A stretch of DNA of 63,962 bases, counting the filler, from Parasitella parasitica NRRL 2501 (lineage: Eukaryota; Fungi; Mucoromycota), in the NCBI GenBank assembly GCA_025201805.1. It is 8 parts of 8 records of this genome, joined end to end, with 100 filler letters (N's around TTAATTAATTAA, not from the genome) between each part and the next. Parts side by side here need not be neighbours in the genome. Positions count along the whole stretch, not along the records: positions 1 to 25,577 come from MU619386.1; 7 more parts are not named here. One strand, written 5' to 3'. Numbering within the stretch: position 1 is the stretch's first letter; every line of letters begins with the position of its first letter. Position numbers and translations under genes: made by a program. The notes under the pieces were generated by a model. The model worked only from the letters and a program-made list of their open reading frames with translations. It made no database searches and was not told where the DNA came from. Positions 1 through 63,962 of the stretch are shown here, piece after piece.

Positions 1-87
1 ATCTGGTTTTATTCAGAAAGTCTTTATTACTTTATACAAATCTTATTTACATAACATTACGCTGCGCCCTTTGACACTGGCACAACA
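1..87 (+). mobile_element. 3' end of LTR family A (truncated by window start)
   Basis: Near-identical to 55141-55227 and 37652-37738. Ends ...GGCACAACA and interrupts the minus-strand ORF at QQSRY|CC. Confidence 0.85.
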
Positions 88-694
88 ATAACGACTCTGC
101 TGAATTTGCTCCACAACCTCGGGAGGGAATGCCATGTCTTTACTTTCATCTTCGCCGTCTCGAAGGTATTGCATGTTTTCAGGGAGTTGGATAGTCTTGA
201 TTGCCAAGTCCTTGGCCTCCTGATCCAGTTCTTTTCCTGTGGCGAATGAATAGATTGCCAAACGTTGGATCTTTTGTAAGACAACTTCCATGTCGTCTTG
301 GGAACCACCATCGTTGAGGATCTGTTGGAAATCCGAGAAGATCTCGGTGGTAGCTCTGGCTGTGGTACGTAGCCTGTCAGCTCCCTTGTAGAAGGCATTA
401 ATTGCCTGAGTGGCCTCCACTTGTTTGTTTCTTAAGTTCTTGTATGAAGATCCGGTTAATCGCGCCTGGTTGGGTCCATCTTCCTCCCTCATATTTAAAG
501 GTGTCCCGGCTAAAACGCTTGAGTTTCCCCTTGAGCTCAGAATTGGTAGAGTGTTCCAATTCCTGCAAGATTTTATCAGGTAAGTGGAATAGCTGTGACC
601 TGTCAAATTCATCGTTGTTTCCTTGTTGTGATTGTTCGTAGAGATTGAGCAATCCTTTAATTTGTTCTTCAGTAAGATCATTGATACTAGACAT
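88..694 (-). pseudogene. Frameshifted TE ORF, probably DIRS ORF1 (gag-like), cut by LTR-A
   Basis: ORFs 398..706 (MSSINDL...YEGGRWTQPGAINRIFIQELKK) and 43..681 (QVEATQAINAFYKGADRLRT...) join by a frameshift near 430. Intronless. Family assignment from recalled Mucorales DIRS ORF1-like proteins. Confidence 0.45.
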
Positions 695-2033
695 AGTTTT
701 TTCCACGGTGCGCGGCTTTGAAAGGTATAAAGAGGAGGAGATAATATTACAAAAAATTTATTGATTAATATATGGAAAATAAAGCGTGGCTTGAAGGCCT
801 ATAACCACATTCGAAGTCGGAGTGGAGGCAACCACCTCAATTGTGTTAGGAACGACACAAAATTCTCAATTTCGGTTGTTTGTATTAAGCATTGTAGAGA
901 CAAGAGAAACAACTCACATGTCAATTACAATAATACACCATTCGAATGCTACAATGTATTCAAACTTTGCTGTCATAATTAAAAGTCTAGAGAAGAACTT
1001 GAGACTTGAAATAACTGTTTTTCCCATTTTGTCCTCTTTTCAATAAGACTTTAAATTGAGACAACTTTTCATCCAAGCAACCAATTTTCAAAATATAAAA
1101 GGCATTATATTCAACAACATCAAGTTTAACTTATTGTATCACTTTAGTGCACCAGATTATAGTTTCCCCCTTAGTTTTGTCACTTCAAAATGTTTACTGT
1201 ATTGCATGCATTAACTGTTTACGCAAAAATACGGTCACTGTTAGGCGTATTAAAAAATTGGCAACCCCCCCCCTTTTTTTTTTTTTTGCTGCTTCACTAC
1301 TTCTACGACGCTATTATCATACTTCTACATATACTACTCTTATCTTTGGTTATCACTACGACACAAACGCATGCACTTTGTATTCATTATTGTTGGTAAC
1401 ATACGTTATACCTCTTTGATTGTGGGTAAAGTCGATTTTTTCCTTAAAAACAGTAAATATTACACACGTTTTCTAAAAGACCATAACTAACACTCTCATA
1501 CGCGTTTTTTTATAGAACCTACCACAAGAAAACAATATACAGGATGGCGTGTTTCTAATGCAGTAGTTCATTCAGGTATTATCATTTACTATGATTTTGT
1601 AAGAGCTTTTTTACTAATTGCAAAAGCTTTTGTTTTACATTTGTAGTTTCGATTCTCTTTTAATGTCAAGTGGATGGCCTATCACTGAAACTTGACGTTA
1701 GGTCTTTATCCGGGTCATACAGGAGCATGTAGGCTGTTTCTACTCATTGACTGTGCTTACCCTAGCAGTTCTTGAGATGGGCCATTTTATCCTAAGCTGT
1801 GAAGTGTGGTAAGGCATTTTCCGGCTATTTAGGGTGGGGTATTCATTGAAAATCTACCAATTTCTATTTTTGGTCAAATTTCAAGCCCCGCTAACAACAA
1901 AACAGGGGGAAACCCTGTTTTTTTGTTTTTAGGATTTTGGTGTTGACTTAGCCAAATTAATCGTGTTTTTATGAGAAAAACAAAAATAGTAAAGACATTA
2001 TTTACTTTGCAATGCATTCACTATGATGATCTG

Positions 2034-2345
2034 TGATGTGTCGATTTCCCAACCGGAAGCCAAACTCAAATAAACTCAATCCTGAACACAATTCAGGAAC
2101 ATATCCCAGTGGATCATGTTCCTTATTTATAACTCGACATGAAATGTTCATGGACAATAGATACAATCTATGATTCCATTCTCTAAATCACACCTTGTAT
2201 CAGACATATATCTTATCCTTCCATCAGTTTACTTAGATTCACTAGTAAATAAACCATCATTTTTCCATGTAGTAAACGAGATCTTGACCTGATTAATTCA
2301 CAACCGTTTTATTCGAACAATCTCTTATTCTGATAAATTATGTAT
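2034..2345 (-). repeat. Unclassified interspersed repeat (A/B family), module A
   Basis: Reverse complement of ~36770-37080 and 25351-25530 (e.g. TTTAGAGAATGG, ACTAGTGAATCTAAGT, AAACGGTTGTGAATTAATCAG). Confidence 0.75.
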
Positions 2346-2521
2346 AAAGCCTCTGTTTTTGAATACGAGAAACGAATCTTTACCTGATTAATATCTGTCA
2401 AACTTTTTTTAGGGTAAATCAATCACTTTTACTAAACGTGTTTTTTAGAGCATTTGCATTCCTTTTAGAAACATTTTATTAATCATCTAGTAAAGTGGCA
2501 ACAGCAGAGATACTTTTTTAA

Positions 2522-2668
2522 GAGTAACTGAAGGCAGCGAGCTGCTCTTATTGAACCCATTCAAAATTTCATTCGGCACTCAATCGATGTGTCCCCTAAA
2601 TGCTACAATATAGACTTTACAATCATTTCAATATTTGGTCTTATCTTTCGGGGCAATTCAACCTTGCA
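2522..2668. repeat. Degenerate dispersed repeat shared with 14649-14851
   Basis: Shared blocks GAGTAAYTGAAGGCA, GCACTCAATCGATGTGT, AATATTTGGTC, GGGCAATTYAACCTTGCA. Confidence 0.65.
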
Positions 2669-2842
2669 CAAAATTCCAAAATTACTCAAAACAGTGGGTG
2701 GTATTTTTAAACATCCTGTGAATTGAGAGTCGAAGCACAGTAGTTCGATGCTAACGAAATGCAGGATTTTAATTTAGTGGTTATCCTGTGTTGACTTAGT
2801 GGATAATTGCGTGATGTTACAAATAAATATTGATCTTAATAT

Positions 2843-3942
2843 TTAGCAGATTTCTTCTTTGAAGGTAGGACGATTAGAAAAGTAGTTGGTGCTGTACCTT
2901 ATCCAACCATCGCAATCTTCTTTGGTGTTTTCTCTACTGGAATCTTTAATATACTGCGAAAATTCATTTTTGCCCAAGCCTGGCTTTCTCTTTGTCAAAA
3001 TTTTGAGCTTTGAAAAGCTTTCTTCGATTGGAATCAAAAAAGGCGAATAAGGAGGCTAGAAGTGTAGTTTATACCCTGTAGTCTGGATGTAATAATTTTT
3101 GACTTCACAGGAAATATGGATTCCAGCATTGTCCATTATGAAATAACGCGGTGCAGCATTACTATCATCGAGTCTTTTGATCAAAGGTTCCCAGAAAATT
3201 GATAAAAATTGCTGAAGTCGTACCTCCTTTACATTTTTAGCGGAAACATCTTCAACACTTTTGTTCATGATTGCTATGATAATAGTAACGCTCGGCGCGC
3301 ACTTCGTCTTGGTATATTTATCGTAGCGTTTTTACCTTTGCGAGACCATCCTTGTCGACAGATCAGATTTACGTTAAAACTTGATTCATCTATAAAGAAG
3401 CAATTAGTTTTGTAGGATATTCCTAGGCCTTCCAAAGATTCGACGAAAGTCTTTCTTGAGACGATAGTAGCCGGATCGTTTCGTCTTTTTCAAGGGACTT
3501 TGATCTTTTCAACGTAGATCCGATGTGTTTTCTGATTTTTCGAGGAAAATGCCAGAAAAAGAGATGCCTTTCTCACGGCTATCATTAAACTCCTCATATA
3601 ACTCGTCCTGCATCGTCCCAAGAGTCAGAGCACAGTTTTTATCGAAAAGTTCAATTGGATATCCTAAATGAATCTCGCTAAGCTTGCTGGCTTCAGTCTT
3701 TCTACCCCCTCTTGGCTTCGGCATAACTTCATGCGTTTTCATCCAGTGATCTCTGATCCTATCAACTGTTGATCTTGGTAAGCCAAATAGCCTAGCAGCT
3801 GCAGAGACACTCATGTCTTCTTCTCTGATTGTGAAACCCATTATTCTCTCACAAGTCTCTAAAGATATTTTGTTCTTTTTATTAATTCTTTTCTAGTAGT
3901 CTTGTTATTGGTGGCAATATAGTTTTTTTTATTCGATTTCAT
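2843..3942 (-). pseudogene. Tc1/IS630-like DDE transposase pseudogene
   Basis: HTH (MSVSAAARLFGLPRSTVDRI...PRGGRK), first Asp in IDESSFNV, then YFIMDNAGIH...F*PPYSPFLIPIEE with 35 residues between D and E. Premature TAG at 3056 and frameshifts. Confidence 0.85.
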
Positions 3943-4213
3943 GTTTAGATTTGTTACAAATGTCTTAAAACGTAGGTAAACTGATATGATTTGAATTGTA
4001 TTTTTTAAAAGCATTTATATAATATCATCACTAAAGCAAAGATTTACTTATCGTATAGCAGTGTCTGCAGTTTTGTTAGAACTAATATATGACATTTTTC
4101 AAGTTGAAAAAGTAAAATGTACTGAAACTAGATGCCGTTTTTCTCTGTAAATCGCTTATTTGGGGCGATTCATAATTGTTGAATCGCCTTTTTAACAAGG
4201 GGTTAATATAAAA

Positions 4214-5110
4214 ATGCTAGAAAATCATGACACTTTACATCAATCCTTTTTGTCTATCATAATGTTTGAATCAAGACCTCTTCTTTCAACTGTGCAAACC
4301 AGACAAGTTTACCTAGCTTGTCCGGAAACTCTAGATCCTTTATATCACAAGCCAGTCGAATCCGACACTATTCATCGCTGTCCATCATTTTCTCAGTCCA
4401 TTCGCTCTTTAGGCCCTGATGATACGGAATACATTCCACCAGGGCATCGCATGTCTCACGACAGTGTTACTGAGACGCTGCATTATGACAAAATCAGATC
4501 AAAGCGCCAACCTACTGATAGTGTTGCCTATGTCCAGCATCTAGAAAAGATTTTCGACCTTTTTTCATTTTCTCTGTACCTTGAAAATACTGTTGCCGTT
4601 GCTCGAGATCACATGGGTATGTTTTATACGAAAAAAGTTTTCTTTTCATCTTTGACTCAAACACAATGTTGTGTTTCTTATTGCTTTTTTCATATAGCCA
4701 ATGAACGTACCCACTTGGCCTGGGTTAGAACAAGTTTAGCAATCATATCTGTCGGCGTTGGTAAGTGAGGTGAAATAAAGAGTACCTGAAGTGGATAATA
4801 TACTGATAGAGATATCTACTGTTTATGTTGCTTGTATATAGCAATCACACAGTTGTTTCGCTTGGACAAGGACACGTTAAAAGATCCTGCAACGGCAGAT
4901 GAGTTAATATCTATTGGCAGGCCTATGGGAATTGCTTTTATCGTTATAGGCATGTTTTATATGGTGTTTGCATTTATCCGCTATTTCCATTCTCAGGTTG
5001 CTATGACCAAAGGATATTTCCCTGCAAGTCGTGGAATTGTCATTTTTACATCTACTGCTACTCTTACTGCACTCATATCTGTCTTCATCGTGATTCTCCA
5101 AAAGCATTAG
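4214..5110 (+). CDS. DUF202 (YidH-like) membrane protein
   Basis: Exons 4214-4616, 4698-4760, 4842-5110 splice in frame. Motif ARDHMANERTHLAWVRTSLA...AITQLFRL plus three hydrophobic helices. Start could be 4262. Confidence 0.85.
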
Positions 5111-5904
5111 AAAACCAACCATCATGAAACTATTATCGATTTTACCGCATCATTTATACAATAAAAGAGATTTATATTTCAAACCAGAGTAATCTTTGCA
5201 ATGAAAACTTATTCCGTGACAGGAGTATTGGCACCATTGCCAGAAAAATGGTAATGATTACTTACTTATTAAGCTTTACTGCCCTATATAAAGAGGATAT
5301 CAACGGTTCACCAAGTAATCGCCAGCTCCTCAAAATCACCAATGAGCTTGTTTTTTAGCAGTTTTAGCAAGCTAATTTATTGTCTTCTGACAATCATACC
5401 AGATGTTTTACAAAAAGTTGTTAAAAAAAAAGGATCGAACGATCTTCAACATTTTACATGGTGATGTACAGTTTGTGCAAGAGAGCACTTTTACACTTGA
5501 ACAAACAACAACTCACTTGTCCAAAGTTTAATTTTACTTGGGCATCATCAACTATACCTTAATTTCGACAGCTGCTGTAAAATGAGGGACTGGCACGTAG
5601 TTTAAGTGTGGAAACTCCCGGTATCTTGTTCGACTACAGGAAAATAGACATGTAATTCATATCAAGGCATTTCCAAGTTTACCGATCTGGATTGCATTGT
5701 GCCAACTTAAAAACATACACGATTAAGAATGCTGGTAGCTATTATCGTCGCTGAGAAATGTCGCTACTCGTTTTTATTCAAAATTCGATCATTGCTTGAG
5801 GTATTCTACAATGAATGTATGCAATGTTTGATGTGACACAAAAAAAAGACAAAAAGTGCATGCTTTCAAAGGCAAATCGTAGCTCTAATGGGCGTTTATC
5901 TCAA

Positions 5905-6816
5905 TCAAACCATGCCATCGTATAAGTTTAGAGCTTGCAAAATTGTCGGGTCCTTCTTTGATCCCTCTCTGAACTCTTCCATTGATAATCTTCCATCCTT
6001 GTCCTAGTATTGTATCAAACGGTGCATAAGTCTGATGATTCTGAATTGTACCCAATTGTCCCACACACACGACTTACGTTATCCATTAAATCAAAAATTT
6101 TGTTTACACGTTTCTCTGGCGTATCTTCGTCTGGTGGTAGTTTTACCATACTCCCTACCATTTTATAGATTGCATCAACTATATGTAGCATTTCCTCACG
6201 GGTAATATAACCGTCATTATCGATATCATACAACTATATTTTTGAGAAAAAGAACCGATATTCAGTCTTTGCAATGTTTCGAAATAGATACAGCCCCCAT
6301 CAACCTACTTGAAATGCCCCTAATAGTAATAATACATAATATAAAAAAGGTTATTTATATTTATATTATTAAAATAAGGAGAGAGTGGAAACTCACAATA
6401 TAACTTTTCATCTACTCGACCTCTGCTTGTTACTGATAATGCCACAATAAACTCTTTGAAATTAATCATTCCATTTTTGTCGCCATCAAACACGTTAAAG
6501 ACATAATCTGCAAATCGAGATGGATCACCAAATGGGAAGAATTGTTTGTATATTTTTTGGAATTCAGTCTTGTCTAATTGACCAGAAGGACAATCTTTCA
6601 AGAATCCTTTATACCTATAGTAACAACATTGTCGTTTCAAATGACATTCTTTACACCTCTTTCTCTCGATAATTACCATTGCTGCAGTTCCTTCTTTTCG
6701 ACTACACAGAAGAGGATTTAACTTGAGGTTGTAAGATGCAATCAATACTTACAGTATGTACACTTCTGGAGATCAGTAAGCTGTTCGGGGCTAAGTTTGC
6801 TTTGTGCTTTACCCAT
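5905..6816 (-). CDS. frq1: Frequenin/neuronal calcium sensor-1 (EF-hand, N-myristoylation MG start)
   Basis: [38 protein letters not shown] loops [12 protein letters not shown] and [13 protein letters not shown]-terminus [10 protein letters not shown]. Multi-exon. Confidence 0.95.
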
Positions 6817-7023
6817 TTTTTATCTTGATTTTTTTATTGTTGCAGAANNNNNNNNNNAAAAAAAAAAAAAAAAAAAAAGAGAGAGAATTTAAGAAAAGCT
6901 GGAAATTTTATAAATCTCGGAAAATCTGTTTTTTTGGGTTGCAAATACGTCACTAAAAGAAACAGAGCAATAAAGGTCAATTTATTGTGAATATTAAAAA
7001 GAAAGAAAAAATAATAAGGGGAT

Positions 7024-8016
7024 TTACAAGATTAAACATTTGCTCTTCTTTTCCTTCTTGGGTTTTCCTTTTGGGCCCGCACGCAATCCATCTCTTTGTG
7101 CTCGAATGGCTTTAACTACCTGATAAAAGGATCGCTCAACATTGACGCATGTTTTTGCTGATGTTTCAATAAAATCACAAGCTAATCGCTTTGCTGTAGC
7201 ATATCCCTCTTCTCGTGTAACTTCTCTTTCTGTCACTTTGTCGCATTTGTTTCCCACTAACATTAACGGTACGTTATCAACATCTTTCACTCGGAAAATT
7301 TGGTCACGGAATCGTTCAATTCGATCATAAGTAGAGCGAGATGTGATGGAATAGACGAGCAGGAAACCCTCACCATCTCTACATAATTTTCAGGCACAAA
7401 AAAAAATGGTGTCAGTTGCCATAGTAATAGCACTGAAGAATGTTTAATTACCTGATCCATTGATCCCGCAATGCAGTGTATTCCTCTGTTTTGATTATTT
7501 TTGTTAATTCGATGAAATTTGACACTGCTTTTATCTTTACCTTGTCCTGCTGTATCCAACACTTCCAAAATGCAGGGTTGATCATCAATTACCACCTGCT
7601 TGCGGTAAGAATCTTCAATGGTGGGATCATATGTCTAAATTTTATGAATCAGAAGAATAAAGTTAGGGGGGATACTCTCTCATCATGATGTGCATTCCTT
7701 TAATGGATCCAATCAACTAAAAAAAAAAGTTACCTCTAAAAAATGATGCAAATGTTAACAATCTACAGCACATGAAATGAAAAGAAAAAAAAATAGTGAG
7801 CTCTTACCAACAAAATGATTCAAGCAAAGCTACAGTGCGATTATTATGAAACAAGTTAGTCAAACAAAAGGCAAAAGTCGATGATTTGCAATACCTGAAT
7901 TGTCAGCGCAGTCTACATTTAGCAAATATGTTAGAAGGAATAAGCTTGACATGCTATTTTAAGGTTACCTTTCCAACACCACCATCACCAAGAACCACAA
8001 GCTTATAGAGCATCAT
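7024..8016 (-). CDS. ras2: Ras GTPase (fungal Ras2 type), 190 aa, 7 exons including a 2-nt exon
   Basis: Exons 8016-7969, 7912-7895, 7829-7808, 7735-7734, 7634-7541, 7485-7452, 7378-7024 total 573 nt. [33 protein letters not shown], polybasic tail and CaaX CLIL. Confidence 0.93.
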
Positions 8017-8696
8017 TTTTTTTATAAACAAATCTATGTAACAAGAAATTAGTCTCTTTTCTGTTTTTTGATTCTCCATATTTGCGAAACATGAAAAGAA
8101 TCTAGAATGTTTGCATATTATACAGATTCAATTGACAACAAATTCACAACTTACCGGATATCAATTAAAAGTTAGATATTTGGTATATTCTTTGTCTTTT
8201 AGGCTAAAGCAAAAAAATAAGAAGAAAATGAAAATAATGAAAAGGCAAAAAGAGGAATGAAGAAAGAAAGAAAAGCTTGATGGAGAAGGGAAAGCAAGCC
8301 ATTTGATGAAAATGACATCCACCACAATCAACAGCCGCTATATCAAGGGCCGCCATTTTTAGTTCTTTTCCCTGCATAAAAACCACTTGCAGTGATACCA
8401 TATACATCATCACCACCATCTTTCCACCCGATTAGACCATGTCTGGGCGCTTGCTTTTTATTCAATAATGCAACACACAAATAGCTTGTTTTTTAAGCCA
8501 TCTGCAACTGATCGTTTGTTTGAGCTGTACCCTTTTGATATATTTAACATTTCTGGTCAGTTTGAGATTTTTCAGAGAACATATCAAGACATGAAGTAGT
8601 TTTTTTTGTAAGACTTTATAACCTGCGCAGGATTTACTCTTCAATTGCACAATTGGAAAAATAGTTTAGACAAATCAAAAGAGAAATGAGGCATTT

Positions 8697-8766
8697 TAGT
8701 AAGGCCAATTATATAAATGATCATGATGAATTACCTGTAATAATCTAATCCCCTTACGGGGTAGCC
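8697..8766 (-). ncRNA. Candidate Fanzor omegaRNA scaffold (locus Fz-A)
   Basis: Starts 4 nt after the Fanzor remnant stop. Closing stem GGCUA/UGGCC, hairpin CCCC-GUAA-GGGG, stem GAUUAU/AUGAUC with GUAA in its loop, and 3' tail UUAC-UA able to form a pseudoknot. Confidence 0.5.
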
Positions 8767-8770
8767 GTGT

Positions 8771-9400
8771 TTAATACGGTAATGTTGGCGGTGTTGTGTT
8801 GAGGCAAATTGATTCTGCAATCTTCATCCTGTACCTGGCTGCATCAACATCCCTCTGCCAACTTTTGTGGCATCCATCTTCTTTAAAGTTTAATAAAATT
8901 CACCAAATATTTACCGAAAGCGCTAGCACCGAATAAGACCAGATGAACTTTGGTCTGGTCATAGTTAAACTTGGCAGATTTCCACTAGTCAACCCTAATA
9001 AATATGAGTAAATACATTGTATGAAAATACGAACAGATAACTTCCTTACTTTTCAATAAATGGATTTACCACCTCATATCTTCTATTTTTTTTTATTTTT
9101 GGCCACCTTCTCTTACCACTTTTGTTGCGATTATACCATGTATAAGCATATTAGCTATTTCTTGAGTAGCTCTTTGTAAGCCTCGATAAAGAAAAAGAAA
9201 AAAAAATGTCTTTGACATCACTTGAAGAATAGAAATTTACCGTTACAGTATATTGAACATAAGTTTGATACACATCAAATTTGGAAGTTTTTGGCGAAGA
9301 AATATTATTCTCAACGATATTGGTTCTTGCCATTTAATCTCTTTAAGAAATTTGTAGAACCACTCAAGTGGTAGTAGTCTACCTATAGAGTTATCGTTTT
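8771..9400 (-). pseudogene. Fanzor1 pseudogene (Fz-A), frameshifted and internally deleted
   Basis: Manual minus-strand translation gives, in order: DYYHLSGST (9379-9353), NISSPKTSKFDVYQTYVQY, a GT-AG intron at ~9049-8995, WKSAKFNYDQTKVHLVLFGASAFGK, then KEDGCHKSWQRDVDAARYRMKIAESI (RuvC-III Asp at 8849-8851). Confidence 0.7.
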
Positions 9401-9833
9401 TGAATGTACAAAATCTTCTGGTCTTCTTTTCCTAACCTTCTTTAAAAAAATTCCAAACATCTAATTTTAAAGTAGTACTATTGAAAGTAAACTCCAGTCC
9501 ATGAGGCCTAATACTCTATGTTCATGCGAATTTCATTTATAGCTTGGAATAGACTCGTAATGACTGCATATAGTATAGACATCGAAGACAGATCTTCCTG
9601 GAAAATCCTACTATCGTATGCCAATCGTGTGCACCTTAGTAAAAGCGTTATTGTTGTATTTTCAAATATTGTTTACACCAGCACATGTTGATCTGAAATC
9701 TCATCTTGCTCAAGAGCTTTGTGCAACGTTAATCACATCACGTTACTTACGGAAACTGTGGCTTTATATTATTCAAAACCAGGAAATGGTTTGGAAATCA
9801 AATCTGTTTGCTTAAGCATCATTCCACCAGTAA

Positions 9834-11977
9834 ATGAGCTCTTTATTAGCTATATTACTTGTTGTGAATTCAACGAGAGGTCATCATTTTCTCTTTAGTT
9901 ATCCACCAGATCCTCAAAGGCCGTCATCAAGCAGACATGCCAGCAATTGTGCCAACGACTTTGCTGTAGGGTCTTCCATGGCTACAAGAATATCGCAAAA
10001 CGATATAGAAGAAAGCAGACGCTCATCAAACGCCTCAAAAAGTAACAGCAGCAACAATGAAAGCAACGGTAGCAGCAGTGTTGCGGGAAATAATAACAAC
10101 AAGGCAAACAAAGACATATTTGCTGGTCGCGATACCATATTCAATATTGACGTATCCTTTCTAGCGGATGCGCTTGCACCTAAATCACCATTATGCGACA
10201 GAAAATTCCAATTGAGCATGGACGATTTGACGTTTGTTGGACATCCCGTCAGTCTTAGTTCGCCTCAGCACCAACATCAGCACCAGCACCAGCATCAGCA
10301 TCAGCATCAGCATCAGCATCAGCAAGCAGACACAGAGGATCACGATACTGAATACATGGCATCTTCACGCTCGCCTAAACCGCCTTCTCAATTAAACTCT
10401 CCAAATACGCAACCTACATCCTCTGCATCTTCTCAGCAGCCTCTATCATCACCTTCTTCATATGCTAATCCGAATAGACACCAGGCTAACGATGACACCA
10501 ACGAAGAAACGCCCGATGACAACGACGGCGATGATGAAAATGACAATGAATCAGGGTCGGATGAGTTCCCAAGCTCCACATCAATCCATATGACACTTTT
10601 CCATGTAGTATTTGTCATGACTCCACCTGATTTAGAATTGAACACTCAAGTAGAGACCATTTATAAAAACGTCATTTTGAGGTATTCCTCCGCATTGCGC
10701 TACGAACAACTTCGATGTGGATATGTTCAAGAAGAGATAGAAAAAGTGCTCGGGCTAAAAGAGGAGGCATTCAATAAAGGTAATAGACAGCTGTTTTTGA
10801 GCCACATTGTAATCTAATCTCTGTAAGCTAGGTATTCCTTACGACCAGGTTATGCGAGAAATCTTGAGAGAGTCATCATTGGCACGAGATATTCGACAAA
10901 TCTACACAGCTATATCGGCAAATACAGCAGCACATGTTATTATAAATGACTTTATTGATCTCTCGCTTCAAATCCCCGTAATTGGCACAAACAACTCTTG
11001 CGAATCATCAATGACAGTAGACAGGGAAAGCCTCATGTCGCCAACGCAAAGGGCTAGAGATACTTTTACTGGATCATCCCTGATGGATATATATAGTGTA
11101 GCAGGCTATGAATACGACAACTATCCAGTGCTATGCCCCTATCACACCTTACTTTTACTGGAAGATCCTGAGGAAGTGCTGAAAAACATGCCTCTGGATG
11201 CCAGCCCTACACTGGTGCAGCTAGTGCAGATTTTGACGCCTACACAGAGCTTGCAAGAACTACATTTGCTGCTGGATTGCTCGCTGGCGCAAATATACCG
11301 ACTGGCAGCACATTTGATCTACTGGAGAAAAGCAAAGCTGATATACACTATTAGCACACGAAATATATATGTGGTTTCTCCAACAGCGAAATTGGATGAG
11401 TGAGTAGTTTCTTGTTGTATGCAGTGATATTATTAACCGTTGATGTAGCATTGTAAGCCTAGAAGTAGATTTTAAGCTGCATATACCAAATCTTAGCTTA
11501 CCAGTGTTGCTATCCAAGTTATCGCATGCTCAGCAATATCATCTAGTATATCGTGTCAAGGAACTGAAAACCCAGTATTTAGAAGCTATCACATATCTGA
11601 TCCGCAAAGACCTGGTGGTGCAACTGCACATGTACTTGGTGCTGCTAGTACCTCCCAACAAAAAGCCTGGCAATGAAACACCACAATCGCAGTACGATGG
11701 CAGCTCACAATTGGGCGATGGCTCTCAGCAAGACGCAATCTCATCAAGTCCTAACAACACTAACGTCAGCAACGATCCTGAATGGAATAGGCTTAAGAGA
11801 CTGACGTATGAGCGAGCGCCAAAGGAGGTTGCAGAGCTTTTTGAAAGGCTGAAGCCATATATGAGCGGCCAGCACCATATCGAAGAAATCACCTACCGTG
11901 AAGGCATTTCGAGAAGACAGCTTGGTCTAGTTCTAAAGTATTATCGAGATAAAATTGTCACTGTATATCATTATTGA
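9834..11977 (+). CDS. NPR3: Npr3/NPRL3, GATOR1 (SEACIT) subunit
   Basis: Exons 9834-10779, 10832-11399, 11449-11977 in frame. LCDRKFQLSMDDLTFVGHP, ALRYEQLRCGYV, PYHTLLLL, LAAHLIYWRKAK, C-terminal GQHHIEEITYREGISR. Confidence 0.92.
10266..10326 (+). repeat. Coding hexamer microsatellite (CAGCAY)n encoding (QH)9QQ
   Basis: cagcaccaacatcagcaccagcaccagcatcagcat... inside NPR3 exon 1. Confidence 0.95.
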
Positions 11978-12041
11978 GCACTAAACAACAACCAAGGAAA
12001 TGTTGCTACTTGAGTATATGTATTTGTTTTAATAAATTTTA

Positions 12042-13910
12042 TCAAGTCATGGTGTTATTTGGGTTGGGATAAAATACAATAGACGTAGGATCTGACAACA
12101 AACCACTGCCAAACCCAAAAAAGTCCAGCCCATTGATGCGATCTGGATTTAGGATAAAGACGGTGACATTGAACGCAACACCACCCAACAGCAAAACCAG
12201 CCAAGCCAGGATAGGAAGAGCTTCCTTAAATTGACTACAAACTCTGCTCTCGCGTTTAAGTTCTGCCGCTGACCTGGCAGATGTGCCCCATCCGACATCC
12301 CATAACGAGATGATAGCCCACAGTTTGGCAGGTACCAAGCCAAACATGTAGTACAAGGAGTACACAGGGAAAGCCAAAAATCGCAGGTTGCGGGTCACAA
12401 GTATGGAATAGAAGGTCTTGATGCAGGCAATCGCAAGCAACGAAATCAGCCATACACAAAGCACAAATGGTGATTTGCTAAACAAAATCTGAAATATGGA
12501 AAACAGCAATACAAACGGATAAATGCCTTGATAGAAGAGCTCGGCCGCCATCCAAGGGCTGTGCTTATGAAGACTGCGCGCATTCCAAAACAGTTCGCGG
12601 TAGAAGCTCTTGGACCATCTTGTTTGCTGCTTGAACCAGCGCAGAAAGGCCGTGGGCGTCTCGGTTTCACAGAAGGCCAAATGAGTATAAACCACGCGAT
12701 ATCCCTGCAACAGGGTTCGATTTGTCAAATGTCGATCATCGCCATAGGTGCATTCCATGCCCAAAAAGCGCTGGTTGATCCAATCATCCAAAACTTCCCT
12801 CAAAACATGCGATCTATATATGCCCATTGGACCTGATACGCATGTAACGCACCGGTTGAAGCTCTGTGCCGACCGTTCAATGTTAAAAGCCATCCAGTAG
12901 CGTAAAGAAGACATGAATGACAGTACACTATCAAAGGCGTTCCAAATACGCACGTCCCCAGCAGCAGCACCAATGTTGGGGAACCAGTAGAGGGCGCTTT
13001 CCATTTCAACCATGGCGTTAGGATCAAACTTTGTGTCTGAGTCTGTGGACATGACAGCATCACATCCAGCAGCCATCAAGACGCGGAAAGCAGTGTACAT
13101 TGCATGGCGTTTACCGCGGTGTGGTTGCATGTAGCAGACAGGGGTTGTGTCGCTTGGTAGTGTAAATGTGTCTCGCAACAGCTGGTCGTAATTAGGCTCA
13201 GTTTCTGCCTTTTCACCCCCCTCTTCTTGTCGCTCTCGAGCATTCTTTCGAATCTTTTCAAAGGAGTCAGATAATAGCTCTGGCAGCACTAATATGGGGC
13301 TTTGCGGGAATATATTTTGAAAGAGATTTGCCATCTCTCTGTCCTCTGGTGCATCACCGTCAATCACAACAATCACCTTGAAAGTGTCAGGATAGTTAAG
13401 CTCTTTGATAGACTCTAGACATTTGGTAAACAGTGTAGGCTCTTCACGATAACCCACTACGGCCAATCCCATGACAGTAGCAGGCCGTCCTTCCTTTTTC
13501 AATCCTGATTCGCTCTGTGACACTGTGGAAGAAGTAGACGAAGATGCTGATAATGTGTGAGCTTGATTGTCACAAGATGCGATAATTTTCTCTGGAAAAC
13601 CTTGTTGATCTACATAGTCAATCTGAATGACTTTTTCATTGATAGACTGGTGCTTCATATGTTGAAATCGTGAAACTGCGCTTGGTAACTTCTTTTTGTA
13701 TCTGTGCACCATAATTCGATTCAATGTGGCGAACAAAAGCTGCAGGAAAATGAATAAAAATACAATTGCGCCGTAAACACCAAGCACCCAGAATGATTTC
13801 CTTGTGATTTCTAAACGTAGCGCATAGCCAACCATGGCTGGCACAACAAAAAAGCATGAAATGGCCACTGAATATAGTATTTTCAGTGGTAATGTCCAAT
13901 GCACTGTCAT
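12042..13910 (-). CDS. Class I hyaluronan synthase-like GT2 processive glycosyltransferase, 622 aa, intronless
   Basis: Two N-terminal TM helices, GYREEP, VIDG, GKRHAM, DSDT, RYWMAFNIERSAQS, CVSGPMGIYR, CTYGDDRHLTN, QQTRWSKS, C-terminal TMs and GWGTSAR. Likely start MTVHW at 13910. Confidence 0.9.
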   Translation of the reverse strand: MTVHWTLPLKILYSVAISCFFVVPAMVGYALRLEITRKSFWVLGVYGAIVFLFIFLQLLFATLNRIMVHRYKKKLPSAVSRFQHMKHQSINEKVIQIDYVDQQGFPEKIIASCDNQAHTLSASSSTSSTVSQSESGLKKEGRPATVMGLAVVGYREEPTLFTKCLESIKELNYPDTFKVIVVIDGDAPEDREMANLFQNIFPQSPILVLPELLSDSFEKIRKNARERQEEGGEKAETEPNYDQLLRDTFTLPSDTTPVCYMQPHRGKRHAMYTAFRVLMAAGCDAVMSTDSDTKFDPNAMVEMESALYWFPNIGAAAGDVRIWNAFDSVLSFMSSLRYWMAFNIERSAQSFNRCVTCVSGPMGIYRSHVLREVLDDWINQRFLGMECTYGDDRHLTNRTLLQGYRVVYTHLAFCETETPTAFLRWFKQQTRWSKSFYRELFWNARSLHKHSPWMAAELFYQGIYPFVLLFSIFQILFSKSPFVLCVWLISLLAIACIKTFYSILVTRNLRFLAFPVYSLYYMFGLVPAKLWAIISLWDVGWGTSARSAAELKRESRVCSQFKEALPILAWLVLLLGGVAFNVTVFILNPDRINGLDFFGFGSGLLSDPTSIVFYPNPNNTMT

Positions 13911-14648
13911 CTTTTTCTGGTGTTTGGATATGTATATATATATATACGAATGTAATAGCAAAAGGAAAAAGAAATAAAAAAGTATTTCCTGTGATGATCC
14001 ATAATATTTAGGAAAATTTCGCTTTTTTGTTTTTTCCCAATTGTTCCAATATGCCATGTTTGGTGTGAGCCATTGCCAGACATATAGTAGCTATAACTGT
14101 AGAGAACTACGACTAGCTCAATCAGTGTTACCTATAGATGCTTCGTTGAATTTCCACTCGTGGTTTGGGCTTCTATATTTACATGATATTATATGCTCAA
14201 TTTCTGATTAGGTAATTGAGTATTGTTAATGCAAGCTGTTTGTCACATCTGAATCATGCTTGTCATGTATCAAAGTATATGTTTAATTCATTTAATTTGG
14301 ATTGTCTACTTATGCCTTGAGATTAAGCCACCTTTTCCTTTGATGTAGATCACCTTCGTATGCAGAATGTAGCTTATTGTTAAATAATGAAATATAGTCT
14401 GATCTTGGATATTTTGAATCGTCGAGATTAAAATGAAAGAAAATAAGCAGAAATGTGTTAATGTATGAATGTTTCCAAGTATTTTCAGACCAATTGCACT
14501 CTATACTTTGGCCTAGGTTCGCTTTTCTTCAGCTTCAGTGGGCAGAGGAACAGCTGTTTGCATTTTTTATCTGTTAACATGGATGCGCTCAATTCCTCGG
14601 TACATTTTTCCTTATAAAACATTAATATTGTAGAAAAGCTTTCTTCAA

Positions 14649-14851
14649 GAGTAATTGAAGGCAAGCAGGATGCACTCAATCGATGTGTTTCTTAGATGTA
14701 TAAATAAAGATACTTACAACCATTTTAATATTTGGTCAAGTTATCTGAAGTGGGCAATTTATTCTCGCAATTTATTCATACAGTGCTGAGTAAGTTGGTT
14801 CCAGACTCCTGGCCAAGTTAGTGTTATCTTTTCGGGCAATTTAACCTTGCA
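14649..14851. repeat. Second copy of the degenerate repeat at 2522-2668
   Basis: Same shared sequence blocks. Confidence 0.6.
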
Positions 14852-15796
14852 ATTAGCATAGCTATTTGTTCCTTCTTATTATCCTCATATTAAGATAAAT
14901 GCTTACAACTAATTTGTCTTGAAATACTTCTTCAACAAATTCTGAAGCTCCTTTCATTTAAGTTTTTGGTCAGGCAAGATTCACGGCATCTGCCTTGCGT
15001 TTATATAACAGAACCTTTAGTCGAAGAGAGTTCAATGATTTGTGAAAGGTGTTATCGACCTTGACATCAACGTCGATTACAAAGAGACTGTACGGTGAGA
15101 ATACGGCCAACTTCTGATGTTGCGATTTATCGTGTGGTGTTACTGAGGAATAGACTCCAAATCCCAATTGTTTGCTCTTCATGTGGAAAATGCTTGCCCT
15201 ACTGGCCCCCTCATAACATGCCTCCCTCCCAGTAGTTGGCTACCTTTCAATACTCGTTACGCCCTGCCTGCTGATGAAGTGTCTCTCACTCACTATTTTC
15301 AACAGGATGGAAAAGGTTTGTGGTTAGCTGAATGAACAAATTCTTGATCTCTGAAGACCCGAGTATCAACGCATTTCTTTTTATTATTACATATTCTAAA
15401 AATTATTCTTTTTTTTTTTTTTTTGAAGCACCAAGAAATACCTTCAATGAAATACAAGATTTTAGACTAAAAATGACTCTCTTTACTTTGATTGTTATTA
15501 GGATGAGACTACGTTTAAGACTATTGTATTGACTCAGTGAGTGAGTCCAGACTGATGTAAGCTATGGAACTAGATCAGGGTCCTGTCTGAAGTTACATTG
15601 ATATATTATGATATTGATTGATCATTCTTCTATCTTTTATTTTGGCTTGTGAATCATTGTATCCTGAAACCATATAGACAGCTTAACCTATAATTTAATA
15701 CTATAGGGTATTGATGATTCTTTCTGATAAACAAACGTTGACTACAGGAAAAAAATTAATTCTCGCCATAACCCAACAAACAGAAAGACACAATGC

Positions 15797-16240
15797 TCAG
15801 AACATTAGCTGCTGTAAACGGCTGTTGGTTGAAAACAAAACGTTATGTTGGCCAGAGTGATGATGCCAATAATAAGGAGGGAGCTTGACTGTAATAAATG
15901 TCGTAGAAATCAACCTGAAGGATGGGCTGGTGAATATCATCAGTGGTAACTGTGGGCCAAAGAAACTCAGCGATAATACTCTGCCAGACGCGAGCCTTGC
16001 TTGGACAATAAAAAAGATAATGGCCAGCAGAATCCATTGCAGAAGCACACACAGCGCGCAAAGGAGATACGTGAATGTGGGGTACCACTCGATGCATCAG
16101 CGCCGTATGTGGGATGCAATTGTGGATAAAGCAGTATAATACATTGCGCTGTATCATAGTCAAAGACGAAGCAGATGTTCTTGGACAGGGACAGAATGGG
16201 AGTATTGACTACAGTGGCCTTGCCAACAATCGATAACAAA
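15797..16240 (-). mobile_element. Non-LTR retrotransposon (L1-like) 3' fragment, zf-RVT region
   Basis: RNVLYCFIHNCIPH...AVCASAMDSAGHYLFYCPSKARVWQ resembles the CCHC knuckle downstream of LINE RT. Confidence 0.75.
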
Positions 16241-16495
16241 CGACAGGCATTTATTTTTAAACAATGAATAATATAAGAGCAAGTGATGAGTGCAACATAG
16301 AACTATAACAAGCTTAGATCAAGTTTAAAGGTTATAAACTCTAAGATTGATTTTGCAGTGCAATATCATTTTGATGAGCACTAAATATCTCATATTTGCG
16401 TGAAAAACAGCTATATATTGAATTACTTTTATTGAGAGGCTACATGATGATAAATATGATGCGAATATTGAAGATGGAACTGCAATTAGCATAGC

Positions 16496-18679
16496 TCAAG
16501 CTCGCTTCATTTGACGATCCACGACCATTAAACTGCCAACAAAAGTTAAATTCTACAGAAAAAAAGCGTCAAGTCAGTCTCTTGCAGTTTTTTCAAAGAG
16601 CTGTAATGCCTACCATTTTGGATCTAACTTCGACAATATCTTCTGGTACAAGGAAAATAGTGGCGCCCAACTTACGCGCAATAGAGATGGCCAAACGGGC
16701 GTTGTTGAAAGCATCCTCATCTAATTAATCAAACAAAATAAGCACCAAAGACTAATTCAAGAAAAATCAGACACTACCTGTGTTGCCAGCGGTGGCATGA
16801 GAAGCATCCACAATACCTGGCTTCATACCATCAAGTACATCCAGAAAAAAGACGCCAGTGCGAAGAGAAGGGTCTCTGAAAGAGTTCATCTTGCTCTGTT
16901 TTCCACCCTTTTGCGCTGTTTCATTAGCCCATTTCACCATGTCCATGTCTGTTACAGGTCTACCACCTTCACTCAAGGATTGTAATGTACGCACAATATT
17001 TTCACGCATCATTTGCCAGACAAGGCCCAAAGTCAAAGTCTTTTGCTCATCTACAATATCCGCACCCTGAATACCCACCAAAGAGAATCCATTTTCTTGA
17101 CCGAGACGTACAGCATAGTTGCAATTCTCCAGCTGCTTAAATCGAGATAGAGGCTTTTTTTTACTGACCATTCTCCATTGGACAAGTTCTGGTTGCACTT
17201 TATCAAAAGCTTGCAGTAAGATTAAACCATCTTTTAAGTCTTCAAACAGGTTGTATACTCCAGGCTCTACGTTAAGACTGTTCAACCACAGTGTAAACAT
17301 ACGAGCCTCTCGTTCACCTTCAGCATCGAATGGTTCGACTTCAGGAGCTTCCTCTTCAGTCAAAGGCTCAAGGCCGGGATGCGTGTTGAATAAATGAGCA
17401 ACAAAGGCCAGATTAAGCTTAGGATTACCGCTGACCATTGCTTTAGGAGTGAGATACTTGCGACATCCAATAGCATTTGCATTTTGAAGAACCATCTCAG
17501 CACGTTTCAAGACATCTTGCTCTTGTAAAGGAGCACGGGAACATTCGTCAGGCTTGATTTGATTCAATAGAATGGTGTAATTCTCACCATCACAGATATC
17601 CTTGCTAAAATTGCTTACTCTATTATAATATGGTGTCAGTGATAATCTCTTATAACGCACCATGTAAACCGCCGTACTTACCGCCTTTCCCAACCAGCAG
17701 CTTTCAAATGATAGTTGAACCATCTCAACAAGATAACATCAGGTGGAAGCTTCAGGAATTCCTCCAAAGTCTCGTCTTCCTCGAGTAAACGATACAATTC
17801 GGGATGCTGCTGAATGGTGATTTTATTAAGCAATCCTCTCTTGATGATTTGCCAAATCAAGCCTAAAATCAAGTACTCCTTGGCTTCAATAATGTCTTGG
17901 GAGCCAATATTTACAACGGAGCAGCCGATGGCCTTTGCTGAATTGATGACGATGTTGTTGTTTTCAACCATTTGAAAGTTATTCATCTTCTTTTTGACAT
18001 TAAGTACACGCTCATCAATTGTGTCAGGTACTGCATCGTTGATCAATTTACACAAGATAAGCCCATCTCTGCATTCGTCAAACAACTGCATAGTGTTTGT
18101 GGGAATAGGCAAGCGATAGCTTACATCAGGGTCCATTTCCATGATGCCGTTGATATGACGAGTGAATTCCGTACGCTCATCCTCATTGATAGTATGTGTC
18201 GCATCGCTGTTGGCACCTTGTACACGGATTTTGTGTTGATGAACATCAAAAGCACCCTTATTACGGCCTTCTTTCAGTCTATTTGCTAGCTGTTGAGAGG
18301 GATAATCAGTACTTCCGGTTAAACTATGCATTTTATTTTCCATCAAAACCCCCCAACAGAAAAGAAATCCATTGAATACTTACGTCAATGAATTCCTCCA
18401 CATCAATTTTACCAGTAGCACTCGTTGCTACTTGCTTCAAATTGGCTCGAATCTCGTCATAGTTATCACTATAGCCAGTGTCCTTACAAGCTTGCTGAAT
18501 TTCGCGTTGATCAAGTAAGCCGTCTGTGTCAAGATCGCATTCTCTACCATAAAAAAATGAATTAAAATAGGGTTTCCACCAGCTAAAAACACTTACTCAA
18601 ATTTGTCAATTAAAGCATTGATATCATTCACCTGGAAATTAGGATATTTCTTTTGAAGCATAAACGCATTCACTACCAT
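16496..18679 (-). CDS. SAC6: Fimbrin (EF-hand plus two actin-binding domains)
   Basis: HTINEDERTEFTRHIN, DGLILCKLIN, AKAIGCSVVNIG, GNPKLNLAFVAHLFN, AISIARKLGATIFLVPEDIVEV. Multi-exon, ends ...QMKRA*. Confidence 0.96.
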
Positions 18680-19471
18680 TTTGACAGATTTTTTTCAAGT
18701 GTAACAAACAAAAGAAAAAAGGAAAAAGATCCACTTTCTTTTTTTTTTCGGAAATTCTAAAACTTGTCGTGTCTTATAAGCAGAAGGTATCTCGGAGTAA
18801 TGCCGATGGCATACAGTGCCTTTAGTACCAATTGGCACTTAATTCATGAATATACAAGTTTGGTTTCCTGAAATTCAATATTATAGTCAGGCGGCCATTA
18901 ACAGAATGCGAAGAAATCCATTGTTATGTTGGATAGAGTTTCGAGTAGGGAACCACGATAACAGCTTTTGCACTCTATCTTACAATGTCTTTAAACAATG
19001 TACTAGGTTAAATCCATAAATTAAATCTCATCAAGTGTACAGCAATCATTTACTTGCCACTATTTTGCGTCAAATACCTCGACATCCCATAACCAAAATT
19101 TGACAAAAGCCCAACTGTGCGCGCCCAAAACTTGCTTTGCCATCGAATTTATTCTCTTTCGAGCCAGTTCAGGTGCTTGGAGCCACACCTGAAGCTCGTA
19201 GCTGCTATCTGGTGCATTTTTGGCCAAGAAAGGTAAGCTACAGATAAGTGTTCCCACTGGATAGAGTAAGCAGACTCACTCGTAGTGGAAATTATCTTCA
19301 GTGAGTTAGTTCTTGACGAATTAGATCCTCATCAAGGATAAATTGAGACACAAACCGAACCAGTGCATTGGCTGTATGTGACCTTTTGAAGCTCATCATT
19401 TAAAATAGCCGGTGGCCATGAGTTTACTCTTCTTTTCCTTTCTTTCATCTTCACATTTGTTACACAAAGAT

Positions 19472-20530
19472 ATGTCAAACCCATTTGAACAAAATCCATG
19501 GCAGTCAAGCAATCAACAAACTGCAAGCGGTCCACGTTTTGGCAATGCTTATGATGATCAGCCAGCTTATGGAGGCGCATATGACGGTGCTGGCGGCAAC
19601 AACATGGCTGGATTTAGTGCGACGGGCTACAATAACGCTTGGGGCGATGAATCCAATAAAACTCAATACGATTCAAACATTTATAACTCTCAAGCCAACT
19701 CCTCTCAATCTCCCTATGGCATGGCTCAAAATATGCCTTTTTCCCATCCTCCTTATGATGGAAATCAAGCTTTGCCTAAAAATGATGCTTATCAATACAC
19801 CGGAACACCTTACGGTAATCAAAGTTTACATGCTAGTAATGCTGCATATCCTCCAAATTCACCTGCGCCTTCAAATTCAAAGCCAAATGGCACTGCCACA
19901 TCATCATCAGCAGGACCAGATCCTTGGAATGGAGAAGCATACCACATACCTAATAAATGGCGATTCTGGTTCCGTTTTGTTATCTTGTTGGCTAGCATTG
20001 GTCATTTAGGCTTTGCTGCTGGCGCTCGACCCGTAAGTTGCTCTGATCTGATCCATTTTGAATCAATGCTAATATGTGAATATGCATAAACTTTTATGTA
20101 GTATTCTGGCAAAGACGTTCCCTTTTACACTTCTGCTTGCTTTTATTACTTGTTTGCAGTGGTAAGTATATAAATATGAAATTTCATGAACACTGATGTG
20201 TTTAAGAACTATACTTATGTCTTCGTCCTATAGGCTATCCTTTCCATCATATATTCTATATATCATGTATTTTTTTACTGCTACAGGCGCATGGCCAAAA
20301 AACCAAAAATGAATCGACCCATTATGTTTGCGCTTGATTTGCTAATGGCCGTGTTATGGGGCATTGGTGTTATTGTCGAAGCCGTCAAGTTCAAATGTAC
20401 AGATGGCGGTAAATTTTGTGATTTCTATAACGTTAGTATCTTTTGGGGTTTCTTGGCCTTTGCTGCGTACGTACTTGCTATATTCTGGGATGTTTGGGGT
20501 GCTTGTTGTGGTAAAAGAAGAAAAACGTAG
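19472..20530 (+). CDS. Four-TM MARVEL-like membrane protein with low-complexity Y/G/N/Q/P-rich N-terminus
   Basis: Exons ~19472-20032, 20102-20161, 20234-20530. Hydrophobic helices RFVILLASIGHLGF, FYYLFAVAILSIIYS, FALDLLMAVLWGIG, and a C-x5-C loop before the last helix. Confidence 0.7.
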
Positions 20531-21052
20531 TGGAAAGATTCATATAGGAAAACCACGCATTGTAATATAAATGAATACAAGTGTACTATTTTTCATTATA
20601 ATATCCACTTTTGAAAACTTGATAATAATAATAATAGTAATTAATAAAAAAATACTTTAGCATGCAGCATTAAAAAACTACTTCTACTAATACTAGATGG
20701 AACGCATGTCAATTATCAACTTTAAACAGTGTAATTTAGCCCAGGAGCAGAGCTCTTCCGTCTAATTGATGCGCGGATTTGCTTGAATAACATTCGTTGT
20801 CGTATAAAACCACTGTTTATATTACTTGCGTAAATGTGATTGAGTTTAGGAGCAAAATATGAGGTCTGTAAGTAACTTGATAGGATATGGATAGTGGAAT
20901 ATGGCCTCTCTAAAAGATGTATTTTGAAAATAAAGCGACATGCATTTGTCCATTGTCAATTGAGTTCATGTTTAATTGGTTGAGATGGATCATTAAAAGC
21001 CAACTGTCCCTTTTTCAAATTTTTTCCCTTTTGTTCATGTCAATAAATACCA

Positions 21053-21996
21053 ATGCTCAAAGCCTCAAGAAGTGAAAAGGAAGCTGGCGATCTTCTCAGC
21101 ACTTATTTGCTTCAGGGTTGGGTAAAATACTGAAAGCTTATATCGGGTAATCTAACATACTAATCGCATTTAATTCAAAGATTATGACAGACGAGATTTG
21201 CAAGGCAGATTCTTGCAGCTTTCCCCTTATGCGCTCTAAAGATGGCTCGCTTTCTTTCTGCACATACCATGACCAACTCCCCAACAACGGTCCTGCCTTT
21301 AACTATTATCAGAAAAAGCTAACGCCTGCTGTCGTTGATCCCGAAGAGAGCCAACAAAAAGCTGAGTCAAATACAGCTAGTCCCCAAGCAGCTACCGATA
21401 ATAGCAGCGAAGAAGAACTGTGCATTCGTCGTGAAAGAAGAGAGCAATCGTCCAAGGCATCGCAACTTATTGGACAGAAAATGTTGCAGCGTTGGGCTCT
21501 GTTGAACGATCATTGCCCTAACCCAACGTGCTTTGCAGTAAGGGAATTAAATTTCAATACTCATTTTACTCATTTTAATTAGGTCCCTTTGATTCGCAAT
21601 CCTGATACCAAACAGATGTTTTGTGTCATTTGCGAAAACATCATCCTGACAGAAGAAGAAGCATTGGCACTCGAAAAAAAAAAGAAATTCATACCAAAAG
21701 AAGAAGACCAAAAAGAGTTTCCTCAATCTAGTGTTCCACAAGTTACCGAGGATCGCAAGCGACAAAAGCTAGAACCAGTAACAGAAGTTAGACCAAACAT
21801 TGCTTCTAATTTCTTTGCCTCTGAAGTCGTTTTATCCGTCCTTTCAGGCAAAATGAATCAATTGACAGAGAGAGTTAACGAGTGTCATGATCCATGCGAA
21901 TTGAGCAAGCTGTTCAAAGCAATCGGGGATTGTGCTGGAGCAATCCAAGCTTGTGTGGAGGCTGGCCATGTATACAACAGGTCGGTATCAGTTTAG
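21053..21996 (+). CDS. SSSCA1 / Sjogren autoantigen p27-like zinc-ribbon protein with two repeats
   Basis: Exons 21053-21121, 21181-21537, 21583-21996. Repeat 1 LLQGWIMTDEICKADSCSFPLMR...FCTYH; repeat 2 MLQRWALLNDHCPNPTCFAVPLIR...FCVIC. Confidence 0.8.
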
Positions 21997-22257
21997 CCGA
22001 ATAGCACCAAACAAGGGGTCCTGCTGTACCTTGATTTTTAAGAGATAGATCTTTTATCGCAGTAACATTTGGATATGGCTTTTTCACCTGTGCACATCAT
22101 TCTGTTACATTGAATAAATATAGATACGGTTTTTTTGCATCTTGAAGTTTTAGCTTTCTCTTTCTTTCTCCCTCTCTTTTCATTTACACCCACTCCCCAC
22201 TCTTTACTTCTGCATTACTTCGAGTTAACACGGCAAGGCATTAGTCCCAAGAATCAA

Positions 22258-24018
22258 ATGTTGCAGCATATCCTAAGAAAATCTTCAATAATCTGGAGAC
22301 AATCATCGTCCTTGTGCTCGGGTTGCTATCGACAGCAAAAGACCAGCCTGTTCTCTCGGTTACCGAGAAAAGAATTTCATACGAGCAGACCTACACAAGT
22401 GCCGATCGTGCCAATACCTGCCATTATATTGGGTGCACTAAAGACTGGAAAATTAGTTAGCCTTGTCTCATTGTCATCGAAAACATCATTAACATTATTG
22501 CCTCATACTTTCCGTAGAGGTAGTAAAGGTGATTTAATAGCGAAAATACTGGCAGGGATACCTATATTTGGCTTTACGTTGCTTCTAGTAATTGGGCTGG
22601 ATCAGGTATTCGTGTATGTCTAAAAACCCAAATAAAATTTTTCTCACCCTTTTATTCAATCTCCAGGCACCAAACACATCTCGATTGAGATTAATCTATC
22701 TGAGCGAAGAAGAAGAGTCTGAAATCGTCAAAGCAGAAATGGACACTTTATTAGAAGCACAAAGTGGATTGGTCGCCCCGAAAGATAGTGAAGTAGTCAT
22801 GTGGTTGCAGACGATTGTTGATAACTTGGCTGGTCCTGCGGTCGATGATATTCGTGATCCTGTACGTTGTTATGCAGATGATAATAACGTGCACCAAAGG
22901 AGCAGGCAGATACAAGTGGTTCCTTCAAATTTACCAACCAGCGGAGAGGTTGATATCATGGTGAGCACTGAGGAAGAGGAAGGAGAATTTCGCCCGACCA
23001 TACCCAAGCGAGATTTCGAAGTGAACGTTATTTGGGACTCGACAACAGTAAATGCAATGTGTGCAGGGTCCAGCTTAATAGTGTACAACCTGTTGATTCA
23101 TTATATGGACTATGATACGACAAGAATGGCAGTGATATTATCTCATGAGATTGCGCACTCCTTACAGCGGCATTTTGTGGAACAACATGGCTTTGCCTCT
23201 CTCATGTTTATGCTGGGGGATATTTCTCGCGGTGTATTCTGGATGATAACCGAGTCTATGGTATAATATGAGCCTTATTTTTAATTTTTTCTATACTGAT
23301 CTTCAAATTTGCTTAGGGCCCATATGTAAATCAGAAAATCAATGAGTATATCTCGACATTCATCACCTTAGAAACACAGACAACCTACAACAGGAAACTT
23401 GAGAAGGAAGTAAATATCACACTACACTGCATGTTTTGAAACAAATCAACTTACATTTGCATTTTTCTTTTCAAGGCAGATTTAGTAGGTTTAAAATTAT
23501 TAGCAAAAGCTGGCTATGACCCGAGAGCAGCCATTGATGTCTGGCAGAGGATGGCAGACTTGGAATCGGAGCTAGGAGAAGAAGCCAAAAATACTCAAGA
23601 CCCTGCTGTTCAAAGCAGAGCTGCAGCCACAACTGTGGCTAAGCGATCCATCCCAGCAGCGTCTGCTAAAGATGCTGAGGAAACATACCAAGATTTAGAA
23701 TACGGTGTACGAGAATTTCTGGATTCTCTAGTGAACTCATGGTTTGGATCCAGCCATCCACCCAACGTGGAAAGAATAGAATATATGCGAGAAAATCTGG
23801 ATGAAGCAATACTATTGTATGAAGAAGCATTAAAGTTGAATGGACCACCCAAAGAGTTTATATTTAGCGAGGATCTTGGACACAAGATAGAGATAACAAA
23901 CTATATTAACCACGGTGTCATTCGTTATGTCGCAAGCTGGCTAACATCCATTTACTCGTGGTCTTTGAGTAGTACCAGAGGCGATGGCAACGGCAACGAT
24001 ACATTGATCATGGATTAA
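22258..24018 (+). CDS. Oma1-like mitochondrial M48 metallopeptidase
   Basis: Exons 22258-22605, 22667-23260, 23317-23409, 23476-24018. Arg/Ser-rich presequence, VNAMC, HEIAH, EKEADLVG...AKAGYDP, SHPPNVERI. Confidence 0.85.
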
Positions 24019-24934
24019 TTGACCAACATGCATGGTAAGATGCTTGTTGTGTTTAGAGTAAACGTTTCTATCACAGTTTGCTTATACAGCAAGTTCCAGC
24101 TATTATTTATAATTAAAAAGACACCACAATTTAGTATGTAGCAATTTTCAAATAAGCCATATTCTCAATTGCACACCTGAGAGCTTTGATTCGTCATTGA
24201 AAATCCTTAAAGATATTATCTAAGACGTAGAGAAAACCGAAAACACTGCTATCATAATATATTTCGAATAAGCTCATTGATAAACATTTCTATATCAATA
24301 AAAGTAGTATGATAGCATACTATTCAGCTAGAATGAACGATTAGGGACTATAAGACAAGATAAAGAATAACGGAAACTCTACGTAATAATGATATATTTG
24401 TCAACTATTTAACGACTAACAACTAGCGTAATTAGAGATGTAATACGGTATAACAGCTTATTATTGCACGTTAATCCAATTTGAACAATAAAGAAAGGCT
24501 ATTGTTCATATGTTGCTTTTACTGTTTATTGCTGCATTTCGCTACGAACAGAGTCTTGAAAATAGACCAAAGCTTTAAAAAAGAAGTTGGTTTGAAAGAA
24601 TAGCCAAGTATGAATAGCTGCATTAACATTGCTTAATAATTTTATCTTAATAATTTCATCTAGTTTTAGGCTATTGTATGGGATAATTGTCCATAATAAG
24701 CATTAGCGCCGATTACTTATGGATTTTCTCATCCAATGTTATTTATTAAATATCTACGAGTTGCAGTCAAAATAAAGTAAAATTTATACTAATATTACCT
24801 TAAGCACTAATGTTTCTAACCTTTCTTCTTGCATTTTAAAAACCAAAGCGATAACATATTTATACTGATTAATTCAAGATCCGCAAAACATCACGTGTTT
24901 TTATTTTAAACTCCGACAGCGAAAAAACCGAAAT

Positions 24935-25560
24935 GTTTTTGCAGATAATTTTTGATAGAGACATTGCCAAGTGGAAAAAAAGTTATGCTCAGATAGCGAT
25001 GATCATGCTTGTTCTTATGGCGCATAAGACAGTGTTTATTCTGTTCTTTGCCGAAGCCTATCATTGATTACATGCAATTCTGATATATAAATTTGTGATA
25101 TCATCTGATAATTTTGTAGATATCTATGAAAACATGGAATCCGATGTTGTTGCCAGATAGAGGTGAGTCAACGCTAAGTTTTCCAAGTTAGATCTCGGTT
25201 CTACGGTCATTTTAGCAGAAGTTGTGAGCAAATATGTGATATTAAGTATTCATGAAGAGTGAACATTAATTGTTCTATTTTGTTTTTATTTCTTCCATGT
25301 TTAATTGTGGCGTTGACTTTATTTTTTAGGGGGAATACTGGTTATTATCATACTGATTTATCAGAATGAGAAATTATTCAAATAAAACGGTTGTGAATTA
25401 ATCAGGTAAAGATCTCGTTTATTACATGGAAAAAATGATGGTTTATATACTAGTGAATCTAAGTGGACTGATGGGAGGATAAGATACAAGTGTGAGACAT
25501 GGTATGATTTAGAGAATGGAACGATAGTGTTGTATCCATAGAATACCATGGTTACCACTA
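24935..25560. repeat. A/B repeat family, rearranged copy (module B inverted 24935-25240, module A forward 25351-25560)
   Basis: 24935-25240 is the reverse complement of ~37090-37392; 25351-25530 matches 36770-36950 directly. Confidence 0.8.
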
Positions 25561-26754
25561 TTTCAACTCAGTTGTCANNNNNNNNNNNNNNNNNNNNNNN
25601 NNNNNNNNNNNNNNNNNNNNNTTAATTAATTAANNNNNNNNNNNNNNNNNNNNNNNNNNNNNNNNNNNNNNNNNNNNAAAATATCGTTCTTCAATCAGAG
25701 GAACAATATCTATCAGTTACTTCCTCGGTGATGTTTTTATGTCGTAGTATTTTTTGTTTATATGGAGACCTTGGTCCCGATTTTATTTGAGTGAAATTTA
25801 ATGTAAGATGCAGTTTCCTTGGTATTGTTTTTGATTGTAATGGAATGATATTAAAGTGCTTGGAGGATTGATTTCATGCATAATTGGTTTGGTTTGCTGT
25901 AGCATTCCTTTGGCATTAATGCGGAAGACTATTTCATCTAAAGTTGCCCAGAGTAATATCTGTAACGAGGTATATCTTACAGCCGTTAGTCGAGTTGGGA
26001 GTATGGGATGGGAATCTCCTTTTATGCAAACAGCTCACGGTTCATTCTAAGTGTGTCTTTACCAGTTTGAAGTCTGGGGAAAATACGCGTACACAGCCTT
26101 TTATTTTGGGATGAGAGCTAGCCTCGACCTCCTCCTGGTTCGTCCTGTCAAGTTACCAAGGCAACCGAGACAGACTACATTTTATTGACTAAATAAATAA
26201 AAATGGCGTTTTATGTGTGTTCATTTGATTTTGCTCTTGAAGCATGTTTTCGTTGTGTGAATCGACTGCTGCCATCAAGTTGTAGGAACATCAATGAGGA
26301 GAATTTCTTCAACCGAGGTCCTTCCAAGTAGCTACTATATACCTCCCACGACGATTTCATCGTTAGATGAAGTTCGCGGCCACGTAAAATTCAGATTATC
26401 AGCATAACAATGTCCTAGTTTGCGCTTGCTGCTCGGCTAAGGTAAAGTTCATGTTTGTTGGATGCATTCTTAGAACCTCATGGGAAACAAGACGATTATG
26501 ATCAATGAAAAATTACTATTTCCAGCGGGAAAACACTTTAACAAAGGCATAACCGCTGATCTTCTCAATCTCTTTTACCTATAGCAAGGCAAAATGACAT
26601 TTAATATTATTCGTACCGTAGCTGGTAACATGCTTTTTTCCACGGCGCCTCAATAGTTTGTTCTCACGGGTGCAAGCCAGATAAGAACAGAAAATGTGTT
26701 TCATCGCCTATTTCCACCTTCTTTCTTTCCTTACATTGTGTAAACAGAAATATC

Positions 26755-29121
26755 ATGGCCACCTCCACAACCAAAGTTGTTGACCCTAGCAGTCTCGCCA
26801 ATCTTTCAGAAGTGCTTACCCAACATGTCCACTTCAACTGGACCATCTCATTCGCTGAAAAGAGGATCCATGGCCATGTTCTTTTAGATTTGATCACTTT
26901 GGTTCCTAATGTTTCCACCGTTGTCTTGGATACCAGCTACCTTGACTTGAAAGATATCTCTTTGAATGGCCAGCCTCTTAAGGTAATTGTATAAGTCTAT
27001 GTGTAGTGCAGTGGCAATGCTAATATACACGTGCTTTTTTGATAGTACACCGTTGCAGAGCGTCATTTGAGTCTTGGCTCTGCTTTGACAATTGCTCTTC
27101 CAGAAACATTGGCAAACACAGGCACTAAATTCCAACTCAAGGTGGATTACTCTACTACCGACAAGTGTACAGCTGTCCAATATTTGGAGCCAGAGTAAGT
27201 TGTGTGTGTATGGATCAGGGCAAAAAAGGGATTACTAATGATTTTGGTGTTCAGACAAACTGTAGGTAAAAAATATCCCTACTTGTTTTCGCAATGTCAA
27301 GCTGTAAGTTGTTGTATGTGAGGGATGAATAGATTATTAATATCTTATTAGATCCACGCCAGAGCTTTTGCTCCTCTTCAAGATTCCCCGTCTGTCAAAT
27401 TAACCTATTCTGCATCTGTCACGTCTCCTTTGCCCGTTGTCATGTCTGCTCTTTTGCTATCTACTGATGATAATAATGACGATACCAAGACCTACAACTT
27501 CAAGCAGGCCACTACTATCCCTTCTTACTTGATTGCCATCGCTGCTGGCAACTTGGCTGGTCGTGAAATTGGTCCCCGTTCCACTGTTTGGTGCGAGCCT
27601 GAGGTCGTCGAACAAGCTGCCTGGGAATTTGATGTAAGTCTGTGTGTTGGTGTGCTTCCTACAGGATATTGCATTTATATTTTCGAGTGTATAGGATACA
27701 GAAAAGTTTATCGCTACTGGTGAGAATCTTTTGACTCCTTACGAGTGGGGTCGTTATGATCTGTTAGTCTTGCCTCCATCTTTCCCATATGGTGGTATGG
27801 AGGTAGGTACATCTCTATCTGTCGTAACCGGTCCGATCCGGTTTGACTTTAAATCAGTGCACAATCAACTAAAACTTTTATGGTATATGGTAGAATCCCT
27901 GTTTAACTTTTGTTACACCCACTCTCTTGGCTGGTAAAAATGTTAAATTTACCCTTTTTAGACAAATCATACTAATATGCCCAAATTGGTTTCAAAGGTG
28001 ACAAGAGTGCCGTTGATGTGGTTGCTCATGAAATCGCTCATAGTTGGATGGGCAACTTGGTTACCACGTCTAACTGGGAACATTTCTGGTTGAATGAAGG
28101 TTGGACCGTCTTCATTGAGCGTAAAATTGCTGGTAAGTTTGACATCATAATGGTTTTCAAGACTGGCCATTAAAACAGTAATGACTAGCTCGTCTTCACG
28201 GTGAGGCCGAGAGACAATTTAGCTCTATTATCGGTTGGAAGGCATTGAAAGAAAGCGTAGAGCTCTTTGGCGAAGATTCCCCTGCCACAGTCTTGAAGCC
28301 TGACTTGAGCAGTGGTATTGATCCCGATGATTATTTCAGCTCTGTTCCCTATGAAAAGGGGTTTAATTTGCTCTATCACATCGAAAAGACTGTCGGTGGA
28401 CCTGCCATCTTTGAACCCTACATGAAGGCTCACGTTGAAAATTTCGCTTCCAAGTCTATCACGACCGAAGATTGGTTGGCTCATATTCGCAGTTACATGG
28501 AAACAAACCATGGTAAGGAGGTCCTCGACAAGCTAAACACTGTTGATTTCGATACCTGGATTAATCGTCCTGGCATGCCTCCTGTTGACCCCAAATTTGA
28601 CACTAGCCTGGCTGATGCCTGTTACAATCTTGCTACTCGTTGGGATAATGCACGTTCCAAAGAAGATCTTTCAGAATTCTCGTCTGAGGATGTCAAGAAC
28701 TTTACCTCCACCCAAAAGAGTAAGTATTACTAATTTTTCTATGCACCCCCAACTGTCTAATAATAATGAATTGTTGTTGTTAGTTGTTTTCTTGGAGCGT
28801 TTGACTGACTGCGAACCATTACCTCACAACCTGCTTAGCAAGATGGATGAACTCTATGAAATGAGCCCTATTCGCAATGCCGATATCCGTTTCCGCTGGG
28901 AACAACTCTGTGTTATGGCAAGTTATGAAAAGATCTATCCTAGTGTCGTTGAGTTCATCACTGAGCAAGGACGCATGAAGTTTGTTCGTCCTCTCTATCG
29001 TTATCTGTACACTGCCAGCAATGGCGCTGATTTAGCTCAAAAAACCTTTCTGAAACACAAGCACTTTTATCACCCCATTGCCGCTCAGCTTATTGCAAAG
29101 GATATTAACTTGAAGCAATAA
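26755..29121 (+). CDS. LAP2: Leukotriene A4 hydrolase / M1 leucine aminopeptidase
   Basis: [40 protein letters not shown]-x-[21 protein letters not shown]. About 9 exons. Confidence 0.95.
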
Positions 29122-29305
29122 ACCTTGGTTATTTTTACATGTTTATGACACATTTTCTCATTTAATTTCAAGTGAAATTACAGCATCCATTGTAATCAAT
29201 AACGAAATACAAAAAAAGTATCGAGGAATTTGCATCATGTATTCAATCACATATGTTTGGTTTTATTATTTTGACACATAGGCAATTATGAAGAGTTGCA
29301 TAATT

Positions 29306-30814
29306 TTAGATATCCTTCACTTCGAAAATCATGCCATTGTTATGTTTCAAGCGATTGAGCAAGACATGACCAAAAGCTGTGGCTGGTGTCAAGATACCAC
29401 CTTCTTTTCCAGGTAATTCTTTCAAGCTCTTGACAATGCACAATGCAGATTCGACAACCATACGGCAGGTATCACCATAACCAGGATCTCTAAAACCTTC
29501 ATAATGGCGAAAATTGGAAGTTAATATCAAATTTCTATGCCCATGTCTATATTAAAGGTTACCTTTAACGATGCCTCGTACACGAATAGGTTCATCATAA
29601 GGCTCGCTTTCAGTAGTACCAACAAATTCAATGTTGAAATGCCCCTTTGCTCTAGCCTCAGCATTAGGGCCATCACCCGAACCTGGCAAAGCTTTTGTAA
29701 TCTTTTCGCGCAAGAAAGGAACTTTGAGCAATAAACCAAAGATAGGGAACACAGTGTACAGTAAAGACGTAATGATAAAAGCTCGCATGAAGGAAGAAGT
29801 TGCGGTTTCTTTGTAACTAAACAAATTGCCATAACTCTTGCCACGATCAGCCCAGATAGACCAACTACGTCTCACTACCTTTTCATTGATTGCAGACATA
29901 ATAAAGAAAGACTGCCACTTGTTGCCGAAATCATAATCGCGCTTCATGGTAGGCAACGAAGGCTTGTCAACACCACGACGAGTAGATAACAAATAGGGGT
30001 CCATCTGCTGCTCGCGAGTCAACGAGGGATCTGTCATGGCTTCAATGCTAGATTGGATTGTGCCGCCTGACGCGCTGCCGACAACCTTGGTCACTGACAT
30101 CTTGACAGCAGCCAAGTCAAGATTATACTTGTCATGGACATACTCTGAGAGCATGAATACACCTAAATCGCTAGGCACAGAGTCAAATCCACATGTGGGT
30201 ACAATCATGACATTGTTTTCTTTGGCCTTGGCATCCAATGAAATGATGATGCTTTTAATCCAAGGGTATTCACCGGTAGTGTCGACGTAATGAGTTTTTT
30301 GACGTATGCATGCTTCAACAAGAGGAGTGCCATATCTGGTGAATGGTCCCACAGTACTAATAACAACTCTTGTTTGTGATAAAACTTGATCCAGACTATC
30401 AGGTTGACTAGAGTCAGCAATCAATATGTCAATGTCCTAAGCACGTGTAGATGAGTTGCTGATATACTTCCAATGGCAGTATTTTTACCTTTAAAGAGAC
30501 ATCTAACTCGGCAAGACGGTCCCTTACTTTTTCGAGTCTAGCCAAGTTACGACCGGCAATAGCCCATGAAAGATCCTAAAGGAGAAGGATTGATAGACAA
30601 TGTAAACGCTGATTTGAACCATGAGAATAGTGATTTGTTACTTTGTCTTTAATCTCTGCGAGATACTCGCTAGTCAACGCACCAGTAAAACCAGTTGCAC
30701 CAAAGACAACTAACGAAGACATGGAATCAGTGATCACCAATTCATTTGTTATAAAGGAGACAACATAACCTTACCAATGTCATACTTTCTTTGATCGTAA
30801 TCTGCGACAGCCAT
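29306..30814 (-). CDS. Saccharopine dehydrogenase-like oxidoreductase (SCCPDH family)
   Basis: YDIVVFGATGFTG, WAIAGRN, TVGPFTRYG, HYVDTTGE, CGFDSVPSDLG, SGGT, DPGYGDT, GGILTPATAFG. Confidence 0.92.
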
Positions 30815-31203
30815 GCTTATTGAATGAAAGGATGGTTAAAAGAAACAGTTTCACCAAAGTTATTTCCTCCAAATGTCTGTGACAATTCGGAGTTGAGGTC
30901 ATACAAAACAGAATCACATAAGCAGCATTATTTCGTAGATTAGACGACCTCCTTTTAAATGATGAAGTGGTGATGAACGCCATCTGTATAAAAGCACCAA
31001 ATTTTCAGTAGAGAGGAACAGGCAATTACAATGCTCTCTTCTAATATTTTCGATCTGGTTCAACCATATGTATCTGCTGAAGAGCTGTTCTTTTGGTTTG
31101 GCTTCTTTCTGACTCTCACATGTATCTTTGCGCTTGGTCCACTCTCAACTGAGAGAATAGAATTTATGAAAGAATGGGATGATTTATTGTTATAATAAAG
31201 ATT

Positions 31204-32528
31204 TTAATGATGCCTTCTCGAGTCACTATTCAGTGGCGTTGAGCTATTGTGTGAGTTTGTATGATTTAACATTAAATTCTCGGCGGAATAGCCTCGCAAG
31301 TCTGTTCCTTCGCTGTCAAAATCACCATCTTGTTGGAATTTACCCAGGTTTTTAGGCATTCCAGGTTGTTGCTGTTGTTGCGAGTTCAGCAACGCAATCG
31401 TTGAATCAGCGGCATTCCGACCTGACTCTAAATCATACCCTTTCTTACAGTAAGCGACACGGGTTAAAAAGGGATCTCTACATGAATCCTGCGAAAGTCC
31501 AGGATAGTATTGCCTATATGCAAAGTAGGCACAGAATGAACCTAATAAGGAGCCGATGGTAACATCTTGCCAATGGTGGCGATAGTCCTCTGTACGAGAA
31601 ATGGCTACCAACAATGCTCCAATGATGGGGAATGCAAATAAAAATCCTTTGTAGGTGTGCTGCACAGTAAATGAGATTTGCAATTCGGTCATGATCTATA
31701 TGTAATCTGTAACTTACTCCTTTTTCATCGAACATCTTGACCTTCCCGGCAATATACAATGCCAAGTAACCCAGACCAGCGAATGAAACTATAATTAGAC
31801 GTTAGCACCGTGTCACACACAGATACACGCAGGTAGATATGAAAATTACAGGATGAATGTCCACTAGGAAAGCTCTTGAATCCATCAATCATTGCATGAG
31901 AATAAATGTCAGTTGTGCAAACGCTCACACCGGTTAACCCGAATCTAGGATCGACAGCATCTGCTGGTGGCTGGCAGCGAGATAGCATATCTGGTCTTGG
32001 TCTACCAGCAGTGACCTGGTTTCCAAGTTAGTAGACAGGACACATTGTCAATATGCAGCATACCTTGATCACATCTGTCAACATGATTGTCATGGCCAAG
32101 CCCAAACAAAGACCTATTTTGGTGTTGATATTAATTAAATAAGGAGGCGCGGTTAGACGAGAAGGTGATATCATACCCAATACACCACTATGAAAATCAT
32201 GAATACTCCTCTTGTAGCCATATCCACTGAGTGAAATACTAGCAATGATGAAAATAGGCACGACGAAGCAAATAATCTATGCAGGAACAAGTCAATTTCT
32301 TTACTCTTACAAAAAAATTACGCTTACTAGTAAAGCCCAAACGGGCACAGACTCTTTTTCAGAATATGGAAACATTATGGTCTTGTCTTCAAGAGAAAAC
32401 ATTCTATGAAAGGGTGTAATCTGGTCTATGGCAAAAAATGCAGCCGTCATTATAATCACCAACACCCAATCCCATAGATATGACACAGCAAGCCTTTTCT
32501 TAAAAGGGTCCTGAAGTACTTTTAACAT
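31204..32528 (-). CDS. PAP2-family lipid phosphate phosphatase (Dpp1-like)
   Basis: C1 KVTAGRPRP, C2 SFPSGHSS and C3 SRTEDYRHHWQD across spliced exons. Confidence 0.92.
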
Positions 32529-32999
32529 GTTAAAAAAAAAAAAAAAGGAAAAAGGAAAACAACAGATTATATACAGGAACAATAAAACTTGTAGAAGTTT
32601 GAGAACATTTTCGGTAGTTTATATCTGACGAAGGCCGACGGCGACACCCAGCCTCACAGTGCTTAATAACGCCAAGGTTGGGCTTATATTACACATTACA
32701 CTAGCAGCTGCTAACCTGAGGCTTGTCCGATTTTTGATTCTTATAAAGTTCAAGATAATATATTTATGTATAAAGAATACGATAGCTATTATGCAACTGT
32801 ATGGCAGATTCCCGCAAATTAAACTAGTACTGCGTTGAGTTTATTTGACCTCTTTGTCCTCCTATCTTTGGCAACCAAACAAGGCCGAAAAAAGACAAAA
32901 TAGACTTTGTTGTTCATAATGCACCACATACAGTATATAGTATAATCCAACCGAGACGATGTCAGGTCATTAAACTTTATTTTAATCAAGTTGCGGTCT

Positions 33000-34401
33000 T
33001 TATGAGCTATTATTTCGTTGGTAATCAGGAGCTATTGATGGATGCTGAGGACGAGGTAATGGTTTTTGATATTGAGCAGCAATAGGATATTGTTGCATTT
33101 GGGGGCCGCTTGGAGGGAATGGTTGACCATTTGGACGGAATTGTGCATTATTGGGAGGGAACGGCTGGCTGCTAGGAGGAAACTGGTGTTGCTGTTGTCT
33201 GACAGAAGAGAGTTGTTGTTGCTGGCTTGATACATTTTGCTGTGGTGGACATTGAGATGGCAATGGATATGGCTGCTGCAGTTGAGAAGGCATTGGCATT
33301 TGTGCGTTATTATTATGAGAGTTGAAGTCTAACGGCCTGTATACTTCCTCCACAGGTGTGTTTTTCATGGAAGGTGGAGTAGCGTCTAATCTACCCAAAG
33401 GTGTAGGGTTAACGTAAACAGGTGGAGATGGTAATTCCTCTTCTGTTGATTCTGCAACCTCGCCCTTCTTCTTATTCTTCTTCTTATTCTTCTTCTTTTC
33501 CTTCTTTAAAGCATCCTTCTGTTCTTCGGTCAAGGGGACGCCATTTTCGTCAACCAGAGTTTCTTCCTCTACTGATTCCTCTCCATCTGATTTATTCTTC
33601 TTTTTATCCTTCTTCTTCTTGTCTTTTTTCTCCTTCTTTTTCTCCTCGCCATCTTGTTCGTCTTCTGTCTCTTTTCCAGCAGCCAATTCCTTGTTCTTTT
33701 TCTTTTCTTTTTTTTCCTTCTTCTCCTTCTTTTTGTCATCCTCCGTCTGTAAAGAGTCAGGGTTTGGATGAACAAGAGGACTAAGACTAGACATGCTGAG
33801 TGCATCAATAATGTAATTTGCTTTGACTACAAGCATGGCTTCATCATACGTGAACTAATGGATAAAACAGCATGAATAAATGATACATAGACACAAGCAT
33901 TCACAAGCGTACCCAGCGACGTTCTCTTTTCTTTTGTTCAGGGAACTTTTTGGTCACTTCCTTGATCTCCATTTCGTAAATCCAATGATGCGCTTTCGTG
34001 CCCGTCTTTGCTTTCTCGGCAAATACGCCAATATGTCTTGTAATAGCACCTTTAACACCTGCTTCCTCCCACGTTTCTCTCATGGCAGCCTGTTTTTGTG
34101 TTTCGTCTTTTTCCCAGCCACCCTTGGGCTAACAATGACACTCAAGTCAGCAACACATATATACACAAGTAGACACACTTACAATAACCCATGCACTGGC
34201 ATTACTCGAAGAAGTTACCAACAAAAATCTCTTATTAACTTTGTCAATGGGTATACAACCAGCAACTTGACGTATTCCATTCTCGTCAACTACATCTTGC
34301 GCGTGACCATGTCGAGGAGTCATGCTATAAACCATCTCTGGCTCTTTGGGTGTGCCAGATGGTGTCTTGCTTTTCTTCTTGAATAAATTGAAATCCGGCA
34401 T
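33000..34401 (-). CDS. DIPP/Ddp1/Aps1-type Nudix hydrolase with long K/E-rich and Q/P-rich tail, 429 aa
   Basis: Exons 34401-34183, 34128-33913, 33854-33000 in frame. [35 protein letters not shown] (Nudix box), FPEQKKRERRWF. Confidence 0.88.
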
Positions 34402-35865
34402 AGTGTGAAAAATTAAAAATTAAAAATAGAAAGAGGAAAGAAAACCAAGAAAACGAAATGCGAGGTCTTCAATTTCTTTTTATACGGCCGAGGTAAAAAA
34501 GAAAAATATTCCTAAATAGGACAATTGGGCATCCTTTGCGTGTTTATTTTCTTGGTGATTTATAAAAACATGCGCTGCATTGGCTTTGATTCGCCATGTC
34601 ATTGCCAATATTCTAGTACTCCTTGTTTCTTTATAAAGAAAACCAGGCGACCGCACACTTTTAGGCAACGCGCAGCAAATCTATTATTAAACTGCATGTA
34701 TTTAACAAATAGCGAAGCTTGGCTATTTTCTTCATCCTTGATAAAAAACGTTTGCAAAACGTAAATGTGTTTCATTTAGCCTTGTAAAACGATCCACTTT
34801 GTCGTGTTGAGAATAACTGAGTACATTTTCCATTTTAACTTGTGTTTGAGACATATATAACTTCTTTTTAGAGATTTAAAATGAGAGAGTGGTAGGGTAA
34901 ACTGAGTTCAGTCAGAGACGATCAAGAAAGCCTTCGTCTTGAGAGGACAAAGCCGTGTTTTACGTAAAAAAAAAAAAAAGAGCTTCGCTTGGGATTTTCG
35001 TTTTGCTCAGCATAAAAGAAATTGTGCTTGATAACAAGAGTTTGTGTAGTATGTCTATCTTTGTAGAGAATACCTATCACTTGTAAAGAATACAAAGTTA
35101 TTTTATGCACAATGTAAAACGACCATAAATTTGTAAACTCAACATAAACTATTTAGATGTTTGCATATTTGGTTATTGAAGGACACGTTCTACCCTTTGA
35201 ACCATCTTTCGTTGAAATACAACGTCAAGTCCGGTTAGACACTAAATAAATTCAGTAAAACCGCTCAGAACAGTATTTTTTTTCCAAAACATGTAGAAAA
35301 TATAACACTCCAATAAAAACTGTTTCTGTGGTCCCACACATAGATCTTGTATATACTCTTTGATTTTTGATCATATGCTAGAGTGGATGAATCATAATAT
35401 GTTTCACTTTTTTTTCGAAAGCTCCATAGTATCCACGAGTTTACATATTTGGGCCAGGCAATCTTACTCGAATAAGCGATGAAGATATCCTATACAAACA
35501 AAGCCTGTCCCTTTTTTTTTTTTTTTTTTTTTTTTTTTCTGCTAAACCTCATATTTGTTTTTTTTCTGCTTTTATCTCGTGGAAAATTTTTTGAATAAAT
35601 AGTTAAGATAAAAGCTATTATTGCGACAACAAAAGAACCTCGCTACGTATCCCAATTTTTAATTTTCATTATGTCGTATGGCTGTTACCAAAAGAAGGAT
35701 GCGTCAATGTTTGTTAAATTTTTAAAGTACATTGGTCTAAGCCAATTATAAAACTTCGCAGGTAAAGCATGCCAAAGTGCCAGAATTAAAACTACTAAGC
35801 AAGCCTGTGCATATACTGACTCGCGTCTGGGAGACATGTATAGCAAAAGTTATGTGCAATAACAG

Positions 35866-36736
35866 AGCGAGAAAAAATCACTATTATGATCAGCATTCCA
35901 CTTCTAGATTCATCCAGTTACCTTAAATTGATGCACTGTAGCTAACATTTGTGCACGGTTAATAAGATGTACAATACAGATTTATACTATGTAAGATATA
36001 GGCTAGAGATTGCCTATTAGGATGAATATCGCTTTATAGGCTTATACTTATATCTCGATACGAGCCTTAGACATTTACTAGATTTAGTATATGCTACGAG
36101 CTTATGCCATACAAGATCTATGTTTCAGATGCGTTTCCTCAGTTTCCAGATACACACTATAGGACAAATACTTATATCAATCTTACTAGCTACAGATACA
36201 TTATGTACTACATACTTGTACAATATGTGCAATGATATAGATATGCTCATGACATGCTATAGACATGCCACATATACGGATATATACTAAGATAAATACC
36301 AAGTGATATGCACTCAGACATCTGCTATTAATATAGACTAAATAAGGATCCGCTAAGAAATGATATAAGCTTATAGATTGATAATAATAACCTTATTATG
36401 GAAGATTGCTCAAGGCACACCTATCGGGTATAGTCTATCTACCAACTCATATAGTAGTTCTAAGTTATGTTTAGTATGCTGAGATGTCGTTTAGCATGAA
36501 ATTAAAGATACTAATTAATCAGAATTATCGTACACTATGTATTATGATAGAAGTAAATATTTATACCTAGCTCAAGCATAAAAGTTCCTCTAGCTGGCCA
36601 GTAAATGAACTCTAGAGTTCTACAACAACTGTCGATTTAATTAAAAAACCTATAATACCTTTATCAAGTTGAAAATTGTTGTTTTTTCTGCAATTTTTTC
36701 AAGTGAATTTATAAAGCATTCCATACCGATTTCACA
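35866..36736. mobile_element. Solo LTR, family C
   Basis: Right end ATTTCACA is the inverted repeat of TGTGAAAT seen at 41532. The eroded left end aligns without gaps to the 41532 copy. Flanked by AACAG (35861-35865) and AACAG (36737-36741). Confidence 0.65.
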
Positions 36737-37431
36737 AACAGTTTTATTTTTCAATATTTATCATAAAAACTGATTTATCAGAATGAGAAATTATTCAAAT
36801 AAAACGGTTGTGAATTAACCAGATACAGATCTCATTTCTTACATGGCAAAATGATGCTTTATATACTATAGTGAACCTAAGTGGACTGATGGGAGGATAA
36901 GATATATAAGTGTCAGACATGGTGTGATTTAGAGAATGGAACGATAAATTGTATGTATTGTCCATAAACATGTCATGTTAAGTTATCAATAAGGAATATA
37001 ATCCATTGCGATATTTTACTGAATTATCTTCAGCAGTAAGTTTCATTGACTTTAACCTCCTGCTGGAAAATTGACACATCAAGTACAATACATATTTGCT
37101 CATAACTTGTGCTAAAATGACAGTAGAACCGAGGTCTAACTTGGAAAACTTAGTAATAACTTGGCGCTATCTGGCAACAGCATTGATATCCATGTTTTCA
37201 ACGATATCTATAAAATTATCAGATGATATCCTAAATTTTCATATCAGAATTTCATATAATCAATGATAGGCTTCGATAAAGAACAGAATAAACAATGTCT
37301 TTTGCGCCATAAGAACACGCATGATCATCGCTATCTGAGCATAGCTTGATTTCCACTAGGCAATGTCTCTATCAAAAGTTATCTGCAAAAACAGTTTTAT
37401 TTTTCAATATTTATCATAAATACCACATATT
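36737..37431 (+). repeat. A/B repeat family, longest copy (~650-bp unit)
   Basis: Contains modules A and B. AAACAGTTTTATTTTTCAATATTTATCATAAA occurs at 36736-36767 and 37389-37420. Confidence 0.75.
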
Positions 37432-37531
37432 NNNNNNNNNNNNNNNNNNNNNNNNNNNNNNNNNNNNNNNNNNNNTTAATTAATTAANNNNNNNNNNNNN
37501 NNNNNNNNNNNNNNNNNNNNNNNNNNNNNNN

Positions 37532-37738
37532 TTTAATAAGGTTTGACACTTCTTGTCAAACATCAGATGTTATGTGGATAAACATTGATTGGGATATATT
37601 TTAGTATAAATAGAGATCATATCTTATGGCAATAAAAGTCTTCAGTTTTGTATCTGGTTTTATTCAGAAAAGTTTTATTACTTTATACAAATCTTATTTA
37701 CATAACATTACGCTGCGCCCTTTGACACTGGCGCAACA
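37532..37738 (+). mobile_element. LTR family A, 3' part, inserted in DIRS tyrosine recombinase
   Basis: Matches ~55025-55227. Ends GCAACA and truncates the YR at ALGNWA. Left side lost in a gap. Confidence 0.85.
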
Positions 37739-38161
37739 GCCCAGTTTCCCAGCGCAACGATGTTTTCCCGAGATACACCAAGATCCAACGCCCGAGAGGA
37801 AGCCAACGACCGAATAGTGACACCAGGTTCATCTGTGCACAAAGAGATAAATTCACGATGTAGCCAGGACAAAATAGTAGATGACGCCAGAGGTTGATGA
37901 ATATTATTGGAGTTGACAAAGAGTTGTGCCGAAGTAGGACGGTTCACCAGAACCGGATGTGAAGACACAGGCCTGAAGCATTCCACAGGACATAGTTCAA
38001 TATCAGAAGCATGAGGGTGTACAGTGAAAGGTTTGATGATACGCTGTTTAGCACGAGTTTCTTTTGGAGCCACTACCTGGAATCGAAGACCGCCAGAACC
38101 CAAGATTGAACAGGAGGAATATGGGATACGAGCCAAGTCTGAAGGTCTCAGAAAAGCCGCC

Positions 38162-38619
38162 TGTCATGAATCAACTAACGTCAGTAATAACCATGGGAAA
38201 AACATCATGCATGCGCAGTTCTGAAACATATAAACAAACATCATCTGAATCAACATCATGCATGCACAGTCTTGAAACATACAAACGAATGCCTGAAACA
38301 CTCACATGATACAACCATGCATAACAAAGGCCAATTCATGTACCCACGCCCACCTGCATGCATAATCAGCAACATCAGCTGCACTCTATCAGATAAATCA
38401 GATGTTAATACGTTTCATGTATTAATAGTCTTGCACTTTTCTTTCTTATAAATACCTGCCACTTGGACACATCTTTCATTCTCTCCTCATCAGTTATCTT
38501 GTTATATTTATATCAATAAACATTCAAAATACAAGCAATCAAGCAAACATTAATCGTAAAGTATCTCCCTGATATCACTCTGCACTACCTTGCCCTCTAC
38601 CCCCAGCCAGTTCATGACA
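38162..38619 (+). mobile_element. Solo LTR, family E (458 bp)
   Basis: Termini TGTCATGAA...TTCATGACA with perfect 5-bp TSD CCGCC. TATAAATA at ~38447 and AATAAA at ~38515. Removal restores YR MA|AFLRPSDL. Confidence 0.92.
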
Positions 38620-39288
38620 CCGCCATAGCCAAAAGAAAAGACAATTTTTGTTGTAATTTCTTAGCCGGAGTAGTTGGACGAGAAGGGATGGAGCGAGTAT
38701 ATTCCAAAGCAGGGGAAAGGTCAACCGTAGGACAATGTATCGCCACTGGAGGAGCAAGACGAGACATAGTAGCCAAATAAGAGTTAACCAAAGTATCCGC
38801 ACTGATTGTAGAAGGATGATCATGTAAATGAGCAATAGCAGCCCTAGCCAACTTGAGCGTATTAACCTGGTAGTTATGAGCCTGTTTCAACGTAGCTAGA
38901 AAATTCACCACATCTGCTCCCGAAAAGGCTGTTAAAGAGACCTCGCTTAATTGAGCCCAAGCAATGAACTGAAGTTGGTACTTTTGATACCCTTTGTTGG
39001 TAGGAGTAGGCGCTAGTTGTTGTCTTAATAGATCTGCTGTAGCTTGAGGGTTTAAATGTTGTGCTTCCAATTTGTTCCTGATAATTGCCACACGGATAGA
39101 TTCCAATTCCTCTGTATTAGTGGATGGGGTGTTGCTGGAGAAGTCGTTCGTATCGCTTGAGGAGGGAGTATCCAAGGAGCAGAAAGAGCCAACTGTTGCA
39201 CCAGAGGGAACCAAAGAGCACTCGGCCAATATGGCACTACCAGAATCACCGGGGGAAGTTTCTCTTGTAGAATCTTGTTCAATACTCG

Positions 39289-40212
39289 TGATGTATATTT
39301 CAGATATTTCAATACAATAAAAAGAGACTTGTAATAATTCACAGCTTTCAACTGTATCCGAACAATAAAAGAAGTATCTCGTNNNNNNNNNNNNNNNNNN
39401 NNNNNNNNNNNNNNNNNNNNNNNNNNNNNNNNNNNNNNNNNNNNNNNNNNNNNNNNNNNNNNNNNNNNNNNNNNNNNNNNNNNNNNNNNNNNNNNNNNNN
39501 NNNNNNNNNNNNNNNNNNNNNNNNNNNNNNNNNNNNNNNNNNNNNNNNNNNNNNNNNNNNNNNNNNNNNNNNNNNNNNNNNNNNNNNNNNNNNNNNNNNN
39601 NNNNNNNNNNNNNNNNNNNNNNNNNNNNNNNNNNNNNNNNNNNNNNNNNNNNNNNNNNNNNNNNNNNNNNNNNNNNNNNNNNNNNNNNNNNNNNNNNNNN
39701 NNNNNNNNNNNNNNNNNNNNNNNNNNNNNNNNNNNNNNNNNNNNNNNNNNNNNNNNNNNNNNNNNNNNNNNNNNNNNNNNNNNNNNNNNNNNNNNNNNNN
39801 NNNNNNNNNNNNNNNNNNNNNNNNNNNNNNNNNNNNNNNNNNNNNNNNNNNNNNNNNNNNNNNNNNNNNNNNNNNNNNNNNNNNNNNNNNNNNNNNNNNN
39901 NNNNNNNNNNNNNNNNNNNNNNNNNNNNNNNNNNNNNNNNNNNNNNNNNNNNNNNNNNNNNNNNNNNNNNNNNNNNNNNNNNNNNNNNNNNNNNNNNNNN
40001 NNNNNNNNNNNNNNNNNNNNNNNNNNNNNNNNNNNNNNNNNNNNNNNNNNNNNNNNNNNNNNNNNNNNNNNNNNNNNNNNNNNNNNNNNNNNNNNNNNNN
40101 NNNNNNNNNNNNTTCGTATCTGATACAATCATATAATATATTTGCAGTAAATCAGCAAGCGTAGTACTTGTAGGAATTGATATAGTGCAGATGTAGCAGT
40201 GCGTATACATCA
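39289..40212. mobile_element. LTR element, family D (solo LTR or collapsed element spanning an N gap)
   Basis: Termini TGATGTATA...TATACATCA with perfect TSD ACTCG. Removal restores NLITR|VLNK. Confidence 0.88.
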
Positions 40213-41531
40213 ACTCGAGTGATCAGGTTCCATGGGGGATTTATGAACGGCTTGTCCCACGTCTTCCATTGGCAGGTAAACGCATCCGTATGGATAGCCT
40301 CTGGATCCGGAAGCCATGACACGTACCTTGGTAACAATTTGGTCGTCCGGTCTGCAAAGAGATCTATCGAGCAAGGGCCCCACTGTTGGTTGATTTGTTG
40401 GAAAACTGACGGTAGTATTTGCCATAGATTCTTGAAAAATGTTCGGCGAGACTCCATATTCGCAATCGTGTTGTGAACCCCTTTGATATGCTGTGCCTGA
40501 ATCGTAATGTTCCGTTGGAGACACCAGTTCCATACTTCTGTTGCTAGATTCAAAAAGGATAGCGACCTCGTTCCACCCTGTTTGTTGATATAAGATAGAC
40601 TCGTTGTGTTGTCTGTTCGAATCAGAATTGTTAAGTTCTGAAGTCCTTGAAATGTTTTTAGGGCAAGGTGAGCCGCCTTCAGTTCTCGCCAGTTGATCGA
40701 TTGACTTGCTTCTTCCTGCGTCCAATATCCATGAGCACGCTTCGTCCCTAGACTGCACCCCCAACCGGTGTTGCTGGCATCCACGAATATTGTCTGAGAG
40801 GGAGTTGATGGGAGGAGGGACCGGCCATTCCACTTCTTCAGGTTGTGGTACCACCAAATCAATTCTTCCTTGCTTGCTAGGTCCAGAGGTTAGGACTTGT
40901 CCCAATCTGCTTCCGATTTCACCACCTGGTTCTTGAAGTACAGGAGATGCCGAGTGTAGAGACGTGCTGGGAAGATGGCAAAGTTTGCTGCTTGTATCCT
41001 CATTGTTAGACTGTGTATCACACGAGGGGATTGTCGAGTAGGTTTGTCCAACACTTGTTTGATAGAGCGACGAATGTCGCGGAGCTTCTTTAGAGGAAGG
41101 GCTGCTGTCATTGTCCGAGTATTCAATAAGAAGCCTAGGTGTTCTAGTGATTGAGTGGGGGTTAACACCGATTTCTTCAGATTCACAATCCATCCTAGTT
41201 GTTGAAGAAGAGTTACAACTGCCTGGGCTTGTTGGAGGGCTAATTGCCTTGTGCTTGCTACCAGAATCCAGTCGTCCAAGTAGGCGGAGATCCTGTAACC
41301 TTGAGATCGGAAGTGCTCTAATATGGGCCTGCAGACTTTGGTGAACACATAAGAACTTGATGCCAATCCGAAAGCTGTCGTACAGAATTGGTATACTTGA
41401 TTCTTCCATTTGAGCCGTAAGAAGCGTCTTGATTCCGGGTGGAGCCCTATATGAAGGAAAGCATCTGATAAATCTATTGAAACAAGGTAATCGTTCGGAT
41501 TGATTAATAGTGAGACTTCCCTGATTGTCTC

Positions 41532-41605
41532 TGTGAAATACATTCACTATGATGATCTGCATTCCACTTCTAGATTCATCCAGTTACCTTAAATTGATAT
41601 AAACT
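41532..41605. mobile_element. LTR family C terminus inserted in DIRS RT
   Basis: Begins TGTGAAATACATTCACTATG exactly where the RT homology (ETIREV) stops. Matches ~35878-35932 and the reverse of 57557-57630. Confidence 0.8.
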
Positions 41606-41705
41606 NNNNNNNNNNNNNNNNNNNNNNNNNNNNNNNNNNNNNNNNNNNNTTAATTAATTAANNNNNNNNNNNNNNNNNNNNNNNNNNNNNNNNNNNNNNN
41701 NNNNN

Positions 41706-42256
41706 AAAAACTCAAATACCACAGCTATAGGAATAAGCAAAAGGCATTGACCGAAATGTGCAAGCGTTTGTTTACAGGTAGCAGAAAATATCAAGAAGAC
41801 AATCCTGATATACAGCAAGCAAATCAACAAAAGTGGAAACCGCTAGCCCCTAGAGACAATGCTGGTGAGGCTGAAAGACCTACAGTGGTGGCGTTTGGCT
41901 CTGCTCTGTTCGGTGGACTTCGTGGGAATGTACCCTCTCCAACAAAAGTGTTCAGAAAAGCCTTGCTAAATTACGTCAAGTCGATCAGACGGAACCGACC
42001 AAATTCAAGAAAGTACGTGGTTATGATTGACGAGTACCTGACAAGTCAAATATGCCCCAGATGCCACCTACGAAGTACTACTAACGAACGAGACAATGCC
42101 AATTTTAAGATCCATCCAGTTCTCAGCTGCAACACCTGTCACACTCGATGGAACAGAGATCATATGGCAAGTCTCAATATACGCTCAATCTTCTTGCATA
42201 TGGCTGCCAACAACAACAACCGGCCGGAAGAGTTTCAGCGAGGTATGCTATCATGA
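41706..42256 (+). CDS. Fanzor1 (TnpB-like RNA-guided endonuclease), C-terminal part; 5' end lost in a gap (Fz-B)
   Basis: Open from the gap: KLKYHSYRNKQKALTEMCKRL, VVAFGSALFG, RuvC-II IDEYLTSQ, Zn finger CPRC...CNTC, RuvC-III WNRDHMASLNI, RPEEF. Confidence 0.9.
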
Positions 42257-42390
42257 TATTAATATGGATTTGATTATTTCATAGACTAATATCACTATTA
42301 TCGTTTGCCTACAAATAGCTTAAGCAATACTATGTCTTGCATAACAGCAAGACACCCCTTATTTATGGGTAAGTTAGCCTATTGAAAAAA
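42254..42390 (+). ncRNA. Candidate omegaRNA scaffold of Fz-B
   Basis: Stems TGATATTA/TAATATCA (42254-42294), TGTCTTGC-ataaca-GCAAGACA (42333-42354), ACCC/GGGT and enclosing AGCTTA/TAAGTT, directly after the Fanzor stop. Confidence 0.45.
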
Positions 42391-42399
42391 AAAAGTTTG

Positions 42400-42541
42400 A
42401 TTGGTCCAAAAACTAATATGTCCCCTTCTACTTATTGCTGTCCCATTTTCATACTGGTGTCTCACTTTCATTGCGACGTCCAAATTCAATTTTAAAATGA
42501 CCCAAATTTTTTCTTACTGGCCCAATTAGTTTCGTCGACTG
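42400..42541 (+). mobile_element. Tc1/mariner-like right terminus with subterminal repeats
   Basis: Ends ...GGCCCAATTAGTTTCGTCGACTG followed by TA (reverse TA|CAGTCGAC). About 7 degenerate TGTCCCAATT-like motifs at ~20-bp period. Confidence 0.65.
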
Positions 42542-42639
42542 TATAGGAATAAAATGCCTCTTAGTTTTTCTGAGGAAGCTTTTGATTATAATGCCTATTG
42601 TAGACTTACGAGATGAAGAACTCTTTTTTTTTTATGAAG

Positions 42640-42706
42640 ACGAGCCGTTTTACATCCCCCAATAAGGAAGGTCAAAATATATTGGGGGGGGTGTAAAACA
42701 GCTCGT
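42640..42706. repeat. Inverted-repeat hairpin homologous to the Helitron-associated end at 55957-56061
   Basis: ACGAGCCGTTTTACATCCCCCAATA / TATTGGGGGGGGTGTAAAACAGCTCGT. The loop contains GAAGGTC as in the 56-kb copy. Confidence 0.7.
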
Positions 42707-43940
42707 GTCTTTTATATATTTTGCAATAATAGGAAAACTCGAATCACTTGCAATTATGACATCTGTATATGGCAAAAGAGACAAATACGCTGCAAAAGTT
42801 ATTTGTGACACTGTTACTAATACTGGACAAATAATGTATAATTTAGAGTTGATCAACTTGTTATGTTTTACGTAAGGATTATTCGCTCTTATTTTCAAGA
42901 TTTGGTTTGCTTGTGATCACTCTATAAATTGAGTGAAAAAGCATTCCTCTTTACGTAAGTTTACACATATGACTAAGTTTCGATTTTTTGAAATCTGATT
43001 TTATGGATATACTGTTTAAAATGAAACAAATACGTGTTTAATTTATCATAGTGATTTACTTAGTAGTTCTTTTTAAAGAAAAAGAAAGATTCATTATGAT
43101 ATTTTTCATATTCTCTTGACGGTATAGTATCCGCAAACATAGTTTAATCGAAAAAGAAACGTGGCTGTGCAATTTGTTTTGTTCCTTTAACATCTTCGTG
43201 TAAGTTAAACAAAACAACAAATACTCTGTATCTAAGGATATTAAAAAGTAAAGAACTTTAATATAACAATTTTATTGCCAAAGATTGCATAAACTTTGAT
43301 ATCGAATGTGTTATGGACAGTTAATAGCATCATACAAAGATGGCATCAATCTAAATTGCACTTTATCATGTTACAAGATGTTTATACATGCATAAAGCGT
43401 AGAAATACTTTAAATATATTTATATGGTATGGCGGCTTTGTTGAGAAATGTTCATTAATGAAATAATGCTTAATTCATTTTAAAGGGAATGATGTCTTTT
43501 CCCAAGATGCTTTTCTATACGTATCATAATCTTATAGTTGAAACACTAATACTGTGTATTCTCAAAGCTATTATCCTACAATAAACTACAGACAAAACTG
43601 AAAAATATGAAGTACTATACACCTCAATGTTAACTCTGAGCTGCATTCGACATTAAAAAAAGGTCATTTGCAATTACTTGTAGATCGATATCATACACTT
43701 TTAGCAACACTTTTTTTTTGTATACAGGAAACTTCTATTTTCAAGCTTTATAAGCAAATGATAATACATCAAATTTCTTTCATCTTCTCTATCCTTTGTT
43801 TACATAATTTTGGGAATTACTAACGTTTGAAAAATTAGTAGAAAAGAACAAGCGTTCATCTCACAAACTTATATTTATAAATACCTCTATTTCGTTAACA
43901 ACATCTTATAGTATCCTTTATAACATTTGATCTGCTTTTA

Positions 43941-44843
43941 ATGAAAACTTGTGTCAATAAAACTACCCATAATACCACTATCCTACATAATCAGCCTCGC
44001 TCTGATTGCAGTAACTCTGGCACCCAACTAATGGATACTGTAACCATGTCATTCCTGGACATGGATGAATGGGTAGCACAAGAGCTTCAACGAATTATAA
44101 AAAACCAAGTTCCAAGAAACTGTTTCTCGTTCGAAGCATTAATCAGTATAATTGAGGGTATCTATCAAGAAGGACACTATGCTTTGTTTTACAGCCCTTG
44201 CTCACCTTTGAATGAAACGTCTCAATGTATGACTCATAATTCAAAAGCACCTGAGATTAGTACCGCATTAAGATTGCCACAAGCAACGCAGAAACCGAGC
44301 AAGGATCAACAAGATGATGGTGCTAAAGAACTGATTTCCATTAGCAAAAAGTGTCTGGCAACCAATACATTGGCAATCAGTACCCATCATCTAACTCAAA
44401 AAAACCTGATCATGGCGTTTATGAAGCTGGTTTTCCACTGCCATAAGCAACATGACCCTAAACATTTCTACTTGCAACGGTATCGAAAGCCGCTGGAACT
44501 TTTGATAGAGCTTGAAAACATGTGCGAAACGTATTCCTCATGGACATCTCTAACAGATGCCAGCACAGCAGACGACACACATGTTGTGGATGCTGGTATT
44601 ATCATCCGAATTCAAAAGCGTTTGCAGTGCATCTTATTTGGTGATCAAATACCCCTTGTAGATACACTTGTTTGCCCTTGGACATTGATAAGCTTATGGA
44701 CTCAGCAGGGAAATCCTTTGAATAGCGATTTACAGCAAGGCTCAAGTTGCAAAAAATGGATAGAACTTGGTGTTTTCTCATATAAGTTTGCGAAAAAGGC
44801 TTGCGGCATTGGTGAAATAATAGATGCATGTGAATTAGCATGA
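43941..44843 (+). CDS. Hypothetical protein, 300 aa
   Basis: 903-bp open frame in AT-rich DNA; no recognisable motif. Confidence 0.55.
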   Translation: MKTCVNKTTHNTTILHNQPRSDCSNSGTQLMDTVTMSFLDMDEWVAQELQRIIKNQVPRNCFSFEALISIIEGIYQEGHYALFYSPCSPLNETSQCMTHNSKAPEISTALRLPQATQKPSKDQQDDGAKELISISKKCLATNTLAISTHHLTQKNLIMAFMKLVFHCHKQHDPKHFYLQRYRKPLELLIELENMCETYSSWTSLTDASTADDTHVVDAGIIIRIQKRLQCILFGDQIPLVDTLVCPWTLISLWTQQGNPLNSDLQQGSSCKKWIELGVFSYKFAKKACGIGEIIDACELA

Positions 44844-45596
44844 ACTCAGGCTCAGAATACCCTGTAATTGCCAGACATGAATATTATACAATACGCAACT
44901 AGATATGTTATGAACTACCGCTGGTGCGGTATTTGTGCGAAGTTTAGGCGTCAAGTAGTGTAACCTTGATAAATAATAAAATGCCTTTTAATTCTGCACG
45001 TTGTACTTGCGGCATTTTTTCTTGAGATGATATTATTGCACCTGTATCCTTTCACTGGCATGTATAAATCAAACAGATGTATGTGATCATGGTACTATAC
45101 ATACCATATAATGTAATCAATATATATACGACGCTGATATCCGGGAACAGTACTTGACAAGTGTATTGTTGTCGCCATATATCTCATGATTTCATTCATT
45201 TTGTCCAATCAATAAACCTCATAATGATCTGAATACTGTGCGACATTCTTGATTGGGTCTGATAATAAAGGTGAGGATTCTCCTCATCTCTCCAGACGAG
45301 TATATACAAACATGAGCAGCTTGCGATCCAATGGACTATTTCACGTGAATCATCTATGGATCGATAATGATGATATTGCCAAAACTACTGCAGGGAAATG
45401 ACGTCGTATTGTATTAAATCATTTTATTCCACTGCTGCTGATGCCTACAGAGGCTACTGCCGCTTATAAAATTTAAGCGTCATTTCAATAATCTCTTCTT
45501 TCTTCTCTTTCCTCATTATTACCTTTTTCTTGTATAAACAGTACTATCTTTTTATTTCTTGGACATTCATCTCTAGAAATATATATACAATTCATC

Positions 45597-46764
45597 ATGG
45601 GTAGGTACAATTGTAGCGTATATTTGCAAAAAGGATTTAATTATAAAAAAGCAGATTCAGTGATTTCAGCGCCCATCTCAGGCACTTCATCTCCAGCACA
45701 GAAAAGAACCAAAATCTCTGAAACGGATTATCAACCTCAACATAAAACGCTGACTGCAGACTCGCCCCTACTGCCTCTCGGACTAGATATTATGGGATAC
45801 GACTTTAAAGTGAACGAGGTATTGCCTTCTTGTTTATTGTTTGCATAGAAACAGAGCGGATAACATGATTCTCCATGCATTGTATGATAGCCGCCCACAG
45901 ATCGTGCAGTTCGCATCTATTGCGACGGTATCTACGACCTGTTTCATTTTGGACATGCAAAAGCCCTCGAGCAAGCTAAAAAATCATTCCCGGAAGTTTA
46001 TCTGCTAGTTGGTGGTAAGTACATACACCATATAATCGCTTTCAGATCAGACGAATATTTACAGTGCAAACCTGTAGTGTGTAATGATGTGGAGACCCAT
46101 AAGCGTAAAGGGAAGACGGTAATGAGCGACATTGAACGTTATGAGTCTGTTCGTCATTGTAAATGGGTGGACGAGGTGGTGCCCGACGCTCCCTGGTTTG
46201 TTAACCAAGATTTTCTCGATAAACATCAGATTGATTATGTAGCACATGATGCAGAACCCTATCAATCCACCGAGTCAGGTGATGTGTATGCCTTTGCCAA
46301 AGCACAAGGAAGATTTCTGCCCACGCAGCGTACGGATGGTATATCCACATCTGATCTGATCACCCGAATCGTTCGGGATTACGATGCCTATCTACGCAGA
46401 AATCTCGAAAGAGGTGTAAGCGCAAAAGACTTGAATATCTCCTTTTTGAAAGAAAGAGAAATCAAGACCAAGAAATCCATTGACGATCTCAAAAATCAGA
46501 TCAAGCATGTTGTTTTGGAGCACCTTGGTGCCTGGGAAGATCAAAGTCATGACTTCATTAGGAGTTTTGCTGGCAGATTTGGAGCCGAAGATGTCGTTGT
46601 AAGTTTTCTAGTGTGTGCTGGATATTGTATGCTGATGTGCGACATAGGAAAAGTTCTTGACAAAACGAAGATTAGCACTTGGTGATAAAAGAACCCGTAG
46701 TCCAAGCAGTAATGATAGTGGGTCATCTGCTTCGTCTTCGCAAAGTATCCACTCTTCTACGTAA
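45597..46764 (+). CDS. PCT1: Choline-phosphate cytidylyltransferase
   Basis: [15 protein letters not shown] (HxGH), [33 protein letters not shown]. Exons 45597-45600, 45655-45818, 45891-46014, 46078-46598, 46648-46764. Confidence 0.94.
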
Positions 46765-47240
46765 TGGCGCTCTAATCCTTTAATATGATGTATATTTTTT
46801 AATGTACTATATCATACTGATGATATGTATTCTCTTTCACCATTTAACAACTCTATTATAAACTACCTTATTGCATTGATATTGGTGTCTTACATACATT
46901 TTTGCAAGTGCAATTGACGAGACAGTTGCTCTCCTATGGGGATGATAGTCATCTAAACCGAATTCTACTGTATAATTTGATTTCGAGCACATTGCACTTG
47001 TTGGTTTGTATCAAACAAGATCGATCGTATTTTACAACCAATGAAACATCTATTGCATCCTTTTTTTTTATAAGAAAAAATTTATTGTGTAGTATGTGTT
47101 GCGTGTATAAATAATGGACAATTTCAAATCTCTTCCTTCACATTGACCCAACTGCTTGAAGCAAAAAAATTTGGAGGCTCTGCAGTGTATGTAGCTGATA
47201 AGGAGTTTGCATGACAAAAAGATGTTTGGCGATGTTTGGA

Positions 47241-47869
47241 TTAAGCCCACATCTTACTGATGAATTCAGTCAAGCCAATGTCATTAGTGTTGAATTGGTA
47301 GCAGCCAACAAGAACACCTGTAGTGCTGACCCATAAAGTGCCAGTCATCAATTTGTTCAAAATAACACTTTTGCGAGCATTGAAATAATCTTTACAAATA
47401 GAGTAATGATTTAGATAACAAAGATTTCCCCGCATTTTATTATCTCCACTTACCAGTGATACAAGCATCCCAACCTAGTAGATAAATACTATTGTTAGCG
47501 ACACATCTACTGCACTATTAAAGGTCTTACCAATGTGAAGATGAATTGGAAGAACAACACCCAAAAGAACATCGGTAACAGGTGAAGCACCATATGTGAG
47601 TTGAGATGCAATGATGGGAACTAAAGCAAGAGAAGCAGCACGTTCAAGATCCCAATGATAAGAGCCATGAAGACGATCTGGCTTGTGAGTAGCAATGGCA
47701 TTGGATTGAGAAACAGCTATCCTTTCACAGATTAATAAAACAGCATGCAAAAAAGGAGTTTCACAAAAAACTTACAAGAGTGGATCTTTACAAGACCCAT
47801 AGGTTGTTGGCGCGCTAAAAGACGTGCAGTTGAGCGAAAAGCGGGTGTATTAGCAAGACGAAGAGCCAT
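47241..47869 (-). CDS. SDH4: Succinate dehydrogenase cytochrome b small subunit (CybS, Sdh4/Tim18 family)
   Basis: Presequence MALRLANTPAFRSTARLL, HGSYHWDLER, HLHIG...DY, FNTNDIGLTEFISKMWA. Confidence 0.92.
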
Positions 47870-48478
47870 TTTTCTTTGTTTAATAAAAGAGTGGGGAAGA
47901 GTTTAATTTGACTGTAAGTTAAAAGGTGAGAATAAGTCTTCAAAATGTTGTAATCAGGATTAATAAAATACTCCACCCTTGACCTTTTTGGCACTGTCGT
48001 CGGGCGTACCCGCTTACGGCTGATGACGCAGTCTCAGTTGGTACCTGTTACTCATGTGAAATTTGCGATTGTATCCAGGATAAACGATTAGCAGACCAGT
48101 TTGCATCTTGCAGAAAAGAGCTTTTTGTTGATAAATGTATCTGTTCGCATGATATTTATCTTTTTTCTCATTCGTATATGCTGTATGAGTTACGTTTTTT
48201 TTTTTTTTTTTTTTTTACCCCGCATTGTAATTTGTAATGCTACCCATCAAGATGCCAACGCTTTGTTGCCATGACAAAAAAATTGCCGTTCCTGTATGTC
48301 TCAGATCACCTTTGTTTCCATAGCAACTGTTGGAATATTTTTGAATCTTATCTATCGAGGATCGCAATGTCATTTTGCCCATTGCACGACTCCTTGGCCA
48401 TTAAATAACCGCAAAATTGAGTGACTTTAGTCGCGCAACTGTAAAAAAAAGTAATTTTCATCATTCAACATCTTTATT

Positions 48479-48772
48479 ATGGACTCTACAACTCGAGCTC
48501 AATATGAAGAAGATAAAGCAAAGTTATTAGAAAAAGTAAAATTTAGTTTGGATCAACTTCAAACTAATTTGAATTCAATAAATCGAAATTTGGAAAGTGC
48601 TAATGCCGTCGGTTCACAATTTCAGGCATCCTCGTATTTATGGAGTTCTTTTCACAAAGTTATTGCTCCATCCACTGATCATTCAGCAAGACAACCAGCA
48701 AGCGCAAAAGATATTTTACCACTAACAAAAGAGTTGGAAGGCAAATCCTTGGGAGAAGAACAACGATTATAG
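48479..48772 (+). CDS. DAD1: DASH/Dam1 kinetochore complex subunit Dad1
   Basis: NLNSINRNLESANAVGSQFQASSYLWSSF matches the Dad1 pattern NLN.LN..LE....VG.EF..V..LW..F. Confidence 0.82.
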   Translation: MDSTTRAQYEEDKAKLLEKVKFSLDQLQTNLNSINRNLESANAVGSQFQASSYLWSSFHKVIAPSTDHSARQPASAKDILPLTKELEGKSLGEEQRL

Positions 48773-49031
48773 ATCATAAATGGAAAATTACATTATATAT
48801 GTAAATATACAGTTTAATCCTAATCTTGGTCACTTAATAAATAGAGATTTTCTTGTGCGTTTTATTGATTACATAACACAGATACCTCAAAGAAAAAAAA
48901 TCGTTTAGCAGAAAACAAATGACACAAACCTACTGAATCAAATTGACGATTAGTTTAATAATTATTGTCTTTTCAAAAAAAAAAAAAATATACATGTATA
49001 AAATAACCAAGCCATCGTAATCAAAAATTGA

Positions 49032-49209
49032 CTAAAATCTGGTGAAAACGTTGGTGGAGGATTCTTCTGTTTTTGTGCGAGTAAACAATTCAGGGCGTGA
49101 TCCTATTTCTCTTGAGCTGGTTAGAATTTTCTTGAAATTCAGTAGGGCTGCAAGATCGCGATTCCACAATCTTGGCTTTGATTGACCTTAGCAGTTAAAC
49201 TTTGTGCAT
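49032..49209 (-). pseudogene. Fanzor1 last-exon remnant (Fz-C)
   Basis: After an acceptor-like TGACAATAG: CTKFNC*GQSKPRLWNRDLAALLNFKKIL...GSRPELFTR, i.e. second Zn pair plus RuvC-III. Not in the ORF track. Confidence 0.75.
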
Positions 49210-49499
49210 CTATTGTCATTTTGCAATTTCTGGAAAAAAAAGTTCAAGTAAATGATAAAGGTCATGGTGATTGTAATAATATATATTAGGACTTCTGATA
49301 AAAAAAAACCTTTTATTTCTGATAAAAGCCAAAAAGTTTCTGAGAGAAGAGAAATGCTTCCCTAAAAAGATTTCGAGTGGGGGTTTCCATATTAAGAGAA
49401 AAGAGTGATTGCTTGTTTCATTCATAGTGTTGTAAAATAAGTTTAAGGTAGTTTTTTAAAAAGGTTACGGTCGGTGGTCTATTGACAAACATCTGTGAT

Positions 49500-50100
49500 T
49501 CAGGGCGTAAGTGTGTCTGTTGACTTTGGATCAAAAACCTTTAATTGGATTCAGGAACGGAGAGTATAGTTGAAGATAAATACATTCATGTCCTTAGGAT
49601 TTCATAAATTTCTATACAGACAATTTTTTATGTGTGCGCGTGTTATCCTGGTGGCAGTTTGTCTGCTCTTCTCTGGCAGTTTCTTGTACCTTCAATTGAT
49701 TTGGCGTCTTCTAGTGTATAAGGCCATGTCAGATATATACCAAGCTTGGTTCTTTATATCCAATTACACAGTAGAATAGCCATCCTTTCCGTAATATTAG
49801 AAAGGTTCAAAAGTGTGCGTAGATTTTAGGCGCCTGATTATTTATTTTTTTGGTCTACGCGAACTTCAGTGCGTTGTTGTCAGGAAAAGGCAAAAACTGT
49901 AAGAAAACAATGTTTAGAAATCTCAAGCACAAAAAAAGGTAATTCAAAGTAATGAATTCGACTATAGGGCACTTTTTGATTACATATTTGCATAGCTTAG
50001 ATCTAGTTTTTATGCTCTTTGAGTTGAAAACAGATGAAGACAACGACTTTTCTGACTTTTTTCGGAAAAGTATTTTTCAAAATCGGAGCGTGAGATCATC
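49500..50100 (-). pseudogene. Degenerate Tc1-like DD34E transposase
   Basis: 49647-49522 reads DNTRTHKKLSV*KFMKS*GHECIYLQLYSPFLNPIKGF*SKV, equivalent to DNAPIH...YLPPYSPFLNPIEEFWSKV. Upstream boundary uncertain. Confidence 0.7.
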
Positions 50101-51280
50101 AGGTCCGTTACAGATATGCAAGTGCTATCATTAGAAAGCCAAGAAGCACAAAATTTGAATAAATTAAATTTAAATTGTTTTTATTTTGAATTGGGTAAGT
50201 TATGACTTTTCAAAGCTAATGCTTCCTTCAAAAAACCACTATTTTTCTTGGATGGCGGCAATTAAACGTGTCCAAAACAAGGAAGGAAAAATTCTTTCAG
50301 ATACTCCATTTGGACAATTCGAGAACAAAAATTACTCTTTTAAGGCAAGATATCATTCTCTGATACTATGCATACCATGGCTGTCATTCTATGATAATAG
50401 CTGTAGTTTTGGGCGCTCTACACGATGGTATCATTTCATAATCCCCATATGTTTATGGAAGGAATTCTGTTGAAAAAACCTCAAAATCAGATCAAGCGAG
50501 AAAAGTCAATATTTTGCTTAATCAGAGCGCATCTCCAGTCTTTCAGATCAAGGATTGGTCTTTTGCGATCATTTTCCTCTAATATATGCTATAGTAAAAA
50601 GTTTTATTTTTGAGGTCAAAATTGAGGATAATGCATAACTGATGATTTTGGATGTGTGGATACAAGGAAAAAACTGAAAAAAATCGGTCATTTTGCATCG
50701 AAAAAAAAATCATGCTCAAATTGTACCAAAATCATATATAATATTGTTTATTCCCAATGGATACTATTTCCGGTGTAATCAGGGCACAGGAAGCTCAAGT
50801 TTTTGCTTTTAAGCTGTAAAAAAAATATCTATCTGCAGATGATATCACGCCAATGTCAATTCTAATACATGACACAGCTCTATAAAGTAAGTATTCTTGA
50901 TGCCACAAGTATACATTTCTTTATAGTAGTATGGCAAAACAGGTATGGCTCATCGAGTTGGAAGCAAAAGAGGATAATTAATGAATCCAACGTTTTTTCT
51001 GTAATAACCCCTTGCTATTTGCGAATAATTACCAAGTTGCCAATTGCTAGTGGCAGAGAGGCCCTATTACCATTGTTGCTTATATAAATGATAAATTTAA
51101 GTTCTAGAGTTCCTTTTTTTTTTGTAATTTCAATGCTAAACTTGTAAAAATAGAAAGTAAAATAGATTAGGATTGAGGTTGAGGGTAATTTTACTAACAA
51201 AAGTTAAGCTTCATAATAAGCTTCTGGTTGATTCCAAGTTCCAGACACTGTACTATAGAGTATCAAATTCTGAATAGGGG

Positions 51281-51343
51281 ATAATTTGCTATAACGAACG
51301 CATTTTTGTACACCAACCCGTCCGTTTTAACGAATCTCGACTG
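51281..51343. mobile_element. Orphan pogo/Tigger-like terminal inverted repeat
   Basis: GCTATAACGAA...CGTTTTAACGAATCTCGACTG followed by TA. No partner end found. Confidence 0.5.
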
Positions 51344-51516
51344 TATATTCTTTCCTTAATATTGGATATGCTGACTTAACTCAACAGATGTAACACAAAA
51401 TGGTAGTAATGCGAAGTTAAAAAAATAGAGATTGTCATTAGCTGAATATGCTATAATTTTTCATTATGTAAATGCATAATTTGACGGATATATACCTTAT
51501 TAGTATATGTAGTTTA

Positions 51517-51558
51517 ATACTTTGGTACTTTGATACTTTGATACTTTGATACTTTGAT
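51517..51558. repeat. Tandem 8-mer (ATACTTTG) x5
   Basis: Read directly from the sequence; one mismatch. Confidence 0.9.
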
Positions 51559-52200
51559 GGTTTTTGTGGTTTAACCTTTTTTTTTTTTTTGGTTTAAATA
51601 CCTATGCAATTTTACAGACTCGTCTAAATATTTGAGTTTATTTAGATGTCTAATATCTAACGGATATATCTCAAATAATTCATCAATTATGAAATTCAAA
51701 CAATTTTGTGGTAAAAGGTTTAAATAGGCCACAGTGGATCATAGCAAATTAGAGCATATCTCCATCGGAGATGCCAAAAAAGCAGACAAAACATTTCCGG
51801 GTTGTAAAAAAAAAAGGGTGCTTTAAATGGCTTTTTGTTTAGTAATTGTCTCTGCTTGCTTACTGTTGCTTTGCTTTTTTGTTTCTGAAGCTCTTTGAAT
51901 TACTCCCTTGGCTCTTGAATCCATTGTATTCTCTTTTACTATTTTACTCTTACACTCTTGGAAAGTAAATTCACCCAATGACGAAAATGAATTCGCCCTG
52001 AAAGAAAATCAATTCACCTGATGACAGGAACAAAATTCGTGTTGTACGAAATATAAATTCGTCTTGGCTGACAAATCATATGTCCTGTTGCCAAGATTGT
52101 TTTGTAGGATAAGTCTTGACAAACTTTGAATATAAAAGAGCACGCCTAGTGTTTGTCTGTGTTTACTTCTTTTTCACAATTGCATCACAAATCACAGATA

Positions 52201-52919
52201 ATGAACATTCAATTCTTGCTTGAAAATGGGAAAGGATCTGTCGTCGACGAGTATGGCAGACCTGAACCAATGGATTAGATTGTCGATGAGGAACAGTTTC
52301 GTCTTGAAACGTTGAGTTTTTATACACAATATTTAGCTCAACTGCCTCTGGAGAGCGAGAAAAGGATAGATGCAATGCAGGTAGAAAAGAAGGCAAAAGC
52401 CTAACGGTGGTGTTATTATGAGGGAGATTTCAGTGAAGCGAAATTATACACACTATTCTGATCAGGACAAAGTGAGGTTCTTCAAACTGTTGTTTGAGAG
52501 ATGTTTGAGTGCGGCCGCTGCTGTAAAACAACTTGGGATTCATGTTCGTACAGCACAAAAATGGGCTGCGCAATACGAGAAAGATCCTGACAGCATCTTT
52601 GAGAAACGGAGAAAGACTGGCCGTCCACGTATTCTCCATGACGAACACAAAAGCGCTATTCTCGAGTGCATTGATGAGAATCCTTCCATCGTCCTAGACG
52701 AAGTATTGAAGAAGTTTAAGCAAATTTTTACCGAATTAAAAGTATCTAAAACTACCTTGTTCGATTTTGTAAAAACAACATTGCAATTTATCTCTTAAGA
52801 AAGCTCAGCTTCAACCCATAAATCGGAATAGTGAAGAAAAGATTCAAGAGCGCTTAGATTGGGTTCGTAAATGGGAAAAAACAGACTTGGATTTTACGAA
52901 AAACTGTGTCTTTCTTGAG
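52201..52919 (+). pseudogene. Tc1/IS630-like transposase, N-terminal half
   Basis: HTH SAAAAVKQLGIHVRTAQKW, TGRPRIL, frameshift at ~52778 into CNLSLKK...RNSEEKIQERLDW...NCVFL, truncated at the first catalytic Asp. Confidence 0.85.
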
Positions 52920-53297
52920 AAACCGGAAAGATTGTCGTTTTTTTTTCAAAATTTGATGGTGCTTCTTCTGCTTCAGATGGAGCATTCATTTTGTCGAGAT
53001 GGCGGCAGCACAAGCACTGAATTGTCGCTGACTTGACATTAAGCTGGCATATGCCATTTTTTTTGACGTGCCATGCTGTACTATTTTTTTACAGTCAAAG
53101 AAAATGAGACCAGAATAGGGCTGTCGCAAAAATAAGCATCTTCGAAAGCATTTTCATAAGCATCTTCATAAGCATCTTTTAAAATGCCGCGTTATATNNN
53201 NNNNNNNNNNNNNNNNNNNNNNNNNNNNNNNNNNNNNNNNNTTAATTAATTAANNNNNNNNNNNNNNNNNNNNNNNNNNNNNNNNNNNNNNNNNNNN

Positions 53298-53748
53298 TAT
53301 TTCTCTCGTTTATTCTTACAGTAATTTCTTTTGGCTTAACAAATCCAAAATCCTTTCTGCTGCTTTCAAATGTCCACAGGTAGTCAAGATACTGGCTGAG
53401 TAGTGCTTTTCTTTTCTCCAAGTCTTTCTCGGCTCTTATCTTGCAATACCAATCATACCATTCATTAAATTGCTTTAGGAAGTCATAATCACGATCTCTG
53501 ATAAGAACCTCTTCTCCATCAACATCGACATAACGACGGGGATAAAAAAAATGGTAATTGTCATCAATCTTGTTCTTTTTATGATTGTTTTCCTTGCATG
53601 TGCCATCATTTTGCTTGCAATCATCATCACATTTTCTTTTTTGAGATGCAGAAACAATTGCATCACCAGTACTGCTGTTGCTGCCTCCTGCCGTTTCTTC
53701 AGTATTGACGATCTTGTTATTTTGGTTTGCTTGATTGTTGTCGCTCAT
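53298..53748 (-). CDS. Hypothetical protein fragment, runs into a gap
   Basis: Open frame MSDNNQAN...VRINERN. Low-complexity N-terminus, aromatic-rich helical region; possibly TE cargo. Confidence 0.4.
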
Positions 53749-54098
53749 TTTTATGGTAATAAAATGTAGACTTTGTAAATTTTGTAGTAAAGATGGATTA
53801 GCCAAGGTGTCCAAAAACGTTCAATTTATTTATAAGACAAAAAATGATAGAGGTCGAAGTGACAATAAAAGCAAAAAGTGAATCATTAGTGATGGATTAG
53901 TCGATTAATTTGTTTCGATTTCTTTTTTAAATCAGACATCGTTTTAGCGGTAGATCAAGCATTAATAATAAACTTCAATCACAAAATTCTGCCAGATCAA
54001 GAATTGAATGCACTTAAAATGTGTGTGTGCTCTGAAAAATAAGAAAAAACGTAAAAAAGCAAAGATGGTGATAACAAAAGCACATACGATGCATTTTT

Positions 54099-54240
54099 GT
54101 TTCTGGCAATAATTTTGAATAATATGTGATAAATCAATCACTTTTTTTAGTTTCTGTGATTATTTTGAATGTTTGGTGATAAATCCATCACTTTTTTTTT
54201 TTTCAGTGATGATTTTCAATTTTCAGTGATAAATCAATGT
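54099..54240. repeat. ~50-bp period minisatellite x3
   Basis: Units contain TTTCWGTGAT..TTTTGAAT...GTGATAAATCAATCAC with an internal GTGAT/ATCAC palindrome. Confidence 0.7.
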
Positions 54241-54419
54241 CTGATGGCAATTTTTCAAATAAAAAGTTGCGAGAAAAAAACTAGAAGGGAGTTTCAGTTA
54301 ATGGTTACGATACTTGAGTGATTAACTTTCACATTTTGTGTGTAAAATCTAATCACTGGTGCTTATTTTGGACACCTAGTCGCTAAAGCATCACCAGTAG
54401 TTAGGATTTTATCACACAA

Positions 54420-56060
54420 GTTGACCATGGTGTTCTTAGGTTACCAACAAACATGAGGGTTCAACAAGCCATGTCATTACATAACGCTGCATTGGCCACC
54501 TCATTGCAAAATTTTGCTGATTTTTTGCTTGCTATTGGCAATGGCTCCTTTTCTATTCAGCCCAGTACAGCCGACTTGATTCGTATTCCCGAATATATGC
54601 TTCTGCATGGCAATGATATTTCTGTCCTCTGCCAACATGTCTACAACAACTTTGCACACACTGCTGATACAACCCGTAACAACTTGATGTCTAAGGCCAT
54701 CCTGACGCCGACCAATGCTTTTGTTTTTGAAGTAAATGACTTCATGCTTGAGAAGTTTCCCGGCGAATTTGTTGTATCCATATAAAGGCTACATATGTCA
54801 TATCTAACTTAGTCATAATGCACGGATCATGATATTAAATGTTGGTAATTCTTTTACAAATAAGCAATAAGCTACAAGTTTTAATTGGACCTCTTGCAAG
54901 GTTCCAGGCTTATTCAAAGAATACATCTAGATCAGATCGCGGGATGTCGGGAAGACATTCTACCCAATCTTCTCTTTAATGTAAATAGAAAGATAATAGG
55001 TCTGTCCTGGAAATGCTGTGATTTAGGTTTGACACTTCTTGTCAAACATCAGATGATGTTATGTGGATAAACATTGATTGGGATGTATTTTAGTATAAAT
55101 AGAGATCATATCTTATATCAATAAAAGTCTTCAGTTTTGTATCTGGTTTTATTCAGAAAAGTCTTTATTACTTTATACAAAGCATATTTACATAACATTA
55201 CGCTGCGCCCTTTGACACTGGCACAACCGAATTCACTGAATTCCTGAGTACTGACACGGCGTTGAGTGAAGACGATGCTTTAGAGCTGCCATCAGAATTC
55301 ATGAATTCTCTCAACTGTGGTAGTCTTCCACCTCACCAGCTCAAGTTGAAAATTGGCTCGCCAATAATGATGCTCAGAAACATCGATCCTGCTCACGGTG
55401 TTTGTAATGGTACAAGGCTTATGTATTTGTCGAGCATTCACAAGGAACACTATCCAGGCTGAAGTTGCAACTGGACCTTATCAAGGCAATGTTGTGCTCA
55501 TACCCAGAGTTACCTTAAACTCGACAGTTGAGCAAGTCGGCGTAGAATTCAAGCGTTGTCAGTTCCCTGTCAGACCAGCTTTTGCCATGACGATAAATAA
55601 ATCGCAAGGTCAAACTCTGGACTCTGTAGGGCTGTATCTTCCAGTCCCAGTTTTCTCGCATGGCCAATTATACGTCGCCCTATCTCGGGTTAAAAGGCCA
55701 GATGACATCAAAATTTTGGTTGTTTCTCAATCATCATCAATCCCAAGCCAAGAAGGAGTATATACATCAAACGTTGTCTATACTGAGATTTTTCGAAATC
55801 AACCAACTTGACTCGAGGATTTAAACAAAAAAATCCATGCCAAACAATCGTTATACATCATATTTTTATACAATACAAAAATGTTATTTTCCCACCCATT
55901 GTTTTATATTTCGTTTAATTTAGCATTGTGTTAAGTGGGACAGCCCGCTGCAGGCGCGAGCTGTGCACCCCCCAATAAGAACGAAGGTCGAAAAATATCA
56001 CCGTAGCGAAGCGAAGGTCGATTTTTTTTCACCGTAGTTCGGGGGGTGGAAAACAGCTCG
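54420..56060 (+). mobile_element. Helitron 3' part: Pif1-like helicase pseudogene and 3' terminus
   Basis: NMRV, FADFLLAIGNG, AILTPTN, LPPHQLKLKIGSPIMMLRN...CNGTRL, QFPVRPAFAMTINKSQGQT, FSHGQLYVALSRV. LTR insertion and a frameshift at ~55420. GC-rich hairpins, then CAGCTCG|T. Confidence 0.9.
54770..55228 (+). mobile_element. Solo LTR, family A (459 bp)
   Basis: TGTTGT...ACAACC (other copies end CAACA) with TSD GAATT at 54765-54769 and 55229-55233. TATAAATA at ~55094, AATAAA at ~55120. Removal restores FPGEF|TEFLSTD. Confidence 0.92.
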
Positions 56061-57336
56061 TTTCTACTAATAAAAGTGTAAATCTTTGTGTTATGTCAAA
56101 AGTCTGATAAAATAAATCTGCCAAAGAATTACACTTTTATTCATAATACATCTCTCGATGTATTATAGACACATTCNNNNNNNNNNNNNNNNNNNNNNNN
56201 NNNNNNNNNNNNNNNNNNNNTTAATTAATTAANNNNNNNNNNNNNNNNNNNNNNNNNNNNNNNNNNNNNNNNNNNNTTGACATTGACACCCAAACGACGT
56301 ATAATGCAAAAAAAAATTTCATACATAGCATCATCTTTAGCTATTGCCTATATTCAGCAGTAAAAGTAGTCAGTCATTTAGTTGCTACAAACAATTTAAT
56401 GCACATAGCAATACCATGCTCTCAAATGAAAGATTAAACTGAGTAAAGCCTCTATATACAGTATTATTGACAAAAGGATTAATAGTTTGTTAGAATAGAC
56501 TCGAATACATATACCATAATGATAGCAATATATAAAATATGCAGCGTATCATTTCTTCTTACCAAGCTATACTGCAAGCTTTTTCTTTATAATGAAAAAG
56601 AAGCTACAATTTCTTGTGATGAAACTAAAGATACGTGAAGATGTTATTACTCTGTATAATGTACTAATATTTGGCACAAATGTGCTAACGTTGTATGTTT
56701 TTTAAGTTAAAATACCAGCTCACAAAGTTGTATAAAGATACATAAAACAAAAGAAAAAGGCCAAGGAGAGCTAACAAAAAAAGCTAAAATATGCATTCGG
56801 TCATCACAATATGCAATGTTTTGGGCTAAGCATGCAGAAAGAAGCCAATGGAAAAACACCGCTACAAGAGGTCATCTCAACATTTGAAAGCAAACATGTA
56901 CAAACAAAATATATACTTTATTCAAGTATATTGCTACTGGTGCTAGCATTATTACCACCAGCGTCTTCTTCAACATCTTGAACAACACTTTGGTTAGAAA
57001 TAGGTATTTCTTCGTCACTTTTTGCTTTCAGATGAACATTTTTATGATCGTGCGAGCATAAATAAACTTTTACTCAAAACAGATGCGATCTTTGGAATGC
57101 AATATCTCAACGAATATTTGGTAGCAAATGTTACTACCAGCACAAAAAAAAACCGAAATGTCTCAGAAATAATATTATATAATTGAAAATGAGCTATCTC
57201 AACTTTTTTTTTATAAACGCACATTCCATGGCAAAATTATTTAAGTTCTCAAAAGCACATAAATACTCCCATGACCCTAATAATGTTCCCATTTGAGCAC
57301 ATTTATGTTCACGAAGAACATCCAGGAGGCCTTAGT

Positions 57337-57630
57337 GTAGTGCGTATCTAGAAACTGGGAATACGCATCTGAAGCATAGATCTTATATAGCATAAGCTCG
57401 TAGCATATACTAAATCTAGTAAATGTCTAAGGCTCGTGTCGAGATATATAAGTATCAGTCTTCTATAGCGTCATCCATCCTAATGGTGCCGTCTCTAGCT
57501 TATATCTTATATAGTATAAATCTGTATTGCACATCTTATTATCTGTGCGCATATGTAGTTTATATCAATTTAAGGTAACTAGATGAATCTAGAAGTGGAA
57601 TGCAGATCATCATGGTGAATGTATTTCACA
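57337..57630 (-). mobile_element. LTR family C fragment (inverted) abutting A/B module B (57631-57725)
   Basis: Reverse complement of ~35878-36160; ends GTATTTCACA. Confidence 0.8.
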
Positions 57631-57825
57631 GATATCACAAATTTACATATCAGAATTGCATATAATCGATCCTAGGCTTCCATAAACAGCAAAATAAACA
57701 CTGTCTTATGCGCCATAAGTACAGGNNNNNNNNNNNNNNNNNNNNNNNNNNNNNNNNNNNNNNNNNNNNTTAATTAATTAANNNNNNNNNNNNNNNNNNN
57801 NNNNNNNNNNNNNNNNNNNNNNNNN

Positions 57826-58085
57826 AAAAACAACACATTATCAAACAATACAGAAGTAATACACTTCTGTAAGCAAGTACCTGTTGGCTTCTTCATCCTA
57901 CGAAGACCTCTGTATAGAGCTTTGAGAGAAGCAATAGTCCTAGGAGGACCACTGGTTTTAACGTTGAAGTTGCTAGCCACTTCTTCCCAATCGTCATGGC
58001 CAAGGGGACCATACATAATGAGTAACCTCATGAGGTCAACCTTGTCCTTTGAAGTGTAGTTTTTAGAGTTTGCTTGTTTTGCCAT
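57826..58085 (-). CDS. Myb/SANT-like accessory protein of PIF/Harbinger element (5' exon, rest lost in a gap)
   Basis: PLGHDDWEEVASNFN...RTIASLKALYRGL...KPTG then a GT donor. Divergent from the transposase. Confidence 0.7.
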
Positions 58086-58737
58086 TATTATAGGTCCAAA
58101 ATTTAGATAATAGTGTTGCGAAAGATTATAAAAACGGTAGCTTATTTATAGCTTTTCACAATTAACACGTCCATATCCTTCAAACAAGGCTATGGGATCC
58201 GAAAAGCTGATATTTAGTCATGACAGTCAATTTGGCAGAACTAGAAGCTTGGTCCAGATTGTGATCCTGTGGAGATCTGCAGGATCAAAAATAAACGTTG
58301 ATACGAAGATTCGACTTTGCATCTGCTATTCATACTTTTTACAATTACATAAATTTTCGGTGACTTGGTTGAAATACTAATTGATGAGAGTAATTTGCAA
58401 GAAACATCACCCTTAACAGGGTACGATGTATTATTATACTACAAGGCTATTGATCTTTGATCTGACAGTACCTTAGTGTTTTACAATCACACAGATCTGT
58501 GTTACAGATAACGACTGTCTTGATTTGAAACAGAGACTTTATTCTCCTGTTTCAACGAGTATATATAACAACACATCGTTGGATAATCTCCAATCTTCAA
58601 TTGAAGTACATTATCATGATCTCCTATCTTATATTATGGCAGATCAATACGACTCGGTTCAAAATTATGGAAAATGTTTATATAAAATCCGAATGATCGT
58701 GTCATGTTTTATTATTTCTTTTATCTAGTCTCTCAAA

Positions 58738-59974
58738 ATGAATTCTAATAATACAATTGAAGAAGAATTTCTAATGTTTTTGACATTAGCTTTTGTTTAT
58801 GGGTTCACATTCTTATCCTATACTGAATCCTCTATCCGGTCAAGATATTATACTAACGCGGCTAGTATCCAGAGACCTGATGAATCAGTCACGCGAAAAT
58901 TGCTTGACCAACGTGAAGAAGGTGCCTTCATCGTTCATTTTGGCTTCGATCCATATACTTTTGATGTATTGCTCGATCTGTTCGAGAAAGAGTTTCCTCC
59001 TGCTGCACACACGCGCGCGCGCACTGGCCGACCTCGCTCGCTTGATGCTGAAATGACTTTGGCTTTGGCCTTGATGTTTCTTCATAACACAATGAAACAA
59101 GAAACCCTTGTTCTTATTTTTGGTGCCACTGCTGCTTCAATTAGTAGGGCTAAAAATTTAGGACTCACAATCCTCGAACGTATTTTCAGAAAAAGTAAAC
59201 ATGATCCTCGCTGGGATATATCGTGGCCTACACCTGAACAAATGGAGACCTTTAATGAAATAATCTTGTCAAACACTGAATGTGAGAACGAGCCAGATGT
59301 TTTGCTAGGCGTTTTCGGCTTTGTCGATGGCCTCAATTTGGTAATCAAAGATCCAGTCGACGAACGTGAACAAAATGCATATTACAACGGCTGGAAGTCC
59401 TGCTGCGTTTGTTCACAAATTTTAGTTTTCACTCCAGATGGCTGTATCTGCTATGTGAAGTAAGTATTACGACGAGATTATGCTCTTATTATGAGTCTGT
59501 ATACTAAACGTTGTCTTTTTTTATAGTGGCAATTGTCCCGGGTCATGGAATGATGCAGACATCGCCATTCCAATGTATGTAAATCTTCTAAACGAAAGTC
59601 GTTGTCCTGAGCCATATCGGTTGCTGGCGGATGCTGGGTTTCCTAATTCACTCGAGTATAAAGAAAAGATTCTTCGGGTTCTCAAGAAAAATGAGACGAA
59701 TGATTTGGTCTTAAATGAAGAAACACTTGATCGTTTCAAGGCCATTACAAAGCACAGGCAAGCAGCTGAATGGGGAATGAGGGCCATTCAATCTGGTTTT
59801 GGGCGACTTAGCCTGCCGTTAAGTGAAGATAAGGCAACCCGTGCACAACTACTGCACATCATATGGAGATTGCATAATTTTAGAACTAGATTGGTGGGCA
59901 TTAATCAAATTTCCACCGTTTACTTTAAAAAGTGGCAAGACGATCGAAACAATAATCGTTTCAGGTTTTCTTGA
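58738..59974 (+). CDS. PIF/Harbinger-like DDE_Tnp_4 transposase, 389 aa, apparently intact
   Basis: Exons 58738-59459 and 59527-59974 in frame. GFVDGLNL, YYNGWK, NCPGSWND, LADAGF, RQAAEWGMRAIQ, RLHNFRTR. Confidence 0.88.
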
Positions 59975-60111
59975 TTTGCATGACAGAAATAAACAATCTT
60001 TATTGACGTGAATAAACGCATATAAATCGTGGTTTATATCGGGATGAATCTCAATCTAACGGAGTTGACAAATGAATAAAATTTATTCATTTTTTAGTTT
60101 TGGAAGTCATC

Positions 60112-60183
60112 CACTAGTGAATCTAAGTAGACTGATGGGAGGATAAGATACAAGTGTGAGACATGGTGTGATTTAGAGAATGG
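60112..60183 (+). repeat. A/B repeat module A fragment, target of the Gypsy insertion
   Basis: Matches 25448-25519 and stops exactly at the LTR boundary. Confidence 0.75.
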
Positions 60184-60540
60184 TGTTTTAATATACGAAA
60201 TAGATATACAATTAAAACTGGATATATTTATTCGTATATAAAAAATAAGATGATTCTTCTCTACACAACATTTGCCTAGACTATTTATACTTTTTGAGTG
60301 CTGACATCGGTTGCATGTGAGAGTTATATGAATAACGATTATTTCCAAAGACAATTAAATAAAGAGACTACAAGCGATTATATCACGGAGAACGTAGGGT
60401 CTTTATTAAAGATTGAAAAGGAAGCCAGGATTGCTCTGGTCCTGGTTTCTAAAAGTCTTTATACAATTCCATTTGAATATCAGTGTCAATATTGGAATTG
60501 AGATGAGATTCAACCTTCAATTAATAGGCGAAAACCGACA
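60184..60540 (-). mobile_element. 3' LTR of Gypsy element
   Basis: On the minus strand it starts TGTCGG right after polypurine tract GAGTGGGGGAGAA (60553-60541), contains TATAAAA and AATAAA, and ends ...AAAACA. Confidence 0.8.
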
Positions 60541-60593
60541 TTCTCCCCCACTCAAACTCGACGCCAGTTCTAGTTGCTGATACACTAGGTTTT

Positions 60594-61964
60594 CTAAAGC
60601 CTATTTTTCTTTGATCTTTCGGTAATTGCATTGGTTTGGTTTGATTGTCCAAATTTGCGCTTGCCTTGTGGGATGTCAATTGAGTTTGCTAGACTTAGTT
60701 GCGGATGACGTTTGCTCATCTGTCTTGTAATGACCCCACGAGAACTGTGTGAAGCCTGAGTTGAATGAGGAAGGGTGGTGCTGTGCTTAACGGTTGTCGG
60801 ACTAGAGGTGGAGGAAGAAGGTTTGATTGTATTAACTTTTGACCTATCGTCAATGTGGCGATCCATGTCTAAATTAGGAGCTGCCACAATTTCTCGGTAT
60901 ATATTACTAGGGGTGAAATCATTTTTGATATGGCTTTTGACTTGTTTTCTTTTGTCATTGATTATTTTCTTTACTTCCACGGGTTTACCTGCATGATCTT
61001 TCTTTACTTTTTTCCAATATTCAATAATGAATTCGGTGTCAGTGAAATCATTTGCTTTGACCCATGAATTATGCTCCTTGCCATAGTTTTTCCACTTTAC
61101 AAGATATTCGCGATTTTGAGGGTCTCCACTATCTTGGATTATGGCTTCGACCTCAAACAGCTCGCTCTTGGGAATGATCTCCTCTTGGTTTATTGCTTTT
61201 AGCTCTGAAGCCACGTAGTTACGGGACATTAGCATGCCTTCTTCGTCACGTAAGATATATGCGCCACCCTCGTTTTGTCTAATCACTTGGTATGGGCCTA
61301 CGTACGACGGTGCAAATGCGTTTGTTTTATGTAGGATTTTATGCATCACGTATGTCCCTGGTTTAAAGTTTACTTGAACATTTTTCTGATCAATTTTACC
61401 ATTTAACTTATCAGTGTAACGCTTGTGCTGCTCTGCGATCGCTGGGAACACTAATTGACTCATATAGTCGATACGCTTCAAAAGCTCGTCATTTGTCATA
61501 TAACGCTTACTCTTCAACTTGCCGTCCGCATCATAATAATTGATTGGAGCGTTCATATTGCGAGCATACATCAGCGAGAATGGGGAGCTTTGTAACTTCT
61601 TCGAAATTTTGTTGTTTATCATCAGTGCGCAGATGGGTAAATAATTGTGCCAATCCTCAATATTTCCATTGAGTAATTTTGCTAACGTTTTCTTTACAGT
61701 ACCCACGTATCTTTCAGCGATACCGTTTCCTTGCGGGTGGTATTGTGTAGCATAGCGTTTTTCAATTTGCATGGATTGAAACAACATCGTATGCAATTGA
61801 TTCGACCATTCTGCACCATGATCCGACACTACGAAGAATCTGGGCAGACCGATGATGCCAAAAGCATCAATCATCGCAATAGCTACGCTTTTAGCTGTCT
61901 TGTCAACTAGAGGTTTCAGTATGACAAATCGAGTACAAACGTCCACCATTAGTAATAAGTATGT
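60594..61964 (-). mobile_element. Ty3/Gypsy chromovirus pol 3' end: integrase plus chromodomain
   Basis: VDVCTRF, VSDHGAEW, HPQGNGIAER (D-35-E), GPY motif, chromodomain FEVEAII...EYLVKWKNY...NSWV...YW. Confidence 0.93.
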
Positions 61965-62618
61965 NNNNNNNNNNNNNNNNNNNNNNNNNNNNNNNNNNNN
62001 NNNNNNNNTTAATTAATTAANNNNNNNNNNNNNNNNNNNNNNNNNNNNNNNNNNNNNNNNNNNNTAATTGTATTTGTCTACGCTTTTTTTTGAATTTTTA
62101 TAATAAAGGGTTTAGGGTTTAGGGGTATACACTATAACAGTTTAGGGTTTTGACTTAAATTTTAGGGATCGGCATCAATATTAAAGATAATTTGGTGTTT
62201 GATACCGCATTTTAAAGCTAAAAACAAAGGTGCACATTTTTTGTTAATTTAAAATCCAGAACAGATCAATTTTCGATGGCCGAGAGTAGATAATACGTCA
62301 AATTGGACATAAAGGGTTAGGGGTTTGGAGCAAAACAAAACAAAGACCAGATCTGTTTTGCTAATCACATTTTTAATCAAAAATAAAGCTTTATGTATTG
62401 ATTTAAAGTTCTGCTCAACCAATTATGGGTGCCCTAGAGTCCGGAATATGCCAACTCTGACAAAAAAGGCACAGGGTTTTGGAGCAATACGAAAAGGAAA
62501 CAAGATTTGTCAATATAGTCAAATTTTTCATTCAATATCAATAGCTGTTTATTAACTTTATATTTCGCTCCGATCTATATCAAGAACTACAGGAACACTA
62601 AAAGAGGATCTAAATTAT

Positions 62619-62704
62619 ATGGAGTGTAACTTTTATGGAGTGTAACTTTTATGGAGTGTAACTTTTAGCTCTACTGTGTGGAGTGTAGCTTTGGAGGGTG
62701 TAAT
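62619..62704. repeat. Tandem 16-mer ATGGAGTGTAACTTTT x3 plus two degenerate copies
   Basis: Read directly from the sequence. Confidence 0.9.
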
Positions 62705-63383
62705 ATCACATCCAGCGTCAGGGTTGATAATTTCAATTTTATCGTATCGGAGTGTTTGATAGCGCATTCGAACACTGACAAAATTTGAAAAATTGTTTGT
62801 GTGGACGCGAATTTGAAATATTGAATATCCGATTTTTTTGTGGTATTTTCTCTGCTTTTTTTAACCCTCTGGGCTCAATTTGCTTGTCTCGGAGTTTAAA
62901 ACATTGAAATAAAGAACATTAACTATGCTTCAACTGCTGCATTTTAAAATTTGATAATAGCTTCATTTTTGAATGAGATACAGTTGTTTTTAACATCTGA
63001 AAAGTGGTATTTTTGTAATTTTTCACTTATGGCGCCATGGCTGATGATTTGACTGATAATTTGAATTTTTAAAGTTTTTGGCAAGTAAATATGCAAAATC
63101 CTGAAACTGCTGGATTGTAAACTTACATTCCAAGTTTATTTTTAAGTGAGATATGGTTGTTTTAGCATATTTTAAAAAATGGTTTTTGAGCCTAAGCTTT
63201 TCAATTTCAGGAATTAACCAGTTATCGTATACAAGTGCCTAACTGAGTTACTCTAAAATTAGATAACGTCTTAGTGGTAGTCTCTTTGTGGTATATTGGT
63301 GTCGTTTTAATAAAATAAAAATATGTTTATTTGTACTTATATCTTCGAAAATGTAAAATTACCACATGCAAATAGAAATTTTG

Positions 63384-63866
63384 TTATTTCTGGCAAATCC
63401 AGCATTTGGTCTTCTCGACAGCCGGGAAATATTTGTATGTTTTGTTAATATAATCTATAACTGCGTCACGGAAAGGATCAAAATCCTGATCTGGATTGGC
63501 AAGTACCATACAGACGTAAAACCTTCGGACTAAATGTCTGGACCAGCCAGAAGAAGAACAGAGTTGACTAAAATTAGTACGTATAAAATCTGCATTGGGT
63601 AGTATGTACGTAATTAAAGCCTTTTTTGTTGCTGCCCAGGAATCGTTTAAGCGAAAGGAGATTGCGTTTCGTTTGCAGAATTTTTTTAGCAAGAAATCTT
63701 GCAGGAAGAGTTTGTGTCCCAAGTTTTTCAGATGTTGCTCTAATGGAACTTCTTGGTCGAATGGCAAGCCTTGTAACGTTGATATATCGTTGATATATTT
63801 GGGCCAAGCATTGAAATGTTGAATATGCTCCAAGAAGAACAATTCAACAAATAATCTTGTTGGCAA
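63384..63866 (-). CDS. Hypothetical protein, possibly the 3' part of a longer or frameshifted gene
   Basis: 160-codon open frame ending CWICQK; no family recognised. Confidence 0.35.
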   Translation of the reverse strand: MPTRLFVELFFLEHIQHFNAWPKYINDISTLQGLPFDQEVPLEQHLKNLGHKLFLQDFLLKKFCKRNAISFRLNDSWAATKKALITYILPNADFIRTNFSQLCSSSGWSRHLVRRFYVCMVLANPDQDFDPFRDAVIDYINKTYKYFPAVEKTKCWICQK

Positions 63867-63962
63867 ATGTAGTGTCTCTTTTGTCCTGCCCGGTTAGAGC
63901 TTCGGCTTATGACAGGGAAGGTCAATAGTTCGAATCCCTGTATGAGCAAAAGTTTTAACAAA

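Follow-up and report, generated by a model that had tools for sequence, protein, structure and literature searches.

The window, the whole stretch of DNA analysed here, comprises 63,962 nucleotides (filler included) of Parasitella parasitica NRRL 2501, joined from eight parts of eight genome records. Its minus strand holds, at 13910–12042, one open frame that translates to a protein of 622 amino acids. The original prediction had placed here an intronless gene, amid multi-intron neighbours, for a glycosyltransferase (GT2) of the vertebrate/chlorovirus hyaluronan synthase (HAS) type. A single contig of run X1 (one run, possibly of the same isolate) spans 11449–13958 without a skip, and the run was judged to be RNA because it contains nine GT-AG joints in NPR3, fimbrin and the next gene. 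It follows that the gene is transcribed and has a single exon, as predicted, with neighbours that are spliced in the same run; the frame at 12042–13910 is intact. Because the contig lacks strand information and runs on into convergent NPR3, neither strand nor expression level can be read from it. The features of the locus and of the encoded protein are listed below (TMH, transmembrane helix; CvHAS, chlorovirus HAS; XlHAS1, Xenopus laevis HAS1).

12042..13910, minus strand: coding sequence, single exon, 622 aa, class I hyaluronan-synthase-family GT2 (sequence and unspliced RNA contig)
13911..13958, minus strand: transcribed leader (likely 5' UTR), with a TA repeat; ends where the RNA contig ends
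13821..13895, minus strand: predicted TMH1, aa 6–30 (AlphaFold2 helix, pLDDT about 50–64)
13722..13793, minus strand: predicted TMH2, aa 40–63, with GVYG equivalent to Xenopus HAS1 GLYG (AlphaFold2 and alignment)
13035..13043, minus strand: DSD (DxD) metal-binding motif, aa 290–292, equivalent to CvHAS D201/D203 (alignment)
12873..12902, minus strand: interface helix IFH1, RYWMAFNIER, aa 337–346; R337/R346 equivalent to XlHAS1 R287/R296 (alignment)
12732..12743, minus strand: GDDR, aa 390–393, with catalytic base D392; codon 393 is the putative site of an ancestral phase-2 intron, absent here
12615..12629, minus strand: QQTRW (QxxRW), aa 428–432 (alignment)
12393..12557, minus strand: predicted TMH3 and TMH4, aa 452–506, with channel lysine K498 (XlHAS1 K448) (AlphaFold2 and alignment)
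12273..12290, minus strand: gating loop WGTSAR, aa 541–546, in the register of vertebrate WGTSGR (alignment)
12150..12245, minus strand: predicted TMH5, aa 556–587, the last membrane helix (AlphaFold2 and hydropathy)
12045..12134, minus strand: C-terminal tail replacing TMH6, P-x-[SN]-I-[VI]-F-[YF], predicted extracellular (model and homologue alignment)
9834..11977, plus strand: NPR3/NPRL3, spliced, convergent neighbour, context only (ORF profile search, RNA contig)

Another in-frame ATG lies upstream at 14057. Since it falls outside the RNA contig, and since orthologues in the homologue alignment begin at the ATG at 13910, 622 aa is the better model. The leader boundary at 13958 is the contig end, and contigs cannot fix a start site. 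A public Parasitella parasitica protein (P0002) is 100% identical and starts after residue 57; compared with window positions 13740–13910 (minus strand), its model is without TMH1 and the greater part of TMH2. As the RNA contig is unspliced in that stretch, the public model looks truncated. GC3 of the gene is 0.48, compared with 0.36–0.48 in neighbouring exons.

The NPR3 stop codon lies 64 bp from that of the HAS homologue (window 11977–12042), and fimbrin flanks the other side. Given this spacing and the one RNA contig that the two genes share, an overlap of their 3' ends is probable. Among 91 neighbouring ORFs scanned (23 + 68), neither a pathway gene nor a partner acyltransferase was found, in a scan that can miss short exons. 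Elsewhere in the window, an ORF at 41756–42256 (plus strand), beside an assembly gap, has a Cas12f1-like TNB (TnpB C-terminal) domain (E 3e-10) and is possibly a Fanzor/TnpB-type remnant. Long frames without a Pfam match flank a 730-base N gap at 38612–41562 (minus strand) and probably belong to a mobile element. HTH and DDE_3 fragments and a chromodomain ORF at 3056–3892 and 60594–61949 (both minus strand) represent, respectively, the remnant of a Tc1/IS630-like transposase and a possible piece of a retroelement.

Relationship to hyaluronan synthases

Both sequence and predicted fold place the closest solved relatives of the 622-aa protein among HAS, in agreement with the type first proposed. 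All five distinct sequences matched in a PDB sequence search were HAS (Xenopus HAS1, E 2e-101; chlorovirus HAS, E 1e-85). An AlphaFold2 model (pLDDT 79.9, pTM 0.80) recovered HAS at Foldseek ranks 1–13 (E 3e-36 to 1e-27), with the first chitin synthase match at E 1e-12. With VIA-align, chlorovirus HAS was the best match (Z 40.6, rmsd 3.3, 450 aligned), the other HAS value was Z 35.9 (rmsd 3.2, 467 aligned), and chitin synthases gave Z of about 17. These comparisons support assignment to the vertebrate/chlorovirus-type (class I) HAS family. Chitin_synth_2 and NodC profiles matched weakly, the NodC HMM (TIGR04242) reaching 166 bits against a cut-off of 550. Identity with NodC was rejected on that score, on the presence of R337 and GDDR, and on its distance in the tree; a fungal chitin synthase was rejected because QQTRW and GDDR stand instead of QRRRW and a catalytic EDR, and because fold scores were much lower.

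All six motifs quoted in the original prediction are present: RYWMAFNIER (starting at residue 337), ERSAQSF (345), WINQRFLGMECTYGDDR (377), GDDRHLTNR (390), QQTRWSKS (428) and GWGTSAR (540). QRRRW is absent and the sole EDR, at 189, is off the catalytic position, so that the claimed distinction from chitin synthases stands. Both arginines of the RY...ER (IFH1) helix are likewise kept (R337 and R346); their counterparts in XlHAS1, R287 and R296, are described as adjoining GlcA-2, and alanine mutants of them as yielding only short oligomers (PMC11750622). Xenopus positions were mapped from the PDB-search alignment with an inferred 13-residue tag offset. Residue numbers for CvHAS were taken from PMC12987647 and PMC11750622 and located on a stand-in, a viral protein (locus L028) that fits 23 of 23 published numbers at an offset of 7. 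The 622-aa protein is identical to CvHAS at 22 of these 23 named residues, including Y91, H174 and Y299; the 23rd, R457, has its counterpart R546 in the vertebrate register. Of 34 functional positions compared, 29 agree with teleost HAS1 and 29 with the CvHAS stand-in, and 33 agree with at least one of the two. Its GlcNAc acceptor collar (Y338, F342, C357, G360, W432, S435, D392 and R393) equals that of HAS. In NodC (3/3), the residues at 337, 342 and 391 are E, C and E, as against R, F and D in the 622-aa protein.

Conservation extends to the homologues. RYWMAFN[IV]ER, GDDRHLTN and WGT[ST]AR are kept in 43/43 from Mucoromycotina, and the GlcA-contacting basic residues are all kept in the 13 Mucoromycotina rows examined (13/13). 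Position 337 is R in 350 and K in 26 of the 383 rows of the family alignment (R or K in 376/383); being near-universal in the collected family, it marks the family and not the product. The 26 rows with K at this first IFH1 position include P0138 (the annelid Owenia fusiformis) and a large clade in rows P0159–P0245.

As in class I HAS, DxD, GDDR and QxxRW lie in a single GT-A domain, the IFH1 arginines R337/R346 and channel lysine K498 (XlHAS1 R287, R296 and K448) are present, and the gating loop (541–546) is joined to the TMH5 helix (556–587). The class has six helices, and five are predicted here: the AlphaFold2 model shows TMH1–5 followed by a low-confidence tail (aa 593–622), whose motif P-x-[SN]-I-[VI]-F-[YF] is kept in 38 of 43 homologues. 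Hydropathy was compared by the second-best hydrophobic 19-mer after the gating loop. Its score had a maximum of 1.26 and was under 1.0 in 42 of 43 full-length Mucoromycotina homologues, compared with 1.77–2.17 in four of five vertebrate-type rows ('VertLike', so labelled from tree position) and 1.57–2.03 in three chlorovirus-type rows. Chytrid rows have two strong hydrophobic segments after the gating loop, and Mortierella-group rows and two viral rows are intermediate (1.06–1.44). From these predictions, all 43 full-length Mucoromycotina homologues, each with a single strong segment in that region, appear to be without a sixth membrane helix. Loss of TMH6 need not abolish function, because in Xenopus HAS1 this helix is reported to border a lateral portal unused for export (PMC11750622).

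Distribution and descent

A homologue search returned 1215 proteins at E 1e-20 or better. Among the 120 matches listed, about 40 are named from Mucorales, Umbelopsis and Bifiguratus (51–92% identity), including a Mucor lusitanicus orthologue at 86%, and others come from chytrids, gut fungi, Mortierellaceae, Endogone, Basidiobolus and Cystobasidium. Thirty representatives that were looked up added, among others, Saitoella, Laetiporus, Tilletia, Pseudomicrostroma, Cercospora and Gonapodya, together with the aphelid Paraphelidium and the annelid Owenia. The suspicion that homologues had already been auto-annotated in other Mucorales proved correct, many being labelled 'Hyaluronan synthase' by UniRef, NCBI and JGI.

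From the 383-row alignment, 39 fragments and 60 near-duplicates were dropped for a first tree; the main tree used 93 hand-picked rows under LG+G4, with no mixture model and with chitin synthase and Cps1 rows left out. In the 93-row tree, Mucoromycotina, vertebrate-type and chlorovirus rows each form their own clade (100/100). The Mucoromycotina clade, on a long branch of its own, extends from Bifiguratus and Umbelopsis to the families of Mucorales. Chytrids, Mortierella, Basidiobolus and some Dikarya hold related clades. The three clades nest, with one bacterial-bin row, in a eukaryote-plus-virus clade (100/99) whose inner backbone order is weak. The 622-aa protein thereby groups with vertebrate and viral HAS, away from bacterial HasA-like proteins and NodC. 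With respect to NodC, the phylogeny proposed as a check came out on the vertebrate/viral side. In AU tests a sister relation to chloroviruses was rejected (p=0.033); placing the whole Mucoromycotina clade as sister to vertebrate HAS (p=0.24) and uniting all 33 named fungal rows in a single clade (p=0.37) were not rejected.

Related proteins suggest that the gene once had an intron. In all of 20 close relatives from Logan and JGI contigs the match breaks off at residue 393, 14 ending exactly at GDDR and six continuing as QV, LV or YI; fragment P0123 begins at 391. These ends and read-throughs are those expected of a phase-2 intron whose donor reads gtaa/gtga, gcaagt, gttagt or gtat. The broken rows are scattered, lying next to Umbelopsis, Lichtheimiaceae, Chlamydoabsidia, Thamnidium and Mucoraceae, and the starred branches of the tree force at least five changes between broken and unbroken rows. 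None occurs in the six-row clade that contains the window gene, Mucor lusitanicus, M. plumbeus and M. bainieri. The simplest reading is of one ancestral intron lost in the clade of the window gene, a loss that would account for its single-exon state. A metagenome scan gave 20 loci, none of them a Mucoromycotina orthologue by identity (best full-length 31–34%), and the intron was therefore reconstructed from protein fragments, not from DNA. A full-length call on a 13-kb Logan contig (P0027, sister to Syncephalastrum) would, if that contig is genomic DNA, represent a second independent loss at codon 393.

Horizontal acquisition and retroposition had both been offered as causes of the intronless state, and neither is supported by these data. 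A recent origin by transfer from vertebrates or chloroviruses, or by retrocopying of one of their genes, could draw on the absence of introns amid spliced neighbours, the weak deep backbone, the vertebrate sister relation at p=0.24 and a Physocladia chytrid homologue that does group with the chlorovirus clade (100/96); we nevertheless consider it very improbable, given a 100/100 Mucoromycotina clade that lies outside both donor clades, rejection of the chlorovirus sister position, a single fungal clade at p=0.37, GC3 near that of neighbouring genes, and inheritance across Mucoromycotina with 20 relatives implying a common ancestral intron at codon 393. On the tree and sequence data, recent horizontal transfer appears excluded; the gene may have descended from an opisthokont ancestor or have been acquired by ancient virus-mediated exchange.

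Domain fusions were surveyed in 26 long homologues, and none informative on the product was found; the fused domains were GH16 (one chytrid), EAL/GGDEF, TPR, MFS and endonuclease V. The chytrid protein, P0155 from Physocladia obscura, combines an N-terminal GH16 domain with a viral-type WGTRG loop and a place in the chlorovirus clade, making a virus–fungus transfer or a synthase–hydrolase fusion possible. P0231 and P0241 are HAS-like GT2 proteins placed among the prokaryotic rows; their fusion to EAL or GGDEF-EAL suggests c-di-GMP-linked control. A nucleotide-sugar dehydrogenase was present in the short flanks of only 2/37 viral and 7/80 prokaryotic loci, again an uninformative result.

Candidate products

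The product is likely hyaluronan or a related acidic sugar chain, and hyaluronan itself has, in our estimate, slightly better than even prospects. With the same modest leaning, we propose a class I HAS-family membrane enzyme, inherited across Mucoromycotina, that makes and secretes hyaluronan. Direct support concerns sequence, transcription, fold, conserved residues and distribution, and the mechanism is transferred from Xenopus and chlorovirus HAS. Synthesis would be primed by GlcNAc released from UDP-GlcNAc, after which a single active site (DxD 290/292, base D392 and QQTRW) would add GlcA and GlcNAc in alternation. K267 and R431 would handle the carboxylate there, R337, R346 and K498 would hold GlcA, and the chain would be pushed through a channel of TMH1–5, TMH6 having, on the model, given way to a short conserved outer tail. 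The polymer would be soluble or loosely bound at the surface, rather than a wall scaffold. An alternating chain is favoured over pure glucuronan because the GlcNAc acceptor collar is intact: the CvHAS acceptor site is reported to hold GlcNAc stably, and not GlcA, and CvHAS to need a GlcNAc primer for UDP-GlcA turnover (PMC11750622, PMC12987647).

It is also possible, with a probability clearly below that of hyaluronan, that the enzyme is a polyuronide synthase, producing beta-1,4-glucuronan (mucoric acid) or another, alternating GlcA polymer whose partner sugar is not GlcNAc. In favour are the presence of the gene throughout Mucorales, the cationic channel, and the long separate branch and altered C-terminus of the protein. 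Alpha-GlcA links, however, would not be formed from UDP-GlcA by an inverting GT2. Such links occur in mucoran, one of the polymers derived from UDP-GlcA that PMC6433966 describes in Mucorales; its list of Mucor polyuronides comprises mucoric acid (over 90% GlcA), mucoran (GlcA, Fuc, Man) and a secreted beta-1,4-glucuronan, and it attributes to Mucorales a Mn2+-dependent membrane glucuronosyl transferase for which its available text names no gene. That text describes none of these polyuronides with GlcNAc, and mentions neither hyaluronan nor GT2. Solid-state NMR of intact Mucorales cells is reported to have given no GlcA signal from walls dominated by chitin/chitosan, GlcA being suggested to be loosely bound or secreted (PMC11437000). 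The lack of GlcNAc in known Mucorales polyuronides and of GlcA in this one NMR study both count against hyaluronan; the HAS-like collar, the GlcNAc acceptor that CvHAS needs, and the occurrence of the family in chytrids and Dikarya count against a polyuronide.

Chito-oligomers or short chitin made from UDP-GlcNAc only, as by NodC or as a chitin/chitosan primer, would agree with the chitin/chitosan-dominated walls, the missing GlcA signal and the weak Chitin_synth_2 and NodC matches, and HAS enzymes are reported to make chitin oligomers at low UDP-GlcA (bioRxiv 10.64898/2026.02.21.705424). We regard this as improbable, in view of the absent NodC states E337 and E391, the GlcA-contacting basic residues kept in every row examined, the distance of NodC in the tree and the much lower scores of chitin synthase folds.

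Hyaluronan has been regarded as a polymer of vertebrates, a few bacteria, chloroviruses and perhaps Cryptococcus only. Should hyaluronan be the product, a whole fungal subphylum would make it, which would bear on the evolution of HAS, the encounter of Mucorales with host HA receptors and the production of HA by fungi. Our broadest proposal is tentative and rather less than evenly likely: Mucorales, including agents of mucormycosis, would make true hyaluronan, a host-like surface polymer, with a five-helix vertebrate-type synthase from an old fungal HAS family (chytrids, aphelid, Mucoromycota, some Dikarya) separate from Cps1, and animal-type synthesis would predate the animal–fungus split. Were the product glucuronan, the gene would account for the glucuronosyl transferase activity reported from Mucor in the 1980s and would illustrate the conversion of a HAS site to homopolymer synthesis. 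Mucor lusitanicus is tractable, and its 86% orthologue makes both outcomes testable at once. With its predicted loss of TMH6, the enzyme would also be a natural intermediate form between bacterial enzymes with four helices and animal enzymes with six.

Comparison with known systems

The description of the protein as uncharacterised agrees with the openly accessible literature that was searched, in which no biochemistry, assay or study of any family member was found. The available portions of PMC5122149, PMC12223506 and PMC5653360 do not describe the family, and PMC3032700 gave no match for the search terms. The family is thus auto-annotated in databases and apparently unstudied.

Fungal chitin synthases (Chs1, Chs2) share the GT2 fold and the weak Chitin_synth_2 match, but have QRRRW and a catalytic EDR that are absent here, with 13–17% structural identity and a TM-score of about 0.4. 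Rhizobial NodC shares the superfamily, R346, QxxRW and DxD at 25–29% identity, and is set apart by E337, C342, E391, WLSR and the lack of a helix after the gating loop.

Cryptococcus Cps1 and the 'gamma-HAS' set are, like the protein described here, fungal processive GT2 enzymes proposed for hyaluronan, with DxD, GDD, QxxRW and KR. As presented in bioRxiv 10.64898/2026.02.21.705424, the set holds 68 putative fungal HAS from a Cps1-seeded search with a WG[T/S]R filter, having three helices and a disordered tail after the gating motif; Cps1 has RL for RY, and GGVxT, WExL, RTAxY, FxxRW and WxxxP are signatures. In contrast, the 622-aa protein has five predicted helices, RY, WGTSAR followed by a helix, and 0/5 of the signatures. 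No Mucoromycotina homologue (0/43) passes the WG[TS]R filter, and Cps1-type identity was rejected in favour of a different family; for the same reason the preprint's 'Mucor HAS' is in all likelihood a different gene.

Paramecium bursaria chlorella virus HAS (PDB 7SP6-7SPA, 8SNC-8SNE, 9YQ2/4/5), the best VIA-align match, shares 22/23 named residues and F at the H72 position. It differs in having WGTRG for WGTSAR and in having TMH6, at about 34–36% identity, and the sister relation to it was rejected (p=0.033). The best sequence and Foldseek match is Xenopus laevis HAS1 (PDB 8SMM/8SMN/8SMP), which with vertebrate HAS1-3 belongs to class 1-NR, whose members build their alternating GlcA-GlcNAc polymer as monomers and at its non-reducing end. 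Shared with it are the GT-A core, three interface helices, TMH1–5, GxYG in TMH2, equivalents of R287/R296/K448 and the WGTSxR gating-loop register. The 622-aa protein differs from it in the predicted absence of TMH6, a separate clade, two long low-confidence inserts (about aa 75–140 and 210–250) and three substitutions: F in place of H72, H in place of the W of the uracil pocket, and A in place of the gating-loop G. It resembles class 1-NR HAS in every feature tested except helix count and, judged on its sequence, should be filed as a HAS-family variant with a putative product.

What the first reader, a model, noticed from the sequence alone, without database searches (positions are those of the whole stretch)
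41706..42560. Fanzor1 with intact nuclease C-terminus inside a Tc1/mariner-like end (Fz-B)
Seen: a 182-codon open frame from the gap with RuvC-II Glu (IDEYLTS), CxxC/CxxC zinc finger and RuvC-III Asp (WNRD), followed by a hairpin-rich segment and a Tc1-like terminus ending CGACTG|TA at 42541. Established: Fanzors are eukaryotic TnpB-derived RNA-guided DNA endonucleases carried by transposons. Inference: the best candidate here for a functional, uncharacterised programmable nuclease system. RuvC-I and the N-terminus are hidden by the gap.
Basis: partly seen in the sequence, partly recalled or inferred. Interest (0 to 1): 0.8.

Follow-up and report, generated by a model that had tools for sequence, protein, structure and literature searches.

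The report
Fanzor1 gene end in mariner-type transposon
This is the last third of a transposon from the fungus Parasitella parasitica whose only gene is a Fanzor1-type RNA-guided DNA cutter. It is a new member of a known kind, notable mainly because nearly identical copies sit in the genome of Mucor circinelloides, a genus this mycoparasite attacks.

Summary
Window 41708-42253 is an open 182-codon frame cut by an assembly gap. It carries the Pfam TnpB/Cas12f zinc-ribbon domain, the Fanzor-type active-site Glu (IDEYLTSQ), CPRC/CNTC and the WNRD Asp. A 285-nt tail follows and ends CGACTG|TA at 42541.

The piece is Parasitella parasitica scaffold MU619300.1. There the element starts about 3.8 kb upstream with a matching ~112-nt inverted repeat and a TA duplication. 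It encodes nothing but the Fanzor gene, so it is a non-autonomous Tc1/mariner-type element.

The family evolves under strong purifying selection (dN/dS about 0.1). Its 176-nt 3' non-coding stretch changes about three times more slowly than synonymous sites, which fits an omegaRNA template but does not prove one.

- The tail is not more folded than shuffled sequence.
- RuvC-I of this copy stays hidden in the gap.
- Every fully readable relative is broken, so function of this copy is open.

Copies in Mucor circinelloides are 93-97% identical (dS 0.04), while neighbouring host genes have dS about 1.5. This points to recent horizontal transfer.

Verdict: a real, ordinary Fanzor1 element of a family distinct from the characterised PpFz1.

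The parts
41708..42256 (+). Last 182 codons plus the TGA stop of a Fanzor1-type gene. It holds Gly64 at the canonical RuvC-II position, the relocated catalytic Glu109 (IDEYLTSQ), the TNB zinc finger CPRC...CNTC, the RuvC-III Asp150 (WNRD), and a C-terminal RPEEF tail. Its 5' side is cut by an assembly gap.
   Evidence: Translation. Pfam PF07282 at E 3.1e-10. The top PDB profile hits are SpuFz1, PpFz1 and GtFz1. dN/dS is 0.08-0.12 against Benjaminiella, Cokeromyces and a Parasitella paralogue.
42257..42432 (+). Conserved 176-nt 3' non-coding segment between the stop codon and the right inverted repeat. It is the candidate omegaRNA scaffold template, which is an inference.
   Evidence: Raw divergence is 0.19-0.22 between lineages whose synonymous divergence is dS 0.70-0.74. 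By contrast, the 5' non-coding part of the element is largely unalignable between the same lineages.
42333..42354 (+). Conserved 8-bp hairpin TGTCTTGC-ATAACA-GCAAGACA, followed by a CCCC run, in the 3' non-coding segment.
   Evidence: It is present in all 7 aligned copies, with one compensatory change and several one-sided compatible changes. Covariation is not significant: 129 of 500 shuffles reach the observed value.
42433..42541 (+). Right terminal inverted repeat of the element. It ends ...GTCGACTG and includes about two 19-nt subterminal repeat units at its inner side.
   Evidence: It is 96% identical in inverted orientation to L003 231-342. Six ends are aligned. The left end carries 5.5 copies of a 19-nt repeat, ATGAAAATGGGACACCAGT. 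The copy number at the right end varies between copies.
42542..42543 (.). TA target-site duplication at the right end. The matching TA lies before the left repeat at L003 229-230, outside the piece.
   Evidence: TA flanks all six ends at three loci and the right ends of L009, L004 and L005.
42243..42318 (+). Possible 76-nt terminal intron, G|GTATGC...AATAG|C. It uses the same 5' splice motif as two upstream introns of the gene. Whether it is spliced is uncertain; the unspliced G-x-L-S-stop ending is conserved.
   Evidence: Sequence. Upstream introns with GTATGC...YAG are at L003 958-1023 and 1369-1436. The P0002 gene model uses this intron. The codons of the unspliced ending are conserved.

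Best explanation
The finding is the 3' third of a non-autonomous Tc1/mariner-type DNA transposon in Parasitella parasitica.

Structure of the element:
- About 3.8 kb at this locus if the gap is sized correctly, and 4.4-4.7 kb in relatives.
- TA duplication, 5'-CAGT ends, and inverted repeats of about 110 nt with 19-nt subterminal repeats.
- Its only gene is a Fanzor1-type TnpB homologue of roughly 860-910 residues. The gene has a basic, NLS-like N-terminal extension built from short exons and a single long exon for the nuclease body.

Shown here:
- The element boundaries.
- The intact C-terminal RuvC/TNB residues with the Fanzor-specific relocated glutamate.
- Family-wide purifying selection on the protein.
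- Constraint on the 3' non-coding DNA.

Inferred mechanism, by analogy with TnpB and the characterised Fanzor1s:
- A transcript running from the 3' end of the gene through the right repeat into the flanking DNA is processed into an omegaRNA. Its guide would be the flank starting at or just after the TA.
- The Fanzor-omegaRNA complex cuts the vacated or empty site, whose TA-containing left junction would act as the TAM.
- Repair from a filled copy restores the element. A transposase supplied in trans by an autonomous Tc1/mariner relative moves it.

The family has recently crossed between Parasitella and Mucor circinelloides. Whether this particular copy is intact cannot be told, because RuvC-I lies in an assembly gap.

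The confidence of 0.8 applies to the identity and anatomy. The omegaRNA-guided homing mechanism taken alone I put at about 0.5.
For: Identity of the protein:
- Pfam TNB domain.
- With the single fragment, weak matches to TnpB and three Fanzor1 structures. With a family profile, the top three PDB hits are exclusively Fanzor1: SpuFz1 at 1.8e-4, PpFz1 at 2.1e-3 and GtFz1 at 0.05. The alignments run through the RPxxF C-terminal tail.
- Full-length gene models of relatives (P0026, P0023, P0024) carry the RuvC-I motif GLDPG.
- Gly64 and Glu109 are 45 residues apart. This matches the published 'rearranged catalytic site' of Fanzors, in which the canonical Glu is replaced by Gly or Pro and an alternative Glu lies about 45 residues downstream (PMC10312701).

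The element:
- Source scaffold identified.
- Left and right repeats and TA duplications.
- No room for a transposase, and none found among the ORFs.
- N-terminal exons with canonical GTATGC...YAG introns.

Selection:
- dN/dS 0.08-0.12 at dS 0.7-0.9 between lineages.
- The 3' non-coding stretch diverges only 0.19-0.22.

Horizontal transfer:
- 93-97% nucleotide identity between Parasitella and Mucor copies, including non-coding parts, with dS 0.035-0.044.
- Syntenic host genes next to the window copy have dS 1.48-1.65 against Mucor ambiguus in three of four genes, and the intergenic DNA is unalignable.
Against: - RuvC-I of this copy is unseen: the gap is L003 1823-3227.
- All other copies examined are damaged:
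  - L001: 1-nt deletion, and also gapped.
  - L002: a 126-bp deletion removes RuvC-I, plus a 355-bp insertion.
  - L008: frameshifts.
  - L009: in-frame stops and RuvC-III Asp changed to Val.
  - L007: frameshifts and no repeats.
  - L004 and L005: internal deletions.
- No RNA evidence. The 3' tail folds no better than shuffles (z -0.86), and covariation for the one conserved hairpin is not significant.
- The 3' constraint could reflect transposase binding sites or mRNA signals instead of an omegaRNA.
- AlphaFold models were too poor to test the fold.
- The first 5' exon lacks a clear AG acceptor in this lineage, so the true start codon is uncertain.
- The window's right repeat deviates from the consensus within its first 25 nt.
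Confidence: 0.8

Rival explanations
1. This copy is a dead relic. The hidden middle carries a disabling lesion, and the open C-terminal frame is simply too young to have decayed.
For: All seven other copies examined in five genomes are broken. Recent copies show relaxed constraint: window against L001 has 0 synonymous and 3 non-synonymous changes, and window against L002 has dN/dS 0.54. The window's right repeat has a private indel near the tip.
Against: Every visible part of this copy is open. That covers L003 872-1372 and 1438-1822 upstream of the gap and window 41708-42253. The assembler collapsed the middle in both Parasitella loci. This suggests several near-identical copies, that is, recent activity, and implies at least one recent functional source.
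Confidence: 0.45
2. The conserved 3' non-coding segment serves transposition or mRNA processing, not a guide RNA. Candidate roles are transposase binding at subterminal repeats, the 3' UTR or polyadenylation, or a terminal intron.
For: The ends carry arrays of a 19-nt repeat typical of transposase binding sites. A GTATGC...AATAG intron-like unit and a GGTAAGT motif lie in the segment. There is no thermodynamic or covariation support for an extended RNA structure.
Against: The most conserved block (42320-42375) lies outside the repeats and has no counterpart at the left end, which argues against a symmetric transposase site. All characterised Fanzor1 and TnpB systems encode their omegaRNA at exactly this position (PMC10432273, PMC11423790).
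Confidence: 0.3
3. The near-identity between the Parasitella and Mucor copies is an artefact, such as cross-contamination or mislabelled assemblies, rather than horizontal transfer.
For: Parasitella grows on Mucorales hosts, so mixed cultures are conceivable. Only one host-gene neighbourhood was compared, and against M. ambiguus rather than M. circinelloides itself.
Against: In each genome the element is embedded in long contigs with species-specific flanks: a 175-kb Parasitella scaffold, and 2.9-Mb and 229-kb Mucor contigs from two independent strains and projects. The insertion sites differ and each has its own TA duplication. The copies carry different private lesions.
Confidence: 0.05
4. 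It is a domesticated host gene derived from a Fanzor, no longer part of a mobile element.
For: The protein is under strong purifying selection.
Against: Intact inverted repeats and TA duplications are present. Multiple copies sit at unrelated loci. The element is absent from the syntenic loci of Mucor ambiguus and Benjaminiella.
Confidence: 0.02

Closest known systems
Fanzor1-only elements with mariner ends (e.g. PUl-4) and the Fanzor1-plus-transposase Mariner element MCi-1 of Mucor circinelloides (Bao and Jurka 2013, PMC3627910)
   Same: A Fanzor1 gene inside an element with inverted repeats and TA duplications. PUl-4-type elements likewise carry no transposase. The host group is also Mucorales.
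   Different: MCi-1 has 20-bp repeats starting CTGTCCCG, a 686-aa Fanzor and its own transposase. The element here has ~110-nt repeats starting CAGTCGACG with 19-nt subterminal repeats, a protein of about 860-910 aa and no transposase. None of four diagnostic strings of this family occurs in that paper's sequence supplements. One of those files was truncated and its lines are wrapped, so absence is not proven.
PpFz1, the characterised Parasitella parasitica Fanzor1 (PDB 9CF0; PMC11423790)
   Same: Same host species and similar size. It shares the relocated Glu before the zinc finger (LIDEFRTS), the WNRD motif and the C-terminal RPxxF tail.
   Different: It is only distantly related: profile E 2.1e-3, and single-sequence E 0.56. 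PpFz1 has the FRI cyclophilin-binding insertion, which was not looked for here. PpFz1's TAM (ATN) and omegaRNA are known; nothing is known for this family.
SpuFz1 (Spizellomyces punctatus Fanzor1, PDB 8GKH; PMC10432273)
   Same: It is the best profile match among solved structures (E 1.8e-4). It has the same LLDEYKTSxxCPRC and WNRD motifs and the same RPEVF tail. Its omegaRNA is encoded at the 3' end of the gene and the transposon right end.
   Different: Low sequence identity. RNA-guided cleavage has been demonstrated for SpuFz1 but is untested here.
ISDra2 TnpB and other IS200/IS605 TnpB (OMEGA systems)
   Same: RuvC plus a TNB zinc ribbon, and an omegaRNA from the right end with the guide in the flanking DNA. 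The homing and retention role is the template for the mechanism proposed here.
   Different: TnpB is prokaryotic and about 400 aa. Most have a canonical RuvC-II Glu. It has no NLS extension or introns, and it is mobilised by TnpA (a Y1 transposase) without inverted repeats or duplications.

Membership tests
Fanzor1 (eukaryotic TnpB-like RNA-guided endonuclease) | TNB / OrfB zinc-ribbon domain with CxxC...CxxC | tested here: met
   PF07282 at E 3.1e-10, above the curated cut-off. CPRC and CNTC are in the translation.
Fanzor1 (eukaryotic TnpB-like RNA-guided endonuclease) | RuvC-III catalytic Asp (or Asn) in the WNR[DN] motif | tested here: met
   WNRD at residues 147-150. It aligns to WNRD of SpuFz1 and PpFz1 and to WNRN of GtFz1.
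Fanzor1 (eukaryotic TnpB-like RNA-guided endonuclease) | Rearranged RuvC-II: the canonical Glu replaced by Gly or Pro, with an alternative Glu about 45 residues downstream, just before the zinc finger | tested here: met
   Gly64 in VVAFGS and Glu109 in IDEYLTSQ are 45 residues apart. The criterion comes from PMC10312701. This is a sequence-pattern match only; there is no structural confirmation.
Fanzor1 (eukaryotic TnpB-like RNA-guided endonuclease) | RuvC-I catalytic Asp (GxDxG) | tested here: inconclusive
   It is hidden in the 1405-N gap of this copy. It is present as GLDPG in the relatives P0026, P0023, P0024, P0003 and P0005. In the Mucor copy L002 it is deleted.
Fanzor1 (eukaryotic TnpB-like RNA-guided endonuclease) | Closer to Fanzor1 than to Fanzor2 or TnpB | tested here: met
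   The top three PDB hits of the family profile are the three Fanzor1 structures, and no TnpB, Fanzor2 or Cas12 scores below E = 1. No phylogeny was built.
Fanzor1 (eukaryotic TnpB-like RNA-guided endonuclease) | Fanzor/TnpB fold (WED, REC, split RuvC, TNB) | tested here: inconclusive
   The AlphaFold2 models had mean pLDDT 41.1 (full-length P0026) and 51.7 (P0003 core). The alignments were too shallow, so no fold search was run.
Fanzor1 (eukaryotic TnpB-like RNA-guided endonuclease) | Cognate omegaRNA encoded at the 3' end of the gene and the transposon right end | not testable with these tools
   Only indirect evidence: the 3' non-coding DNA is about three times more conserved than synonymous sites, and there is one conserved hairpin. 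Fold z-score and covariation are not significant.
Fanzor1 (eukaryotic TnpB-like RNA-guided endonuclease) | RNA-guided, TAM-dependent dsDNA cleavage | not testable with these tools
   This needs biochemistry.
IS630/Tc1/mariner superfamily element | TA target-site duplication | tested here: met
   TA is found at both ends of three complete loci and at the right ends of three more.
IS630/Tc1/mariner superfamily element | Terminal inverted repeats with 5'-CAGT-type tips | tested here: met
   Repeats of about 112 nt are 93-99% identical between the ends, and all start TA|CAGTCGACG.
IS630/Tc1/mariner superfamily element | DD(E/D) transposase encoded by the element | tested here: not met
   The interior is filled by the Fanzor gene, and there is no transposase ORF in L002, L008, L009 or L003. 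The element is therefore non-autonomous and assigned by its ends only. The autonomous partner was not identified.

The most novel reading that the evidence does not exclude
A Fanzor1-only mariner-type element moved very recently between the fusion mycoparasite Parasitella parasitica and Mucor circinelloides. The route would be the cytoplasmic fusions through which Parasitella is known to pass nuclei and DNA to its hosts. At least one still-active source copy, possibly this one, would encode a working RNA-guided nuclease of a family not yet characterised.

This would give the first concrete case for the suggestion in Xu et al. 2024 (PMC11423790) that Fanzors take part in transposon-mediated gene transfer in this parasitic relationship.
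Probability: 0.35. Interest if true: 0.6.

Novelty: new member of a known kind. Interest (0 to 1): 0.4.

Why it matters
Fanzor1 nucleases are compact eukaryotic RNA-guided DNA cutters of interest for genome editing. A second Parasitella family, sequence-distant from PpFz1, with defined element ends gives a ready-made place to look for its omegaRNA and TAM.

The sharper point is evolutionary. The same element is nearly identical in a mycoparasite and in a genus it parasitises, while the host genes are saturated with synonymous change. That makes it a clean, testable example of horizontal transposon transfer in early-diverging fungi, and it bears on whether Fanzor elements ride the parasite-host fusion route.

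As a nuclease discovery it is incremental.

Tried and rejected
1. Structure route. AlphaFold2 on full-length P0026 (alignment A3) and on the RuvC core fragment P0003 (alignment A4) gave mean pLDDT 41 and 52. No fold search was run, because it would have been meaningless.

2. RNA route.
   - Rfam found only two sub-threshold miRNA-like matches, on the hairpin outside the element.
   - The MFE z-score of the tail is -0.86.
   - The RNAalifold consensus is weak, and covariation for the conserved hairpin does not exceed shuffles.
   - No covariance model was built, because only about four independent lineages are available.

3. More relatives. Scans of viral and metagenome contigs with the fragment were blank. 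The Thamnidium relative L006 shares no 3' non-coding homology.

4. Looking for the family in Bao and Jurka's supplements by diagnostic strings found nothing.

5. The Tc1-like transposase fragment at 52418-52910 was considered as the autonomous partner and rejected. No repeat similarity exists anywhere else in the piece.

6. The hairpin at 42637-42711 was considered part of the element and rejected. Homology of all copies ends at 42541 plus TA, and the hairpin is unique to this locus.

The large representative protein search was not used, because the family scans and word search had already placed the protein.

Full-length comparisons used database gene models as returned.

Full report
**What is in the window**

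The piece (41706-53197) starts right after a run of N. The frame beginning at 41708 is open for 182 codons and ends at TGA 42254-42256; the other two frames are full of stops. The translation contains:
- VVAFGS, with Gly64.
- VVMIDEYLTSQ, with Glu109.
- CPRC and CNTC.
- WNRD, with Asp150.
- The ending NNNNRPEEFQRGMLS.

Pfam places residues 102-158 in PF07282 (Cas12f1-like TNB, formerly OrfB_Zn_ribbon) at E 3.1e-10, above the curated cut-off. Against solved structures the fragment alone gives only weak matches, but they are to a TnpB and to the three Fanzor1 proteins SpuFz1, GtFz1 and PpFz1.

A profile built from 15 family members raises this. The top three hits are SpuFz1 (1.8e-4), PpFz1 (2.1e-3) and GtFz1 (0.05), and nothing else related appears. 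The alignments run through the zinc finger, WNRD and a shared C-terminal RPxxF tail.

Fanzors have lost the canonical RuvC-II glutamate to Gly or Pro and use an alternative glutamate about 45 residues downstream (PMC10312701). Here Gly64 and Glu109 are exactly 45 residues apart. The fragment therefore shows the Fanzor-type rearranged site. This is a pattern match, not a structural test.

**Where it comes from and what the whole element looks like**

An exact look-up of the neighbouring Dad1 protein identified the piece as Parasitella parasitica GCA_025201805.1, scaffold MU619300.1 (locus L003; window 41706 = L003 3228). In that scaffold the window's last 112 nt before 42543 recur inverted at L003 231-342 (96% identity). 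A 1405-N gap (1823-3227) lies in between.

I aligned six ends from three loci: L003 and L001 in Parasitella, and L002 in Mucor circinelloides. All show TA|CAGTCGACGAAACTAGGTTGGGCCAGTAAG..., and the flanks are unrelated beyond the TA. Homology with Benjaminiella (L009) and two Cokeromyces copies (L004, L005) also stops at CGACTG|TA.

The inner parts of the repeats carry a 19-nt unit (ATGAAAATGGGACACCAGT). There are 5.5 copies at the left end and a variable number at the right.

Between the repeats there is only the Fanzor gene:
- An ATG lies at L003 815 or 872.
- Two canonical short introns (GTATGC...YAG) lie at 958-1023 and 1369-1436.
- One long exon then starts MSQEFKK... and runs into the gap, re-emerging as the window's frame.
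- The N-terminal exons encode a basic, low-complexity extension (PRKKKGKEK), consistent with the NLS-bearing N-termini reported for Fanzors.

No transposase is encoded. The element is a non-autonomous member of the Tc1/mariner superfamily by its ends only. This kind was described by Bao and Jurka (PMC3627910). Their Mucor element MCi-1 has different ends and carries a transposase, and none of this family's diagnostic strings occur in their supplements.

**Is the gene alive?**

Between lineages the last 182 codons give dN/dS 0.08-0.12 at dS 0.70-0.90. The lineages compared were Parasitella/Mucor against Benjaminiella, Cokeromyces, and a second Parasitella family (L007). The protein has been kept functional during the family's history.

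Individual copies tell a different story:

| Copy | Lesions |
|---|---|
| L001 | 1-nt deletion, and itself gapped |
| L002 | 126-bp deletion that removes RuvC-I, plus a 355-bp insertion |
| L008 | frameshifts |
| L009 | in-frame stops, and Asp changed to Val in WNRD |
| L007 | frameshifts, and no repeats |
| L004, L005 | 2.3-kb deletion derivatives |

The window copy is open in every visible part, both upstream of the gap and in the window. Its RuvC-I region is unseen. Relatives' gene models show GLDPG at the expected place. I put the chance that this copy is intact at roughly one half.

**The 3' tail**

The 176 nt between the stop and the right repeat differ by only 0.19-0.22 between lineages whose synonymous sites differ by dS 0.70-0.74. 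The 5' non-coding part of the element is mostly unalignable between the same lineages. This segment is therefore constrained.

It is in the position where TnpB and Fanzor systems encode the omegaRNA (PMC10432273; PMC11423790). But it is not 'hairpin-rich':
- The fold z-score is -0.86.
- Only one 8-bp hairpin (42333-42354) is conserved.
- Its single compensatory change is not significant.

The segment also holds an intron-like unit (42243-42318) with the same GGTATGC donor as the upstream introns. Transposase binding or mRNA signals remain a live alternative to an omegaRNA.

**Proposed mechanism (inferred)**

1. A trans-acting Tc1/mariner transposase moves the element.
2. The Fanzor protein, loaded with an RNA that ends in flank-derived guide sequence beyond 42541, cuts the vacated or empty site next to a TA-containing TAM.
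3. Homology-directed repair re-copies the element, as for TnpB.

None of this was testable here.

**Horizontal transfer**

Copies in two independent Mucor circinelloides assemblies (PS15m, L002; 1006PhL, L008) are 93-97% identical to the Parasitella copies across coding and non-coding parts. Their dS is 0.035-0.044.

The host genes beside the window copy (a 300-aa ORF, choline-phosphate cytidylyltransferase, CybS and Dad1) are syntenic in Mucor ambiguus (L010) and Benjaminiella (L011), and neither locus carries the element. Against Mucor ambiguus:
- They are only 66-80% identical.
- dS is 1.48, 1.63 and 1.65 for three genes, and 0.31 for a 71-codon CybS exon.
- The intergenic DNA is unalignable.

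This is the signature of recent horizontal transposon transfer. Parasitella is a fusion parasite of Mucorales and a laboratory model for inter-species transfer of nuclei (PMC4807231 abstract). Xu et al. speculated that Fanzors might play a role in that relationship. The direction and the route are not resolved, and the host comparison uses one neighbourhood and a sister Mucor species.

**Verdict**

The identification as a Fanzor1 gene at a Tc1/mariner-type end is supported. The claim of a functional system is open. The element is a new family-level member of a known kind. Its most interesting property is the parasite-host distribution.

Noticed in passing
window 41706-42541, with L002 7051-11654 and L008 1643-6373: Parasitella and Mucor circinelloides copies of the element are 93-97% identical (dS 0.035-0.044). 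Adjacent host genes have dS of about 1.5 against Mucor ambiguus. This is strong evidence for recent horizontal transposon transfer between a mycoparasite and a host genus.
   Followed up: partly
window 42637-42711: A near-perfect inverted repeat with arms of about 30 nt (GAGCCGTTTTACATCCCCCAATA.../...TATTGGGGGGGGTGTAAAACAGCTC) lies 95 nt outside the right end of the element. The DNA fold z-score is -4.25. It is unique among the fetched loci. Rfam gives only sub-threshold miRNA-like matches. Its nature is unknown; it could be a foldback or a MITE remnant.
   Followed up: partly
window 52418-52910: A degraded Tc1/mariner-type transposase N-terminus: a 126-aa ORF with helix-turn-helix matches below Pfam cut-offs, then stops. 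It lies just before a second assembly gap at 53198. It has no repeat similarity to the Fanzor element, so it is not shown to be its partner.
   Followed up: partly
window 43941-48772: A block of host genes is syntenic with Mucor ambiguus and Benjaminiella. It comprises a 300-aa ORF with no Pfam family (53% identical to its Mucor counterpart), choline-phosphate cytidylyltransferase (exon 46077-46685), succinate dehydrogenase CybS on the minus strand (about 47240-47900) and DASH subunit Dad1 (48479-48772).
   Followed up: partly
P0025 (Umbelopsis isabellina) and P0022/P0024 (Benjaminiella poitrasii): The poorly conserved N-terminal 128 residues of the long exon are 74-78% identical in proteins annotated from Umbelopsis isabellina (a different order), Benjaminiella and Mucor. 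This hints that the family has crossed species boundaries more than once.
   Followed up: no
L002 10630-10984 and L002 around 10230: The Mucor PS15m copy carries a 355-bp insertion flanked by a short ACCTAC duplication inside the coding region. It also has a 126-bp deletion between two '...TDG' repeats that removes the RuvC-I motif precisely.
   Followed up: partly
window 51510-51557 and 53132-53178: There are short tandem arrays: an 8-nt unit TACTTTGA in about 5 copies, and a 12-nt unit ATAAGCATCTTC in about 4 copies. The second sits next to the second gap and recurs on the far side of that gap in the scaffold.
   Followed up: no
L003 838-890: The first putative intron, after MPPKRKP, has a GTAAAG donor but no obvious AG acceptor at the position implied by the Benjaminiella and paralogue gene models. 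The true start codon of the Parasitella/Mucor lineage is therefore uncertain (815 or 872).
   Followed up: no
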